Shown here piece by piece: positions 1 through 64,000 of a stretch of 64,000 nt of DNA. This stretch comes from a virus. The stretch lies in IMG/VR virus record IMGVR_UViG_3300025704_000015, positions 1 through 64,000 of that record; one strand, written 5' to 3'. Position numbers and translations under genes: made by a program. The notes beneath the pieces are model-generated. The model worked only from the letters and a program-made list of their open reading frames with translations. It made no database searches and was not told where the DNA came from. Each line of letters begins with the position of its first letter. Within the stretch, counting starts at the first letter, position 1.

Positions 1-2
1 TA

Positions 3-80
3 ATTAAAGAAGACGTAAAGGCTATTGAAACAAAGGTTGATATTTTACTCGATCGTGAGTTTAAGAGAAATGCTAATTAG
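3..80 (+). CDS. 3' end of an ORF truncated by the window edge (IKEDVKAIETKVDILLDREFKRNAN*)
   Basis: Open frame from the window start to TAG at 78-80; coiled-coil-like. Confidence 0.4.
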   Translation: MKEDVKAIETKVDILLDREFKRNAN

Positions 81-173
81 CGTTATTATTTAAAGATATA
101 TTTTTATAAATATATTATATAAAGTAGAGATTTAGGATTTATTTCTGCTTTAAACACCACACACATAAAATAT

Positions 174-656
174 ATGACGCCTTACGAAACCTTTAAAGCT
201 TTTGCTCAATTACAGTCTATAGCTTGGACTTTGCCGATGCTGGCCCTATGTATCATTGTTGTCTTTAAAGCTTTTAAGCCTGCAAAGAATGCTAATAAGA
301 AGGGTGCCAGCAATTCTTCAGAAAAAATGAGATGGTTTCTTACCGGAATTTTTATTGGGTTCCTTGGAAATATTCTTGATAATACATACTGGGCTTTTTA
401 TTGGGGAGCTGGTTATTTACAAATGCAAGAACCTGTTGATGCATTAATTAGTTTTGGTGTTTTTCCTAACCTTGTTTTTAGACAAGGGATGACATTGTTA
501 GCTGCGTATTGCCATATAAAAGCTTTTATACCTGCAGAAAATAAATTATTAGCTAAGAAGGTTCATAAGATATTTATTGCTACTATTATTTTGGGGCAAG
601 GGTATATTCTATTACTGATCGCTTTAAAATACGGTTTGTTCTTAAACGCCAAATAA
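174..656 (+). CDS. hypothetical multi-pass membrane protein
   Basis: 160 aa with about 4 hydrophobic segments; TATAAATA at 105-112 upstream. Confidence 0.6.
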   Translation: MTPYETFKAFAQLQSIAWTLPMLALCIIVVFKAFKPAKNANKKGASNSSEKMRWFLTGIFIGFLGNILDNTYWAFYWGAGYLQMQEPVDALISFGVFPNLVFRQGMTLLAAYCHIKAFIPAENKLLAKKVHKIFIATIILGQGYILLLIALKYGLFLNAK

Positions 657-844
657 GTTTATTTCTTCTTGATCGGATTTAAACTTTCCTTTATCTCCGG
701 CAGAAAAGTAAATATCATTGCCTTCTTTTTTATAGATCATGATATAATCTATGTCTCCACATCCGAGTTTTTTAAATAATTCCCGAGCGCCTTTGTTAAT
801 GTATACTATTTCATTATTCATACAATTTATATATAATAAGTTTA

Positions 845-852
845 TATAAATA
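845..852 (+). promoter_or_regulatory. T4-type late promoter TATAAATA (others at 105, 9585, 13825, 27882, 28860, 29381, 34834, 44839, 49958; minus strand 49505-49512, 63410-63417, 63802-63809)
   Basis: Exact T4 gp55 consensus upstream of structural and putative virion genes. Confidence 0.85.
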
Positions 853-857
853 ATAGT

Positions 858-1610
858 ATGGCTAGACCAGAAACAAGAGACCAATTAGCAGAATATTGTT
901 TAAGAGCTTTAGGCGCTCCTGTCATTGAAATTAACCTTGATGAAGATCAAATCGATGATCGCATTGATGAAGCTATTCAATTTTATCAGGAGTACCATTC
1001 AGATGCAGTAGTAAGAACCTTTGTTAAACATGAGATAACGCAAGATACTATTGATAATAGGGAAATTCAATTACCAGATTCAATATTAAGCGTAACTCGA
1101 ATCAGAGGTTTAAATTCATCAAGTCTTGGTGGAATGTTTAGTGTTAAATATCAAATGCACCTTAATGATGTTGCTGGATTGAATGGATCAAACGGCGGAG
1201 GATTAGTAAACTATGAAATGACTAAACAAAACCTTTCATTAATTGATGATATTATAAATGGTCATTCTCAACAGGTTTCATATAGTCGCCACAAAAATAC
1301 AATTAAAATACATAGCGATATTACAGGTTATGCCGGCGTTGGAAATTTTATTCTTGTTGAATGTTACCAAACAATAGATCCAAATTCATATCCTGAAGTA
1401 TATAATGATATGGCTTTAAAAGAATTATTAACACTACTTCTTAAAAAACAATGGGGTGCAAATCTAATTAAATTTGAAGGAATGCAACTACCGGGCGGCG
1501 TAACAATAAACGGGAGGCCAATTTATGATGACGCTGTAACAGATTTAAAAGAACTTAAAGAAAGATGGCAATTACAATATGAAGCACCCGTTGATTTTTA
1601 TTGTGGTTAA
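858..1610 (+). CDS. gp13: neck protein gp13
   Basis: YCLRALGAPVIEIN...DEAIQFYQEYH and KKQWGANLIKFEGMQLPGGVTING motifs; synteny. Confidence 0.92.
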   Translation: MARPETRDQLAEYCLRALGAPVIEINLDEDQIDDRIDEAIQFYQEYHSDAVVRTFVKHEITQDTIDNREIQLPDSILSVTRIRGLNSSSLGGMFSVKYQMHLNDVAGLNGSNGGGLVNYEMTKQNLSLIDDIINGHSQQVSYSRHKNTIKIHSDITGYAGVGNFILVECYQTIDPNSYPEVYNDMALKELLTLLLKKQWGANLIKFEGMQLPGGVTINGRPIYDDAVTDLKELKERWQLQYEAPVDFYCG

Positions 1611-1622
1611 AATATAATACCA

Positions 1623-2558
1623 ATGGCTTTAAATAAATATTTTCAAAACGGCGCTAAGTCTGAACAAAACTTATATGAGTCTCTTGTTATAGAGTCCATA
1701 CAGATTCATGGCATTGACGTTTATTATATTCCTCGTAAGATTATTAAGAGGGACTTTGTTTTAAATGAAGACGTGGTTTCAACCTTTGATAAAGCATTCA
1801 AAGTTGAAATGTATGTTGAGGAAATGGAGGGCTTTGAAGGAGATTCTAAAATTTATGAAAAGTTTGGTTTAGAAGTTAGAGATGAAATGACGTTACGCGT
1901 CGCTAAGTATCGATGGAACCAACTTATTCAGCGTCACGGTTATGCTGATGATGCAGTGCGTCCAAGAGAGGGCGATTTAATTTATGTGCCTCTTTATAAA
2001 TCTATTTTTGAAATTCGTTATTCTGATTCTAAAAAACCATTTTATCAATTACAAGACTTACCATTATTTACTCTTACATGCGAGAAGTTTGAATATGAAG
2101 GACAAGAAATTGATACAGGCATTGACGATATTGATGACATACAAGAAAAACTTTCTCAAGGATTTACTTTTGTTATTGATTCCAAAACAGAACCAAATTT
2201 TATTGATGGAGAAACATTAACATTTACTACACCCGGCGGTATAACTGGTAATACAGAGTTCTTTGAATATAATATAGTTCCAGATAGTGACCCAATTGTT
2301 GAAGAAATGAGAGTTGGCACTTTAACGTTTGATGACGGATATTTCCATAATATTGAGGCTAACACATCATTCTTAGGTACTGAAAGCGGGGGCTCTTTAA
2401 TTATAAGTGAACTAAGAAGCCTTGACGATTCCGACTCTGATATATTTAATTCAGATCATTGGGCAGGTAATGCAACGTTTGCTGATGCGGCTAACGGTTT
2501 AGAATTTATTGACTTTTCAGAGAGCAATCCATTCGGTGAACCATTTAATTTCCAATAA
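1623..2558 (+). CDS. gp14: neck protein gp14
   Basis: ESIQIHGIDVYYIPR, FGLEVRDE, PREGDLIY and DFSESNPFG motifs; follows gp13. Confidence 0.9.
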   Translation: MALNKYFQNGAKSEQNLYESLVIESIQIHGIDVYYIPRKIIKRDFVLNEDVVSTFDKAFKVEMYVEEMEGFEGDSKIYEKFGLEVRDEMTLRVAKYRWNQLIQRHGYADDAVRPREGDLIYVPLYKSIFEIRYSDSKKPFYQLQDLPLFTLTCEKFEYEGQEIDTGIDDIDDIQEKLSQGFTFVIDSKTEPNFIDGETLTFTTPGGITGNTEFFEYNIVPDSDPIVEEMRVGTLTFDDGYFHNIEANTSFLGTESGGSLIISELRSLDDSDSDIFNSDHWAGNATFADAANGLEFIDFSESNPFGEPFNFQ

Positions 2559-2568
2559 ATAAAAAACT

Positions 2569-3348
2569 ATGCTAGGACACGATTATTTTTACCATGCCAA
2601 TGTTCGAAAGATCATTAGTGTGTTTGGCTCATTATTTAATGATATCTATATTGGTAAGCGAGTTGATGGCGCGTTAACAAGCGTTCAGCGAGTTCCTTTA
2701 GCCTATGCGCCAAGAGAAAGATATTTGGCAAGAATAAATGAATCTACCCTTGATGAATCTATTGCTATTAAATTACCAAGAATGTCATTTGAGATTGCTG
2801 ATATTACATATGACGCTGCTACTAAGTTAACAAAATTTAATCAAACAATACAAAAGGACGCTGATGGAAATTGCTTTAATGTATTTCAAGCAGTACCTTA
2901 TAACATGACAATTGATTTAAATGTTTTATCTAGATCTCAAGACGAAGCTCTTCAAATCGTTGAACAAATTTTACCATTCTTTAGCCCTTCATATACGCTT
3001 TCAGTAAAAGGTTTAGAAGGTCCTGAGAGTATAACAGATATTCCAATAAGCCTAAACTCCCTTGATCATGAAGATTCGTATCAAGGTGGTATTAAAGATT
3101 CACGAAGAACTATTATATATACATTGAGCTTTGGCGTTAAGGTTAAGTTTGCAGGGCCTTTAATACCATGTAATAACGGCGGTTTAATTAAAGCTATTGA
3201 TGTAAGTATTATGGAAGAAGAAGGCAAAGATGCCTTTGGCGGCGTTGAAGTTAAAACGGCACTGAGAGCGCAAACCGAAGATGATTTTGATTGTGTTGTT
3301 AACTTAGGAATCATTGATCCTGATAGAGATATTTGGCCAGATGATTAA
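2569..3348 (+). CDS. gp15: tail sheath stabilizer/terminator gp15
   Basis: FGSLFNDI, VPLAYAP, LPRMSFE, LQIVEQILPFF motifs. Confidence 0.9.
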   Translation: MLGHDYFYHANVRKIISVFGSLFNDIYIGKRVDGALTSVQRVPLAYAPRERYLARINESTLDESIAIKLPRMSFEIADITYDAATKLTKFNQTIQKDADGNCFNVFQAVPYNMTIDLNVLSRSQDEALQIVEQILPFFSPSYTLSVKGLEGPESITDIPISLNSLDHEDSYQGGIKDSRRTIIYTLSFGVKVKFAGPLIPCNNGGLIKAIDVSIMEEEGKDAFGGVEVKTALRAQTEDDFDCVVNLGIIDPDRDIWPDD

Positions 3349-3372
3349 GGCAATTTTTAAATAAATTATATT

Positions 3373-3819
3373 ATGAGTAAAGATAAAAACGAAATTTTAA
3401 AATCACTTGAGAATAATATTCCAAGTGAAATGAAAAATAATATGGAACTCCGCCCTTTAAAAAAGGAGCCAACTCAAGACCGCCTTATATCAGATGCTGA
3501 AGAGGATTTTGAAATAGCTCGTAAACAAATTAAAAGTTTAATTGATACTAGTGGAGAAGCTATTGAGCAGATGCATAACTTAGCAGCTGACGCAGAACAT
3601 CCTCGTGCTTTTGAAGTTCTTGGTGCTTTAATAAAGCAAACCGCAGAAATGAATGGGCAGCTTTTAGATTTACAAAAACAACGAAAGGCTTTAATTAAAG
3701 ACGAAAATAAAGCAGCGTCCACCACTACAAATAACAGTATTTTTGTTGGCACTACAACAGAGTTACAAAATTTATTAAAAGGTGATGATAACGCTGACAA
3801 TATAATCGAAGTTGATTAA
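3373..3819 (+). CDS. gp16: terminase small subunit gp16
   Basis: HPRAFEV and NNSIFVGTTTELQ motifs; precedes gp17. Confidence 0.88.
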   Translation: MSKDKNEILKSLENNIPSEMKNNMELRPLKKEPTQDRLISDAEEDFEIARKQIKSLIDTSGEAIEQMHNLAADAEHPRAFEVLGALIKQTAEMNGQLLDLQKQRKALIKDENKAASTTTNNSIFVGTTTELQNLLKGDDNADNIIEVD

Positions 3820-3821
3820 AG

Positions 3822-5405
3822 ATGAAAAATAATTCTTATAATGGTAATACCTTTATTAAAGCGGATGGAGTACAACAAAGCTTTACTAAAGAAGAAGTAA
3901 TTGAATATAAGAAATGTATGAATAATATTTCATACTTCTGCGAAAAATATGTTAAGGTAATTAGTTTAGATAAAGGATTAGTTCCATTTAAATTAAGAGG
4001 GTACCAAGAAGATCTTGTAAACCATTATAAAGATAATCGTTTTAGTATTGTTTTAGCTTGCCGTCAAAGTGGTAAAAGTATCACGTCAATAGCATGGCTA
4101 CTTCATTACTTAGTATTTAATTCAAATAAGAAGATCGGTATTCTTGCCAATAAAGGAGCAACTGCAAGAGAAATGCTTGCGAGGCTAACTCTAATGTTAG
4201 AGAATTTACCATTCTTTTTACAGCCTGGCTGTAAAGTTTTAAATAAAGGTAATATTATTTTCAGTCATAACTCTGAGATTATTGCCGGAGCTACTAGTTC
4301 TAGTAGTATTCGTGGTTTGAGTTTGAATGTTGTATTCCTTGATGAGTTTGCTTTCGTTCAAAGGTCGGAAGAGTTTTACACTAGTACATATCCAGTTATT
4401 ACTTCTGGTGAAGACACTAAGGTAATTATTACAAGCACTCCAAATGGACTTGGTAATATGTTTTATAAACTATGGGAAGGCGCTGTCCAAAAAGCTAATA
4501 ACTTTGCGCCATACACAGTTAGTTGGTGGGATGTTCCAGGCAGAGATGAAGCTTGGAAAAAAGAAACTATTGCTAATACATCTGCCGTTCAATTTAAACA
4601 AGAATTTGAAATTGAGTTTATTGGTAGCTCTCATACTTTAATTGATACAAATGTTCTTTTAGGAATGAATTCACGAAATCCTGAAAAAATTCAACATGAT
4701 ATTAATTATTATGAAGAGCCAAATCTTAGTCATACTTATGTTTTAACTGCAGATGTTTCAAAGGGAAGAGGACAAGACTATAGTACTTTTTCTGTCATTG
4801 ATATAACAAACCAACCATTTAAACAAGTTTGTACATATAGAAATAATACAATTTCCCCGCTATTATTCCCAGATGTTATTATTAGAGCAGCAAAAACATA
4901 TAACGATGCGCTTGTAATTATAGAGAATAATGATGCAGGACAAGTAGTATGTAATGCTGTTTATTATGAACATGAGTATGAAAATACTTTTACAACAAGC
5001 ACAGTAAAATCAAATGGTATTGGCGTAACAATGTCTGCAAAAGTTAAACGAATGGGCTGTTCTAACTTAAAAGATTTGTTAGAAGGCGGTAAATTATTAT
5101 TGGTTGATCCCAATACAATAGCAGAATTTAGTTCGTTTGAGCCAAAGGGTAACTCATATTCGGGTGCAAGTGGAACACACGATGATTCTGTAATGAACTT
5201 TGTTTTATTTGCATGGTTTGTTAGTACTGACTTTTTCAGATCATTAACTGATATAGAAATTAAAGATCTTCTATATAAAGAAAGGATTCTGGAAATGGAA
5301 GAGGATCTACCTCCATTTGGTTATATGCATGGATCTAAAGATAATAGAAACGATGAGCATAGTAACTTAGTAGATAATATTAAAGATTGGAAATCGGCCT
5401 TTTAA
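3822..5405 (+). CDS. gp17: terminase large subunit gp17
   Basis: Walker A RQSGKS, Walker B LDEFAF, STPNG, nuclease motifs DVSKGRGQDYS and HDD. Confidence 0.96.
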   Translation: MKNNSYNGNTFIKADGVQQSFTKEEVIEYKKCMNNISYFCEKYVKVISLDKGLVPFKLRGYQEDLVNHYKDNRFSIVLACRQSGKSITSIAWLLHYLVFNSNKKIGILANKGATAREMLARLTLMLENLPFFLQPGCKVLNKGNIIFSHNSEIIAGATSSSSIRGLSLNVVFLDEFAFVQRSEEFYTSTYPVITSGEDTKVIITSTPNGLGNMFYKLWEGAVQKANNFAPYTVSWWDVPGRDEAWKKETIANTSAVQFKQEFEIEFIGSSHTLIDTNVLLGMNSRNPEKIQHDINYYEEPNLSHTYVLTADVSKGRGQDYSTFSVIDITNQPFKQVCTYRNNTISPLLFPDVIIRAAKTYNDALVIIENNDAGQVVCNAVYYEHEYENTFTTSTVKSNGIGVTMSAKVKRMGCSNLKDLLEGGKLLLVDPNTIAEFSSFEPKGNSYSGASGTHDDSVMNFVLFAWFVSTDFFRSLTDIEIKDLLYKERILEMEEDLPPFGYMHGSKDNRNDEHSNLVDNIKDWKSAF

Positions 5406-5495
5406 GGGCCGTTATAAAATAAATATTGTTATTGAGAATATTCTTATTATGCTAATTATAAATTGTAAAACAAAATACACTGAAAGGAAAAACTT

Positions 5496-7340
5496 ATGGG
5501 ATTTTTAGTATCACCTGGAGTTGAGATCAAAGAAACTGATCTCACAGATATAGTGCCAGCACAATCCACCTCTATTGGTGGATATGCAGGGTACTTTCGT
5601 TGGGGACCGTCGGGACGTTTAGTCACGGTAGGCTCAGAAACAGACCTCGCTAAGGTTTTTGGAACACCAGAAATCAAGGGAGAAATCGAAGTTAGCTTCT
5701 TAACTGCTGCTAGCTTTTTAAAATATGGCAATTCATTAAAAGTAGCGCGGGCCGTTAATGGCTCTTATAACGCGACATCAGGAGGCGCAGGTATGGATAC
5801 TATTCCAGCACCAGCCGGCTTCACTGGCGATTATGACCCAGGCGTAATTAATGGACAAGACGACTTAGATAGATTATCATCTGAATTACTTGGGATTGAT
5901 TCGAATATCGTTGCACGATATGCGGGTTCTTTAGGTAACTCACTGCGTGTTTATTTTATAACAGAAGACAATTGGGACACAGTAGATAGTACCATTAAAG
6001 CTCAATTAGGATATAAACCAACCAACACTGTTTGGGCGGAAAATCTTTTAGGCGATACAACTGCAAAAGATGAAATTCACGTATTGGTTGTAGACCAAGG
6101 TGGTGCATTTTCTGGAGATCAAGGTAGCATTCTTGAAATTTACCAAGGTTTATCAATGGCAGCAAATGCAAAAGATGAGTTTGGTGAGTCTAACTATTGG
6201 GTTTCTAAATTAAATGGAGGAAGTTCATATGTTTGGGCCGTTCGTCCTACTGAAGAGCCTATTCTTGTTCAAGGAGCGCTTATAGATTTTTATGCTGGAA
6301 TTAATAGTATTTTACAAGAGGTTACAGAGACCACCGGCACAGTGACAGTTCCAGTGGAAGGTTTTGAAGAATATTATGTTGATCTCGCAGATGGAATGGA
6401 CGACGCCGATTATACTGCAGATCCTGTAGTGGAGGCAATCGAATTATTTGGCGATTATGAAACCGTTGATGTTAACTTGATTTTTGCACAGAACTTTACA
6501 GAGCTTGCTCTTGATTACGATTATGTAACGTCAAAAACCAAAACCGTTGATGATAAACTTTTAGAAATTGCTAATACACGTAAAGACTGTATGGCATTCC
6601 TTTCTGCTCCTTTAAAGGTTAAAGAATACACAAATGATGTCGACCGATTGAATGAGGTATTATGGAAATTTGAAGGTAAATCTGGCTCCGGAGGTGTTAC
6701 TTCTACAAGTTATGCAGTATTTGATAGTACTCCTGCTTATGTTTATAATCGTTATAAAGACCAATATGTTTGGATTCCTTTATGCGGTCATATTGCAGGT
6801 CTTTGCGCAAATACAGATAATGTTTCAGAGCCATGGTTCTCTCCAGCTGGATTAAACCGAGGTAATATTCAAAGTGTTATTAAACTTGCTTACAATCCTA
6901 AGCAGGCCGATCGTGATGAATTATACAAGAAAAGAGTTAACCCAGTGGTTTCTTTCCCTGGCCAAGGTATCGTTCTATATGGTGATAAGACAGCCCTAGC
7001 ACGTCCTTCTGCGTTTGATCGCATTAATGTTCGTAGGTTGTTTATGACCGTTGAGAAGGCAATTGCTACATCTGCTAAATTCCAGTTATTTGAAATTAAC
7101 GACGAGTTTACAAGATCAGCTTTTGTTAATGCAATCGCGCCATTCTTACGAGATGTTCAAGGTCGTCGAGGAATCGAAGACTTTAAGATAGTGTGTGACT
7201 CATCGAATAATACATCACAAGTTGTTGATGGAAACCGATTCGTTGCTGATATTTACATCAAGCCGTTACGTTCAATTAACTTTATCACGCTTAACTTTAT
7301 AGCTACCAGAACAGGTGCTATTTTTGAAGAGCTGGTTTAA
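5496..7340 (+). CDS. gp18: tail sheath protein gp18
   Basis: SPGVEIKETD start, WFSPAGLNRG, FDRINVRRLF. Confidence 0.96.
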   Translation: MGFLVSPGVEIKETDLTDIVPAQSTSIGGYAGYFRWGPSGRLVTVGSETDLAKVFGTPEIKGEIEVSFLTAASFLKYGNSLKVARAVNGSYNATSGGAGMDTIPAPAGFTGDYDPGVINGQDDLDRLSSELLGIDSNIVARYAGSLGNSLRVYFITEDNWDTVDSTIKAQLGYKPTNTVWAENLLGDTTAKDEIHVLVVDQGGAFSGDQGSILEIYQGLSMAANAKDEFGESNYWVSKLNGGSSYVWAVRPTEEPILVQGALIDFYAGINSILQEVTETTGTVTVPVEGFEEYYVDLADGMDDADYTADPVVEAIELFGDYETVDVNLIFAQNFTELALDYDYVTSKTKTVDDKLLEIANTRKDCMAFLSAPLKVKEYTNDVDRLNEVLWKFEGKSGSGGVTSTSYAVFDSTPAYVYNRYKDQYVWIPLCGHIAGLCANTDNVSEPWFSPAGLNRGNIQSVIKLAYNPKQADRDELYKKRVNPVVSFPGQGIVLYGDKTALARPSAFDRINVRRLFMTVEKAIATSAKFQLFEINDEFTRSAFVNAIAPFLRDVQGRRGIEDFKIVCDSSNNTSQVVDGNRFVADIYIKPLRSINFITLNFIATRTGAIFEELV

Positions 7341-7385
7341 TAAAGGATTGATAAATATTAATATAAACAGTAGAAAATAAAAAAA

Positions 7386-7973
7386 ATGAGTAATATATCA
7401 GATTTTAAATCACAATTAACAGGGGGAGGCGCAAGGCCAAACCTATTCAAATGTAAAGTGTTTTTTCCGCCTGAGCTTTCAACAGATACGTTGACTAAGC
7501 TTGGTAGCTTTATGATCAAAGGAGCGCAACTTCCATCGAGTGTTATAGCACCCGTCGAAGTTCCTTACCTAGGTCGTAAGTTAAAGGTTGCAGGAGACCG
7601 TACATTTGAACCATGGACGATTACAGTTATTAACGACGAAAACATGCTTATAAGGGATGCCTTTGAAACATGGATGGATCTTATTAACGATAATAAAGCA
7701 AACACGTCTCAGTACAGCCAATCAGGCGAAGCGCTAAACTATATGCGCCCTGTAGAAGTTGAGCAACTTGGTCGTGATGGCGCAGGTCATGGACTCTCAT
7801 CCGGACTTGGTGCTGCGATTAAGGGTTATAAATTAATCGATGCATTCCCAACAAACATCAGTGCAATTGATCTTAATTATGAAACCAACGATACGATTGA
7901 AGAGTTTACAGTAGAATTTAATTACCAATATTGGGTAAGTAATACCACTGCTGCAACATCAGATTCAAACTAA
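7386..7973 (+). CDS. gp19: tail tube protein gp19
   Basis: GGARPNLF, AGDRTFEPWTITVIND, IEEFTVEF. Confidence 0.95.
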   Translation: MSNISDFKSQLTGGGARPNLFKCKVFFPPELSTDTLTKLGSFMIKGAQLPSSVIAPVEVPYLGRKLKVAGDRTFEPWTITVINDENMLIRDAFETWMDLINDNKANTSQYSQSGEALNYMRPVEVEQLGRDGAGHGLSSGLGAAIKGYKLIDAFPTNISAIDLNYETNDTIEEFTVEFNYQYWVSNTTAATSDSN

Positions 7974-8002
7974 TCGTTATAATTAGTTAAAACAAATTAA
8001 GT

Positions 8003-8041
8003 CTTAGAATTACCCTGAGTTGATCTTGGGGTAATTCTAAG
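8003..8041 (+). terminator. stem-loop between gp19 and gp20 (terminator or processing site)
   Basis: CTTAGAATTACCC...GGGTAATTCTAAG inverted repeat; no clear U-tract. Confidence 0.5.
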
Positions 8042-8056
8042 CATTATATATAATAT

Positions 8057-9559
8057 ATGAATGTATTCGGATTTGACATAAGTAAAAAGCTAAAGAAAGC
8101 AAATATACTAGACGATGAAAGTGACGCAAAGGATTCTATTGAAAGTTTTGCTCCGCCTTTAAATGATGACGGCTCTGCTGTTTTTTCATCAGGGGCGGCG
8201 TCTGGTTATTATGGGCAAGTTCTCGATTTGGATAATTTAAATATTCAAAACGAAAAAGATCTAATTAAAAGTTATAGAACGGCGGCAGCTCAACCTGAGT
8301 GCGATCTCGCAATTAATGATATTGTTAATGCTGCTATTGTTGGAGATTCTAATACTGCTCCTGTAAATTTAGTTCTTGACGATGTAGATTTAACGGATGG
8401 TATTAAAAAGAAATTTAGAGATGAGTTTGATACAATTATTAAACTATTAAAATTTAATTTTAATTCACATGACGTCTTTAGGCGGTGGTATATTGATGGT
8501 AAACTATATTACCATTTAATGATTGATTCTGAAAATATTAAACAAGGTATTAAAGATGTTCGATTAATTGATCCTTTACATATTCGTAAAGTAAAAGAAG
8601 TTACTAAGAAAGTTAGTAAAAGAACCGGTGAAGAAACCACTGGTGTTACTAAAGAGTATTACCTTTATGGGCAAGATATGTCTGCAGGAAACCAGGCTTT
8701 AAAAATCGACCCAAATGTTATTGTATATGTTCCATCGGGAACAACAGACGAAACACAAAAAATTTCAACGTCATATCTTCATAAAAGTGTAAAACTAGTA
8801 AACCAATTGCGTGTAATGGAAGACGCTCTTGTTATTTACAGAATATCACGAGCTCCTGAACGCCGCATATTTTATATTGATATTGGTAACCTTCCTAAAG
8901 GTAAAGCCGAAGAATATGTTCAAGGAATTATGTCTAAGTATCGTAATAAGTTAATTTACGATGCGCGAACTGGAGAAGTTCAGGATGAAAGTAAGAGCAT
9001 GAGTATGCTCGAAGATTTTTGGTTACCACGCCGTGAAGGTGGTCGAGGAACAGAGATTACTACGCTCCCAGGCGGTGAGAATCTTTCTCAAATTGATGAT
9101 GTTATCTTTTTCCAAAAGAAACTATATCGTTCATTAAATGTTCCGTTAAGTAGGATTGATTCTGAAAGCACTTATAACGCTGGACGAGTTAGTGAGATTT
9201 CAAGAGAAGAAGTAAAATTCCAAAAGTTTATTAATAGACTTCGCCGTAAGTTTTCGGTATTGTTTATTAATATGCTTAGAGTACAGTGCTTGCTAAAACG
9301 CATTTGTACTGAAGAAGAATGGGATGATATTGAACAGAAAATAGCAATTGACTTTATTGAAGATAACTATTTTTCAGAGTTAAAGGACTTTGAAATCCTA
9401 AGAGAACGCATTACAATGTTAGAACAAATACAGCCATTTATTGGTAAGTATTATTCTAAGAAGTGGGTAAGATCTAATGTTCTTAACTTCACTGACGAGG
9501 ATGTTGAAAGAATCGACGCTGAAATTGAAGAAGATCCTGTTGATGATGATGAGTTTTAA
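8057..9559 (+). CDS. gp20: portal protein gp20
   Basis: YRISRAPERRIFYIDIGNLP and EDFWLPRREGGRGTEITTLPGG. Confidence 0.97.
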   Translation: MNVFGFDISKKLKKANILDDESDAKDSIESFAPPLNDDGSAVFSSGAASGYYGQVLDLDNLNIQNEKDLIKSYRTAAAQPECDLAINDIVNAAIVGDSNTAPVNLVLDDVDLTDGIKKKFRDEFDTIIKLLKFNFNSHDVFRRWYIDGKLYYHLMIDSENIKQGIKDVRLIDPLHIRKVKEVTKKVSKRTGEETTGVTKEYYLYGQDMSAGNQALKIDPNVIVYVPSGTTDETQKISTSYLHKSVKLVNQLRVMEDALVIYRISRAPERRIFYIDIGNLPKGKAEEYVQGIMSKYRNKLIYDARTGEVQDESKSMSMLEDFWLPRREGGRGTEITTLPGGENLSQIDDVIFFQKKLYRSLNVPLSRIDSESTYNAGRVSEISREEVKFQKFINRLRRKFSVLFINMLRVQCLLKRICTEEEWDDIEQKIAIDFIEDNYFSELKDFEILRERITMLEQIQPFIGKYYSKKWVRSNVLNFTDEDVERIDAEIEEDPVDDDEF

Positions 9560-9604
9560 AATAGATGCTTAAAACAAAAAATTATATAAATAAATAATAT
9601 TAAA

Positions 9605-10270
9605 ATGAATACAAACGAATTAATAAAAAGCATAGTTTCAGGCGATACTAAGCAATCTTCTTCGATTTTAAATACTCTTTTAAAAGATAAAGTTAAAACT
9701 GAAATTGATTTACAAAGAGTAACTGCAGCAAATAACATTTTTACTGATGCTGAAGATGTTGTTGAAGCTTGTGGCAAAGAGAAAAAGAAGAAGAGTAAAG
9801 AAGAAGTAGAAGAAGGTAATGAATTTACTAAAGCTGCTGCTAAAGCAGTTATTGATGGCGAAGAGGAATTCGAATTCAACGGTAAGACTTACAAAGCAAC
9901 TATTGATAAAGAAGCTGCTAAAAAAATCCTTGGTATTAAAGAAGATAATTTAGAAGAATCGACGGTAAATCTCAAATCTCTACATGGTAAGCCTTATTCG
10001 GTTTGGCATAATTTTAAATTAAGTGATTACAATAAAAAACGTGATGAAGTTTTAGCCTTTTTCCATAAACTTACTAATTCAAATAAGAAAGAGGTCTTTA
10101 TAGATGGAGAAGATATTGTTATTATGCATCGTGGAAAACCACATACAATGCCAGCCTTTTCTAAGAGAAGCGGCATTACTTTTAAAAATGTTTACGATGA
10201 TATTATAAAACTTTTAGATTCTGTACAACATAATTCAAGTTCGATAAATGAAGCAACAAGATTTGCATAA
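9605..10270 (+). CDS. prohead core protein (gp67/gp68 position) with extra C-terminal modules
   Basis: Lies between portal and protease; late promoter at 9585; several L/I/V-x-E sites. Confidence 0.6.
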   Translation: MNTNELIKSIVSGDTKQSSSILNTLLKDKVKTEIDLQRVTAANNIFTDAEDVVEACGKEKKKKSKEEVEEGNEFTKAAAKAVIDGEEEFEFNGKTYKATIDKEAAKKILGIKEDNLEESTVNLKSLHGKPYSVWHNFKLSDYNKKRDEVLAFFHKLTNSNKKEVFIDGEDIVIMHRGKPHTMPAFSKRSGITFKNVYDDIIKLLDSVQHNSSSINEATRFA

Positions 10271-10271
10271 T

Positions 10272-10928
10272 ATGAAACTAATAACAGAACACAACGAGGA
10301 GCTAAATTACCTCACCGAAACAAAGGATGGCAAAAAGAGTCATATCATCGAAGGTATCTTTATGCAAGCCGATCAGCTTAATCATAATAAAAGGATTTAC
10401 CCAAAGGCAATTCTAGAAGGTTCGGTTAAAAAATACGTTGAGAATTACGTTGCAAAAGGTCGCGCAGTTGGTGAATTAAACCATCCTGAAGGCCCTTCAA
10501 TTAATTTGGATAAAGTATCTCATCGTATTACAGAGCTTAGCTGGAATGGTAACAATGTTATTGGTAAAGCAAAGATTCTTGATACTCCAATGGGAACAAT
10601 CGTTAAGGGATTACTTGAAGGCGGTTGCCAACTTGGTGTTAGTTCACGAGGAATGGGCAGTGTATCAAAAAATCGCCAAGGCGTTGATGTTGTTAACGAA
10701 GACTTTATTTTAGCAACAGTTGATATTGTACAAGATCCTTCAGCTCCGAGCGCATTTGTAAATGGTATTATGGAAGGCGTTGAGTACTTCTTTGAAGGAA
10801 ACCAAATCGTTACAAAAGCAGCAGAGCATATTAAAGCTGAGGCTGACAAACTTTCTTTAAATCAATTAGAAGAGCAACAGCAGCAGCTGTTCTCATCCTT
10901 TCTTAAGGATATTTCAATTGATTTATAA
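10272..10928 (+). CDS. gp21: prohead protease gp21 (start probably MKLITE at 10272)
   Basis: GELNHP, GVSSRGMGS and DIVQDPSAPSAFV catalytic motifs. Confidence 0.95.
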   Translation: MKLITEHNEELNYLTETKDGKKSHIIEGIFMQADQLNHNKRIYPKAILEGSVKKYVENYVAKGRAVGELNHPEGPSINLDKVSHRITELSWNGNNVIGKAKILDTPMGTIVKGLLEGGCQLGVSSRGMGSVSKNRQGVDVVNEDFILATVDIVQDPSAPSAFVNGIMEGVEYFFEGNQIVTKAAEHIKAEADKLSLNQLEEQQQQLFSSFLKDISIDL

Positions 10929-11047
10929 ACAAATTTTTTATTATGGTTAATGTGAGAATTTATAGTATGGGAAATAATGAATATTAATGAGACTGAGATC
11001 GCTTATGATTTCCTCTCCAACTTAAAAGAAACTAAGAAAAACTAAAT

Positions 11048-12448
11048 ATGTCTAATAATATATTAAACGAAGAATATGATGTTTTCGACATTGTCGAAGC
11101 TGACTTAGATTCTCTTGACACGTTAGAGGAAGTTCCTAATTTGGAAATAAGTGAAGAAGCCTCTGACTCTGAGGAAACACTCGATGATTCTATTGAAGAA
11201 TCTGTCGAAGAAACCGAAGAAAACGCTGAAGATATTGCAATCTATAATGAAAGCAATGAAATTAGTGAGGATGTCAATGAGATTGAAGATTATTTAGTAC
11301 AACGCAGAAATGCACGAACTAAATCCGAAATGGAAATAAGTGAACAACATCCTAACAAACAAGAAACAATGGAAGAACAAGAAATTAGCGAAGAAGCGGT
11401 AGCCGTTGAGGAAACCGAAGAAATCGTTGAAGGTTCTGTTGAGCAAGCTGAAGAAGTAGTTGCTGAACAAACTGAAGAAGTTGAAACTACTGAAGAAGTA
11501 GAAGAGATCGAAGAAGCTAAGAAAGCTACTAAGAAAGAATCCGATGACGAAGAGGAAGAAGAATCTGATGAAGATTCCGACGACGAAGAAGAAATGGATT
11601 CCGACGAAGAAGACGAAGACGAAGAAGAAGAAGACGTAAAGTCCGAAAAGAAAGTTAAAAAGGAAGATGCTATTGCGGTTGAAACCGACGATATTAAACG
11701 TTTAATTGAGTCAGAAGAAAACCTTACCGAAGGCTTTAAAGCCAAGGCTGCTCTTATTTTTGAAACTGAAGTTCGTTCACAAATCGCTGAAGCTAAGGAG
11801 AAGATCCAAGCTGAATATGATGAGAAACTAACTGAAGAAGTTGAGACAATGAGCTCAGCTTTATCAGAGCAAGTTGATGAGTATTTAACCTACGCAGTAT
11901 CTGAGTGGGCTAAGGAAAATTCAGTTGCTATTGAAACTTCTCTACGTACTTCTATTGCTGAAGACTTCATGTCTTCACTTAAGACTCTCTTTGTTGAGAA
12001 CTATATTGAAGTTCCTGAAACTAAGGTTGATCTTTTCGAGCAATTGGAAAGTGAAGTTGCCCAAGTTAAAGAGGACTTTGATAAGACACGCGCAATTGCT
12101 GACGAATTGGCCGATAAGGTTGATGCATTAACTCGTGAAAAGGTTATTGTTGAGTCATGCGAAGGTCTTGTTCAAACTCAAGTAGAAAAACTAAAATCAT
12201 TGGCTGAGGGCGTTGATTTTGAAGGTGAAGATAAATTCCGTGAGAGTATTAATACTCTTAAGGGCTTCTACTTTGAAGGCGCTGAGTCAATTAATGAAGA
12301 AACGGAAGAACAAGAGTCTGATGAAGATTCTTATTCAACCACAGAAACTATTGTTGAAGAATCTGCCAGCTCTGATAAGCCAAAGGTTTCCAAAGCAATG
12401 CAAAATTATTTAAGTGCTATTAGCAAAGGGAAGAAATTCTCCGAGTAA
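11048..12448 (+). CDS. gp22: prohead core scaffold gp22 with long acidic N-terminus
   Basis: FKAKAALIFE, YLTYAVSEW, LKTLFVENYIEVPE; position before gp23. Confidence 0.88.
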   Translation: MSNNILNEEYDVFDIVEADLDSLDTLEEVPNLEISEEASDSEETLDDSIEESVEETEENAEDIAIYNESNEISEDVNEIEDYLVQRRNARTKSEMEISEQHPNKQETMEEQEISEEAVAVEETEEIVEGSVEQAEEVVAEQTEEVETTEEVEEIEEAKKATKKESDDEEEEESDEDSDDEEEMDSDEEDEDEEEEDVKSEKKVKKEDAIAVETDDIKRLIESEENLTEGFKAKAALIFETEVRSQIAEAKEKIQAEYDEKLTEEVETMSSALSEQVDEYLTYAVSEWAKENSVAIETSLRTSIAEDFMSSLKTLFVENYIEVPETKVDLFEQLESEVAQVKEDFDKTRAIADELADKVDALTREKVIVESCEGLVQTQVEKLKSLAEGVDFEGEDKFRESINTLKGFYFEGAESINEETEEQESDEDSYSTTETIVEESASSDKPKVSKAMQNYLSAISKGKKFSE

Positions 12449-12495
12449 AGCATTTCCTATACAAAAAACAAAACACAAAACTATAAATTAAAACT

Positions 12496-13737
12496 ATGTT
12501 TAATTCAGAAGAACTAGAAAAAAAGTGGGCTCCCATTCTTGAGAGCGCCGATGCACCTGCCTTCGCCGATAACCATCGCAAAGCAGTAACTGCAGTTATG
12601 TTAGAAAACCAAGAGAAGGCACTTGCCGAAGCTCGTGGCCAATCGCAATACCTCAATGAAGCAGGCGAACCTTCAAACGTTGTTTCTGGTACCGATAACT
12701 GGGATCCAGTACTCATCAGCCTTGTACGTCGTGCAATGCCAAGCCTTATCGCTTATGATGTTTGTGGTGTTCAGCCAATGTCCGGTCCTACTGGTCTCAT
12801 CTTCGCGATGAAGTCTCGTTATAATGGCGTTGATGCATCTCCTGTTGAAACAACTGATGACGAAGCTCTTTTCAATGCTCCTACTCAATTCGCTCCTTCT
12901 ACCTCTACCGCACTTGGTGAAGGCAACATTACTAAGGACATGGGTTTCACTATCGAGAAAGTTGTTGTTGAAGCTAAGACACGTGCTCTTAAAGCTGAGT
13001 ACTCAATGGAACTCGCTCAAGACCTCAAGGCCATTCACGGTCTTGATGCTGAAGCAGAACTTGCTAATATTCTTAGCACTGAGATCCTTGCTGAAATCAA
13101 CCGCGAAGTTATTGATTCAATTAATACCGCAGCGGTTCTAGGTTTCACCAACCAACTTACTGGTACAGGTGATGAAGGTAACTTTGATCTTGACGTTGAT
13201 GCAGACGGCCGTTGGGCTGTTGAGAAGTTCAAATCACTTCTCTTCCAACTTGAGCTTGAATCCAATGAGATTGCTAAAGGCACTCGTCGTGGAAAAGGTA
13301 ACTATGTTATCTGCTCTTCAAACGTTGCTTCTGCTCTTGCAGCTGCAGGCGTTCTCGACTATGCTCCAGCTATCGCGTCCAACTTAAACGTTGACACAAC
13401 TGGTAACACATTCGCCGGTCTTATCAATGGCCGCATTAAGGTATATGTTGATCCATATGCAGTTGATGATTACGCTACCGTTGGTTACAAAGGTGCTAAC
13501 TCGTATGATGCTGGTATTTACTACTGCCCATACGTTCCTCTTACAATGGTTCGCGCCGTTGACGAGAACAGCTTCCAGCCTAAGATCGGCTTTAAGACTC
13601 GTTATGGTCTTGCTGCTAACCCAATGGCTCATGATCCTATTGCTGGTCCAACTAGTAAGCCAGCAGGTACTGCTAACAACCCTTACTTCCGTAGGTTTAC
13701 CGTTTCCAATATCAATGGTACTAACCCTGCTGTTTAA
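12496..13737 (+). CDS. gp23: major capsid protein gp23
   Basis: KWAPIL, GVQPMSGPTGLIFAM, RALKAEYSMELAQDLKAIHGLDAE, FQPKIGFKTRYG. Confidence 0.98.
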   Translation: MFNSEELEKKWAPILESADAPAFADNHRKAVTAVMLENQEKALAEARGQSQYLNEAGEPSNVVSGTDNWDPVLISLVRRAMPSLIAYDVCGVQPMSGPTGLIFAMKSRYNGVDASPVETTDDEALFNAPTQFAPSTSTALGEGNITKDMGFTIEKVVVEAKTRALKAEYSMELAQDLKAIHGLDAEAELANILSTEILAEINREVIDSINTAAVLGFTNQLTGTGDEGNFDLDVDADGRWAVEKFKSLLFQLELESNEIAKGTRRGKGNYVICSSNVASALAAAGVLDYAPAIASNLNVDTTGNTFAGLINGRIKVYVDPYAVDDYATVGYKGANSYDAGIYYCPYVPLTMVRAVDENSFQPKIGFKTRYGLAANPMAHDPIAGPTSKPAGTANNPYFRRFTVSNINGTNPAV

Positions 13738-13785
13738 TTAGCAAAAGCTAAATTTCGTCCACTACCTTAGGACGACACAAACCCG

Positions 13786-13822
13786 ATGAGGGGCTGTCAG
13801 AAATGGCGGTCCCTCATTTTTT
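13786..13822 (+). terminator. rho-independent terminator after gp23
   Basis: ATGAGGGGCTGTCA-GAAA-TGGCGGTCCCTCAT followed by a T-run. Confidence 0.85.
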
Positions 13823-13837
13823 GTTATAAATAATAAT

Positions 13838-14329
13838 ATGATTGAGAATAATTTTTTACCGACAACCGATAACTTTACTGTTCATATTGGTACGCAAGCA
13901 AGTAAATCAGTTCTGAATAAAAACATTGTTTCGTTTTCATTACCAGCTATTACCAATAACGAGATTGCGACTCCTTATATGAATATGCCTGGATTTTCTG
14001 TTTCGGAAACAACAAGTAAAGAACCATTGGCCATCTCATTTATTTGTGATGAAACTATGGAAGCATATGAAGAAGTTTATAATTGGATGAATGATAATAA
14101 CAATCCAAACAAAGATTCCAATGATCAAAACTCTAGTTTAATTGATTTTAAAGATATTACAATTAATATTAAATCAAGCCATAATAATTTAAATAAGCAA
14201 TTACATTTTAAAGATGCATTTCCAACATCGCTTGGGGGTGTTGATTTTAATATACAAGCAGAAGGCGAACCAGTATATGCGGTATTCCAAGTATCGTTTA
14301 GATATGATACTTTTGAGTTTAGGAAATAA
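13838..14329 (+). CDS. gp3: tail completion / tube terminator gp3-like
   Basis: FICDETMEAYEEVYNWM and FKDAFPTSLGG; synteny after gp23. Confidence 0.8.
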   Translation: MIENNFLPTTDNFTVHIGTQASKSVLNKNIVSFSLPAITNNEIATPYMNMPGFSVSETTSKEPLAISFICDETMEAYEEVYNWMNDNNNPNKDSNDQNSSLIDFKDITINIKSSHNNLNKQLHFKDAFPTSLGGVDFNIQAEGEPVYAVFQVSFRYDTFEFRK

Positions 14330-14347
14330 GCATTATATATAAATTAT

Positions 14348-14797
14348 ATGATGGATCTAGAATCACTACTAAAACTGTGGGAAACCGATTCTAAAATTGA
14401 CGATGTTAATTTAGATGATACAAGTATTAACAGCGCGAAGCTGCATAGTAAATATCTTGAGTTACATTCTCACGCTAAACTAAGACTAAAGAAAAAAGAA
14501 TTAGAATTAGCCGTTTTGAATAAAGACCTTTGGTTATATTACAATGGTAAAATGACTAAAGAAGAAATGGATGCGTTAAGTTGGAATTACGATCCTTTTA
14601 ATGGAATGGCCAAACCGCTTAAAGGCGACATGAATAAATTTTATGATGCTGACCCAAATAAAGTTGAGATGGAAATGAGAGTTGAATACTTAAAAACCTA
14701 TTGCGATACTTGTAAAGATATAATTGATAATGTTCGTTTTAGACATTTAACTATTAAGAATATAATCGCGCATCGCCAGTTTGTATCTGGAAATTAA
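14348..14797 (+). CDS. uvsY: recombination mediator UvsY
   Basis: DSKID...LHSKYL and WLYYNGK; precedes uvsW. Confidence 0.85.
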   Translation: MMDLESLLKLWETDSKIDDVNLDDTSINSAKLHSKYLELHSHAKLRLKKKELELAVLNKDLWLYYNGKMTKEEMDALSWNYDPFNGMAKPLKGDMNKFYDADPNKVEMEMRVEYLKTYCDTCKDIIDNVRFRHLTIKNIIAHRQFVSGN

Positions 14798-14799
14798 AA

Positions 14800-16173
14800 A
14801 TGAGTAGTACGTATGACATATCACATGTAGATGAAACCTTAATTCATATTAAGTCGGATGATTCTGGTGCTATGATGGATCTTAGCGAGCATTATACTTT
14901 TTATGTTGACGGGTATAAATTTATGCCAAGTTACAGAAATAAGATGTGGGATGGAAAAATTCGTTTACTGAATATGCGCAATAATACTTTGCCATATGGT
15001 TTATTACCAAAGACACTTAGTTTTGCAAAGGATAGTGGATATGGAATTAACCTTTGCTCTACTCTTAAAAACAAAGAGGTTATAGATAAAGATTACCTTG
15101 ATAAATTTGCAAATTCTCAAGAGCTAAGAGCTGGAGGAAAAAAAATTGAGCTTCGTGATTATCAGTATGACGCATTTATTCATGGAATTACTGAGGGCAG
15201 ATCATTAATTGTTTCACCAACTGGTTCTGGTAAGAGTTTAATAATTTACATGTATATCAAATGGTATATAGAAAATCATGATGATAATGTTTTAATCATT
15301 GTTCCAACTACTTCATTGGTTGAACAAATGAGTAAAGACTTTGCCGATTATAGTTCACACGATGATTCCTTTGATGCTGATCTCGAAATACATAAAATAT
15401 ATTCTGGTAAAGAAAAAGAAAACTTTGATGCTCGTGTTATTATTTCAACATGGCAAAGCGCTATAAACCTTCGGCCTGAATGGTTCCAACAATATGGGAT
15501 GATCATTGGAGACGAAGCGCACCTCTTTAAAGCCAAGAGTCTTAATAAGATTATGGGGATGTTAGTTAATGCGCCTTATAGAATTGGTACTACTGGAACT
15601 CTTGATGGAAGTCTTTGTAATGAATTGGTTTTAATTGGAAACTTTGGTCCAACGTTTAACGTAATTTCAACTAAGAAATTAATTGATTCAAAGACACTCG
15701 CTGATCTTGAAATTAAATGTATTGTATGCAACCATGATGATGCTCTAAAGAAAGCAGTTGTTAAAATGGATTATCAAAGTGAAATTGCAACCATTGTTGA
15801 ACACCCAAACCGAAATAAATTTATATCAAAGTTAGCGCTTGATCAAAATGGTAATACACTTGTTCTTTTTAATCTCGTTAAGAAACATGGTAAACCTTTG
15901 TTTAAAATGATTCAAGACAGCGCAGATGATAAAGATAATATCTTTTATGTTAGTGGAGAAGTAAAAGCGGATGACAGAGAAAACATTCGAAGTATTGTTG
16001 ATACTAATCCCTTAACAACAACAATGAAATTTGGTTTAAAAAAGATCACTGTCGGGCAAAACGTAAAAGTTCCATTAACAGATGGATCTGAAAAATTAGC
16101 GTGTGAAATAACAATAGATGATGATGTATTAGAAAATTGGGTAATGGCTCGATGGCGTGAAGCGGGAATATAA
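14800..16173 (+). CDS. uvsW: UvsW helicase, N-terminal part (motifs I-IV) plus a ~57-aa unrelated tail
   Basis: WDGKIRL, PTGSGKS, GDEAH, GTTGTL; similarity ends at ENIRSIVD near 16002. Confidence 0.9.
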   Translation: MSSTYDISHVDETLIHIKSDDSGAMMDLSEHYTFYVDGYKFMPSYRNKMWDGKIRLLNMRNNTLPYGLLPKTLSFAKDSGYGINLCSTLKNKEVIDKDYLDKFANSQELRAGGKKIELRDYQYDAFIHGITEGRSLIVSPTGSGKSLIIYMYIKWYIENHDDNVLIIVPTTSLVEQMSKDFADYSSHDDSFDADLEIHKIYSGKEKENFDARVIISTWQSAINLRPEWFQQYGMIIGDEAHLFKAKSLNKIMGMLVNAPYRIGTTGTLDGSLCNELVLIGNFGPTFNVISTKKLIDSKTLADLEIKCIVCNHDDALKKAVVKMDYQSEIATIVEHPNRNKFISKLALDQNGNTLVLFNLVKKHGKPLFKMIQDSADDKDNIFYVSGEVKADDRENIRSIVDTNPLTTTMKFGLKKITVGQNVKVPLTDGSEKLACEITIDDDVLENWVMARWREAGI

Positions 16174-16336
16174 AAGTAAAAAGACTTGGATGTTCTGGTG
16201 TACCTGGGAGGGTTATAATAAGAAGGACATAGATTTTAATAATGAAGGAATGAATGATTTAGATAAGATAAGTTATTCAGAATATAGAAAAAGATTAATA
16301 TTAAAAAAAGAAAACAATTCATATGAAACCAGATAA
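16157..16336 (+). CDS. small ORF (59 aa, GTG start) inside the uvsW interruption
   Basis: Read directly: VKREYKSKKTWMFWCTWEGYNKKD...SYETR*; overlaps both uvsW halves. Confidence 0.45.
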   Translation: MKREYKSKKTWMFWCTWEGYNKKDIDFNNEGMNDLDKISYSEYRKRLILKKENNSYETR

Positions 16337-16658
16337 AGTAACAAATACCACCGGAGCAATTATTGTGGCAAGTACTGGTGTGTTTTCAACAGGAATTAAT
16401 ATTAAGAACTTACATAATATTATATTCGCTAGTCCAACAAAATCTCAAATTAAAGTTCTTCAAAGTATTGGTCGTGGATTGAGAAAATCAGATGATGGAA
16501 GAAAAACTACTGTATTTGATATTTCTGATAACCTTAGTTGGCGTAAAAAGAAAAACTATACGTTTAAACATGCTCAGGAAAGAATCCGTATATATAATAA
16601 AGAGGGATTCAAATACAAGATCTTCGAAATACCATTAAGTTTAGATGAAATACAATAA
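16323..16658 (+). CDS. uvsW: UvsW helicase, C-terminal part (motifs V-VI)
   Basis: AIIVASTGVFSTGINIKNLHNIIFASP and LQSIGRGLRK. Confidence 0.88.
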   Translation: MKPDKVTNTTGAIIVASTGVFSTGINIKNLHNIIFASPTKSQIKVLQSIGRGLRKSDDGRKTTVFDISDNLSWRKKKNYTFKHAQERIRIYNKEGFKYKIFEIPLSLDEIQ

Positions 16659-17031
16659 CGACATATCAAACAAACTTGATGTTAGAATCTTTACTACTAT
16701 TTCTGGAAGAGTCTTAATTGGAGAACTTATTAATGTATCGGATATTGGAGTTGAATTAGAAAATGTATTTTTAATGGACCCTTCTAATCCCGAAGGGATG
16801 GTTCCCATACATCAAGATTCAATAATGAATACATCAATAATAACTTTATATGATAAGATTATTGAAACTGAAACATCAGTTAATAGTGAATCAACTTTAA
16901 GTAATTACATTCAACATTGTTTAGGTAATACTTTAATGGATATTGAATCTAACTTTCCAAAAAAAATCAATAAAAAAAATAAGGATACTAATGATGATAC
17001 CTTATTTAATTGGAGGAATAGGTTTAATTGA
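16645..17031 (+). CDS. hypothetical protein (possibly Sm-like N-terminus) between uvsW and gp55
   Basis: Overlapping start with the upstream gene; ISGRVLIGEL beta-rich pattern. Confidence 0.55.
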   Translation: MKYNNDISNKLDVRIFTTISGRVLIGELINVSDIGVELENVFLMDPSNPEGMVPIHQDSIMNTSIITLYDKIIETETSVNSESTLSNYIQHCLGNTLMDIESNFPKKINKKNKDTNDDTLFNWRNRFN

Positions 17032-17168
17032 TTATTGTTTTTGTTATTCTATAGAATATTATACTATAAAATCAATAGTATGTAAATAATAAAATTCATA
17101 ATAATAAAAAAAGATTGATAGCATTTTGTTATATACATTAGACTAAATCTATGGTATAATATATACAT

Positions 17169-17855
17169 ATGAAGGATAAAGATAAACCTACATCAGATGA
17201 AGTAGTCAATAAGAAAGCCGTTAAGAAGAAGACGGCAAAAAAGAAAACTGCTAAGAAGAAGACTGCGAAGAAACGTGGCCCACATTATATTGATAACGCT
17301 TTATTCGGGCAAGCCGTATCTGAACATGTTAAAGGTGTTAAAGAAGATATTGAAAACGGTATAGATCCAAGAGGTATTACTGATTATATTGGTAAATGTT
17401 TTTTGAATATTGCAGAAGGTCTTTCTCATAGTGGTAATTTTATTAACTATACATATCGAGAGGATATGGTTATGGATGCAGTTGAGAATTGTATTAAGTA
17501 TGTTAATAATTATGATATTGATAAACCTACGCGAACAGGAAAGCCAAACGCGTTTAGTTACTTTACACAAATTAGTTGGTTTGCTTTTCTAAGAAGGATT
17601 GCCAAAGAAAAGAAACAAACTGAGATCAAACAAAAAATAATCAGTACATCTGCTGTTGATGTATTTGCTGACTTTAGTGGAGACTCTGCTCAAATTGGTG
17701 AAGGAGTAATTAATAGGATGAGAAATACAAACCCATTCTTTAAAGAAGAAAAGGGCCCAACTCCTGAAGAAGTTGAGTTACCGCCAAAGCGTAGAGGAAG
17801 ACGTCCTGCTAAGAAAGCTAAGAACGGTCCTTTAACTGATTTTTTCGATAAGTAA
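17169..17855 (+). CDS. gp55: late transcription sigma factor gp55
   Basis: HYIDN, YIGKCFLNIAEGLS, NFINYTYREDMVMDAVENC, NAFSYFTQI, AFLRRIAKEKKQ. Confidence 0.93.
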   Translation: MKDKDKPTSDEVVNKKAVKKKTAKKKTAKKKTAKKRGPHYIDNALFGQAVSEHVKGVKEDIENGIDPRGITDYIGKCFLNIAEGLSHSGNFINYTYREDMVMDAVENCIKYVNNYDIDKPTRTGKPNAFSYFTQISWFAFLRRIAKEKKQTEIKQKIISTSAVDVFADFSGDSAQIGEGVINRMRNTNPFFKEEKGPTPEEVELPPKRRGRRPAKKAKNGPLTDFFDK

Positions 17856-17856
17856 T

Positions 17857-18939
17857 ATGAAGTTAGTTGTAATAACAGACACTCATGCGGGTGTTAAAAA
17901 TGGTAGTGATATCTTCTTAGATTATTCTGAAAGATTTTATGATAAGGTTTTCTTTCCTTATTGTTTAGAAAATGGTATAACTAAGATACTTCATCTTGGT
18001 GATTATTTTGATCATCGAAGAGTGGTAAATTTTAAAGTTCTTAGTAGGAATAAGAAAATGTTTCTTGATAAGTTAAGAGAACATGGAATGACCATGGATC
18101 TTATTCCAGGAAACCACGACGTATTTTATAAAAATACAAATTCATTATCAAGTTGCGAAGAGATTCTTCAACATTATAAAGATGTTGTAAATCTACACAT
18201 GGAACCAACCGTCGTGAGTTATGGTAGTTTGGATATTGCATTAATCCCTTGGATAAATTCTGAGAATTACGATGAAGTAACTAACTTTGTTAAAAATGTA
18301 AAAGCTCCATTCTTAGGTGGGCATTTAGAACTTCAAGGATTTGATATGATGAAAGGAGTTCAAGCTAGTTCTGGAGCTATGAAGTCTGATATCTTTTCTC
18401 GATTTGAAATTGTAATGAGCGGCCACTTTCATACGAAAAGCAATAAAGGAAATATTCATTATCTTGGAACTCCCTTTGAATTAACCTGGGCAGATTGTAA
18501 TGATCCAAAGTTTTTCCATGTTATTGATACAGAGACACGTGAGCTAATGCCAATTCGTAACCCGCTTACAATTTATAATAAACTAGTATATGATGATAGT
18601 AAAGCGTCTGATGATATTATCACAGAGATTAAGTCGTGTAATTTTAGTTGTGTACCAGATTCATATGTAAAAGTAATTGTTATTAATAAGAAGAACCCGT
18701 TTCTTTTTGACAAATATATTGATGAGATAATTAATAAAGAGCCCTTTGATTTAAAGATTGTAGAAAACTTTGATGAATATCTTTCAGAAAATGTTGAAGA
18801 TGAAAAGATTGAAATAACTGATACTGTCAGCTTATTGAATACATATGTTGATTCTGTTGAAACTGAATTAGACTCTGACCGAATAAAATTAAAACTACAA
18901 GAACTTTTTGTTGAAGCTCAATCTTCAGACGCACTATAA
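17857..18939 (+). CDS. gp47: recombination endonuclease subunit gp47 (Mre11/SbcD-like)
   Basis: DTH, GDYFD, GNHD and SGHFH phosphoesterase motifs. Confidence 0.93.
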   Translation: MKLVVITDTHAGVKNGSDIFLDYSERFYDKVFFPYCLENGITKILHLGDYFDHRRVVNFKVLSRNKKMFLDKLREHGMTMDLIPGNHDVFYKNTNSLSSCEEILQHYKDVVNLHMEPTVVSYGSLDIALIPWINSENYDEVTNFVKNVKAPFLGGHLELQGFDMMKGVQASSGAMKSDIFSRFEIVMSGHFHTKSNKGNIHYLGTPFELTWADCNDPKFFHVIDTETRELMPIRNPLTIYNKLVYDDSKASDDIITEIKSCNFSCVPDSYVKVIVINKKNPFLFDKYIDEIINKEPFDLKIVENFDEYLSENVEDEKIEITDTVSLLNTYVDSVETELDSDRIKLKLQELFVEAQSSDAL

Positions 18940-18945
18940 AATATT

Positions 18946-20667
18946 ATGATAGAATTCCATACCTTAACATATTCAAATTTTCTCTCAGTTGGAGATACAC
19001 CAATCACTATTGATTTTGAAGCAACTAAATCAACATTAATTGTTGGCCATAATGGATCTGGTAAGAGTTTAATGCTAGATGCTCTTAGCTTTGCTTTGTT
19101 TGGTAAACCACACCGAGCTATTAATAAGCCTCAATTAATTAATAGTATCAATGGTAAAAAGTGTTTAGTAGAAATAACCTTTTCGGTTGGTAATAAGAAT
19201 TACAAAATCGTCCGAGGACTTAAACCAAACATTTTTGAGATATGGGTTAATGGTGAAATGATTAACCAAGAATCTCATTCCCGCGATTTTCAAAAGTTAC
19301 TTGAGACAAACATTCTTAAATTAAACCATAAGAGTTTTCACCAAGTTGTTGTATTAGGTAATGGCAATTTTGTTCCATTCATGCAGATGCGCCAATATGA
19401 AAGGCGCAATGTTATTGAAGATCTTTTGGATATTAGTATATTTTCTAAGATGAATACTATTCTTAAAGATAATAATGCTAAGCTGAAAGATCAAATTAAA
19501 GATAATGAATATCAGTGGAAGTTGATTAAAGAAAAGATTATTTTACAGCGTAAGCATATTGATAAGTTATCAGATATCAGTGAATCTAATCGAGTTAAAT
19601 ATGAATCAGAGATTGCAGATATTCAATCAGAACAAAACGTTTTAATTGAAAGTAACGAAAAAATCTTGGTTCGTTACAAAGCAGAGCATAGTGATACTGA
19701 AAAGAAGCTTAATACTTTAAATCGTAGTTTGAATAAAATGAAATCATTTGAATCTCAGATTAAAAGTAAAATGAATGCTATTGAAAAGGAAGCCGAGTTT
19801 TACAAGTCTAACTCAGCTTGCCCAACATGTAGCCAAACTATTGATACGGTTATACGCGATAACAAACTAGAATCTTGTGGATGTAAACAAGAAGAACTAA
19901 CTGATGGTTTTGAAAAATTACAGAACAACATTAAATCTACCGGCGAACAACTACAAACCACTAATCAGGAAATGCAAGAGTTGTTTAAACTTAATAATGA
20001 AATGACTAGTAATAATGTTTTGATTAAAAACTTTTCAAAGCGGATATCTGAATTAAGTGCTCAAAAGAATGAAACCGCAGATGATAACGATTTAAAGAAA
20101 TCGCAGAATGAATTACTTGATATGCAAACTACTAGGGATGACCTTAGCGATTTAAAATCAAAGCAAATTGAAGAAAAACATTATAATGATGTTATTGGTG
20201 AACTGCTAAAGGATACTGGTATTAAAACGAAGATCATTCGTCAATACCTTCCCCCGATGAATAAGTTAATTAATAATTATCTGCAGTTGCTTGACTTCTT
20301 TGTTAGTTTTGAATTGGATGAAAACTTTAATGAAACTATTAGAAGCCGCCATCGTGATGACTTTAGTTATGCATCATTCAGTGAAGGAGAGAAACAACGA
20401 ATTGACTTAAGTCTTTTATTTGCATGGCGACAAATTGCCAAAATGAAAAACTCAGCAAATACAAACCTTCTTATATTGGACGAAGTGTTTGATGCTAGTC
20501 TTGATTTTGACGGCATTGATAATTTGTTAAAGATAATGCATTCGCTTGATGATGAAACTCGTGTTTTTGTTATTAGCCATAAGCAAGACCTCCTTGAAGG
20601 AAAATTTGATCGTAAGATTGAGTTTCAAAGACGCCAAAACTTCACAAGCATAAAATCTATCACGTAA
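18946..20667 (+). CDS. gp46: recombination ATPase gp46 (Rad50/SbcC-like)
   Basis: GHNGSGKS, CPTC zinc hook, SFSEGEKQRID, LILDEVFD. Confidence 0.95.
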   Translation: MIEFHTLTYSNFLSVGDTPITIDFEATKSTLIVGHNGSGKSLMLDALSFALFGKPHRAINKPQLINSINGKKCLVEITFSVGNKNYKIVRGLKPNIFEIWVNGEMINQESHSRDFQKLLETNILKLNHKSFHQVVVLGNGNFVPFMQMRQYERRNVIEDLLDISIFSKMNTILKDNNAKLKDQIKDNEYQWKLIKEKIILQRKHIDKLSDISESNRVKYESEIADIQSEQNVLIESNEKILVRYKAEHSDTEKKLNTLNRSLNKMKSFESQIKSKMNAIEKEAEFYKSNSACPTCSQTIDTVIRDNKLESCGCKQEELTDGFEKLQNNIKSTGEQLQTTNQEMQELFKLNNEMTSNNVLIKNFSKRISELSAQKNETADDNDLKKSQNELLDMQTTRDDLSDLKSKQIEEKHYNDVIGELLKDTGIKTKIIRQYLPPMNKLINNYLQLLDFFVSFELDENFNETIRSRHRDDFSYASFSEGEKQRIDLSLLFAWRQIAKMKNSANTNLLILDEVFDASLDFDGIDNLLKIMHSLDDETRVFVISHKQDLLEGKFDRKIEFQRRQNFTSIKSIT

Positions 20668-20807
20668 CTCGTTAATGGTTAATAGGTTAAAATGCATAAA
20701 ACGTGATAATAACGTAAAAAGGGCATTAGAGAGCAATTCTTCTTATTTCCTATAATATATACGTCAAACAGTTTTAAAATGGCTCTTTAAACGGTCTTTT
20801 TTACGAC

Positions 20808-20892
20808 AAACCCTTATTCTACGGGGGTTCCAGAACAAAATGTGCATTTTGTGAATTATTTTATTTACATTCTATGCTTTTTAGAGTATAAT
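20808..20892 (+). promoter_or_regulatory. early promoter TTTACA-N17-TATAAT with a conserved upstream element (copy 1)
   Basis: -35 at 20864-20869, -10 at 20887-20892; upstream ~62 bp nearly identical to 59731-59792. Confidence 0.85.
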
Positions 20893-20936
20893 ATATCTAC
20901 AAGGACGGCACGAGAATAGCCAACCACCACTATATC

Positions 20937-23294
20937 ATGATTAAAGAACCACACGTTATTAAACCAAAGCCTGACCGCACTATTATTAATATAGACGCTC
21001 AGAAACAGCTTGCCAAATTATTAGCCACTGAAGATATTCAAGTGACTGTTGGCAATTTTAAGACAGCCTATTTTGATGTTAAAAATCGAGTTCTTGGATT
21101 GCCTGCGTGGAATACCGATACTAAAGAGGTTTCCGACCTGCTGGTTGGCCATGAAGTTGGTCATGCTCTATTTACTCCTGAGGATGGAATTACTAAATTT
21201 AAAGAGCGTTATCCAAAACTCCCTTTTGACATTGCCAACATTGTTGAAGATATTAGGATTGAAAAGATGATCCAATTTAAATATCCTGGCCTTATTAAAT
21301 CCTTTAATGATGGATACTCCTATTTTAAAGAAAACGATCTTTTTGAAATTAAAGATAAGGATGTGAATGCTTTAGGATTCATTGATCGTATTAACCTTAA
21401 AGGTAAATTAAGAGATCTTATTGATGTCCAATTCTCCGATGAGGAAACCGTATTATTTGATAAGGTTAACCGGTGTAAAACCTATGATGATGTATTGGAC
21501 GTTATTCAAGAGCTTGCTGATTTTATTGAGAAAGAGGAAGAGAAAAACCCCAAAGAAAAGGCAAAACAGCCTTCTGATGACGGCGAGGATAACCAAATGT
21601 CTAACGATTCAGAATCAGGTGACGATGATTTAGAATCAGAAGATGATGATGGCGATTCCTCTTCAAAATCCTCAGAAGATAAAAACTCATCTCCAGATAC
21701 TAATACATCACATGGTGGAAACTCTGGAGGACAGCTTCACAGTAAAGAAGAAGAAACCTCAGAAGCGTTTAAATCAGAAACTCAAGATTCATTAGATAAA
21801 CACCTTGAGGATCTTGGTGAAATGGCATCCAATGAAACTATCCTAAATAAATTTCCTGAAAAAAATGTGGGAAATTTAGTACACTCCCTCGATGACGTTC
21901 GCACGGCGCGTAAAGCCAGTATTCATTATGATACTATTATGAATGATCCAATGGTTCACGAAAAGTGGGCCTTGTTTAAGAATTCTACAAAGAAAAATGT
22001 AAATATCCTTTGTAAAGAATTTGAAAGGCGAAAAGCCGCACATTCATATTCAAGATCTACACAAGCTAGAACCGGAGCCATCAATGTAAACAAATTGCAT
22101 AGTTACCAATATGATGATCAGATTTTTAAATCGGTAACCAACCTTGCTGATTCTAAAAACCACGGAATGAATATTTTTATTGATAACTCAGGAAGCATGG
22201 GTAATTGCATCAGCGATGTTATTAAACAGACTATTCAATTGGTTATGTTTTGTAAGACGGTTGATATTCCGTTCTCTGTTTATAGTTTCACCAGTAAATC
22301 CGGTAGAGCCTTTTTGGAAAATGGTAAGTATATTAGAAAATACGAAAATAAAAACGACTTCTTTAGAAATAATTTCCAATACGGAAATAACCTTGATATC
22401 TTTACTACCGAGGTTTGTGAGTTAATGAATTCCTCTTTAAAGAAATCTAAATATGAAACTGCTTTAAAAGAATTATATATTCAAAGCGGTGCAATATTTT
22501 CAGATGGAGATAAATATGATAAGCTATCCATTCAAATAAATCAACCGTATGGCACTAGAACATATCAGACTAACCTATATTTGGAACATAACTGTATGAA
22601 TTCTGAATTAGAAGAGATGGGCGGCACTCCTCTTATTGAAACTTTAATCATGGCTCACGGCCTTATCAAAAATTTCAGGAAAACGCATAATGTTGAAAAA
22701 ATGACAACTGTATTTTTAACAGATGGCGAAGGCCAAACTCCTCACTCTCATTCTACCGAGCCAAAAGTAGAGGATGAAGAAAATCAAATGTATTCAAATT
22801 CTAAAGACCCTTGGGGAAATTACCGATATATTAAAATAGGAAAAGATACTGTTGATATTAGTCGCCAAAACCCGAATGCATATTCTGATGTTGTAAAAAG
22901 TATTAAGAAGGACACCGGCTCTAAGATGATTGGATTCTTCTTAACTTCAAGTCCGGCAAATGGCAGAAATCATTCATTCGGCGCATTGGCTCATATTAAA
23001 AATCTACGTAAGTGGGAATATATTGACAAGTGTAAAAATGAAGCTAAGAAACTAAAAAGCAACTGTTATGCTATTGAAAATGGATATAACTATGATACCT
23101 ATTTCGTTATTGATAACCTTAAATCCTTAAAAATAAATGATGAAGAAGAATTTCAAGTGCCAGACACCGTTGATACTGAAGATCTTAACAAAGCCGCGAA
23201 TAGAAGTAAATTGGCAACCTCCTTTAAGAAGTTTAATACCACTAAACGACAGAGCCGAATTTTCCTTAATAAATTCATTGACACGGTGATTTAA
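20937..23294 (+). CDS. metallopeptidase-like / VWA domain protein (CobT-like partner of a MoxR ATPase)
   Basis: HEVGH motif, NIVEDIRIEK, MIDAS-like DNSGSM, GGTPL and FLTDGE. Confidence 0.8.
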   Translation: MIKEPHVIKPKPDRTIINIDAQKQLAKLLATEDIQVTVGNFKTAYFDVKNRVLGLPAWNTDTKEVSDLLVGHEVGHALFTPEDGITKFKERYPKLPFDIANIVEDIRIEKMIQFKYPGLIKSFNDGYSYFKENDLFEIKDKDVNALGFIDRINLKGKLRDLIDVQFSDEETVLFDKVNRCKTYDDVLDVIQELADFIEKEEEKNPKEKAKQPSDDGEDNQMSNDSESGDDDLESEDDDGDSSSKSSEDKNSSPDTNTSHGGNSGGQLHSKEEETSEAFKSETQDSLDKHLEDLGEMASNETILNKFPEKNVGNLVHSLDDVRTARKASIHYDTIMNDPMVHEKWALFKNSTKKNVNILCKEFERRKAAHSYSRSTQARTGAINVNKLHSYQYDDQIFKSVTNLADSKNHGMNIFIDNSGSMGNCISDVIKQTIQLVMFCKTVDIPFSVYSFTSKSGRAFLENGKYIRKYENKNDFFRNNFQYGNNLDIFTTEVCELMNSSLKKSKYETALKELYIQSGAIFSDGDKYDKLSIQINQPYGTRTYQTNLYLEHNCMNSELEEMGGTPLIETLIMAHGLIKNFRKTHNVEKMTTVFLTDGEGQTPHSHSTEPKVEDEENQMYSNSKDPWGNYRYIKIGKDTVDISRQNPNAYSDVVKSIKKDTGSKMIGFFLTSSPANGRNHSFGALAHIKNLRKWEYIDKCKNEAKKLKSNCYAIENGYNYDTYFVIDNLKSLKINDEEEFQVPDTVDTEDLNKAANRSKLATSFKKFNTTKRQSRIFLNKFIDTVI

Positions 23295-23338
23295 TAGGAA
23301 AAAATGTGAAAATAAATGCATTTTCTATCATTATTTTA

Positions 23339-23367
23339 TTTACATTCACTAAGATTTAGTTTATAAT
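23339..23367 (+). promoter_or_regulatory. sigma70-like early/middle promoter TTTACA-N17-TATAAT (same motif at 25012, 29981, 33299, 35135, 36679, 42006, 59787; N16 at 56696; TATACA variant at 17132)
   Basis: Recurrent hexamer pair with fixed spacing upstream of non-structural genes. Confidence 0.85.
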
Positions 23368-23428
23368 ATATCTACAAGGAAGGGAACGGATTCGCTAAGT
23401 ACCTCCCATTACACCATCAAATTACATT

Positions 23429-24649
23429 ATGAAAAAAGACACCACAAATACGCAGAAGCCTGAGTCCAACTATGACACTGTAATGTCAGAATTAGAACAA
23501 GCAGTCTCAACATATCCAATCGTTAAAACGAAGGATATTTACACACACGCTAGAGCCCACGGTTATAGTTACAATAGTGCCAAAGAAACCTTTATGCACT
23601 CCGGCCCAAAGCGAGGTGAATGGGACATGCGCAATGTCTGCCTAACTAAGCCTACGCAAAAGAAAGCTTCGGTGGCTCAACCTCAGCAAAGTAACTCTGC
23701 TGATGAGAATTTCAAATTTGCCACTTCGGTCCAATCGGTTTCCAATGACGATGTTTATATCCCAGAGGTAGATCCTAACTTTATTTCATGGGGCGACTTC
23801 TCAAAGATTAAGAAGATTATCGACTCAAAACAATTTTTCCCTCTGTACATTAGTGGAATGTCAGGAAACGGGAAAACAATGATGGTTGAACAAGCCTGCG
23901 CAAAGGCAAAGCGCGAATATGTTCGAGTACAGATATCACCAGAAACTGATGAAGACGATCTGATTGGTGGTTTTCGTCTCATCAATGGTGAGACTGTATT
24001 CCAAAAAGGACCGGTACTAAAAGCCATGGAAGCTGGATGTATACTATTGATCGACGAAATGGACCGAGGTTCAAATAAGATCATGTGTCTCCAAGGCGTC
24101 TTGGAAGGTAAGCCGGTGATGGTGAAAAAAACGGGTGGCGTAGTTCACCCCGCTCCTGGGTTCAACGTTATTGCAACGGCGAATACTAAGGGGCGGGGTG
24201 CCGATGATGGACGATACTCTGCCGCACAAATCATTGATGATGCTTTCGTAGAACGATTCGTAGCAAGTATCGATCAGCCCTTCCCCGCATATAATGTCGA
24301 ACTAAAAATTATTAAGAAGCATATGACTTCATGCGATGTCAGAGGGCACGATGATTTTGCTGATAAACTCGTCAGCTGGGGCGCAGTTATCCGTAAGACT
24401 TACGAAAGTGAAGGCGTTGACGAATTAATCTCAACTCGCCGACTATGCCACATTGTTAAAGCTCTTTCAATCTTTAACAATCGCCTTGAAGCAATTAAGA
24501 TGTGTATCACCCGATTCGAAGATGAGACTAAGGAAGCTTTCCTCGATCTCTATACCAAGATTGATACAAATCAAATTGACAAAGATATGAATTTCACGAC
24601 TGACGAAAACTCGACTGACGAAAACTCTAGTGATACTAGCCAACACTAA
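23429..24649 (+). CDS. MoxR/CobS-like AAA+ ATPase
   Basis: GMSGNGKT, DEDDLIGG, LLIDEMD, ATANTKGRG, ISTRRL. Confidence 0.88.
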   Translation: MKKDTTNTQKPESNYDTVMSELEQAVSTYPIVKTKDIYTHARAHGYSYNSAKETFMHSGPKRGEWDMRNVCLTKPTQKKASVAQPQQSNSADENFKFATSVQSVSNDDVYIPEVDPNFISWGDFSKIKKIIDSKQFFPLYISGMSGNGKTMMVEQACAKAKREYVRVQISPETDEDDLIGGFRLINGETVFQKGPVLKAMEAGCILLIDEMDRGSNKIMCLQGVLEGKPVMVKKTGGVVHPAPGFNVIATANTKGRGADDGRYSAAQIIDDAFVERFVASIDQPFPAYNVELKIIKKHMTSCDVRGHDDFADKLVSWGAVIRKTYESEGVDELISTRRLCHIVKALSIFNNRLEAIKMCITRFEDETKEAFLDLYTKIDTNQIDKDMNFTTDENSTDENSSDTSQH

Positions 24650-24692
24650 TAAACAACAAACGGCTATAACAACAAAAACAAAAACAACAAAT

Positions 24693-24950
24693 ATGAATAA
24701 ACAACAAATTGCTAAATTCCGCACGCTCGTTAAACGCAACACTCAATCAGACGCTGTTGCCGAATGTCTTAACCGAGGCGAAGAGTTCTCAGTTGAAGAT
24801 GCAAAAATGGCTGGCATTGGCGATCCCCGCCGTGTCGTAAATCGCCTTCGCACAGAGCGAGGTGTTAAGATTTACTCTAACTCTCACCGCCTACGCGGCG
24901 GTACTACCGTTAAGCGATACACCCTAGTTAGTCCTAAGGCAAAACGTTAA
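24693..24950 (+). CDS. small winged-helix DNA-binding protein (start probably 24693)
   Basis: GIGDPRRVVNRLR...IYSN...KRYTL pattern; basic. Confidence 0.6.
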   Translation: MNKQQIAKFRTLVKRNTQSDAVAECLNRGEEFSVEDAKMAGIGDPRRVVNRLRTERGVKIYSNSHRLRGGTTVKRYTLVSPKAKR

Positions 24951-24964
24951 TAGACGGTAATAAT

Positions 24965-25010
24965 AGTGCCGTGTCAGGGTTGTGGTGGTCCTGACACGGT
25001 TACTTTTTTT
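24965..25010 (+). terminator. rho-independent terminator
   Basis: CCGTGTCAGG / CCTGACACGG stem, 11-nt loop, T-run. Confidence 0.85.
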
Positions 25011-25046
25011 ATTTACAAATCACTACAATTAGAATATAATATCATT

Positions 25047-25718
25047 ATGACAACGTTATCAAACGACACCTTAAACATCCTAAAGAACTTCTCAGATATC
25101 AATCCAAATTTGGTTGTTAAGCCTGGGAATTCTCTAAGCACAATCGCCGAAGCAAAGAATATTTTTGCAGTAGCTGAAATTACAGAAACCTTTGAATCTC
25201 AATTTGGAATCTATGATCTTAACGAATTTATCAATGTAGTTAACTTGGTAGATGAACCTGAGCTTTCCTTTAACGGCGAATCAGTAACTCTACAAAATGG
25301 AAAAGCTAAAGCATCTTATCGCTTCGCCGATGAAAGCATTCTCACTTCGCCTCAAAACGAAATCACAATGCCATCAACTGAAGTAAGTGTATCAATCAGT
25401 GGTAATACTTTAACTCAAATTAGGAGTGCGGCTCGTGTTATGAACCATGCTATCGTCTCGCTAAAAGGTGAAGATGGCGTAGTTACTTTAGCCGTAGTTG
25501 ATCCAAAGAACCCAACAGCAAACACATTTTCAATCATTCTCGATGAAGACAACGAATGCAAATCATCCTTTGATCTGCAGTTCCTCATCGCGAATTTAAA
25601 AGTTCTTAGCGGAGACTATAATGTAAAAATTAGTTCAAAGCTAATCAGTGAGTGGATAAATACATCAGTGCCTGTAAAATATTACATCGCTCTTGAAAAA
25701 ACATCAACTTACAACTAA
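25047..25718 (+). CDS. gp45: sliding clamp gp45 (start probably 25047)
   Basis: LKNFSDIN, FGIYDLNEF, YYIALE. Confidence 0.92.
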   Translation: MTTLSNDTLNILKNFSDINPNLVVKPGNSLSTIAEAKNIFAVAEITETFESQFGIYDLNEFINVVNLVDEPELSFNGESVTLQNGKAKASYRFADESILTSPQNEITMPSTEVSVSISGNTLTQIRSAARVMNHAIVSLKGEDGVVTLAVVDPKNPTANTFSIILDEDNECKSSFDLQFLIANLKVLSGDYNVKISSKLISEWINTSVPVKYYIALEKTSTYN

Positions 25719-25757
25719 ACTAGTAAAGTAAAAACAACAAAACAACAAAACATAATT

Positions 25758-26033
25758 ATGGAAAACGAAGAAAATACCGCAACGGAAACCCCTGAAACTG
25801 TCGAAATTAACCTTGGAGCAGTAGCAATGGTATGTAGAGTAATCGCAGCATGTACAGAGCGTGGCGCGATTAAAGCAGAAGAAATGTCAACCGTTGGTCA
25901 AGTATTTGATTATATGCGCGCATTCCTTCCCGCACCAGAAGCTAAAGCTGAAGGCGAAGAAGCTGAAGGCGAAGAAGCTGAAGGCGAAGAAGCAACCGCT
26001 GAATCCGATATTCTTGAGCCGGTAGAAGCCTAA
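25758..26033 (+). CDS. hypothetical acidic protein
   Basis: 91-aa ORF in operon; RGAIKAEEMSTVG core. Confidence 0.7.
   Translation: MENEENTATETPETVEINLGAVAMVCRVIAACTERGAIKAEEMSTVGQVFDYMRAFLPAPEAKAEGEEAEGEEAEGEEATAESDILEPVEA
25947..25991 (+). repeat. 3 x 15-bp tandem repeat (GCTGAAGGCGAAGAA, encodes AEGEE)
   Basis: Seen directly in the sequence. Confidence 0.9.
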
Positions 26034-26058
26034 ACAAAAATTGACTTAAATTTATATT

Positions 26059-26994
26059 ATGACTGAAACACTTTGGTGCGAAAAGTATCGCCCAACCACG
26101 ATTGACGATTGTATCCTTCCTAACGAATTAAAGAAAACATTTAATTCTATTGTTAAATCAGGAGAGGTTCACAACATGTTATTGACCGGCTCAGCTGGTC
26201 TTGGAAAAACAACTGTAGCAAAAGCATTATGCAATCAACTTAATCTTGACTATATGTTAATCAACGGTTCGGAAGAATCCGGTATTGATGTATTAAGAAA
26301 TAAGATTAAGCAGTTTGCTAGTAGCGTTAGTCTTGGCGGCGGTTTAAAGGTAATCATTCTTGATGAGGCTGATTATCTTAACGCCCAAAGTACACAGCCT
26401 GCTTTGCGCGGTTTCATTGAGGAGTTTTCTAATAACTGTAGGTTTATCTTAACTTGCAATTTTAAGAATCGAATCATTGAGCCGTTGCATAGCAGGTGTT
26501 CAGTCATTGAGTTTAATACAAATAAAAAGGATCTTGCCACACTTGCTGGTAAGTTCCTATCGCGTTTAAAAACTATATTAGATAAGGAAGGCATTAAGTA
26601 TGAAGATAAAATACTAGCCGAACTTATTATTAGATATGCTCCAGATTGGAGAAGGATTATTGGTGAGTGCCAACGATATGGAGCAGGCGGTGAAATCCAG
26701 CCAACTGTTTTACTTGGAGTATCTGATTCTAATATTTCTGAGGTTATTACTTTCCTAAAGTCAAAAGACTTTAAAGGAATGCGAGGATGGGTATGCAATA
26801 ATACATCTCTTGATAGTACTGTTGTATTTAGAAAGATATACGATTCATTATATGATTATGCAGATCCTTCATCTATTCCTTCTGCAGTTTTAATCATTGC
26901 CGATTATAGTTACAAAGCAGCGTTCTGTGGTGATAAAGAAATCAACATGGTTGCCTGTTTAGTAGAGTTAATGGCAAACATTAAATGGAAGTAA
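26059..26994 (+). CDS. gp44: clamp loader ATPase subunit gp44
   Basis: WCEKYRP, GSAGLGKTT, ILDEAD, PLHSRC. Confidence 0.95.
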   Translation: MTETLWCEKYRPTTIDDCILPNELKKTFNSIVKSGEVHNMLLTGSAGLGKTTVAKALCNQLNLDYMLINGSEESGIDVLRNKIKQFASSVSLGGGLKVIILDEADYLNAQSTQPALRGFIEEFSNNCRFILTCNFKNRIIEPLHSRCSVIEFNTNKKDLATLAGKFLSRLKTILDKEGIKYEDKILAELIIRYAPDWRRIIGECQRYGAGGEIQPTVLLGVSDSNISEVITFLKSKDFKGMRGWVCNNTSLDSTVVFRKIYDSLYDYADPSSIPSAVLIIADYSYKAAFCGDKEINMVACLVELMANIKWK

Positions 26995-27434
26995 TGAGCA
27001 AAGTTAAAAAACTTTCCTTCTTTGATATTTTAAATAATATTAATGCTGGTTCTAAAGCTCCGGATATTCTTAAAGGTGTAACTGCTGATTCTAGTGAAAC
27101 CTTACCAGACCCTGATAGTCCTGAGAAAGCTTATACTCCATTTATGATTAACCGAGGGTTATCTCAGTTTAATGATACTATTCTATTTGCTAATGAGATG
27201 AATATGAATTATCATCTCCCTGCTAGAATGCAATATGATTTTTATAAGAACGTATTACGTCCTCGTAAAAGATTTAGTAAATGGTTTAAAGCAATTCCTG
27301 ACAGTAATGATATTAAAATTATCATGGATCACTATGGATATAGTTCTGAGAAAGCGCGCGATGTATTGGATTTATTTAATAAAGAAGAGTTAAAAGCTTT
27401 ACATCGTCATCATGACAAAGGTGGAAAAGCATAA
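26994..27434 (+). CDS. gp62: clamp loader small subunit gp62
   Basis: YTPFMINRGLS, FANEMN, QYDF, YGYSSEKA. Confidence 0.88.
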   Translation: MSKVKKLSFFDILNNINAGSKAPDILKGVTADSSETLPDPDSPEKAYTPFMINRGLSQFNDTILFANEMNMNYHLPARMQYDFYKNVLRPRKRFSKWFKAIPDSNDIKIIMDHYGYSSEKARDVLDLFNKEELKALHRHHDKGGKA

Positions 27435-27446
27435 TAAATAATTATA

Positions 27447-27878
27447 ATGAACATTGATAATGAAAAAATAAAAAGTTGGTCTCCTGATGAAATGCTTGAG
27501 ATCTATTTGTCTGAGCCAGACGATTTTCTTAAGGTAAAAGAAACCCTTACTCGAATTGGAGTCTCTTCTCAAAGGGAAGAAAACACTTTATTTCAAAGTT
27601 GCCATATTCTTCATAAGCAAGGGCGATACTTTATTCTACACTTTAAAGAACTATTTTTACTTGATGGTAAACCTTCTAATTTTACTGAAGAAGATTTTAA
27701 AAGAAGGAACACTATAACAACTCTCTTATCTGATTGGGGTTTGCTAGAATTAGTAAACTATACTCATGCTAGTGAAAAGACCAACTTAAAACAAATTAAA
27801 ATTGTACCATTCAAAGAGAAGAAGAATTGGACTCTTAATTCCAAATATAATATTGGTAATGTAAAGAAAAAATCTTAG
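27447..27878 (+). CDS. regA: translational repressor RegA
   Basis: DDFLKVKETLTRIG, LFQSCHILHKQGRYFILHFKELF. Confidence 0.95.
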   Translation: MNIDNEKIKSWSPDEMLEIYLSEPDDFLKVKETLTRIGVSSQREENTLFQSCHILHKQGRYFILHFKELFLLDGKPSNFTEEDFKRRNTITTLLSDWGLLELVNYTHASEKTNLKQIKIVPFKEKKNWTLNSKYNIGNVKKKS

Positions 27879-27894
27879 TATTATAAATAAAAAC

Positions 27895-28221
27895 ATGAGT
27901 ACTGAGAAATATTTGTTACCAAACGAGAAGAAGCGTTTATACGAATCTATTACAATTCCAAAGAAAAAAGAAGAGGTTCTGAAACTAATTAAGGATGCTC
28001 CTAAAACAAAAGCAACTTCTAAAGATACCAATAATCTATGGAACAAAATATCCACTTCTTTAGTAGGTCCACTTGAAGATTTAATGTATGAAAAACCATA
28101 TGATAAAGCATATAGTGCTGGATATAATGGTGATAAAGAACCAAAGAATCCATTTAAAAAAGATACATTAGCTTACTGGTTCTTTACTAATTTATATACT
28201 CAAGGGAGTAACGATAATTAA
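27895..28221 (+). CDS. putative internal head protein, MSTEKYLLPNEKK leader family copy 1
   Basis: Late promoter ends 5 nt before the ATG; shared leader. Confidence 0.7.
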   Translation: MSTEKYLLPNEKKRLYESITIPKKKEEVLKLIKDAPKTKATSKDTNNLWNKISTSLVGPLEDLMYEKPYDKAYSAGYNGDKEPKNPFKKDTLAYWFFTNLYTQGSNDN

Positions 28222-28238
28222 TTTTTAAAAATAAAACC

Positions 28239-28592
28239 ATGAGTACTGAGAAATATTTGTTACCAAACGAGAAGAAGCGTTTAGATGAAGAAACATTATC
28301 TGAAGCTAAAGTGCCATCTGACTATTTAGATTTCCAAAGCGATGATAAAAGTTATAAAGTTTATCAAGCAGATAATAATGGAGAATCTTCTGTAAGACCC
28401 GCCGAAAAGGCAAGTAAAAATTGGCCGACTGGTGCTCCAGTAACTAAGACTTTTAAAAAAGTTTCATCTGCTCCAATTCCAAAAGGTGAGTTCTGGGTTT
28501 TAGAATCTGATAAAAGTTTTTATTGGATGGTTAACGGCACTTGGTATTCGATCAGTAAAAAAGACCATCCCCGCCCACCATTTGATTATTAA
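28239..28592 (+). CDS. putative internal head protein, MSTEKYLLPNEKK leader family copy 2
   Basis: Shared leader followed by LDEETLSEA. Confidence 0.7.
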   Translation: MSTEKYLLPNEKKRLDEETLSEAKVPSDYLDFQSDDKSYKVYQADNNGESSVRPAEKASKNWPTGAPVTKTFKKVSSAPIPKGEFWVLESDKSFYWMVNGTWYSISKKDHPRPPFDY

Positions 28593-28847
28593 ATGAAAAG
28601 CTTTAAACAATATTTAGAGGGATTGCGTATTGCTTATACTCCAGCTCAACAAAAAGCGATGGATAAAAGGACAAATGCGATGAATTCAGATCTTAAGAAA
28701 AAGTTTAAAGCTGGAAAGATTTCAATTAAATGGTCTCAGACAAGAGGCGGTCACGCTATCTTTGTTAAAGGTAGAATGGAAGGTCCTCTCTTTGATTCTG
28801 AAGATGACGCTGAAAAATATTTAAAAAAACTCGGTATTCGAGTATAA
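28593..28847 (+). CDS. small basic protein with T4 CTS-like leader MKSFKQYLE
   Basis: Resembles the T4 internal protein leader MKTYQEFIAE. Confidence 0.65.
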   Translation: MKSFKQYLEGLRIAYTPAQQKAMDKRTNAMNSDLKKKFKAGKISIKWSQTRGGHAIFVKGRMEGPLFDSEDDAEKYLKKLGIRV

Positions 28848-29387
28848 ATTAAATTAAAATATAAATAAAATCATGAGTACTGAGAAATATTTGTTGCCAA
28901 ACGAGAAGAAGTGTCTGGATGAAGCAAAACTTGCAGGTAAAAATAGAGAACGGCTTGATAGTTTAATCTCTTTATATGTCACGGCAACAGATCCCGAGGC
29001 AGATTATTATTATGATGGAGATGTTCCTGATGCTGAAAAGATTTTAAATGATATTAAAAAAGAATTTGGATCAAAAATTGCCAAAGATGTTGGTAATGGA
29101 ACAAATATTTTCCATTATGGTAGAGATAATAATCAAGGAGGTCGCTTAACATACGGGGATGCGACAAAACAGCGTGGCGCAAGACGTATCACAAAAGGTG
29201 GTAAAATTAATAAGCAGGACGCAGCAAAACTTAAAAAGGATATTAAAGATATTTTAAAGAATACAAAATTAAATACTGCTTATCGATCACATAAGTTAAA
29301 AGGAAAATTACCAGAGAGTAATTAATAAAAAACCTTTGACACTGAAGCTGAAAAATATTTAAAAAAACTCGGAATTCGAGTATAAAT
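28809..29387 (+). repeat. 41-bp direct repeat (28809-28849 and 29347-29387, 1 mismatch) flanking the third MSTEK gene
   Basis: GCTGAAAAATATTTAAAAAAACTCGGWATTCGAGTATAAAT occurs twice. Confidence 0.9.
28873..29325 (+). CDS. putative internal head protein, MSTEKYLLPNEKK leader family copy 3
   Basis: Own late promoter at 28860; leader followed by LDEA. Confidence 0.7.
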   Translation: MSTEKYLLPNEKKCLDEAKLAGKNRERLDSLISLYVTATDPEADYYYDGDVPDAEKILNDIKKEFGSKIAKDVGNGTNIFHYGRDNNQGGRLTYGDATKQRGARRITKGGKINKQDAAKLKKDIKDILKNTKLNTAYRSHKLKGKLPESN

Positions 29388-29390
29388 AGA

Positions 29391-29480
29391 TTTGTAATAC
29401 GATACGTTTTCGTATTATAAAGAGGTGCCGAAAGGATCTCAATTAATAAAAAATAACTCGCTTAATAAGGAGTTCAAAAT
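29391..29480 (+). promoter_or_regulatory. structured 5' UTR of hsp20, ROSE-like RNA thermometer candidate
   Basis: Three hairpins; the last (AACTCGCTT-AAT-AAGGAGTT) pairs the SD with a bulged G. Confidence 0.6.
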
Positions 29481-29912
29481 ATGACAATAACAAATACACT
29501 AAATTCGTTGCCGCGTTCTTTCGCGGTTGGGTTCGATTCAATCTTTGATAGATTAGAATCAAGAGAGAAAGCATCTTATCCTCCTCACAATATTGTGAAG
29601 CATAATGAGGATGAGTTTGAAATCGCACTAGCAGTCGCAGGCTTCAGTGATAAAGATCTTTCCGTCAAACAAGACGGAGATCAACTTATCGTTGAATCTG
29701 ATTGCGTTGAGCTTAATGGAGATAAAGAATATCTTCATAAAGGAATTGCTACTCGAAGTTTCATCAAGAAGTTTACATTAGCCGATCACATTCGTGTCGA
29801 GCAAGTAGCGCTTGTTGATGGTATACTTTCAGTTCTACTAAAGAAAGAAATTCCTGAAGAAATGAAACCTAAGAAGTTTACTATTCTTCCAGAGTTTATT
29901 AACGAAGATTAA
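29481..29912 (+). CDS. hsp20: small heat shock protein Hsp20 (IbpA-like)
   Basis: YPPHNIV, IALAVAGF, YLHKGIATRSF, DGILSVLL. Confidence 0.93.
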   Translation: MTITNTLNSLPRSFAVGFDSIFDRLESREKASYPPHNIVKHNEDEFEIALAVAGFSDKDLSVKQDGDQLIVESDCVELNGDKEYLHKGIATRSFIKKFTLADHIRVEQVALVDGILSVLLKKEIPEEMKPKKFTILPEFINED

Positions 29913-29933
29913 ACTTTGCAGTTAAAACATAAT

Positions 29934-29970
29934 AAAAGGGTTCTTCAGAAATGAGGAGCCCTTTTTTATT
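29934..29970 (+). terminator. rho-independent terminator after hsp20
   Basis: AAAAGGGTTCTTCA-GAAA-TGAGGAGCCCTTTTTT. Confidence 0.85.
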
Positions 29971-30015
29971 AACTTTAGTATTTACATCTATAATAAAAGA
30001 TGATATAATATATAC

Positions 30016-32544
30016 ATGAAGAACAGCATTAGTGGATTCTACACCAGCGTCGATAGACACATGAACATGATTAAGTATCGAGGATACGATCATGATGGCA
30101 AAAAAATATATGATTCATTTAAATATCGGCCAACGCTTTATGTAAATAGCAAAGACCGTAACTCAGAATGGAAAGCGATTGATGGAACTCCTGTAGGCCC
30201 AATGCAGTTTGGCACTATGAGCGAATGCCGCCAGTTCTGTAAACATTATGAAGATGTTCCTTCGTTTAAAATATATGGAAATGAAAAGCATGTTCCAGCA
30301 TTTATCCAAAGCCAGTGGCCTGGCGAAATTGAGTATGATAAAAAGATGGTCGACATTCTTTACATCGATATTGAAACTGCTATTGGTACAGGCTTTCCAG
30401 AACCAATGCGAGCAGAACAAGAGATTCTTACAATCGCAGTAAAGAGTAGCCGTTGTGATACTTATATCATCTGGGGACTAAAGGATTATGACCTTTCTAA
30501 AAGTGAAGTGCCACATCTTAGAAAAGAGTATCGCCAGTTTGATACTGAAACCGAACTCTTAAATGATTTTCTAGATTGGTGGAGTGATCCTATTAATACT
30601 CCAGATGTTATCACTGGTTGGAATACAGAGTTCTTTGATATTCCTTACATCGTTAATAGAATAGCTCGTATGTTGGGCAACGATGCAACCAAGCGATTAT
30701 CTCCTTGGAAAAAAATTACAGATAGAACCGTAAATGTATTTGGCCGTGAGCAAACCAGCTATAACATTATGGGTATTCAACAACTCGATTACCTTGACTT
30801 ATTTAAAAAGTTTACTCTTAATACTTATGGCCAACAAGAATCATATAAGCTAGATAATATTGCCGAGGTTGTTCTTGAACAAAAGAAGCTAGCTTTTGAA
30901 GGCGATCTAAAAGAATTATATGAACAAGATTTTCAGAAGTTTGTTGATTATAATATCGTTGATGTTGAATTGATTGAACTGTTTGAAAAGAAACTTGGCT
31001 TAATTGATTTGGTATTTACTCTAGCATATTTTGGCGGAGTTAATTATACAGATACGCTCGGTACTGTTTCTATATGGGATAGTATAATCTTTAGGAATCT
31101 TGCTAAAAAGAAAATAGCGATTCCTCCATCAAAACCAAGTGCTAAAGCAGAATATGCTGGAGGGTTTGTTAAGCCAGTTGTGCCAGGGATGTATGATTGG
31201 GTAATGAGCTTCGATTTGAACAGCTTGTATCCTAACCTTATTATACAATATAATATGAGTCCTGAGACCCTCGTAAGGCATTCTACAGTGCCTAATATTA
31301 CACCTGATCGAGTACTCGAAGATCAAACAAACATATCCCCTGACAGTAATTTGGCGGTTGCCGCAAATGGCGCAACATTTAGTAGACATAAGCAAGGGTT
31401 TCTACCAGAGATTATTGAAGAGCTTTATAATAAGCGTAAGAAGATTAAAGCAGAAATGCTAGATAAAAAGAAAGAGAATGAAAAGCAAAAAAGTAAGATA
31501 TTAGACTCAGAAATCGCCAGACTTGAAACTGAACAAATGGCGATCAAGATTCTAATGAACAGCCTGTATGGAGCTTTGGCTAACAGATGGTTCCGTTACT
31601 TTGATCTTCTTGTTGCTGAAGGAATTACTCTTACAGGTCAACTTGTTATTCGTTGGGCAGAACAACATGCAAACAAATGGTTATCTTCATTCCTTAAAGA
31701 TGAGAAGCCAGTTGATAGAGTTATAGCAGCAGACACTGACTCCATTTACGTTAATGTTCAAGATGTAATTGATAAGCTTAATCCAAAAAGTCCAGTTGAG
31801 TTTCTTGATAAGTTTGGTGAAGAAGGTATGGTTCCTGCATTGGAAAAAGCTTTTAATAAGTTAGGCGGTATTACAAATTCATATAAGAATACGATGGTGA
31901 TGGCGCGAGAAGCTATTGCTGATAAAGCTATATGGACTGCAAAGAAACGATATATTTTAAATGTTCTTAACAATGAAGGTGTTCAATATGCTGAGCCGAA
32001 AATTAAGATCATGGGTATTGAAGCTATTAAGAGTTCTACTCCAAAAGTATGTCGAGGCGCTATGAAGGAAATGTTTAAAGTAATGATGAGCGGGGATGAA
32101 GATAAAACTCAAAAAGCGATCGCTTTCTTTCATAACCACTTTAATTCTTTGCCGGCCCATGAAATCGCAAGTCCTCGTGGAATTAATAATGTTACAAAAT
32201 ATTATGATTCACAAACTCTATATTGTAAAGGAACACCAATGCATTGCCGCGCGGCCTTAGTATATAACGATCAGTTAAAGAAGTTTAACTTAACTAATAA
32301 GTATAGGGAAATCCAAGGCGGCAATAAAATTAAGTTTGTATTTCTTAAAAAGCATAACCCAACTGGAGAAAACGTAATTGGGTTTATTGATAAGTTGCCA
32401 CACGAATTTGGTTTAGATAAGTTCATTGATTATGAAACTCAATTCCAAAAAGCTTTCCTTGATCCAATTAATCTTATCTTACATGCTATTAGTTGGTCGG
32501 CAGAACCTCAAGCTAGTTTGGAAGACTTCTTTGGGCAAGTATAG
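30016..32544 (+). CDS. gp43: family B DNA polymerase gp43
   Basis: Exo I DIET, SFDLNSLYP, KILMNSLYGAL, ADTDS, KKRY; clamp-binding SLEDFF tail. Confidence 0.97.
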   Translation: MKNSISGFYTSVDRHMNMIKYRGYDHDGKKIYDSFKYRPTLYVNSKDRNSEWKAIDGTPVGPMQFGTMSECRQFCKHYEDVPSFKIYGNEKHVPAFIQSQWPGEIEYDKKMVDILYIDIETAIGTGFPEPMRAEQEILTIAVKSSRCDTYIIWGLKDYDLSKSEVPHLRKEYRQFDTETELLNDFLDWWSDPINTPDVITGWNTEFFDIPYIVNRIARMLGNDATKRLSPWKKITDRTVNVFGREQTSYNIMGIQQLDYLDLFKKFTLNTYGQQESYKLDNIAEVVLEQKKLAFEGDLKELYEQDFQKFVDYNIVDVELIELFEKKLGLIDLVFTLAYFGGVNYTDTLGTVSIWDSIIFRNLAKKKIAIPPSKPSAKAEYAGGFVKPVVPGMYDWVMSFDLNSLYPNLIIQYNMSPETLVRHSTVPNITPDRVLEDQTNISPDSNLAVAANGATFSRHKQGFLPEIIEELYNKRKKIKAEMLDKKKENEKQKSKILDSEIARLETEQMAIKILMNSLYGALANRWFRYFDLLVAEGITLTGQLVIRWAEQHANKWLSSFLKDEKPVDRVIAADTDSIYVNVQDVIDKLNPKSPVEFLDKFGEEGMVPALEKAFNKLGGITNSYKNTMVMAREAIADKAIWTAKKRYILNVLNNEGVQYAEPKIKIMGIEAIKSSTPKVCRGAMKEMFKVMMSGDEDKTQKAIAFFHNHFNSLPAHEIASPRGINNVTKYYDSQTLYCKGTPMHCRAALVYNDQLKKFNLTNKYREIQGGNKIKFVFLKKHNPTGENVIGFIDKLPHEFGLDKFIDYETQFQKAFLDPINLILHAISWSAEPQASLEDFFGQV

Positions 32545-32582
32545 ATAAAACAAAGGTATGACACTCACACAATAAAAAACAA

Positions 32583-32774
32583 ATGAACCAACTAAACAGA
32601 AACCTGACAAACGTTATTAACGAATTACAACAAGACTATTTAAAGTTTGATGATACCGTAAGAACCATCGAAGTTCTTAATGCGATTAACAATTACTTTC
32701 ACACGACAGAGGAAACTCCTTTGTCTAATAAAAGCAGAGACATTCTAAAAGAAATTAAAATATATGGAAAATAA
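32583..32774 (+). CDS. hypothetical protein
   Basis: 63-aa ORF overlapping the next gene start. Confidence 0.55.
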   Translation: MNQLNRNLTNVINELQQDYLKFDDTVRTIEVLNAINNYFHTTEETPLSNKSRDILKEIKIYGK

Positions 32775-33294
32775 TAAAACAGTAGAAGACGTGATAAAAC
32801 TAATTCCAGAAACACTTGATGATTGGGTAACGCTTGTTCCTAAAAATGACTCTCTAACATGGCAAGCATCATCTACCGATTGGCCAAGCGATATTGATAA
32901 CATGCATAATAAGTATGGTGTTCATTGCGCGCTTAAAAAGTTAGATAGTAAAGACCTAAGAGAATTTCTAAACTTTCGTTTAGACTTCCTAGAAGAAGAA
33001 CTTACTGAAACAAAAAATGCAGTTGGTAAACTACATTGTGATGACGTTGATTGCGAAGAAGTGGTTGATGGTTTAATTGATCTTTGCGTTGTCGCTATTG
33101 GAACGTTAAATGCGTTTGGAGTTGACGAACATAAAGCGTGGGAAGCAGTTCATAACGCTAATATGAATAAGGAAGTCGGCGTTAAAGAAGGTCGAGACAA
33201 TCCACTAGGTCTTCCAGATTTAGTAAAGCCTAAAGGGTGGGTCGCGCCAGATCATTCTGATAATCACGGGTTTCTTCCTAAATTAAACGAATAA
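32764..33294 (+). CDS. MazG/PRA-PH-like nucleotide pyrophosphohydrolase (possible dCTPase/dUTPase role)
   Basis: LEEELTE, EVVDGLID, VHNANMNK, LVKPKGW. Confidence 0.78.
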   Translation: MENNKTVEDVIKLIPETLDDWVTLVPKNDSLTWQASSTDWPSDIDNMHNKYGVHCALKKLDSKDLREFLNFRLDFLEEELTETKNAVGKLHCDDVDCEEVVDGLIDLCVVAIGTLNAFGVDEHKAWEAVHNANMNKEVGVKEGRDNPLGLPDLVKPKGWVAPDHSDNHGFLPKLNE

Positions 33295-33334
33295 AAGATT
33301 TACATTTTAGTAAATATAGTATATAATATTAATT

Positions 33335-33538
33335 ATGGATTTACTTCTATTCATCATGCTTTTAATAGTGGCAAGCCTTTGCTACTTAATACCCACTTTT
33401 GTGGCGGTCGTAAATAAACATAAATACGCTCTTCCTATTTTTATAGCTAACCTATTCTTTGGCGTTACGGTTGTGGGATGGGCCGCTCTATTAATCTTTG
33501 CTATACTTAAAGAGTTTAGAGCAGAAAATAAAGTATGA
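33335..33538 (+). CDS. imm: superinfection immunity protein Imm-like
   Basis: YLIPTFVA...H...IFIANLFFGVTVVGW pattern; own early promoter. Confidence 0.8.
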   Translation: MDLLLFIMLLIVASLCYLIPTFVAVVNKHKYALPIFIANLFFGVTVVGWAALLIFAILKEFRAENKV

Positions 33539-34473
33539 AATATTCATTAACTATATTTAAATCAATCTTTGATAATTCGACTCATCGTAAGATGTCCTTT
33601 GACGGTTGGGATGAGTTTAAAGAACTTCTTTTAAACCTTAGTAAAGAAGATGGTTATAAACCAAAGAAAGACGAAAGAAAAGATGGTTCACCTCTTATCA
33701 GCCCAGCAGTATATGATAAAGATGAAAAGCGAAGAAATGTAAATGTTTTATGTTGGGGTGGTTGGGCTGCAATTGACGTTGACGATTATGAGTGTAATTT
33801 CGAACAAGCGTTGGTTGTTTTTAAAGATATCAAATGTGTTGTTTATAATAGCGCAAGCTCGACAAAAGAAAAGCCAAAGTTCAGAGTTATTATACCATTC
33901 ACAAAGACTATAGAAAAGGATGATATAAAGCATTTATGGTTTGCTCTGAATAAAGAGTTTAATTCATTAGGCGATCCACAAACGAAGGATCTATCAAGGA
34001 TGTATTACGTCCCAGCACAATATCCAGGTGCTTATTCATTCATTCATTGTAACGATGACGCCGACTTTTTAGATGTTGATTTAATAATGAAAAAGCATCC
34101 GTTTATAGTACCTCAAGAAAATTCATTTAAAAGTAAACTAAGTGAAGAAATGAAAATTAAGCTGATGAAGTATAAATCTAATCAACTTAACAACACCTCT
34201 ATTACTTGGTCTTCATATAGAGATTGCCCATTTGTAAATAAACAATTAGTAAATGAATATCGTGTTATTTCAGAAACTGGTTGGTATTCTAAATTATATT
34301 CAATTATGGTTAGTATTGCCGGATCCGCAATACATAAAGGATACCCAATTACTGTTAATGAAATTGTAAAGCTTGCTAAAGATATTGATATGGATACTGG
34401 ATGCTGGTATAAAAATAGGCCATTAGATATTGAAGCAGAACGCGCATTAACCTTTGCACTTCAAAATGCGTAA
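33535..34473 (+). CDS. AEP/PrimPol-like primase domain protein
   Basis: AIDVDD, SASSTKEKPKFRVIIPF, DPQTKDLSRMYYVP. Confidence 0.65.
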   Translation: MKYSLTIFKSIFDNSTHRKMSFDGWDEFKELLLNLSKEDGYKPKKDERKDGSPLISPAVYDKDEKRRNVNVLCWGGWAAIDVDDYECNFEQALVVFKDIKCVVYNSASSTKEKPKFRVIIPFTKTIEKDDIKHLWFALNKEFNSLGDPQTKDLSRMYYVPAQYPGAYSFIHCNDDADFLDVDLIMKKHPFIVPQENSFKSKLSEEMKIKLMKYKSNQLNNTSITWSSYRDCPFVNKQLVNEYRVISETGWYSKLYSIMVSIAGSAIHKGYPITVNEIVKLAKDIDMDTGCWYKNRPLDIEAERALTFALQNA

Positions 34474-34488
34474 TTAATAAATAATATT

Positions 34489-34821
34489 ATGAAGATTGAA
34501 ACCAAACTGAAACGCCAGTTTAATAAAATACAAAAGGATACTGGTGTAAAACTTCCAGCTGACTATGAGTATTATTGTGGTTTATATAAATGGCCAAAAG
34601 GTTTGCGTAAGATTCTTAGTAAACGATTCAATAGCAGTTGTATGCTACATGATATTCAACATGTTTCAGGTGTTATTGATTATAAAGAAGCCGATCGCAT
34701 GTTCCTTAAAAACGCTAAAGAACAAGCGGGGCGCAACGATTTTTGGATATTAATGGCATATGTATTTTACGGCGCCGTTCGTATATTAACAAAAACAAAA
34801 GCAATACGAAACAAGAAATAA
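34489..34821 (+). CDS. DUF1353-like protein
   Basis: CMLHD...EADRMFL...YGAVR pattern. Confidence 0.55.
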   Translation: MKIETKLKRQFNKIQKDTGVKLPADYEYYCGLYKWPKGLRKILSKRFNSSCMLHDIQHVSGVIDYKEADRMFLKNAKEQAGRNDFWILMAYVFYGAVRILTKTKAIRNKK

Positions 34822-34848
34822 AACTCTAAACATTATAAATAAATTTAT

Positions 34849-35070
34849 ATGAAAAAGAAAAACAAAAGAGCTCGTGACGAAGAAGGCCAGTTTGTTGGAG
34901 ATGATCCAAGCACTCCTGATATTAATGAAGCCTTTGCAGAAGATGCTCAACCACCTAAAGAAGCACCAGCTAAAGCGTCAGGCCCTAAAAAACTAACTCC
35001 GGGCCAGATTAAGAAATTAAAAGGCGAATGGGGTAGCCAGTTTAAAAATAAATTTAAAGGACGTTATTAA
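34849..35070 (+). CDS. small late protein with RARDEEGQFVGDDPSTPDINEA motif
   Basis: Late promoter at 34834; motif recalled from other phage proteins. Confidence 0.65.
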   Translation: MKKKNKRARDEEGQFVGDDPSTPDINEAFAEDAQPPKEAPAKASGPKKLTPGQIKKLKGEWGSQFKNKFKGRY

Positions 35071-35095
35071 TATTCACGTAAATAATTAAACCATG

Positions 35096-35131
35096 ATATG
35101 GCTTCTAGTATTTTTCTAGAAGCCATATTTG
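35096..35131 (+). terminator. hairpin / probable terminator
   Basis: ATATGGCTTCTAG ... CTAGAAGCCATAT inverted repeat. Confidence 0.65.
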
Positions 35132-35195
35132 TTATTTACAAACTTGGTAAAATATGGTATAATATCTTTATACATAATTATACTAACATTACAAT

Positions 35196-35894
35196 ATGAA
35201 CATTAAATCCGTAAGAGACACCTTAGCAAATCTCCATAAAAATAAAGAATATGTCATAGTTAATAAACAATTAACTGTTGAAATTATTGGAGCATCTTTC
35301 ATAGCAAATACTGATTCTATATTTGGTTTGGCCAATGAAGATTATATTGATCGAGAATTAATGTGGTATAGAAGTATGTCTCGTAATGTAAATGATATTA
35401 AAGGTAAGGTTCCAAAGATCTGGGAAATTGTTTCATCGCCAAAAGGAGAGATAAATTCAAATTATGGATATCTAATAAATCACAAAGATAACTATTACCA
35501 ATACAAGAATGTATTAGAAACTCTTAAGAAGGATCCTAACTCGCGCAGAGCAATAATGATTTATACAAATCCTAAAATGCATACTCAATTTAAAAGGAAA
35601 GGTATGACAGATTTTGTTTGTACAAATACTGTTCAATATGTTATTCGTAAAAACAAATTGTCTGCAATTGTCCAAATGAGATCAAACGATGCTTGGGCCG
35701 GTTATAGAAACGATTACGCTTGGCAGAAATATGTTCTTAACAAGTTAGCAAAAGACCTAAATTGCAAAGAAGGTAACATTCATTGGAATGCTGGTAGCTT
35801 ACACGTATATGAAAATCAATTCTACCTACTAGACCATTATTTAAAAACAGGAGAACACGAGATTACTAAAAAACAATATAATAACAACCTCTAA
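35196..35894 (+). CDS. gp42: dCMP hydroxymethylase (gp42-like thymidylate synthase fold)
   Basis: DFVCTNTVQY...MRSNDAWAGYRNDYAW closely matches the T4 gp42 active-site region, including the dCMP-specifying Asp; SLHVYE. Confidence 0.85.
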   Translation: MNIKSVRDTLANLHKNKEYVIVNKQLTVEIIGASFIANTDSIFGLANEDYIDRELMWYRSMSRNVNDIKGKVPKIWEIVSSPKGEINSNYGYLINHKDNYYQYKNVLETLKKDPNSRRAIMIYTNPKMHTQFKRKGMTDFVCTNTVQYVIRKNKLSAIVQMRSNDAWAGYRNDYAWQKYVLNKLAKDLNCKEGNIHWNAGSLHVYENQFYLLDHYLKTGEHEITKKQYNNNL

Positions 35895-35910
35895 AAACCC
35901 ACCACCCAAT

Positions 35911-36660
35911 ATGTACAGTATTAAAAAACTAGGATATGACGATTGGAATGACGCGCTTGATGCTTTCTTAGAATATAAAACCAGAGATGTGGAAAAAAAC
36001 AATTTATCATTTGATGAATGGTATTCTTTTAAAACAAGAATCAAAAAAATTAATGAAAAAATTAAAAATGGGGAAGCATCTTCTAATGTTAATAAACATA
36101 TAAAAAAAGATATCAAAAAACATAGCGATGACTCTGAAAATTTAACATTAGCAGAAAATGAAATTTTGGAAATGCTGAATAACTTAAATTTAGATGTAAG
36201 CATTTCGCCTAGATATAAAGAAGAATCATACTCTGAAAGAATATGCAGAGAAGCGGAAGAGCTAGCTCGCCGCGCCCATATTGGTCAAACTCGCCATAAT
36301 GGAAACCCTTACATTCATCATATTGAAGATGTTGTTAACATAATTAAATCTAATAGTAATAGCAACACCGCTGAAGCAATTATTGTTGCATGGTTACACG
36401 ACGTTATTTCAACCACTTCTTACACAAGTGAATTTTTATTAGAGCAATCTTGGGTAACTAAAAGAATGCTTAATGCTATTGAAGAAATTGAAATTGGTTA
36501 TTTTGAAACATATCAACAGTATGTTAACAGATTAAAAGAAAATAATTTAGCTTGGGTCGTTAAGTTAGCAAAGCTTATGTCTCTTATGGATAATAATCCG
36601 ACACAAGATGAGCAATTTGAGATTGAAACATTTTGCGATTATCTTGAAGATGAGCCGTAA
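35911..36660 (+). CDS. RelA/SpoT-type HD domain protein, apparently degenerate
   Basis: AHIGQTR.NGNPYIHH and AWLHD present; ED and DRxxN motifs absent. Confidence 0.7.
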   Translation: MYSIKKLGYDDWNDALDAFLEYKTRDVEKNNLSFDEWYSFKTRIKKINEKIKNGEASSNVNKHIKKDIKKHSDDSENLTLAENEILEMLNNLNLDVSISPRYKEESYSERICREAEELARRAHIGQTRHNGNPYIHHIEDVVNIIKSNSNSNTAEAIIVAWLHDVISTTSYTSEFLLEQSWVTKRMLNAIEEIEIGYFETYQQYVNRLKENNLAWVVKLAKLMSLMDNNPTQDEQFEIETFCDYLEDEP

Positions 36661-36714
36661 AATAACTAAATAAAAAGATTTACATTCTTATTAATATGTG
36701 GTATAATTAATCAT

Positions 36715-37062
36715 ATGAATAAGGAAGCTAAAGAAAGTATTAAGGTATTACGAGAGTGTGCCGAATTACAAACTGCTAAATCAAGAGATTATCAAAATCC
36801 TAACAGCCGAATTAAACAAGCTGATTATTATCCACGAGGCATCGCATCTATCTTAGATATTATTTACGCCAAAACTCTTAGAATGTATTCGGTTCTAGAA
36901 GCTATGGAATCTGATACTGGATATGAGCCAAACTTTGAATCTCTTGAAGATTCTGGTAAAGATCTTATTAACTATGCGTCGTTCTTAGTAGCTTATATGA
37001 GACATGGCGTAGATGGCCAAGATGTTAATAAAGATTTTTTAAATCGAAACGGAAACAAATAG
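36715..37062 (+). CDS. nucleotide-modification-associated alpha-helical protein (DUF1599/Nmad-like)
   Basis: KSRDY...K.LR...SLEDSGKDLINYA pattern; in the modification locus. Confidence 0.65.
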   Translation: MNKEAKESIKVLRECAELQTAKSRDYQNPNSRIKQADYYPRGIASILDIIYAKTLRMYSVLEAMESDTGYEPNFESLEDSGKDLINYASFLVAYMRHGVDGQDVNKDFLNRNGNK

Positions 37063-37069
37063 ATATATT

Positions 37070-38347
37070 ATGAGAATCGGCATCGGCAAGATTGGTAAGT
37101 CTGTATTATTCAATAGTAAAAATTGGGGCGCTGTTGGCGGTGACAATGAAGCTCCTATTTTATATGAACACCTAATAACACAAAACCCTGAGCATACTTT
37201 TGTTATGCTTGGCGCTAGTGACTTTGATAGATTATCTATTGCCGAGCAAGAACGGATTAACGTTCATGGTAATTTCATATATGCTTTCTCTGGGTTTTCC
37301 GAATGGCGAAAAAATCAATGGGATAAATCTAAAGCTCAACACCCTTCAAATGATAGGCAAGAGTTTATGGAAAACATTATTATTCCAAATCCAAAATTTG
37401 AAATTGATGCTGGTGTTTTTATGTGCGGTCAAGTTGCAACTTCTAATGTTGGGGGTTGGGCTCGTAAACAAACAGATCATACTCAATTAGCAAAGCCACT
37501 TGATGTTCAACGAAAGTACGCAGGACCAACAATTCATTATCTTAATAAGTATAAAGAAGTACCTTGGTTAATGTTATTAAACGATCCTCGCCTTTATCCT
37601 GGGAAGATGAGAGACCTAATGAATCCTCCTAGGAAGATCTTTTCACAATATAATCAAAAGTGTTTACACCGTAATAGTATTGAATATGATAGCCCTGTTA
37701 GGGAAATAACAGAAATAGAACAATTATATAAAGGTATTGAAACTACATTTTTAATTGGAAAAGAAAAGGGTAAATCTATTCAAGAAGCACCAAACACATT
37801 AGATAGTTTCTTTGGTGAGCCTGAAGAAAAGACAACTGAAAAAGATATTAACTTTATGATTGTTTGTAATGAGGGCAAACCATCGCGTTATCCTGATTTG
37901 AAAAAATATATTTTAGAACATGTCGATGATGTTGATATTTACGGACAATGGAACTCCGATACAATTGGAGATGACTCTCGATTCAAAGGACCTAAGAAGT
38001 TTAACGATTTAATGAGAATGTTGCCACGAGTTAAATATACTTTTTGTATTCCAATTAAAAAGGGTTGGGTTACCGCAAAGTTTTGGGAAATGGCTCATTA
38101 TGGAATTATACCATTCCTGCATCCAACCTATGATCAACAAAAACATTTGGATGTACCTGATTTTATTAGAGTAAAAGATTCTAAAGATCTTTTTAATAAA
38201 ATTAAATTCCTTGAAGAAAACCCTAAAGCTTATCAGCAACTTCGCGATCAGTTAGATGATATTCTTAAAGAAGAGTATTATGATGGGAGTTATCTCAATG
38301 ATTTGATCCTAGGTAAATTAACTGAACTAAATAAAAGTAATGCATAA
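37070..38347 (+). CDS. GT-B DNA glycosyltransferase, beta-glucosyltransferase-like
   Basis: NDPRL motif as in T4 BGT; TAKFWE...IPF...YD C-terminal GT-B pattern. Confidence 0.65.
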   Translation: MRIGIGKIGKSVLFNSKNWGAVGGDNEAPILYEHLITQNPEHTFVMLGASDFDRLSIAEQERINVHGNFIYAFSGFSEWRKNQWDKSKAQHPSNDRQEFMENIIIPNPKFEIDAGVFMCGQVATSNVGGWARKQTDHTQLAKPLDVQRKYAGPTIHYLNKYKEVPWLMLLNDPRLYPGKMRDLMNPPRKIFSQYNQKCLHRNSIEYDSPVREITEIEQLYKGIETTFLIGKEKGKSIQEAPNTLDSFFGEPEEKTTEKDINFMIVCNEGKPSRYPDLKKYILEHVDDVDIYGQWNSDTIGDDSRFKGPKKFNDLMRMLPRVKYTFCIPIKKGWVTAKFWEMAHYGIIPFLHPTYDQQKHLDVPDFIRVKDSKDLFNKIKFLEENPKAYQQLRDQLDDILKEEYYDGSYLNDLILGKLTELNKSNA

Positions 38348-39362
38348 CAAAAGAATAGTTTTAGACTTTGATGATACACTCGCTTTAACAACAAATCGCG
38401 ATTGGGAACATGCTGAACCAAACATAGAGTTAATTCAAAAGGTTAATTCTTTATATGACGATGGGTGGGAGGTTGATATTTTTACGGCACGAGGATCTAT
38501 CTCTTGTAAAACTCGAGAAGAAGCTAAAGAAAAGTATGCCGGCCAAATCAAAAAGTGGCTAAAGAAAAACGGAGTCAAGTATAGGTCTCTAAGTTTTGAC
38601 AAACCACTCGCTGCATACTATATTGACGATAAAGGTATCTCTCCTGAACTTTTCCTTAAGACTGATATTAGACAACTCGATGGAGGTTTGTCTGGTGCTG
38701 ATATTTTTACTGATGGAACATATGTTCATAAAACAGATAAGAATGCTCACAAAGTTAATGAATGGTATTCACAAGTAAAGAACTATATTAATACACCTGA
38801 AGTTCTAAGACTTGTTGGTGAAACTTTAACAATTGAGTATATACAACATGACAAAAGTTTCTTCAAGAATAATTTCCACCGTGCAATCGGAATTATTCAA
38901 GAAAGTCTTGAAGATTTAAAGGAGATTGATTCGCCTGAAGATTCTCTTGAATTTTCTGATTATGTTGCGCGGATTTATTCGCACTCTGATATTTCTGGTG
39001 AGTCATATTTTAATACCATATGTGATTCTCTTAAGTATTTAAATCTTAAACGTTCATTTTCTCATGGCGACTTTGGAGTTACAAATATGTTATTTAAGAG
39101 TGAGACTCTTTACTTAATTGACCCTATTCCCGATGTGTTTGGCTGTACCGAAATTGATGCAGCTAAATTCTGTGCGAGCCTTATCGTGAATCAATATGAT
39201 AACGACATAGTCAATAACTCGATCTCAACATTATCTATGTTTAATTCTATTAATCAGACCGACTTTAAAATTCTTATTGCGGCTGAACTCATTCGAGTTT
39301 TTAAATATCATCCTAATAACCAAATCATTTCTAAAGCAGTTAAAAACATATGTGTATTATGA
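38340..39362 (+). CDS. HAD phosphatase fused to an APH/choline-kinase-like domain
   Basis: DFDDT, FTARG, KP..YYIDDK; then HGDF..TN and LIDP. Confidence 0.78.
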   Translation: MHNKRIVLDFDDTLALTTNRDWEHAEPNIELIQKVNSLYDDGWEVDIFTARGSISCKTREEAKEKYAGQIKKWLKKNGVKYRSLSFDKPLAAYYIDDKGISPELFLKTDIRQLDGGLSGADIFTDGTYVHKTDKNAHKVNEWYSQVKNYINTPEVLRLVGETLTIEYIQHDKSFFKNNFHRAIGIIQESLEDLKEIDSPEDSLEFSDYVARIYSHSDISGESYFNTICDSLKYLNLKRSFSHGDFGVTNMLFKSETLYLIDPIPDVFGCTEIDAAKFCASLIVNQYDNDIVNNSISTLSMFNSINQTDFKILIAAELIRVFKYHPNNQIISKAVKNICVL

Positions 39363-40267
39363 ACAACATTTTAATAATAAGTAACAAACCTGAACGGCTC
39401 GAATCGTTCATTAAATATTACAACATTTTCAATGAACCGACTGATATAGTTCTAAATGTAATACTCGATGATCGTTATCAAACATATGATCTTAGTGATA
39501 CTATTAAGGATAATTATAACATCTATTATGCGTCTGATGCGGTTAAGCAATTGGTTCCAAGATTATCTGATCCTGAGACCGCGGAGATTATCCTTGACAA
39601 ATTCCGTTTGTCAATTAAGCTTCTTGTTATTTTATATGCTCATGAAGTACTAGGTATGGAAAAGGTTTGTATGATGGACGATGACACGTTCCTTATTCAA
39701 CCTATTGATAGTTACTTCGAAAATGATTATGTTTTCTATAATGAAAGAGTACTTGGTCGCATGTCTGTTGCTGTCGAGAATCTTATGACAGGAATCTACA
39801 GTGATCTTGTGGATGTTCATAAAATGAATACTAAGCCCCACTTTACTTTAAACTCAGGTCAGGTAATACATACAAAAAATCCAAATCTATTCAAGTTTAT
39901 TGATAGAGCGTTCTGTTCAGACTTACTTAATGTCGTATGTGGAGCTATCGAGAAGTATAAATCAAAGAAGAACTACCTGGGTAATATTCATCATCGACCA
40001 ATTGGTGGAAAGTATTGGATCATGGAACAAAACGTCTATGCTGTTTACTTCAGGTGGTTAACCGAGAATGGTTATGCTGTAAAAGAGTTTCCAAGAAATG
40101 AGTTTAAGCTATACGAAGGCCTTCTTAAACCAAATTATACAATGGACAGAATTAGAAAACTTCCAAAATTTTTACATTACCTTCCTACAGATAAGTCACC
40201 GTTATATGATACGGTCGCAAAGCAGCTTGACAGAATCATAAATAAAGAAATACATGTTCCTAGATAA
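39350..40267 (+). CDS. GT-A fold glycosyltransferase
   Basis: MMDDDTF DxD motif, LNSG, EQ and FLHY motifs. Confidence 0.6.
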   Translation: MCIMNNILIISNKPERLESFIKYYNIFNEPTDIVLNVILDDRYQTYDLSDTIKDNYNIYYASDAVKQLVPRLSDPETAEIILDKFRLSIKLLVILYAHEVLGMEKVCMMDDDTFLIQPIDSYFENDYVFYNERVLGRMSVAVENLMTGIYSDLVDVHKMNTKPHFTLNSGQVIHTKNPNLFKFIDRAFCSDLLNVVCGAIEKYKSKKNYLGNIHHRPIGGKYWIMEQNVYAVYFRWLTENGYAVKEFPRNEFKLYEGLLKPNYTMDRIRKLPKFLHYLPTDKSPLYDTVAKQLDRIINKEIHVPR

Positions 40268-40688
40268 AAATAAACTACCAAATGATGCTAAGATTGGCTT
40301 CACCTGTTCAACCTTCGATTTATTACACGCCGGTCATATTGTGATGTTGCAAGAAGCAAAATCATTATGCGACTATCTTGTATGTGGTCTATTAATTGAT
40401 CCAACTGTTGACCGCCCTGATTCTAAAAACAAACCGATCCAATCTCCATTTGAAAGGTACGTACAATTATCGTCATGCCGATATGTCGATGAAGTTATAC
40501 CTTTCACGACTGAGCAAGAAATAGTTGACATCATATTAACTATAAATCCTGACATCAGAATTGTTGGCGAAGAATATCGAGACACGGATCACACAGGAAA
40601 GGGCTTATGCCCTGTACATTATAATAAAAGAAAACATTCATTCTCTTCGTCAGATCTTAGAGACCGAGTAATAAAATCAAATATATAA
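40254..40688 (+). CDS. cytidylyltransferase (TagD / glycerol-3-phosphate CT-like)
   Basis: STFDLLHAGH, YVDEVIP, RKHSFSSS. Confidence 0.88.
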   Translation: MFLDKNKLPNDAKIGFTCSTFDLLHAGHIVMLQEAKSLCDYLVCGLLIDPTVDRPDSKNKPIQSPFERYVQLSSCRYVDEVIPFTTEQEIVDIILTINPDIRIVGEEYRDTDHTGKGLCPVHYNKRKHSFSSSDLRDRVIKSNI

Positions 40689-40774
40689 TTATATAAAACA
40701 CACGCCTATTACATCATGATGATCATGATAGGCAAAGCATAATAAAAATTTAAGTAAAAAAATATTAAAATAAA

Positions 40775-41989
40775 ATGAAAAGTGAAATAACATATGGCAG
40801 TATCGTGCCTTTAATCGGAGGAGAAAGTTTAGGAATTCAAAATGTTCTTGATGGTAAACATCCTGAATGGGTAATGTCATATCGAGCTTTTGAAGCTAAT
40901 GATGCCCATTATATGAATCATATTAGAAACCAAGGGTATGAAGGAGATTATGTATTTCTTGATGAAACTCATGGTTATAAAGCAAAACAAGTAGATGTAG
41001 TAAATACGGTTTGCCCTTGCGCAGGTTTATCATCCTTATCACCAACATCAAATGCTAAGAGTGCTACAAACGATTGGATGTATCATACGGCCGAGCATGT
41101 TCTTGAAAATATTAAACCAAAAGTATTTTGGGGAGAGAACGCGCCAAGACTAGCGATGTCAACAGGAGCTCCGGTTGTCGATAAATTAAAAGAAATTGCT
41201 AAGAAATTTAATTATACATTTAGCATTTACAAAACAAAAAGTCTGGTGCAAGGTTTTTCTCAAGTTCGTGATAGGACGTTCTATTTCTTTTGGAAAGACG
41301 ATTCTGTTCCACTCTTTGATTATATCCATCGACCAAATCAAAAAATTGAAGATTTATTAAACGCCGTTGTAAATGATCCGGAAGATCCTATGAGCGAAGT
41401 TCTTAATAAAGATATTCCTTCAGAGTTTTGTTTATATAATTATATTCTCAATGAAATTCATGGCGGTATTTCTCATGCTGAGTTTGTAGATAAGCATTTA
41501 GAAAAATCATCAAATGCGTTTCATTATATTGAAAATAACGATTCATATGATAAACTAATCCCATGGCTACAAGAAAAGGGAGAAGATCGTTGGGCTGCTA
41601 CAATTGGTCGAATGAATGAAAAAATTAAAAATGGCAAAGGAGTAATGAGAAGAACTGTTACATGGCCCAAGGATTATATTGGTGCTTTTGTTGGCCACCT
41701 CCCACAATGGCTTACTCATCCAACTGAAGATCGTTATTTAACGGTTCGCGAGTGTATGGAAATTATGTATTTGCCTAAAGACTTTCAATTACTTAATACT
41801 AAACAATGGAATCATATTTGTCAAAATGTTCCTGTTAAGACAGCCGAAGATATGATGGGCCAAATTGTAAAATATTTACAAGGTGATCTTGATAAAGTAA
41901 ATACCACATATATCTTACAAGATAATAAAAGGCAGAGGTGGGAAGCTGAACAAGAATGTGAAACCGCTTCATTAGAAGACTTCACATAA
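40775..41989 (+). CDS. divergent DNA cytosine-C5 methyltransferase
   Basis: PCAGLS (IV), GENAP (VI), QVRDRTF (VIII), RYLTVREC (IX), QNVP (X); motif I variant PLIGG. Confidence 0.75.
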   Translation: MKSEITYGSIVPLIGGESLGIQNVLDGKHPEWVMSYRAFEANDAHYMNHIRNQGYEGDYVFLDETHGYKAKQVDVVNTVCPCAGLSSLSPTSNAKSATNDWMYHTAEHVLENIKPKVFWGENAPRLAMSTGAPVVDKLKEIAKKFNYTFSIYKTKSLVQGFSQVRDRTFYFFWKDDSVPLFDYIHRPNQKIEDLLNAVVNDPEDPMSEVLNKDIPSEFCLYNYILNEIHGGISHAEFVDKHLEKSSNAFHYIENNDSYDKLIPWLQEKGEDRWAATIGRMNEKIKNGKGVMRRTVTWPKDYIGAFVGHLPQWLTHPTEDRYLTVRECMEIMYLPKDFQLLNTKQWNHICQNVPVKTAEDMMGQIVKYLQGDLDKVNTTYILQDNKRQRWEAEQECETASLEDFT

Positions 41990-42059
41990 TAATAATATTT
42001 AATGATTTACATTCATTAAAAAATAGATTATAATATTAACAGCAACAAAATAAAACTAT

Positions 42060-43148
42060 ATGTCATTACTAGATAAACTAAAAAAGAACTGCCGAGTAAA
42101 AGAAGCCGACGTCCTAGCCGATAGCCAATTTTACGCGGAGAAGGATATGATTCCAACACCAGTGCCGATGATTAACGTCGCGCTTAGTGGAAAAATGGAT
42201 GGGGGTTTAACAAGCGGGTTAACCGTATTGGCTGGGCCTTCTAAACACTTTAAAACTTCATTTGCTCTACTAATGGCAAGTGCTTATTTAAAACAACATA
42301 AGGACGCGGTTCTAATGTTTTATGATTCAGAGTTTGGTTCTCCGCAAGCATACTTTGAAAGCTTTGGTATTGATATTAACCGAGTACTTCATATTCCTAT
42401 TAAGAATGTCGAAGAACTGAAGTTCGATATGATTAACCAATTTGAAGATCTAGATCGCAAAGATAAAGTTATTGTTATTATTGATTCGATTGGTAACCTT
42501 GCATCTAAGAAGGAGATGGACGACGCTATTAACGAAAAGAGTGTCGCTGATATGAGCCGAGCAAAATCCATTAAGGGTTTATTCCGAATGGCTACTCCTT
42601 ACTTAACAATGAAAGACATTCCTCTGATTGCAGTTAACCATACATATCAAGAGATGGGGCTGTTTCCAAGAGCGGTTGTATCAGGAGGAACTGGAATTTA
42701 TTATTCAGCAGATACCATTTGGATTATTGGTCGTTCACAAGATAAAAAAGGAACAGAGATTCAAGGTTATCACTTTAACGTTGTAGTTGAGAAAAGCAGA
42801 TTTGTTAAAGAGAAAAGCCGTATTCCAATTACAGTGAGTTGGGAAGGTGGAATTCAAAAATGGAGTGGCCTGCTTGATGTTGCGATTGACGGAGGTTATG
42901 CTACAAAACCAAAGAACGGATGGTACATGGCAAATAACCCAGAGACGGGTGAAGAACTGCATCCTGTTAACCGTCGTGCCGCCGACACTCTTAATAAAGA
43001 GTTTTGGGAACCTATCTTTGAGAAAACTGACTTTGCCGATTTTATTAAAAACAAATTTACGATTGGTTTACATGATATGTCAGGTGATGAAGCTGAAGTG
43101 GTTGTAGATGCCGCTCTTGAAACTGAAACTATTGAAGAAGATGCTTGA
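42060..43148 (+). CDS. uvsX: RecA-like recombinase UvsX
   Basis: AGPSKHFKT, FYDSEFG, DSIGNLAS, SGGTGIYYSAD. Confidence 0.95.
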   Translation: MSLLDKLKKNCRVKEADVLADSQFYAEKDMIPTPVPMINVALSGKMDGGLTSGLTVLAGPSKHFKTSFALLMASAYLKQHKDAVLMFYDSEFGSPQAYFESFGIDINRVLHIPIKNVEELKFDMINQFEDLDRKDKVIVIIDSIGNLASKKEMDDAINEKSVADMSRAKSIKGLFRMATPYLTMKDIPLIAVNHTYQEMGLFPRAVVSGGTGIYYSADTIWIIGRSQDKKGTEIQGYHFNVVVEKSRFVKEKSRIPITVSWEGGIQKWSGLLDVAIDGGYATKPKNGWYMANNPETGEELHPVNRRAADTLNKEFWEPIFEKTDFADFIKNKFTIGLHDMSGDEAEVVVDAALETETIEEDA

Positions 43149-43443
43149 AGAAGGATCAGACTATGAAATTGTTTCCCATGGTAAAATTAAAGACCATGCT
43201 TCAATTAAAATTCTTAAAGGAGAATATGAAGGCGTCCAATATAGTTATGGGAAAATCTCATTTGAATTAAAGGACGTTGATGGTATGGAACTGCCAGTAT
43301 TAAAGTTCATTTATGAAATTGATAAACATCCTGAAACAATAGAAAAAGAAACCTTAGAAAAAGACCAATATTTTACATCTTATATTGGAACTATATTAGA
43401 TAAAATATTAATAGAACAAGGTCAAACAGATAAGCATGAATAA
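43141..43443 (+). CDS. gp40: head vertex assembly chaperone gp40-like
   Basis: IKILKGEYEGVQYSYGKI; between uvsX and gp41 as in T4. Confidence 0.65.
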   Translation: MLEEGSDYEIVSHGKIKDHASIKILKGEYEGVQYSYGKISFELKDVDGMELPVLKFIYEIDKHPETIEKETLEKDQYFTSYIGTILDKILIEQGQTDKHE

Positions 43444-44833
43444 ATCTTTCGAGGAAATTATATTAACAAATTTAATTAATAATGAGAAGTTTTGTAGAAA
43501 ATCATTACCTCATATTAAATCAGAATATTTTGATAACCAAGAAAAAGCAGTTTATGATTTAATCGTTAACTTTATTTCTAAGTATAACAAACTGCCAACA
43601 AGTAACGTTCTTTTAATTGAACTTCAGAATTCTGAATATAGTAATCGTAGCGATGTAAATGAAATATATCAAACAATTACTAATTTAGAACAAGCTGATA
43701 ATAGCGATGAAGATTGGTTGTTAGAAAGTACTGAAACATGGTGTAAAGATCGAGCAGTTCATAATGCAGTAATGGAAAGTATTTCTATTATTGATGGAAA
43801 GAGCCCAGATAAAAACGAAGGTATTATTCCAGAGATTTTAAGTAAAGCTCTTTCCGTAACATTTGATACGGCGGTTGGCCATGATTATATTGGCGATGCT
43901 GAATCTCGATTTGATTTTTATAATAGAGATGAAGAGAAGTTACCATTTGATTTAACAATGTTTAATGAAATCACCGGCGGTGGTTTACCTAATAAAACAT
44001 TAAACATTATCCTTGCAGGAACTGGTGTTGGTAAGAGTTTGGCTATGTGCCACCTTGCTGCAGATGGAATTTCTCAAGGAAAGAATGTTCTTTATATAAC
44101 AATGGAAATGGCTGAAGAGCGTATCGCTGAACGTATTGATGCTAATTTGTTTGATGTAAGGATTGATCAACTTGATACGCTTTCCCGTGAAAACTTTAAT
44201 TCTAAAATAAAGAAAGTTTCTGATAAAGTTAAAGGTCAGTTGATTATTAAGGAATACCCAACTGCTGGAGCTCATGTTGGTCACTTCAGAGCTTTGATAA
44301 CAGAGCTTAAAATGAAGAAACAATTTGTACCAGATGTTATCTTTATTGATTATCTAAACATTTGTGCTAGTAGCAGAATTAAAGGTTTAAGCGGAGGCGT
44401 TAACACCTATTCTTTAATTAAAAGTATTGCTGAAGAAGTTAGAGGATTGGCCGTTGAGTGTAATGTTCCAATTTGGAGTGCTACTCAGGTTACTCGTTCT
44501 GGATTTAATAATTCCGATGTTGACTTAACTGATACATCAGAAAGTTTCGGCTTACCTGCCACAGCTGACTTAATGATTGCTTTAATTAGTAATGAACAGT
44601 TAGAAGGAATGAATCAAATAATGGTAAAGCAATTGAAGAATCGTTATAATGATCCAAGTAATAATAAACGGTTTGTCGTTGGAGTAGATAAATCTAAGAT
44701 GCGTTTATATGATGTTGCTGACCCAACTCAAGATATATTAGATGATTCTAAAATAGCAGGAGCACAAGTGGGTAATAGTGATGCCATGCATAACATTGGT
44801 AAGAACGTAGACTTCTCTGGTTTTAAAGTTTGA
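43436..44833 (+). CDS. gp41: replicative helicase gp41
   Basis: AGTGVGKS, ITMEMAEE, IDYLNI, SESFGLPATAD, KQLKNRY. Confidence 0.96.
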   Translation: MNKSFEEIILTNLINNEKFCRKSLPHIKSEYFDNQEKAVYDLIVNFISKYNKLPTSNVLLIELQNSEYSNRSDVNEIYQTITNLEQADNSDEDWLLESTETWCKDRAVHNAVMESISIIDGKSPDKNEGIIPEILSKALSVTFDTAVGHDYIGDAESRFDFYNRDEEKLPFDLTMFNEITGGGLPNKTLNIILAGTGVGKSLAMCHLAADGISQGKNVLYITMEMAEERIAERIDANLFDVRIDQLDTLSRENFNSKIKKVSDKVKGQLIIKEYPTAGAHVGHFRALITELKMKKQFVPDVIFIDYLNICASSRIKGLSGGVNTYSLIKSIAEEVRGLAVECNVPIWSATQVTRSGFNNSDVDLTDTSESFGLPATADLMIALISNEQLEGMNQIMVKQLKNRYNDPSNNKRFVVGVDKSKMRLYDVADPTQDILDDSKIAGAQVGNSDAMHNIGKNVDFSGFKV

Positions 44834-44868
44834 AACTTTATAAATAACTAAAATTACTATTACACTAA

Positions 44869-46425
44869 ATGGATATTAACAAACTAAGATTTAAGGATTT
44901 CGTATTAACTGAAGGTATTTCATCAGGCTCTATTGAGAAAGCTACCTTTTTAATGATTAAGTATTTAAAAAAGAAGACGGGTTTAAACCTTTTCGCAATG
45001 CCAGAGCTAGAGCAATATAAAGGATCTGCTGGTAAAGGATTTGGTTTACGTTTGTTCGCTAATAAGAATGGTATATCCGTTCGATTAAACTTCTCTTCAA
45101 CAAGAGCTCAAACGAATGCATTAACCGGATTTGATGTTTGGTTAGGAGACGGTAAACCATCAACACGAGTTGAGTTTGCTAATATGACAAGCGTTGTTAA
45201 AATCCTTCCTATTGTTGCTGAAATCATTAATAACAAAGGTTCAAACAGTAAAGTAGTTTATACTATTCCAGATGGAGTTCCTTTAAATGAAGGATACGCA
45301 TATGGAACAGATTCCATTCTTTTAAAAGAAGCAGCGGGAGCTGGTGATGTTCCAGCAATGTTTGATGATATTGTTGATATGATTGTATCTCCTAACTTTT
45401 CAAAAGGGAAGATCTATAGGAAATATAAAAGTGCTGGAGTTAAAGTATTCGAAGCTCTTGAAGAAGTATATCCAAAGAACATTACCAAGCAAGGCGTTAA
45501 ATATGTATTTGACGGTAAGCCTGCAGTAGTACAAAAGATCAAGAAAGATAAATCTAAAATTCTTGAAATGATTGGCGCTAACGAAGGTAAAGTAACTAAA
45601 GGGAGTGCTAAAGAAACATATGCTGATAATTCAAATGCAGATGAGCTTTTAAATGATAGAGAACGATTAAGTTTTGAAGCTCAGTTAGAAGATCTTGAGA
45701 ATCTATTGAAACTAACCGTTAATGGCGCAGCGAACGCAATCTTTATTGCTGGGCGTGGCGGAGTTGGTAAAACGTTTACTACAGAAAAGATTCTTGGTGA
45801 AATGGGTTATAGAGATGGAGCTGGTTACTTTAAGAACACTGGTTCTGCTAGTGCGGCTGGAATGTATTCTCTATTATTTAAATATAAGAATGAAATTATC
45901 TTCTTCGATGATAGTGACGATGCTCTTAAAGACCAAGAAAGCCGTAACCTTTTAAAAGCTGCAACCGATACCAAAAAGATTCGTAAACTCGTTTGGAACA
46001 AGATGGGTAAGAATGTTGCAGAGCCTGATGAAATGACTGACGATGAAATCCTTGATGCTGGATTAATTCCACGTTACTTTGAATTCACGGGCAAGATCAT
46101 CTTTATCTCTAACCTTAAGATGAACAAGCTTGATCCTGATGGCGCACTAAGAACTCGAGCATTTATTATTGATATTGATCCAACCGAAGGCGAAATTTAC
46201 GACTTTATGGATAAGATTGTCGGTAAGATTTCTTTAGAAGAAGGTTTAACTCTTGATTTAACAGAACGTAAACGAGTAGTTGATCTATTAAGAAAAGGAA
46301 AAAGTAAGCAATCATCAAACCTTCGTAAGCTATCCCGTGGTTTAAATATGGCCGCTGGAGCTTTAAAAGCAGGTGTTGCCGTTGCCGATAAAGAGTTGGC
46401 TCGTATGATTGAAATTTACGCTTAA
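44869..46425 (+). CDS. late AAA+ ATPase with CTS-like N-terminus
   Basis: Walker A GRGGVGKT, Walker B IIFFDDSD, IIFISN; late promoter at 44839. Confidence 0.8.
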   Translation: MDINKLRFKDFVLTEGISSGSIEKATFLMIKYLKKKTGLNLFAMPELEQYKGSAGKGFGLRLFANKNGISVRLNFSSTRAQTNALTGFDVWLGDGKPSTRVEFANMTSVVKILPIVAEIINNKGSNSKVVYTIPDGVPLNEGYAYGTDSILLKEAAGAGDVPAMFDDIVDMIVSPNFSKGKIYRKYKSAGVKVFEALEEVYPKNITKQGVKYVFDGKPAVVQKIKKDKSKILEMIGANEGKVTKGSAKETYADNSNADELLNDRERLSFEAQLEDLENLLKLTVNGAANAIFIAGRGGVGKTFTTEKILGEMGYRDGAGYFKNTGSASAAGMYSLLFKYKNEIIFFDDSDDALKDQESRNLLKAATDTKKIRKLVWNKMGKNVAEPDEMTDDEILDAGLIPRYFEFTGKIIFISNLKMNKLDPDGALRTRAFIIDIDPTEGEIYDFMDKIVGKISLEEGLTLDLTERKRVVDLLRKGKSKQSSNLRKLSRGLNMAAGALKAGVAVADKELARMIEIYA

Positions 46426-46436
46426 TAAATAATAAT

Positions 46437-47819
46437 ATGAAATCATTTCAAACTTTCTTAATTGAGGGAACCAAGTTAACTCCCCGTGAATTAAAAAAAC
46501 CAGCTACTGGAGGGCCGAACTCTGGAGTTTCTCGCCTTGAAATTCTTTCTAATAAAATTAGAAAACAAGAACCTTTAACTTTAGCAAATGGTAAAACGTT
46601 TATTGTGACTGATACTGCTGGAGCTTTATCTTCTATTGAACAATTTAGAAAAGACGGAATGGCTTTTAAACTAATTGGAAAAAGCGGATCGGAAATTTCA
46701 TCGTCGGATCTATTAAAAACGCTTGAGTTTGGTGGTGGTACTGGAGCTGGTGGTGGAACAAAAAATACAGCAATTGGAGAATCTGCTCAATGTGTATGGA
46801 TGGCCGCAATGGTTGAAATTGGATATGATAAACCAATTGAAAGTTTTACTGATGAAGTATTAACTAAAGCGTTTAAAAAGGTAAGTGTTGGAAAAACTTC
46901 GTTAAAAGATATTTTAAGTATTGATGAGAGTTGGAAAACATCCTCATATTTAACAGCACACTTCGCAATTAAAGAGCGTCTTATTGAAAGAGGTATGACT
47001 TTTCATAGAGATGATTCTCTTATGAAAGAAATTTATAAAGCTAAAAACACAGCTTTTAAAAATAACGATTTTAAACCACTTACAGATGATAAATGGAACC
47101 CAGGCGATATTTGGGTGGCTGATTCTGACTTTAAATTATCAGAATTAAAAACTGATACACTAGAAGGATTTAATGATGATATACTCGACTTATATTTACA
47201 AAAGAGACTTGTTGGTATTTCATTAAAGAAAGTTTCTAAAGCAGTAAAAGGAGTTGAAAAAAATGTTACTCGTCCACCAGAAACTGAAGATTACAAATTT
47301 GTAGCAGGCCATATTAAAGCGTTAACACGAGGAGAATGGTATACAAGTAAAACTAATTATATTACTTATATGGGCGGGCAACTAGATATTAGAGCAAACA
47401 CCGGTTTTGGTTCTCATAAAGTAGAAATTAAAGGTAAAGGCGCCAGAGGAGGCGGAGCTTCTTGGGGCGTTATGTCTGATGCTGCTAAAAGAATTTATCG
47501 AAAAGAACTTCCAAAAAATAATAAAATGAAAAAAGATGCTAAACTAATAGCATCTGGTGATAAAAGAGCAGTTCAAAATTTTACTAAGTTATTACAAACC
47601 GTGGATAAAAAAATATCCAATGCAGAAGTAATAGAAAAATTAGCAAGTCTTGGCAAAAACGCTGATATATGGGTTCACGGTAAACTAGGTGGCCTTTATG
47701 TATTACAATTAATATCAAAAGGTGGCCAAAAGGCAAATAAGTTTATTACTCAGATAATTAACTATGCTGGTAGTTCTACTTCAGACTCAAGCGCATATAT
47801 TATTCTAAAAGAGAAATAA
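46437..47819 (+). CDS. putative PD-(D/E)xK-like nuclease with CTS-like leader
   Basis: E(GESAQ)...WNPGDIW...GISLKK motif order; MKSFQTFLIE start. Confidence 0.55.
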   Translation: MKSFQTFLIEGTKLTPRELKKPATGGPNSGVSRLEILSNKIRKQEPLTLANGKTFIVTDTAGALSSIEQFRKDGMAFKLIGKSGSEISSSDLLKTLEFGGGTGAGGGTKNTAIGESAQCVWMAAMVEIGYDKPIESFTDEVLTKAFKKVSVGKTSLKDILSIDESWKTSSYLTAHFAIKERLIERGMTFHRDDSLMKEIYKAKNTAFKNNDFKPLTDDKWNPGDIWVADSDFKLSELKTDTLEGFNDDILDLYLQKRLVGISLKKVSKAVKGVEKNVTRPPETEDYKFVAGHIKALTRGEWYTSKTNYITYMGGQLDIRANTGFGSHKVEIKGKGARGGGASWGVMSDAAKRIYRKELPKNNKMKKDAKLIASGDKRAVQNFTKLLQTVDKKISNAEVIEKLASLGKNADIWVHGKLGGLYVLQLISKGGQKANKFITQIINYAGSSTSDSSAYIILKEK

Positions 47820-47834
47820 TATTATTAGTATCAA

Positions 47835-47918
47835 ATGAAGATATTAACATTCATACTAATAGTTATAGTACTAACCTCATGTGGCATTGCGCCTCCTGAG
47901 TGTATGATTGGGCATTAA
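47835..47918 (+). CDS. 27-aa lipoprotein-like peptide (MKILTFILIVIVLTSCGIAPPECMIGH)
   Basis: Read directly; signal peptide with an LTSC lipobox. Confidence 0.5.
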   Translation: MKILTFILIVIVLTSCGIAPPECMIGH

Positions 47919-49499
47919 TTAATCTTCGACCCAAACCGCGGCCAAAGATACTCGAGCAAGACTTTCAGTTGATTGCACAATAAATGAAATGCTGCTATTT
48001 GGTGGAACTACAATTCTTAGATCCCCAAGATTAATCGAAGAACTTCCCCCGCCAGGTACTTCAAACATGTAAATTGGCAGATTGTTGTCAACTGTTGTGC
48101 TTACATCTCCTATAGTATCTGAATAATATACAGATGAATTTTCCTCGCTTCTTGTGTTATACTCAAGCTCAGGTAATCCATTAAAATTATAATATACTGA
48201 TACAAGTACAGGCGTTCCAGCTGGATTTGTTAAGAATGCCGAATTAATATTTTTTAATAAAACTTCTCTAGTATTAATTTTATTCTTATAAATTAATCTA
48301 TTATGTAAAGTTAATACATGATGATAATCATCTGCAGATAAGTTAGGGTTTTCATCATATGTAATTGATGTAGCAGTTGGCAGTTTTGTATTTTCTATTA
48401 AACCTTCAATTGCGCCTAACATAGAACCACCTGATACATAAATATCAGTTCCAGTTCCACCTAAACTTGCAGCAATCCATCCAACCTTTAACGATGGGTT
48501 ATCAACGTGAACATCATCATAATTATTTGCATATTTTATTTCATGGAAAACAATCATGTCTCCATTTAACGGGTTTTCAATAGAGAATCTAATTTGCCCA
48601 GCACCAAGCCATCTAAAATTAATTTGGAAAACGTTTAATTTAGTTGGATTTAATATTGCTCTACTATAACCATTACCATCAAGAGTATCACCATTAAAGT
48701 CTTCTTGGTATGTCCAATTATTAGTATGATTTACACCACCTTGAAGAACTGAAAGAGTAGCAGTAACGCCAGTTGAATCTGTATCAGAAAAAGAAAATGT
48801 TCCGGTTTTAGGCCCAACCCCAGTTGATAAAAAACAAACTTTATCAGCAACATATTCTAAAATCCAAAAATCACTTATAATACCATGATGTATTTTTCTT
48901 GCCACATCATTGGCAGTATCTCCTGCTAAGACTGCAATAACAAAATCTTCATCATTTAATGTTACGGTAATATTTCCAGATGTTGTGGCTGAATTACTAA
49001 TAACAATATTATGAATATGGGCTTTACCTTTATTCTGTAAAAGAACTCCAAATTTATCACCATCAAAGCCAACCTGTATAGCTTGCTCTTGCGCAAAGAA
49101 TCCCGCTCTTTGAGTATAACCGATGGCTCCTTCTGTAAATTGAGCAGTGAACCGTGTTAACGCGCCCTGCCCTGGTCTATATCTTACTGCTCTTTTTGAT
49201 CTAATAACGCCATAACCACCCAATGAAGTTCCGGTTCTACATTCTAGTAAAGTGTTTGAGGCTATTGCAGATCCACTCTCAGATTCATAAGACTCAAATA
49301 GTCTTTCATCTAAACCATATAAACCATCCAATTGAAATACCGGCGTAATAGGAACACTCACATGTTCTCCAAATACGCTTACTGCTGAAGCGCTTGATGT
49401 TTTAACTGGATTACCATATTCATCAACCGCTAATGACGCCTCAAAAAGCGAGGTATTATCATTAAGATAATTTTGAGAGGTTCTATTCCACTGGGCCAT
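47919..49499 (-). CDS. late beta-rich protein, probably virion structural (start probably 49499)
   Basis: Minus-strand TATAAATA ends 5 nt before the ATG; RYRPGQG and WLGAG motifs; Gly/Thr/Asn-rich. Confidence 0.65.
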   Translation of the reverse strand: MAQWNRTSQNYLNDNTSLFEASLAVDEYGNPVKTSSASAVSVFGEHVSVPITPVFQLDGLYGLDERLFESYESESGSAIASNTLLECRTGTSLGGYGVIRSKRAVRYRPGQGALTRFTAQFTEGAIGYTQRAGFFAQEQAIQVGFDGDKFGVLLQNKGKAHIHNIVISNSATTSGNITVTLNDEDFVIAVLAGDTANDVARKIHHGIISDFWILEYVADKVCFLSTGVGPKTGTFSFSDTDSTGVTATLSVLQGGVNHTNNWTYQEDFNGDTLDGNGYSRAILNPTKLNVFQINFRWLGAGQIRFSIENPLNGDMIVFHEIKYANNYDDVHVDNPSLKVGWIAASLGGTGTDIYVSGGSMLGAIEGLIENTKLPTATSITYDENPNLSADDYHHVLTLHNRLIYKNKINTREVLLKNINSAFLTNPAGTPVLVSVYYNFNGLPELEYNTRSEENSSVYYSDTIGDVSTTVDNNLPIYMFEVPGGGSSSINLGDLRIVVPPNSSISFIVQSTESLARVSLAAVWVED

Positions 49500-49527
49500 A
49501 CTTTTATTTATACAAATAAATAACTTT

Positions 49528-49962
49528 ATGAAGAGGATACGGGTATATGGTTGTTTGGACAAACCTAAGTTAAAAAAAGAAATACGTGAAGCTGCGTCTC
49601 TTTTTATTCAAGATCTTTTACCACGTAAACGCAAGTATGATATAACAATAACAATATCTTCAGGTTTATCTAAAAAAGTAGGATCCTTTGGAGAATGCTG
49701 GTCATGGTCTCGTAATGAATATACAGTTAAGATCGACGGATCTCAAACAAAGGAAAATATTTTTAAAACACTTGCTCATGAATTTGTACACGTTAAACAA
49801 TTCTCAGTTGGAGAATTAAAATTCTTAACTAAATTTGATGTTTGGCAAGGAACCGTATATTACCATGGAGCTAAATACGAAACTCTTCCATGGGAAAGGG
49901 AAGCAACTCAATATGAAAAAATTCTATATAACAAACATATTGTCAATAAAAGACAATTATAA
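49528..49962 (+). CDS. zincin-like metallopeptidase
   Basis: LAHEFVHVKQ and PWEREA motifs. Confidence 0.75.
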   Translation: MKRIRVYGCLDKPKLKKEIREAASLFIQDLLPRKRKYDITITISSGLSKKVGSFGECWSWSRNEYTVKIDGSQTKENIFKTLAHEFVHVKQFSVGELKFLTKFDVWQGTVYYHGAKYETLPWEREATQYEKILYNKHIVNKRQL

Positions 49963-49973
49963 ATACTAAATAA

Positions 49974-50897
49974 ATGAAGTCCTTTAAAGAATATATTGGT
50001 GAAGCTGCTAAAACACAAAAGCAGTTCATTGCTCACCTTGATAAAATGCCACCACTCAAATTTCTTGAACTTGCAAAACGTCTTGATAAAGAAATGGGCG
50101 GAGTTCTTTCAAAGGATAATGCTGAGATCAGAGAGAAGATGGATGGTTCAGCTCTTCGTATTGGTTTAGATGAGAAGGGGCGATTCTTTGCTCAAACTTC
50201 TACATCGCCTTCATTTTTTAACTTTGGCGATTTTAGAAAGCGTTTTTCTAAGCATGGTGAAGAAGCCGCACTTATGGGAGACAAGTGGGATGATATTTTT
50301 AAAATGATAAAGAGTGACTCCAAGGTTAATGCCATTCTTAAAAAGTATAATACTAAAAACGGTATTAAGGTTGTTGGAGAGATTATGTATCCTCCGCTTG
50401 GTATTGATTTACTTGATAAAATGCGATTTATTCGTATTGATTATGAGAAGAAAAAACTTGGTTCTGATTATACCTTCGTTCCTTTTTACGTTATGGATAA
50501 TGAAAATAACATACATCCAAAAGAAAAAGAAATCTTTAAAGAACTATACAAGATATCAAATTCTAAACGTAAATATGTCAATACCGTTGTTTTAAAGGAT
50601 AAAGACATTAATATTAAAACGGATTTGAGTATTGTAAACAACGATCTTGTTAAGAAATATAAAAATTTAAATGATATATTGGTATCAAGGAAGCATATAG
50701 ATCGTGAGTTAAAGGAAAAAATTAAAAACGAAATTTTACTTCTACAGCGTAAACTGGCCGCTAAAATTCTTTCATATGTTGATGGTGGTTTATTAGGAAA
50801 AGATTTTGAAGGTATTGTAATTAAACTCAGTGACGGATCACTAATCAAAATTATTTCTGATAAGTTTAAGAACACCACCTTTGATAAAAACCGCTAA
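49974..50897 (+). CDS. ATP-dependent ligase-fold nucleotidyltransferase (RNA-ligase-like) with CTS-like leader
   Basis: EKMDGS (I), GEI (III), FEGIVIK (IV), IKII (V). Confidence 0.65.
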   Translation: MKSFKEYIGEAAKTQKQFIAHLDKMPPLKFLELAKRLDKEMGGVLSKDNAEIREKMDGSALRIGLDEKGRFFAQTSTSPSFFNFGDFRKRFSKHGEEAALMGDKWDDIFKMIKSDSKVNAILKKYNTKNGIKVVGEIMYPPLGIDLLDKMRFIRIDYEKKKLGSDYTFVPFYVMDNENNIHPKEKEIFKELYKISNSKRKYVNTVVLKDKDINIKTDLSIVNNDLVKKYKNLNDILVSRKHIDRELKEKIKNEILLLQRKLAAKILSYVDGGLLGKDFEGIVIKLSDGSLIKIISDKFKNTTFDKNR

Positions 50898-50911
50898 TAA
50901 ATAATAATATA

Positions 50912-51817
50912 ATGCTAGCATATAAACAATTTTTAGAAAATAAACGGCAGCTGTCTGAAGGTGGTAACGCTGTTAAAGGAGTCGGACCGATTAATCAAGA
51001 GAATTCTATTCCTACATATAATAAAATTCTTAGTGAGTTTTTGCCAAAGCTTAAACTTAAAGATAAGCATGTAGCGAGTCTTGGCTCTACTGGTAAAAAA
51101 GGACCAAAGCAAACCTCAGGCGATATTGATATTGCTCTTGATGCTACCGAGCTTTTAAAATCAAATAAGATTGACACATATGCAGATCTAATGGATTTTA
51201 TTGTTGTTACAGTTAAATCTTTAGGATATGATTATAAAGATATGCGTAGTATTGGTATTGTTAGTATTGCATATCCAATTGTTAATGACGATAAGTTACA
51301 AGCAGATAAACTTGTTCAAGTAGACTTTATGGTTGTTGAAAATCTTAAACATGCAACATGGGCTTTTCACAGTCCTTCATATCTTGAGTCCAATCTAAAG
51401 GGTTTATATAGAAACGAATTAAACTTTGCTGTCGCTAAATATGCTGGATTTAAAGTAACTGAAAGAGACAAAGAAAGCAAAGAAGCCGTTACATGGCAGC
51501 GCTTTTGGTGGGATATTAAACGAGGCTTAAGTAAAGGAACACAAACTCGATTAAGTGCAAAGACTGGTAAAATTGTAAAAGGCACTAGACCGTTAACAAA
51601 AAACGATATTTCTGATGAGCCTGATGATATTGTTAAGTTCCTATATGGAGAGAAATATAAAGCAAGAGATATTTTAACTTTTGATGATGCTCTTAATGCT
51701 ATTATGAGTAATGATTTTCCTTATAAGAAACAAAGGAAGACTATTTTAAAAGCTGCATCCGAATCTATACAAAAGAAAGGCTTCCCTATTCCGAAGCAAA
51801 TGGCCAAATATATATAA
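50912..51817 (+). CDS. Pol-beta superfamily nucleotidyltransferase with CTS-like leader
   Basis: LGSTGKK...SGDIDIA and VQVDFM. Confidence 0.72.
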   Translation: MLAYKQFLENKRQLSEGGNAVKGVGPINQENSIPTYNKILSEFLPKLKLKDKHVASLGSTGKKGPKQTSGDIDIALDATELLKSNKIDTYADLMDFIVVTVKSLGYDYKDMRSIGIVSIAYPIVNDDKLQADKLVQVDFMVVENLKHATWAFHSPSYLESNLKGLYRNELNFAVAKYAGFKVTERDKESKEAVTWQRFWWDIKRGLSKGTQTRLSAKTGKIVKGTRPLTKNDISDEPDDIVKFLYGEKYKARDILTFDDALNAIMSNDFPYKKQRKTILKAASESIQKKGFPIPKQMAKYI

Positions 51818-51830
51818 CATATAACAAACG

Positions 51831-52526
51831 ATGGAAGAATTTCAAAAAAACGATATGGCTGAAGGCCGCTCATGGAAATCTATAGGACACTATACCGCAG
51901 ATGGTAAAGAGTGGGCTGGAGATCAACATGCGCATAATGGTCAAATAATGACTGGTAAGACGCATGATAAAAATAGTGTTTACTTATATCATTATAAAGA
52001 ATTATCTGCTGAAGTGAGAAAAAAAATCGATGCAGAAATTGAAGAAGCAGAAAAGGATTTACGCTTACGTGACCTTGAAGTTGTTGATCCAACCGATGGC
52101 AGTTGGGGCGATGAAATGGGCTTCTTAAATCGTCGATATATGAAACGTCATAATTCGTATGTTACTGAAGATTCCGAAGACGAATGCTATAGTGAAGCGT
52201 TAACCGCTATTCAACGAATTAAGCGTAGAGCGATAATGCGTAAAAGCAAAGCGGCTATTGCTCGTGGCCGACGTCGTTCTGAAAAGAAAAAACCAACACT
52301 TAAGGTAATGAAGAATAGAGCTTTGAAAGCTGCTAGGAACCTTTTATTTAAAAAGTTGGCGGGTCAACGATCAAAAGATGAGTTGAGCTTTTCTGAAAGA
52401 TCTAGAATTGAAAAGGTTCTATCAAAAAAACAAGGGAAGATCAAAGCGATTGCTAAAAAGATTTTACCAAAATTAATCCAAAAGGAAAAAGCGAAGCGTG
52501 CTAAAAAAGCAGCAGAAAAGAAATAA
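51831..52526 (+). CDS. hypothetical protein, highly basic C-terminal half
   Basis: 231-aa ORF in the late operon. Confidence 0.65.
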   Translation: MEEFQKNDMAEGRSWKSIGHYTADGKEWAGDQHAHNGQIMTGKTHDKNSVYLYHYKELSAEVRKKIDAEIEEAEKDLRLRDLEVVDPTDGSWGDEMGFLNRRYMKRHNSYVTEDSEDECYSEALTAIQRIKRRAIMRKSKAAIARGRRRSEKKKPTLKVMKNRALKAARNLLFKKLAGQRSKDELSFSERSRIEKVLSKKQGKIKAIAKKILPKLIQKEKAKRAKKAAEKK

Positions 52527-53329
52527 TGAAATCATTTAAAACATTTATTAAAGAAAAGGAAGTCAAAACATTGGTGACTACCTTTGGCCGTTTTAACCCG
52601 CCACATGTTGGACACGCCGTAAACTTTAAAGAGTTAGCAGCAGCAGCTAAAAAAGAAAAAGCGGATTATAGAATTTACTCTTCGCAGTCGCAGGACGCTA
52701 AAAGGAATCCATTAGGATATGAAGAAAAAATTAAATTTCTTAGAAAGCTTTTTCCTCAACACGCTCGTAGTATTTACTTAGACAAAAAGGTTAAAAACCC
52801 ATTTGATGTTGCTAAACAAGCTTATGCAGATGGTTATGAGAAACTTGTTATTGCGGTTGGGCCAGATCGTGCGAACGAATTTAAAGATATGTTATTGAAA
52901 TATAACAAAGAAGGTGGTATATTTTATTTTCCTGCCGGTATTGAAATTGTTGATACTGGAAAGGGTAAAAGGATTTCAAGCGCCACTCTTATGAGAAAGT
53001 CTGCAGAAAATAATGACCTTGCAACCTTTGCTAAAAATCTTCCTAAAACCTTTAAAGAAGTTGAAAAGTTATTTAATGCAGTAAGGAAAGGAATGGGTTT
53101 AAAAGAATCTACCAACTTCCGCAAACATATTGATATAAATCCAAATGAAGCGCGTGAGCGTTTTTTCAATAAGGAAATCTTTAATGAAAATGATAAAGTT
53201 ATAAGTATAAAGGATAATAAAACTTATACTATTAAAGAGCGCTTTAGTAATTACGTTAGCGCAGCTGATGGCACCACTATTAAAAAGTTTTTTATAACAG
53301 ATATAATCCCTATTAATGAAAACCCTTAA
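52526..53329 (+). CDS. HIGH-motif nucleotidyltransferase (cytidyltransferase/NMNAT-like) with CTS-like leader
   Basis: FGRFNPPHVGH, NPL, GPDR, ISSATLMR. Confidence 0.8.
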   Translation: MKSFKTFIKEKEVKTLVTTFGRFNPPHVGHAVNFKELAAAAKKEKADYRIYSSQSQDAKRNPLGYEEKIKFLRKLFPQHARSIYLDKKVKNPFDVAKQAYADGYEKLVIAVGPDRANEFKDMLLKYNKEGGIFYFPAGIEIVDTGKGKRISSATLMRKSAENNDLATFAKNLPKTFKEVEKLFNAVRKGMGLKESTNFRKHIDINPNEARERFFNKEIFNENDKVISIKDNKTYTIKERFSNYVSAADGTTIKKFFITDIIPINENP

Positions 53330-53459
53330 ACTTATAATTTTATCTAGCTATATTTTTATTGGGACGTCGTGTGTTCGTCCTCACTCAATAAACCTGCAAA
53401 TGGAACAACTTCCAGCCGAAGAATTAGAAACAACTTTAAACCTTAAATGGAAACTTTAA
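53316..53459 (+). CDS. 47-aa lipoprotein-like peptide (MKTLKLIILSSYIFIGTSC...)
   Basis: Read directly; signal-like N-terminus and Cys19; fills the intergenic gap. Confidence 0.45.
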   Translation: MKTLKLIILSSYIFIGTSCVRPHSINLQMEQLPAEELETTLNLKWKL

Positions 53460-53471
53460 CAAACAAATAAA

Positions 53472-55346
53472 ATGAAAAAACTAACAGATATTTTAGAAAA
53501 CAAAAATGTTATCTTAGACGAGAATAGCGACGCTAGCTTAGAAATCCTATTAAACGAAGCCGAGGCAAAACCGCCAGAAAATACTGACGTTGGTATTGTT
53601 CTTTCAAGACTATCAGATATGATTTCAATGTCAGATGATTTGTATGATACTGCATCTTCCCTTGAAGAAATTGATAAGGAAACCGCCGATACTGTTGAAT
53701 CCACATATAATTCTATTGATGAGTTATACGCGATGTTTGATGATAAGTATGATATCTTTAGATCTGATTTTGATATGGGAGATATTGAAATGGATGAAGA
53801 TTTCCGTATTAGTTTAGATGATCTATTAAATGAAGCAACTGATGAGTTATCAGAAGCATTTTTACGTTTGCCTGGCCATTTTATTAATAATGAATTATAT
53901 GGAGTAGAACGAGATCTTAATACTTTTATTAAGGGTTTGCAAAATGGTAATGATGTTAATATGAAAGAGCTTAATAAAATCATTAAGATATTACAAAGCG
54001 CTAAGAAGGAAGTTAAGAAATTCAATAAGCCTGAAGATGTTCCTGTTAGTTTTCAATATAAAAAAGAATCTATTGACATTAATGAGTATTTCTCTAAAGC
54101 TGACTTGAAACTTATTGATAAGATGTATGACAAGAAGGGTAACCTTACTCCATTCGGAAGAAAGGTAATGAATCATGGTAAGAAGCCAGGTGATAAAGGT
54201 TATATCGAAGAAGCAACCCGTCGAAACCAAGGGCTTACTGATTTATTCCATAACCTTGCTGCAGTTGAAAGACAACTACGTCCTAACAGCCCTATTCACA
54301 GGTTAGTTGAAAAGACTGCTGAGGGTAATTATACTGCAGAATTTAAGAAGATGCAAAAATTGGTTGCTCCTCTTGTTAAAATGTGGGATGACATTGAAGC
54401 GGACTTAGACACAGACTACCCTCGTGAATCTATTGAAGAAGCTGGAGGTGATTGGGTTGTCGTTGATTTAAATACTAAGAAGGTTACGTATGTTAAATCA
54501 TATGACGCTGCTTCAAAGTATGTGAAGAAGAACGGTGGAGTAATTGCAAGCGCTGAATATTATGTTGATAACAAAAAGAAGTTTGAAGATACCTCGTTTG
54601 AAGGAGAGCCTCTTGATGAAGCAAAACAAAAAACAATTGAGGAAGACAAGTATACTGATCTTGGTTTAAGCGTATCCCATACTCTAAACATGGCTCAAAC
54701 CTTTTGGTATAAGTTAGGCGGTAAAGCTCAAATTGATCAAAAGAAATATGCTAAGCTTGAAGCTGATTATGTTAAAAGAGGTAAAGTAAAAGTAAAGCTT
54801 GATGATATTGGTAAAGTTACATTCAAGAATGTAACACACCATCTGACATTTAAAGATAAGAGTAAAGCAATGTTCCACGTTTCTGATAAACCTGGCACAC
54901 CAACCGTAATCGGAAACTTCGATGCTCTTGGTGTTAACGGTAAGCGCGGTAATATGTTCCATTCTGCTATTAAAGATAGAGATCTTGATTTAACATTTAC
55001 AGAATCCATCGAAGAAGCCGTTTCTAGTTCAGCACTTTCCATTCTAAAGAAGGTCGGTTTTAAAGAAGCTCCAGTAGATAAGACAACAACAAAGGTCGTT
55101 AATTCTCTTTCTGGTAAAAAACTTAAACTGACTCAACTGTTTGGTATATCAATGCGAGCTGGTAAGTGGGCCGATATCTTTGTCGGGACTACCGAAGATG
55201 GCAAATATTTTGTGGTTGATCCATCTGGAACTACTATCTTTAATAAAGAATCTGAGTTAGTAACTGCTTTAAAGTCTGCCGCACTTGGTGAATCTATCAA
55301 CCATTTTTTAAAGGGTGGTAAAGACCTTAATGACATCGTTGGTTAA
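53472..55346 (+). CDS. multi-module putative internal head polyprotein
   Basis: Repeated L/I-x-E-A linkers (LLNEA x2, LSEA, IEEA, ESIEEA x2, LDEA) separate unrelated segments. Confidence 0.6.
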   Translation: MKKLTDILENKNVILDENSDASLEILLNEAEAKPPENTDVGIVLSRLSDMISMSDDLYDTASSLEEIDKETADTVESTYNSIDELYAMFDDKYDIFRSDFDMGDIEMDEDFRISLDDLLNEATDELSEAFLRLPGHFINNELYGVERDLNTFIKGLQNGNDVNMKELNKIIKILQSAKKEVKKFNKPEDVPVSFQYKKESIDINEYFSKADLKLIDKMYDKKGNLTPFGRKVMNHGKKPGDKGYIEEATRRNQGLTDLFHNLAAVERQLRPNSPIHRLVEKTAEGNYTAEFKKMQKLVAPLVKMWDDIEADLDTDYPRESIEEAGGDWVVVDLNTKKVTYVKSYDAASKYVKKNGGVIASAEYYVDNKKKFEDTSFEGEPLDEAKQKTIEEDKYTDLGLSVSHTLNMAQTFWYKLGGKAQIDQKKYAKLEADYVKRGKVKVKLDDIGKVTFKNVTHHLTFKDKSKAMFHVSDKPGTPTVIGNFDALGVNGKRGNMFHSAIKDRDLDLTFTESIEEAVSSSALSILKKVGFKEAPVDKTTTKVVNSLSGKKLKLTQLFGISMRAGKWADIFVGTTEDGKYFVVDPSGTTIFNKESELVTALKSAALGESINHFLKGGKDLNDIVG

Positions 55347-55384
55347 TCTCTAATAAGCCTTATATATAATTATATAAGGTTAAT

Positions 55385-55756
55385 ATGACAAAGGAAAATA
55401 AAAAATTAAATTTAAACAATTTCTCATTATACGCAGCTCAACATTATACTAATCCAAGAGTATTAAACGTTGACGAATTTTATGAAGATTTGAATAAATT
55501 TAAATATGTAAAAAAATTATTTACCAAATATAAAACTTCTGGCGACTTAAAAGAAAGATTAATATTAAATCATATAATTTCAATATATAATGTTTTTAAC
55601 ATTGAGGCGGCAACTAAAATGTGCTTTTTTAAAATGGATGAAGAATCTTATCCTGCGTTAAAAACATTCTTGTTATACTTAAACTATATTCAAGAGCATG
55701 AATTTATAAATATTCAATGTGATCTATACGTTGTAAAAAAACTAAATAAAATATAA
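55385..55756 (+). CDS. conserved T4-like hypothetical protein
   Basis: YAAQHYTNP, EFYEDL, LKERLILNHII, LKTFLLYL. Confidence 0.75.
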   Translation: MTKENKKLNLNNFSLYAAQHYTNPRVLNVDEFYEDLNKFKYVKKLFTKYKTSGDLKERLILNHIISIYNVFNIEAATKMCFFKMDEESYPALKTFLLYLNYIQEHEFINIQCDLYVVKKLNKI

Positions 55757-55761
55757 AACTA

Positions 55762-56343
55762 GTGGGATTCTTATTCAAAGCAGCCGATACATTTTTTGCC
55801 TTACGATTTTTAAGGTTATTAACCATGCCCTGGACAAAAACTGGAGCGTTTCAAAATGGTATTATAGACAAAGATGGTCGGGTAATTAAAAAGCCAGAGA
55901 CTCCTAAGGAAAAGGAAGTGTATAACTTGTTTCATAAATTAGTTTTTAATATTAAACGGTTATTAAATAAACTTCCATTTGGAAAATCAACTATTGCCAG
56001 TTATGCAGCCGGATTATATTTGATTAAGGAACATACCGGAATGTCAGAGCTATTAATGGGAGAGCTTCTAGAAGAAGCGTTTGGTTATAATCCAACAACC
56101 AATATTGATTTAAACGAAACCATTGAAGACTGCCAAATTCAATCTGGTAATTATATTTTAAATGAAAATTTGTTTTTTGCCAATGGCGATATGCTTGCTC
56201 CAATGGGAAATGCAACGCTGACAATTAATGAAAGCTCTACTAATATGATTGGAACTATATTTAATATTCCAATTTATAAAGCAAAGGATAATAAAACCGA
56301 CCAATTCGTTTTGGTTACCACTAACAACATAACAAAAATATAA
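55762..56343 (+). CDS. conserved T4-like hypothetical protein (GTG start)
   Basis: RFLRLLT.PW...GIID..G and FHKLVFNIKRLL. Confidence 0.72.
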   Translation: MGFLFKAADTFFALRFLRLLTMPWTKTGAFQNGIIDKDGRVIKKPETPKEKEVYNLFHKLVFNIKRLLNKLPFGKSTIASYAAGLYLIKEHTGMSELLMGELLEEAFGYNPTTNIDLNETIEDCQIQSGNYILNENLFFANGDMLAPMGNATLTINESSTNMIGTIFNIPIYKAKDNKTDQFVLVTTNNITKI

Positions 56344-56345
56344 AA

Positions 56346-56678
56346 ATGAATATTAACGAGACAAACGAAGATACGCCAAGTATGACGACATCTACTACAG
56401 CAACCACCGATGGAGGACCTTCTAAGAAAGGCTCATATAATCAATATAACCAAGGTGATAATTGGAAAATTTTTGATGTTGATACGGATTGCTTTGAAAA
56501 ATTTAGAAGTGGACGTAAGAAGTTCGAAAGATGGGCCCGATTTTTAAACATGGACAATGAAACACATAAATCAATTTATGACTATGCTTCAAAGCATTCA
56601 AAAAATACTATAGTTTTGCGTTGTTCAGAATCAGGCGCTCTTCGTGCAATCAGGCGTCGTTCTAGCAACGGTCTGTAA
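56346..56678 (+). CDS. conserved hypothetical protein
   Basis: 110-aa ORF in operon. Confidence 0.65.
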   Translation: MNINETNEDTPSMTTSTTATTDGGPSKKGSYNQYNQGDNWKIFDVDTDCFEKFRSGRKKFERWARFLNMDNETHKSIYDYASKHSKNTIVLRCSESGALRAIRRRSSNGL

Positions 56679-56791
56679 ATAACTACAGTTTGTTATTTAC
56701 AAATCGCTCAGTTATGATATAATTATACTATCATAACGAAATCAACCCGTGCCTGTAATAAGCACAAAACCACAAAACTATAGTAACCTAA

Positions 56792-57775
56792 ATGAGCAAT
56801 CCCACAATCTTTGATGAGCAGGTAAGCAGAAAGCCTAATCATTATCCATGGACCGAAGCCTTTATTGAAAGCATGCACAATGGCTTTTGGACTGATAAAG
56901 AATTTAGTTTTAAAAGCGATATCCATCAATTTAAAACGGTCCTAACCGAACAAGAACAAGAGATTATTATTCGTGATCTAAGCGCGATTGGTCAAATTGA
57001 AGTTGCTGTAAAAACATTTTGGGCTAAGCTTGGAGAGAACCTTCCACACCCATCTCTACAGGATCTTGGTTATGTTATGGCCAATACTGAGGTTATTCAT
57101 AACAATGCTTATGAACGTCTTATTTCTATTTTAGATATGGAGGATGTGTTTGAAGAAAATCTTAAATTAGATTTTATTCAAGGACGAGTTAATTATCTTA
57201 AGAAGTATACTCACCGGTTCTATAAAGATAGTAAAAAACAATACTTATATGCTATTACCTTATTTACTTTGTTTGTTGAGAACGTTTCGTTGTTTAGTCA
57301 ATTCTACGTTATTAACTGGTTTGCTCGTTATAGAAACGTTTTAAAAGACACTGATCAACAAGTAAAATATACTCGTAACGAAGAGCGTATTCACGCAATG
57401 GTTGGCATAAAAATCATTAATACTATTCGTGAAGAACTTCCTGAGTTATTTGATGAAGAACTTGAAGAGCGTATTGTTGCTGCAGCGCATGAAGCATTTA
57501 AAGCTGAATCTAAAATTATTGATTGGGTTGTTAATGGTATTGACGAAGAAGGTTTATCTGCTCCACTTCTAAAAGAGTTTATTAAGAATAGAATTAATGC
57601 AAGCATGGGTGATATTGGTTTTCAAAAGCCATTTGAAATTGACGAAAAATTGCTTGAATCTACTATGTGGTTTGAAGAAGAACTTCATGGTAATAATATG
57701 ACTGACTTCTTCCATAGCAGACCTGTTGAATATTCTAAAAAGAGCCAATCTTTTGATGAAAGCGACTTGTTTTAA
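56792..57775 (+). CDS. nrdB: class I ribonucleotide reductase beta subunit
   Basis: FW, EVIHNNAY, ENVSLFSQF, EERIH, DFF. Confidence 0.93.
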   Translation: MSNPTIFDEQVSRKPNHYPWTEAFIESMHNGFWTDKEFSFKSDIHQFKTVLTEQEQEIIIRDLSAIGQIEVAVKTFWAKLGENLPHPSLQDLGYVMANTEVIHNNAYERLISILDMEDVFEENLKLDFIQGRVNYLKKYTHRFYKDSKKQYLYAITLFTLFVENVSLFSQFYVINWFARYRNVLKDTDQQVKYTRNEERIHAMVGIKIINTIREELPELFDEELEERIVAAAHEAFKAESKIIDWVVNGIDEEGLSAPLLKEFIKNRINASMGDIGFQKPFEIDEKLLESTMWFEEELHGNNMTDFFHSRPVEYSKKSQSFDESDLF

Positions 57776-57796
57776 TATGTATATATAATTTAACAA

Positions 57797-59461
57797 ATGA
57801 TTGATAACGAATTAAACATTGAATGGCTAAATCGCGATTCTCGTAAATTTCTTGAAAGAGGTTACTTAATTGAAGGCGAAACACCAGAACAAAGGATGCG
57901 TGATATTTCTACTCACGCTGAAACACTTTTAGGTATTAAAGGGTTTGCTCTTAAATTTGAAGATTACTTACATAAAGGCTTTTATTCTCTTTCCAGCCCT
58001 ATTTGGAGTAACTTTGGTAGAACTCGTGGTTTACCTATTAGTTGTTTTGGATCTTATATTGAAGATACTCTTGAATCTATAACAGGCCATAAGCTTGCTG
58101 AAATTTCAATGATGACAAAACATGGCGGAGGTACATCTGCTTACTTTGGCGCATTACGTGGACGAGGCGCAAAGATTGGCGAAGATCAAGGGACAAGCAC
58201 AGGCGCTGTTCACTTCATGGAACTATATGATAAGTTGATGAATGTCGTATCACAAGGGAATGTCCGCCGTGGATCCTTTGCAGCATATCTTCCAATTGAT
58301 CATCCAGATGTTGAAGAGTTTCTTAAGATCAGAGGAGACGGCCATGAGATTCAAGATATGTCAATTGGCGTTTGTGTATCAGACGACTTTATGAAAACAA
58401 TGGTCGAAGGCGACAAAGAGAAACGTCGTATCTGGGGATTGGTTATCAAGAAACGTTTTGAAAGTGGTTATCCATATATCTTCTTTACGGATAACGTAGA
58501 AAATCAAAAGCCACAAGTTTATAAAGATAAAGATAAACACATCCATGCAAGTAACCTTTGTAATGAAATTTACTTAAGTGCTGATAAAGATGAAAGTTTT
58601 GTATGTAACCTCAGTTCATTGAACTTAGAAAAATGGGATGAGATTCAAGAGACTGATGCTATCGAAACATTGATTTATTTCCTTGACGCAGTAATGACAG
58701 AGTTCATTGATAAAACCGAAGGAATGCCATTTATGGATTGCGCCAGAAGATTTGCTAAAAACCAACGAGCTCTTGGATTGGGTGTATTGGGATGGCATAG
58801 TTATCTTCAATCTAAAATGATTGCATTTGAAAGTCTTGAAGCTCAGTTACACAATACTCAGGTATGGTCAACGATTCGAACAAAGGCTGATAAAGCAACT
58901 GCCGAACTTGCTGAGATATTTGGTGAACCTAAACTACTTGAAGGTTATGGTAAAAGAAACTCAACGACATTGGCGGTTGCTCCAACGACTTCTTCTAGCT
59001 TTATTCTTGGGCAAACCAGTCCAAGCATTGAACCACTTAATAGTAATTACTTTACAAAGGATTTGGCCAAGGGTAAATTCACATTTAAGAATTCACATCT
59101 AAAAGAATTACTAAGACAAAAGGGTATGGATACTCTTCAGGTTTGGAAAGACATCTTAGAGCACGGCGGATCTGTTCAACATATTGAAGGATTAACCGAA
59201 GAAGAAAAGGACGTATTTAAAACGTTCGGAGAAATAAGCCAAAGAGAGATTGTTCTTCAGGCAGCTCAACGCCAACAATTTATAGATCAAGGACAAAGTT
59301 TAAATATTATGATTCACCCTAAAGCGAAACCAAAGGACGTAAACGAACTAATGATATTTGCATGGGAGAATGGGATTAAAGGTATGTACTATCAACGAAG
59401 TGCAAACCCTGCTCAGGAACTGGCTAGATCGTTAATGACATGCAAAACGTGCGAAGGATAA
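57797..59461 (+). CDS. nrdA: class I ribonucleotide reductase alpha subunit (short, no ATP cone)
   Basis: PISCF, SQGNVRRG, SNLCNEI, VCNL, APTTSSS, YY, C-terminal CKTCEG. Confidence 0.95.
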   Translation: MIDNELNIEWLNRDSRKFLERGYLIEGETPEQRMRDISTHAETLLGIKGFALKFEDYLHKGFYSLSSPIWSNFGRTRGLPISCFGSYIEDTLESITGHKLAEISMMTKHGGGTSAYFGALRGRGAKIGEDQGTSTGAVHFMELYDKLMNVVSQGNVRRGSFAAYLPIDHPDVEEFLKIRGDGHEIQDMSIGVCVSDDFMKTMVEGDKEKRRIWGLVIKKRFESGYPYIFFTDNVENQKPQVYKDKDKHIHASNLCNEIYLSADKDESFVCNLSSLNLEKWDEIQETDAIETLIYFLDAVMTEFIDKTEGMPFMDCARRFAKNQRALGLGVLGWHSYLQSKMIAFESLEAQLHNTQVWSTIRTKADKATAELAEIFGEPKLLEGYGKRNSTTLAVAPTTSSSFILGQTSPSIEPLNSNYFTKDLAKGKFTFKNSHLKELLRQKGMDTLQVWKDILEHGGSVQHIEGLTEEEKDVFKTFGEISQREIVLQAAQRQQFIDQGQSLNIMIHPKAKPKDVNELMIFAWENGIKGMYYQRSANPAQELARSLMTCKTCEG

Positions 59462-59467
59462 AATAAA

Positions 59468-59668
59468 ATGACAACAGACAAATATAGATGTATTAAGTGT
59501 AAAATTTCTTACGACGTCTTTTGGGACGATCATGTTGAGATTTATTATTCAGGAGTAGAAGACACTGACGAAGACATCAGTGACTTAACTGAATGCCACG
59601 AACCTGAGCATTGCCCATTCTGCGGATCTCACCTTCATGACGATATGGTTAGTGATTTTGATGAATAA
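59468..59668 (+). CDS. small zinc-ribbon protein
   Basis: CIKC and CPFCG. Confidence 0.7.
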   Translation: MTTDKYRCIKCKISYDVFWDDHVEIYYSGVEDTDEDISDLTECHEPEHCPFCGSHLHDDMVSDFDE

Positions 59669-59730
59669 ATGCATTTTCCTCTTATTTTAAGGAAAGCTGG
59701 GGTATAATATCCCATTATTATTTGGTCTTC

Positions 59731-59815
59731 AAACCCTTATTCTACGGGGGTTCCAGAACAAAATGCACATTTTGTGAATTATTTTATTTACAAATGTGCC
59801 TTTTTATGGTATAAT
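59731..59815 (+). promoter_or_regulatory. early promoter with conserved upstream element (copy 2)
   Basis: Near-identical to 20808-20869; TTTACA at 59787 and TATAAT at 59810. Confidence 0.85.
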
Positions 59816-59861
59816 ATAACTACAGAGAGGGACACCAACCAACCCGATCAACCACCACAAA

Positions 59862-60086
59862 ATGTACAAATACACTTATACCGAACACCAGCAGAATCCC
59901 CCTTCACTTGGAGGCGATTGGGAATGCGGCACCGAGACCACGATCTGCTTCTCAAGAAGCCCAAAGAAGGCATGCAGCCTTAAGGGTATCGTTTCCCGCA
60001 AATTCGAGGGCGCTGACGGGTGTCCAATCATGAGCTCCGAAAAGCTCGAGTTTAACGGTAAGGTCATTTTCGATCGCACTCACTAA
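59862..60086 (+). CDS. early hypothetical protein
   Basis: First ATG downstream of the early promoter. Confidence 0.6.
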   Translation: MYKYTYTEHQQNPPSLGGDWECGTETTICFSRSPKKACSLKGIVSRKFEGADGCPIMSSEKLEFNGKVIFDRTH

Positions 60087-60101
60087 TAACCAAAAACGAC
60101 C

Positions 60102-60182
60102 ATGATTCATATAGCCGAACTTTTTACCGCCATTCTCATCCTCGCCGCATCATTCATTACTTTGATCGCTTTCACGGCCTAA
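60102..60182 (+). CDS. 26-aa single-TM peptide
   Basis: MIHIAELFTAILILAASFITLIAFTA read directly. Confidence 0.45.
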   Translation: MIHIAELFTAILILAASFITLIAFTA

Positions 60183-60202
60183 CCACAACCAACTAATATA
60201 TT

Positions 60203-60451
60203 ATGACAATAAAACCAAATCGCACTCACTGCTACAGATTTACTGTAGAGATGGACAATGAAGAAGATATGAAATCTCTGGCCACGTTCAGAAAATCATT
60301 CTATGGGACTAACCAATATGTAAAATGTCAAGGCCGTTGGGGTGAGAATAACCCCAATTATAAAAGAAGCCACAACTTCCTAGGACATTCGAGATCGTTC
60401 TGCCCAGTTTCACTCGCCAAATATTGCGACGTTTATGTTTACTTTCGATAA
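60203..60451 (+). CDS. early hypothetical protein
   Basis: ORF track; packed operon. Confidence 0.65.
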   Translation: MTIKPNRTHCYRFTVEMDNEEDMKSLATFRKSFYGTNQYVKCQGRWGENNPNYKRSHNFLGHSRSFCPVSLAKYCDVYVYFR

Positions 60452-60454
60452 GAT

Positions 60455-60541
60455 ATGAATTTAATAAGAATCACTCTTATGATGTTAGCCTGTACCGTCT
60501 GTTGGTACTGGTCAGTGAGATTAGTTTTAATAATTTTTTAA
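60455..60541 (+). CDS. 28-aa hydrophobic peptide
   Basis: MNLIRITLMMLACTVCWYWSVRLVLIIF read directly. Confidence 0.4.
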   Translation: MNLIRITLMMLACTVCWYWSVRLVLIIF

Positions 60542-60542
60542 G

Positions 60543-60758
60543 ATGAAACCAAACCTATTACAAAAACTATTAACCCAATTTCCTAACACTCAAAATGTTG
60601 AAATTCGTGGTGAGATTCAAAGTGTTCCAGAACTAACCGAGGAAAACTTTTGGACCTTAATTAAAAGCCACAACGAACTTGTTGAAAAGTTCAATTACGC
60701 CATTCACAACCTAAATGCAGAGTGCGAAGAACTAAGAAATAAACTAAATCAAAAATAA
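60543..60758 (+). CDS. early hypothetical protein (coiled coil)
   Basis: ORF track. Confidence 0.6.
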   Translation: MKPNLLQKLLTQFPNTQNVEIRGEIQSVPELTEENFWTLIKSHNELVEKFNYAIHNLNAECEELRNKLNQK

Positions 60759-60775
60759 AAACCATTAATTATATT

Positions 60776-60994
60776 ATGAAAAAAACAACCAGCGCTAAAT
60801 TCGAAAAACTGAAAGCCAATATTGCTAAACTTGAACTTCAAAAGGGAGATAAAACTAACTTTGGCTCAGTTGTTAAAGTAGGCGAAACAGGAATCACTTT
60901 TAAGAATACATACTCACCAAAGACAAGAATCCTGTTTATCCAACGCAAGTTTGGAAGAAACGAATATGTATTGAATGACCTAATTAAACTTTAA
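60776..60994 (+). CDS. early hypothetical protein
   Basis: ORF track. Confidence 0.6.
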   Translation: MKKTTSAKFEKLKANIAKLELQKGDKTNFGSVVKVGETGITFKNTYSPKTRILFIQRKFGRNEYVLNDLIKL

Positions 60995-60996
60995 TT

Positions 60997-61170
60997 ATGA
61001 AAGAAACAAATTACACTACAAACATTAAGGCCGGTGATTCTGTGATGGTTAACGGTATGCAAATTATCGTTAATGAGAATTGCGGAAACGGCTGCTTTTA
61101 TGGAACAGATTGTGATGGCGATGAGATCGAATTCGCCACCGAAGAAATCTTAGCAGTTGTTCCAGATTAA
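60997..61170 (+). CDS. 57-aa hypothetical protein (SH3-like beta pattern)
   Basis: Read directly: MKETNYTTNIKAGDSVMVNG...EEILAVVPD. Confidence 0.55.
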   Translation: MKETNYTTNIKAGDSVMVNGMQIIVNENCGNGCFYGTDCDGDEIEFATEEILAVVPD

Positions 61171-61179
61171 TATAATAAT

Positions 61180-61377
61180 ATGGAAAAGATAGAAGAGCTA
61201 AAACAAAAGTATATTTTTGACCGTTTGGAATGCCTTAAGTGGGATTCAAAATATTACAAATATAAAAACACAAAGCTATCATCAGAGCTTGAAAAGAGCG
61301 AAGCTAAGCTCGTTGATATTTTAAAAGAGATTCGTGAACTTGAAAGTCTCCGTGTTAGACCAAAGAAAAATAAATAA
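61180..61377 (+). CDS. hypothetical protein
   Basis: ORF track; ends just before the RNA gene. Confidence 0.55.
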   Translation: MEKIEELKQKYIFDRLECLKWDSKYYKYKNTKLSSELEKSEAKLVDILKEIRELESLRVRPKKNK

Positions 61378-61380
61378 AAC

Positions 61381-61449
61381 GGGGGTGTAAAAGAATTCGA
61401 CGCTAGTTTCGGCTAACGGACCCGGGCGCGATACCCGGCACCTCCACCA
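61381..61449 (+). ncRNA. minimal tmRNA-like RNA (tRNA-like domain only, Ala identity, encoded CCA)
   Basis: Acceptor stem GGGGGTG/CACCTCC with G3-U, ACCA end, tmRNA-like 5' loop ending TTCGAC, T-arm CCGGG/CCCGG, short UUCG hairpin in place of the MLD. Confidence 0.78.
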
Positions 61450-61457
61450 TTTAAAAT

Positions 61458-61497
61458 AAAAAACCCGCTCTGAATTAAACCAGGGCGGGTGTTTTTC
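61458..61497. terminator. bidirectional terminator between converging operons
   Basis: ACCCGCTCTG...CAGGGCGGGT flanked by A- and T-runs. Confidence 0.8.
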
Positions 61498-61513
61498 TAA
61501 ATATATATATATC

Positions 61514-61867
61514 TTACTTAACGTTTGGCTCGTCTTTTTCTGTTGAGTATTCTGCTAAAAACTCTCTTAATTCATTAATGTCATTTGCGTTTAAGCTCAT
61601 AAATGTTCTTCGGGCCGCACCAGATGTGCGGCTTTCACTAACCTTTTCAATCTCTAAACATTTACGAGTGCCTAACTTTGATTCCAATTCATCAGGGCCA
61701 ATAAATTCAAGAAGCTTAAACGTGGAATTTGCATGTGTTCCTCCATCTTCCCATCCAGCCAATTCGGTTTTTTCAAGCAGAACCTTTGCTTCTTCTTTAA
61801 TGGGTTTACCCTCAAGAATCGCCTTCGCGGCATCTTCAAGTTCTTTATTTTTGTTTGATAGATTCAT
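61514..61867 (-). CDS. putative internal head protein, MNLSNK leader family
   Basis: MNLSNKNKELEDAAKAILEG; cargo similar to 62739-63044. Confidence 0.7.
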   Translation of the reverse strand: MNLSNKNKELEDAAKAILEGKPIKEEAKVLLEKTELAGWEDGGTHANSTFKLLEFIGPDELESKLGTRKCLEIEKVSESRTSGAARRTFMSLNANDINELREFLAEYSTEKDEPNVK

Positions 61868-61870
61868 ATA

Positions 61871-62209
61871 TTAAATTTTTTCTATTGAAGTAATGTTTGG
61901 ATAGTTTGGTTTATTACTTAGAACTACTTTAACTTTATCTCCTGCTTTATACTTCTTACTAAGCTTTGGATCAAACCCAAATTCAGCTTTCATGCCGCTC
62001 TTGTTTTTCTTGTCATGACCTTTGAAAGTCATAACCCATGCTTTGCCAAACTTACCAGGCGATCTTTGAACTTGTGAAACGCTAGAAATTGTAAGATCCA
62101 ATTCCTTTCCGAGATTCTTATTAAGAAAATCATCGTGAATAATTGCATTCTCACTCATAATTGCCTTTGCCGCTTCTTCAAGGCTGTTATTTCTATTTGA
62201 TAAATTCAT
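61871..62209 (-). CDS. putative internal head protein, MNLSNK leader family (OB-fold-like cargo)
   Basis: MNLSNRNNSLEEAAKAIMSE; KAGDKVKV...YPNITSI beta pattern. Confidence 0.7.
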   Translation of the reverse strand: MNLSNRNNSLEEAAKAIMSENAIIHDDFLNKNLGKELDLTISSVSQVQRSPGKFGKAWVMTFKGHDKKNKSGMKAEFGFDPKLSKKYKAGDKVKVVLSNKPNYPNITSIEKI

Positions 62210-62742
62210 TATTTTCCAAAGTACTGGGTTTGTAGAATTTTACCAATTGCTTTGATAAGATCTTTACCGTCAGCATTAGCTTCCCAGTCTTTAATAGCAT
62301 CTTTGTATGTGGAATGGTTCATGGCATCTTTTAAATATTCAACATCATTAGCAAGACCTTCAAACATCTTTGCAGCTTGGGTTTTTACCGTGCCTTTTAA
62401 TTTTGCTTCATCAAGTTCAATGCTTTCAACAATTTTACCTTTACTTAAATCTAAGATGGTTGGATAACCAATTTCCTTTGAAGTGCTTCTGTTAAACTCT
62501 GCTGCATGTTGCCTCGCTTTCTCAAGGGTTGGCGCAGTATGATAAATCTGACCTTTGTTATTAAATATATAGAAATTGTTTTTTGATTTAGTTGTCTTGG
62601 CAGTATCAATCATTTTATCAAGACTTGCAGAGCCATTTCGAACTGCCTTCCAGTTTGATCCTCTAGTAGCACCGTAACCATATCCTTCAAGGATTCCCCT
62701 TGCAGCATCCTCTAATGCTTGACTTTTATTTGATAAGTTCAT
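62209..62742 (-). CDS. putative internal head protein, MNLSNK leader family (two modules)
   Basis: MNLSNKSQALEDAARGILEG; internal ESIELDEA linker. Confidence 0.7.
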   Translation of the reverse strand: MNLSNKSQALEDAARGILEGYGYGATRGSNWKAVRNGSASLDKMIDTAKTTKSKNNFYIFNNKGQIYHTAPTLEKARQHAAEFNRSTSKEIGYPTILDLSKGKIVESIELDEAKLKGTVKTQAAKMFEGLANDVEYLKDAMNHSTYKDAIKDWEANADGKDLIKAIGKILQTQYFGK

Positions 62743-63044
62743 TTTAAAGAAATCTTCTTTAGATTTTTAATAAGAATTTCAAGATCACGCGCATTCAATT
62801 CAATATATTTTTTACCAATCGTGATTTGTACCATTTTACGATTTCCAATCTGACCATGCCCAAGCTCGGCGGGTCCAGTAAATTGTGTTAATTCGGCATA
62901 TTCTTTACCACTTTTACCCGCGCTTGTCCAAGCTTTAATTTTAGTAGCTTCACTCAGCTCTTCGGTTTCAAGCTCCTCATAAGTTCCTTCAAGGATTCCC
63001 CTTGCAGCATCCTCTATCGTTTTACTTTTATTTGATAAGTTCAT
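62739..63044 (-). CDS. putative internal head protein, MNLSNK leader family
   Basis: MNLSNKSKTIEDAARGILEG...LSEA. Confidence 0.7.
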   Translation of the reverse strand: MNLSNKSKTIEDAARGILEGTYEELETEELSEATKIKAWTSAGKSGKEYAELTQFTGPAELGHGQIGNRKMVQITIGKKYIELNARDLEILIKNLKKISLK

Positions 63045-63050
63045 TGTGTT

Positions 63051-63392
63051 TTATTTTTTTAAATATGAAGACCATGAACTCCATTCTGGAGCATCGTTGG
63101 TATTTGAATATTGATTTGATTTTAATTTGTCTTGTTGATCTAATTGAGATTTTTTACCGTTGGTTACCATAAACGCGAATTTTTCTTTGGTATTAACAGC
63201 GAATAAACCGGCGGGTAATGAAACTAAAAAGGTTCCTTTTGGTAATTCAACATACCCTTGAGATGAGAATTGTAAACCATTGCTTGATTGGCCATCACGA
63301 AAACTCGCTGGTTTTTTATTATATTTTACTTCGGCACTTTTGGTTAATACAAACCCTGTTGCTTCTGAAATAAAGTGTTTAAATGAAATCAT
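63051..63392 (-). CDS. protein with CTS-like leader MISFKHFISEA
   Basis: Late promoter at 63410-63417 (minus strand). Confidence 0.7.
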   Translation of the reverse strand: MISFKHFISEATGFVLTKSAEVKYNKKPASFRDGQSSNGLQFSSQGYVELPKGTFLVSLPAGLFAVNTKEKFAFMVTNGKKSQLDQQDKLKSNQYSNTNDAPEWSSWSSYLKK

Positions 63393-63421
63393 AATTTTAG
63401 TTGTATTGTTATTTATAAAAG

Positions 63422-63793
63422 TTAATCCTTTTCCAAATCCGCTTCACGTGTTTTCTTAGACATCTTAATAGCCCAATCGACACCAGCATCGCCACCCCAA
63501 CCTAGCCAGGCCATATATCCATTATCTGTCCATGGGCGGTCTTTCTTTTCAGGGGAAATTTTAGAGTTTTTTCTATGCCTATTAAATGATGCCATTCTTT
63601 TTAATATATCATAAGAGATCTCATCTCCATCAGCAAGTTGGCGAGCTCTTACCCATCCAGTGCGAGTCATTGCTTTAACTTCATTAGGGTATTGCTCTTT
63701 CCATTTAATAGCTTTTTTCGCTGCGGCAACCGCACCAGCAGGAGGCTGAAACTTTCTTTCTTCCTCTTTAATAAAATCTTTAAACGGGATCAT
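63422..63793 (-). CDS. conserved phage domain protein with CTS-like leader MIPFKDFIKEE
   Basis: GWVRARQL...KRMASF.RH...AWLGWGGDAG motif; late promoter at 63802-63809. Confidence 0.72.
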   Translation of the reverse strand: MIPFKDFIKEEERKFQPPAGAVAAAKKAIKWKEQYPNEVKAMTRTGWVRARQLADGDEISYDILKRMASFNRHRKNSKISPEKKDRPWTDNGYMAWLGWGGDAGVDWAIKMSKKTREADLEKD

Positions 63794-63832
63794 ATTAATG
63801 TTATTTATAATGTTGTATATATAAATTAGAAA

Positions 63833-64000
63833 ATGAAGAGTGATTGGACATATGAAGGTAAAGAGTTTACAACTGAGATGATCGAGGATTATGTTGGATT
63901 TGTTTACTTGGTAACTTTTGATGATGGAATGAAATACATCGGAAAAAAACGGTTTTGGAGTAAGGTGACTCGCCCTCCGTTAAAAGGAAAGAAAAGAAAG
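63833..64000 (+). CDS. GIY-YIG-like protein, truncated by the window end
   Basis: MKSDWTYEG...GFVYLV...KYIGKK read directly. Confidence 0.6.
   Translation, partial: MKSDWTYEGKEFTTEMIEDYVGFVYLVTFDDGMKYIGKKRFWSKVTRPPLKGKKRK

Follow-up and report, generated by a model that had tools for sequence, protein, structure and literature searches.

A 69-nt TLD-only tmRNA gene in a marine T4-like phage

The locus downstream of nrdA

The window analysed here comprises positions 1 to 64,000 of IMG/VR virus record IMGVR_UViG_3300025704_000015, which is itself 79.7 kb long (79,754 bases) and represents a fragment of a marine T4-like myovirus with 35% G+C and a CheckV completeness of about 44%. The record encodes a terminase, sheath, portal, gp43-type polymerase, gp46-like nuclease and nrdAB. 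Among cultured phages, its nearest relatives are C48C1, Melnitz, Pelagibacter phage Mosig and cyanophages, with only 46-50% identity in polymerase and portal. A 4.4-kb stretch (59463-63844) that separates nrdA from the next conserved gene carries six small plus-strand ORFs, a 69-nt RNA gene and six minus-strand ORFs. The features around and within the RNA gene, which we describe below as a tmRNA tRNA-like domain (TLD), are the following.

59787..59815, plus strand: sigma-70-type promoter-like site, TTTACA, 17-nt spacer, TATAAT, with TG (11 of 12 consensus matches)
59862..61377, plus strand: six small ORFs (57-82 aa) with no assigned function, directly upstream of the RNA
61381..61449, plus strand: TLD-only (CDS-less) tmRNA gene, 69 nt (direct reading, RF00023, model R1)
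61381..61387, plus strand: acceptor stem 5' strand GGGGGUG, holding G3 of G3:U70 (RF00023 alignment; stem 99.3% paired in the family)
61388..61400, plus strand: stemless 13-nt D-region UAAAAGAAUUCGA, ending in AAUUCGA, with an AG dinucleotide (positions 18/19) and the conserved UUCGA (RF00023 alignment)
61401..61418, plus strand: P2-like hairpin of 7 positions (6 pairs and one C.A mismatch) with a UUCG tetraloop
61419..61421, plus strand: conserved GAC (part of GGAC) 5' of the T-arm (RF00023 alignment)
61422..61438, plus strand: T-arm CCGGG / CGCGAUA / CCCGG, 5-bp stem and 7-nt loop
61439..61449, plus strand: acceptor 3' strand CACCUCC (U70), discriminator A73 and encoded CCA (direct reading, RF00023)
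61463..61497, no strand assigned: intrinsic terminator, 10-bp G+C-rich hairpin with an A-run before and a U-run after (-19.2 kcal/mol, z -4.98)

The last upstream stop codon ends 3 nt before the 5' G of the RNA. The promoter-like site is a lead only for joint transcription of the RNA with the six small ORFs, since such sites are no more numerous here than shuffled sequence would predict. An earlier note on this sequence had spoken of an early operon, for which this upstream site speaks and nothing else. None of the 13 neighbouring small ORFs matches a PHROG or Pfam family above threshold. The ORF at 60543-60758 has a weak similarity over 43 residues to ribosome recycling factor (RRF), with 14.4 bits (cut-off 29.7, E 0.034), which was rejected as chance in a helical stretch.

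The terminator that the same note placed 3' of the RNA is confirmed. Its hairpin (61463-61490), followed by the U-tract, starts thirteen nt past the CCA, and the element serves the convergent gene clusters of both strands. The terminator hairpin is reverse-complemented in sister strains (L002) and in a diverged relative (L003), the stem being the same and the loop flipped, so that a small palindromic segment appears to be inverted between otherwise collinear genomes. Metatranscriptome contigs (X15-X18) span the locus, such contigs being unable to show transcription or ends; one of 1.9 kb continues through the terminator into the convergent genes and may be DNA.

Further upstream in the window, a 624-aa plus-strand ORF (53472-55346) has no Pfam family and no PHROG match. 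A 547-aa minus-strand ORF with a TTG start (47919-49562), also without a Pfam family, stands alone on its strand within a plus-strand block and may not be a real gene.

A tmRNA tRNA-like domain without an mRNA-like domain

Direct reading of the plus strand at 61381-61449 bears out the earlier letter-by-letter description, including the G3-U wobble and the A discriminator (GGGGGUG/CACCUCC, with ACCA encoded). The RNA thus carries the AlaRS identity set: a 7-bp acceptor stem, G3:U70, A73 and a 3' CCA, G3:U70 being the established identity rule of AlaRS. In the RF00023 alignment, the sequence of the SmpB-binding elbow, AUUCGACG and CGGAC, matches the consensus exactly. The T-loop reads CGCGAUA and not the canonical UUCGAUU, with U54 and U55 absent; it belongs to a G55-C56 class that is the partner of a D-loop AG and is found in genuine alpha_tmRNAs. 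Only 18 nt separate the two TLD halves, and the P2-like hairpin that they form occupies the place of the pseudoknots and tag ORF. No element of an mRNA-like domain (MLD), be it resume codon, tag ORF, stop codon or pseudoknots, was found inside the 69 nt.

The Rfam tmRNA model RF00023 aligns to the 69 nt over model positions 1-374 with 308 middle positions deleted, scoring 46.2 bits (E 1.3e-16 with 2 kb searched), and the same RNA is its single match over the whole record (E 1.2e-18). This score lies 0.8 bits under the gathering cut-off of 47 bits because of the 308 deleted positions. A search of Rfam at gathering threshold accordingly gives no match at 61381-61449, and ARAGORN reports 0 genes in the 64-kb window and in the whole record; both blanks are detection limits and no evidence against the gene. 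A covariance model built from 19 viral family sequences with the 69-nt RNA itself left out (R1) gives it 57.6 bits (E 1.7e-11 over 752 kb), within the 35-93 bits of other family members. On five alphaproteobacterial genomes the best R1 matches are tRNAs, none above 31 bits.

The tRNA model RF00005 has no match to the RNA at E<=10. The D-stem and the anticodon arm with 7-nt loop of a tRNA are absent, the central loop being the 4-nt UUCG. No register of the central hairpin yields a 7-nt loop, in agreement with the earlier note's remark that there is no anticodon loop, or an Ala anticodon. On these grounds, and given the retained tmRNA-specific UUCGAC and GGAC, a D-arm-less tRNA-Ala is very improbable. 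An attachment-site remnant was ruled out as well, the TLD 5' half being present and paired and the phage T4-like. Among other tmRNA models, the mitochondrial RF02544 reaches 12.9 bits at 61414-61511 (cut-off 65), and a permuted-tmRNA model matches the T-arm and acceptor strand only, plus a chance pairing with the terminator. Because of the end-to-end RF00023 match, the independent R1 model and the family-wide covariation described below, we conclude that 61381-61449 is a tmRNA TLD without an MLD, and not a tRNA. The earlier proposal that the whole MLD has been swapped for a UUCG hairpin is thereby supported, and the possibility it raised of a better score as a tRNA did not materialise.

Taken as a single sequence, the RNA favours another internal pairing, with a minimum free energy of -25.8 kcal/mol compared with -22.1 kcal/mol for the TLD fold (a gap of 3.7 kcal/mol); the TLD helices have less than 1% probability in the single-sequence folding model, and the z-score is only -1.56. 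The alternative pairing is not conserved, since the minimum free energy structure of the L003 RNA is essentially the TLD fold. What the analysis shows is thus the TLD identity of the RNA, its fold on comparative grounds, its conservation and the host-like character of its T-arm.

A family of TLD-only RNAs in viral contigs

Conserved homologues, which the earlier note had suggested looking for, were found among IMG/VR viral contigs with a pattern requiring GGGG, TTCGAC, GGAC and TCCACCA in order, with at most 38 nt in the middle. At least 117 contigs match, yielding at least 92 distinct sequences of 64-85 nt, one of them a chance match. In a 97-row alignment, 97.9% of the cells are paired, against 68.8% after shuffling and 47-55% with slid partners, and double changes occur at 18 of the 20 pairs. 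By helix, pairing and double changes amount to 99.3% and five of seven pairs for the acceptor stem, 95.8% and all six pairs for P2, and 100% and all five pairs for the T-stem.

Covariation extends to the contact between D-loop positions 18/19 and T-loop positions 55/56. GG occurs with UUC in 43 sequences and with UCC in 5, AG with NGC in 30 (of 31 with AG), and GA with UUU in 10, the last being an A19:U56 Watson-Crick swap of G19:C56. The association of AG with G55 gives a Fisher p of 9e-22, a value inflated by shared ancestry. The 69-nt RNA (AG, CGC) is of the AG/NGC type, a class that it fits only with one extra A after the AG; R1 aligns it in this one-base-insertion register, and the same arrangement is seen in two other members (L028, L047). 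This sequence covariation argues that a tRNA-like elbow has been kept.

The first pattern forced G3 and U70, and the scan was repeated with positions 3 and 70 left free. It returned three further structured members, register-shifted and with C4:G69 or U4:A69, all of which have G3:U70. Among the matches listed, G3:U70 is thus present in 91 of 91 counted structured members and in the three register-shifted ones, and no other 3:70 pair was found among them; pairs 4-7, the T-stem and P2 vary freely. Unvarying G3:U70 is the pattern that selection for AlaRS charging would give.

The longer members show architectures of their own. In a 76-77-nt class (L029, L039, L051, L073 and similar loci), P2 is a 6-bp stem closed by a conserved 15-nt loop with a consensus near CAAAGGUUAACUCAC; members of the 80-85-nt class have UAAA, after which comes a small inner hairpin. 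Weak extra R1 matches resembling tRNA genes lie 0.5-3 kb from the TLD-only genes of four loci (L103, L052, L081, L036), and the mini-tmRNA of other phages may therefore sit within tRNA clusters.

Conservation in close relatives and probable gain in an accessory region

The 5' half of the 69-nt RNA is found exactly in seven IMG/VR contigs. Six come from sister strains and carry the identical RNA; the remaining one, L003, has diverged, with flanks 75-82% identical and an RNA identical at 66 of 69 positions (96%). The three changes in the L003 RNA comprise a compensatory replacement of C-G by U-A at the first T-stem pair and one change at the P2 mismatch. L003 lacks the last upstream ORF (61180-61377) and retains the RNA and the terminator. 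In all, the homologues of the exact variant amount to 9 contigs with 2 sequence variants, and the exact T-arm variant occurs in the same 9 only, direct covariation for it depending on L003 alone. Decay is unlikely because the RNA is 96% conserved while the flanks are 75-82% identical, and because of the compensatory change. Judged by this pattern of sequence conservation, 61381-61449 is a real RNA gene under selection.

Synteny was followed through nrdA at 80 loci. No such RNA was found within 4 kb downstream of nrdA in relatives with nrdA at or below 80% protein identity. Five aligned distant relatives show no similarity past nrdA, and L130 has about 200 nt in place of the entire 59.5-63.8 kb stretch. 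Since distant relatives are without this stretch, the RNA gene belongs to a variable, accessory part of the genome, bounded by nrdA and the next conserved gene. Relatives with about 69-71% DNA identity in nrdA have nothing that corresponds to the 59463-63844 segment, which looks like a hyperplastic accessory region.

A related T4-like phage with nrdA 74% identical (L047/L172, IMGVR_UViG_3300017780_006957, 110 kb) has another TLD-only gene, 72 nt long and at a different genomic position, with acceptor GGGGCAU and T-loop GGCAGUU. As this gene differs in place and in sequence, the gain or exchange of TLD-only genes seems not to be tied to the phage backbone.

Partner genes and host lineage

Several genes that might accompany such an RNA were searched for in the 79.7-kb record, which holds about 44% of the genome. 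Searches of the record and of five near-identical sister contigs, which continue further at either end, yielded no SmpB (PF01668), no second tmRNA and no permuted coding piece; the separately encoded MLD piece considered in the earlier note is thus absent from these sequences. The record also yielded no RF-1/ArfB-like domain (PF00472) and no tRNA genes.

Megablast of 2 kb of sequence against GenBank phages gave no match. With the 69-mer as query, the GenBank phage matches are only tmRNAs of phages of Alphaproteobacteria, namely Rhodobacter phage RcSimone-Hastad (T-loop UGCGAUA) and Sphingobium phage Lacusarx. The genome of RcSimone-Hastad (MW677525.1; L336 in our set) contains an alpha-type permuted two-piece tmRNA gene at about 32150-32540 on the minus strand (RF01849, 97.7 bits; RF04321, 108.7 bits), in a stretch without annotated feature in the GenBank record.

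In some contigs from RNA runs, the match is confined to 61416-61449 and a 5' acceptor strand comes next, as in a permuted tmRNA gene. A first genome pattern, for a permuted gene with T-loop GCGAUA, gave no match. A scan of genomes for the permuted junction returned at least 120 contigs, nearly all Pelagibacteraceae, plus SAR116, OCS116 and Rhodobiaceae, whose genes are identified by Rfam as alpha_tmRNA with 210-243 bits. The G55-C56 T-loop, not forced by the pattern, is present in 120 of 120 of these contigs among the matches listed. Also among the matches listed is a class of 25 members that has the T-stem and acceptor strand of the phage RNA, with 30 of 32 nt identical. By sequence, the phage TLD resembles the TLD expected of a marine alphaproteobacterial host with a two-piece tmRNA, and the host's own tmRNA is probably of this two-piece, alphaproteobacterial kind. 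The phage TLD may go back to 're-permutation' of a two-piece gene or may descend from a one-piece ancestor.

A proposed role in host ribosome rescue

From its sequence features, the 69-nt RNA probably interferes with or short-circuits the rescue-and-tagging system of the host. The earlier note had suggested a decoy or a tag-less Ala donor as putative functions. We consider one form of this proposal the most likely and give it an even chance: an AlaRS-charged, SmpB-bound TLD would compete with the host tmRNA at stalled ribosomes. The unvarying G3:U70 and the host-like T-arm speak for it, as do the published inhibition of tmRNA by a DS6A-like RNA and the in vitro entry of a TLD fragment with SmpB into ribosomes, both cited below. 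RNase P would cut the 5' end out of the small-ORF transcript, and the 3' end would be trimmed to the encoded CCA. Host AlaRS would then alanylate the RNA through G3:U70 and A73, and host SmpB would bind it at the elbow formed by the D-loop, GGAC and T-arm. The resulting Ala-TLD.SmpB.EF-Tu complex would enter ribosomes stalled on broken or non-stop mRNA, rivalling the host tmRNA, and the nascent chain would be transferred to a TLD with no resume codon or tag ORF. Under this proposal the SsrA degradation tag would therefore not be added, and host rescue-and-tagging would be diverted or suppressed during infection. Against it stand the Rfam score under the gathering cut-off, the single-sequence preference for another pairing, the T-loop without U54 and U55, the D-loop AG that fits the covariation only with an inserted base, and the small number of direct homologues of the exact variant. 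In addition, according to the account in PMC4131195, inhibition by an RNA like that of mycobacteriophage DS6A did not need chargeability, which fits a sponge equally, and a tag-less TLD leaves ribosome release after transfer to be explained, no ArfB/RF-1-like or SmpB gene being found in the 79.7-kb record.

We hold it rather unlikely that the RNA is a pure SmpB sponge, which would titrate host SmpB (perhaps also AlaRS or EF-Tu) and switch trans-translation off with no need for charging or ribosome entry. Strong inhibition of E. coli tmRNA has been described for a TLD-only RNA of the DS6A kind (Mao et al. 2009, as cited in PMC4131195 and PMC11915505), whether chargeable or not and perhaps via SmpB titration (Mao et al. 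2009, as cited in PMC4131195); all SmpB-elbow sequence elements are retained in the present RNA, and no phage SmpB gene was found in the record or the five sister contigs. However, the E. coli inhibition was obtained by expression in a foreign host and not in infection, and a sponge needs neither the encoded CCA nor G3:U70, which is the sole 3:70 pair among the matches listed even in a scan that allowed any bases there and with neighbouring pairs that vary. The constancy of G3:U70 across a very diverse viral family points to a function requiring alanylation rather than to a passive sponge.

A productive rescue without tagging, or with alanine only, would also use the charged RNA, and we regard it as unlikely. 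Here the RNA would be a minimal factor that frees ribosomes on cut mRNAs and adds one or several alanines, and phage protein fragments and ribosomes would be recycled without a host MLD. The conserved G3:U70 among the family matches listed agrees with this. Precedents are the template-free polyalanine made in vitro by a TLD fragment that enters ribosomes with SmpB (Shimizu and Ueda 2006, as cited in PMC3929946), the retention of CDS-less tmRNAs alongside SmpB in the mitochondria of jakobids and in some plastids, and the existence of natural 2-aa Ala-Ala tags (both PMC11915505). On the other hand, the RNA has no stop codon and release would need another factor, no ArfB/RF-1-like gene being found in the 79.7-kb record, and what the account of PMC4131195 cites from living cells for an RNA of this kind is solely inhibition, not rescue.

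Quite unlikely, in our estimate, is a more specific history in which a 're-permuted' one-piece TLD was derived from a two-piece, alphaproteobacterial-type tmRNA of host or phage by duplication and loss of the coding part, and now acts as a device for template-free alanine tailing or tag-less rescue. Ala-TLD.SmpB would then enter non-stop ribosomes repeatedly, as in the in vitro polyalanine reaction, and a lytic marine phage would keep ribosomes free and truncated proteins untagged while host mRNA is destroyed.

Very improbable is a function not of the tmRNA type, such as a D-arm-less tRNA-Ala, a tRNA-like element involved in processing or stability or acting as a decoy (an operon-end signal for RNase P cleavage, or bait for defence nucleases that target tRNAs), or what is left of a full phage tmRNA in decay: the RNA does lie 3 nt after a stop codon at the operon 3' end, but the lack of a 7-nt anticodon loop and Ala anticodon in any register around the 4-nt UUCG, the blank RF00005 (E<=10) and ARAGORN searches and the retained UUCGAC and GGAC speak against it, as do, for a remnant, the 96% conservation against flanks of 75-82% and the compensatory change in L003.

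If competition by the charged TLD is true, phages would commonly manipulate ribosome rescue and protein tagging by means of an RNA of roughly 70 nt, and the 69-nt RNA would offer a natural minimal substrate for studies of SmpB, AlaRS and EF-Tu in trans-translation.

Comparison with known TLD-only and two-piece tmRNAs

Curated resources contain hardly any TLD-only tmRNAs: of the 97,179 sequences in the 2025 tmRNA database, 9 are classed as 'standard, no CDS', one of them from phage DS6A (PMC11915505). Standard annotation misses such genes, as the ARAGORN and Rfam-threshold blanks illustrate here. The earlier note knew of no phage example, a statement overtaken by the DS6A tmRNA, already classed as 'TLD only' by Hudson, Lau and Williams (PMC4131195) and included in the database (PMC11915505). 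With this precedent, the 69-nt RNA is a compact further case of a published type. What it adds is the presence of TLD-only tmRNAs also in lytic marine T4-like phages, an alphaproteobacterial-type elbow in a one-piece RNA that follows host-lineage-specific D-loop/T-loop pairing, and family-wide evidence for selection on what appears to be alanine identity.

The DS6A gene (tmRNA Website tmID 11587, 'Standard, no CDS'; JN698994, about 28478-28560) is detected by R1 at 42.4 bits. Like the 69-nt RNA, it is phage-encoded and in one piece, with G3:U70, a stemless D-loop, a short P2 hairpin and a T-arm; both have the TLD halves in standard order around a short hairpin without reading frame. DS6A differs in its length of about 83 nt, with a central part 20 nt larger, in GGUCGAC and GGCAC, in a UUCGAUU T-loop and in the lack of an encoded CCA, whereas the 69-nt RNA is UUCG-capped and has UUCGAC, GGAC and a CGCGAUA T-loop. 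DS6A is moreover a temperate actinophage whose host has a one-piece tmRNA, in contrast to the marine T4-like myovirus with its two-piece-like TLD.

A close match in sequence is alpha_tmRNA (RF01849) of marine Alphaproteobacteria. In some Pelagibacteraceae, SAR116 and OCS116, it has the same acceptor GGGGGUG/CACCUCC, and it shares the T-stem CCGGG/CCCGG, the G55-C56 T-loop and the AG of the D-loop, the 3' 32 nt being identical at 30 positions. The D-loop ends in GAUCGAC there and in UUCGAC in the 69-nt RNA. The alpha_tmRNA genes are circularly permuted, 290-400 nt long and provided with a tag ORF and pseudoknots, whereas the phage gene is in standard order, in one piece and without a coding part. 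Two-piece tmRNAs also occur in phages, among them Rhodobacter phage RcSimone-Hastad, Methylophilales phage Melnitz and Pelagibacter myophages, and marine T4-like phages with the complete two-piece form have been published (PMC9004378).

Organellar forms share the reduction to a TLD. The CDS-less tmRNA of jakobid mitochondria (RF02544; Jacob et al. 2004, as cited in PMC11915505) is a TLD with SmpB as presumed partner, as proposed for the 69-nt RNA, and the plastid forms of Mallomonadaceae, about 65 bp long, likewise consist of a TLD without tag reading frame (PMC11915505). Unlike the phage RNA, these forms are organellar and mostly permuted.

A counterpart in design is the TLD construct in the crystal structure of a T. 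thermophilus TLD-SmpB complex (PDB 2CZJ; Bessho et al. 2007), in which 5' 25 nt and 3' 34 nt are joined by UUCG (as described by Himeno and colleagues in PMC3929946). The phage RNA has the same architecture, with 27 nt, UUCG and 38 nt. The 2CZJ TLD is a laboratory construct made from a one-piece bacterial tmRNA, whereas the 69-nt RNA is natural.
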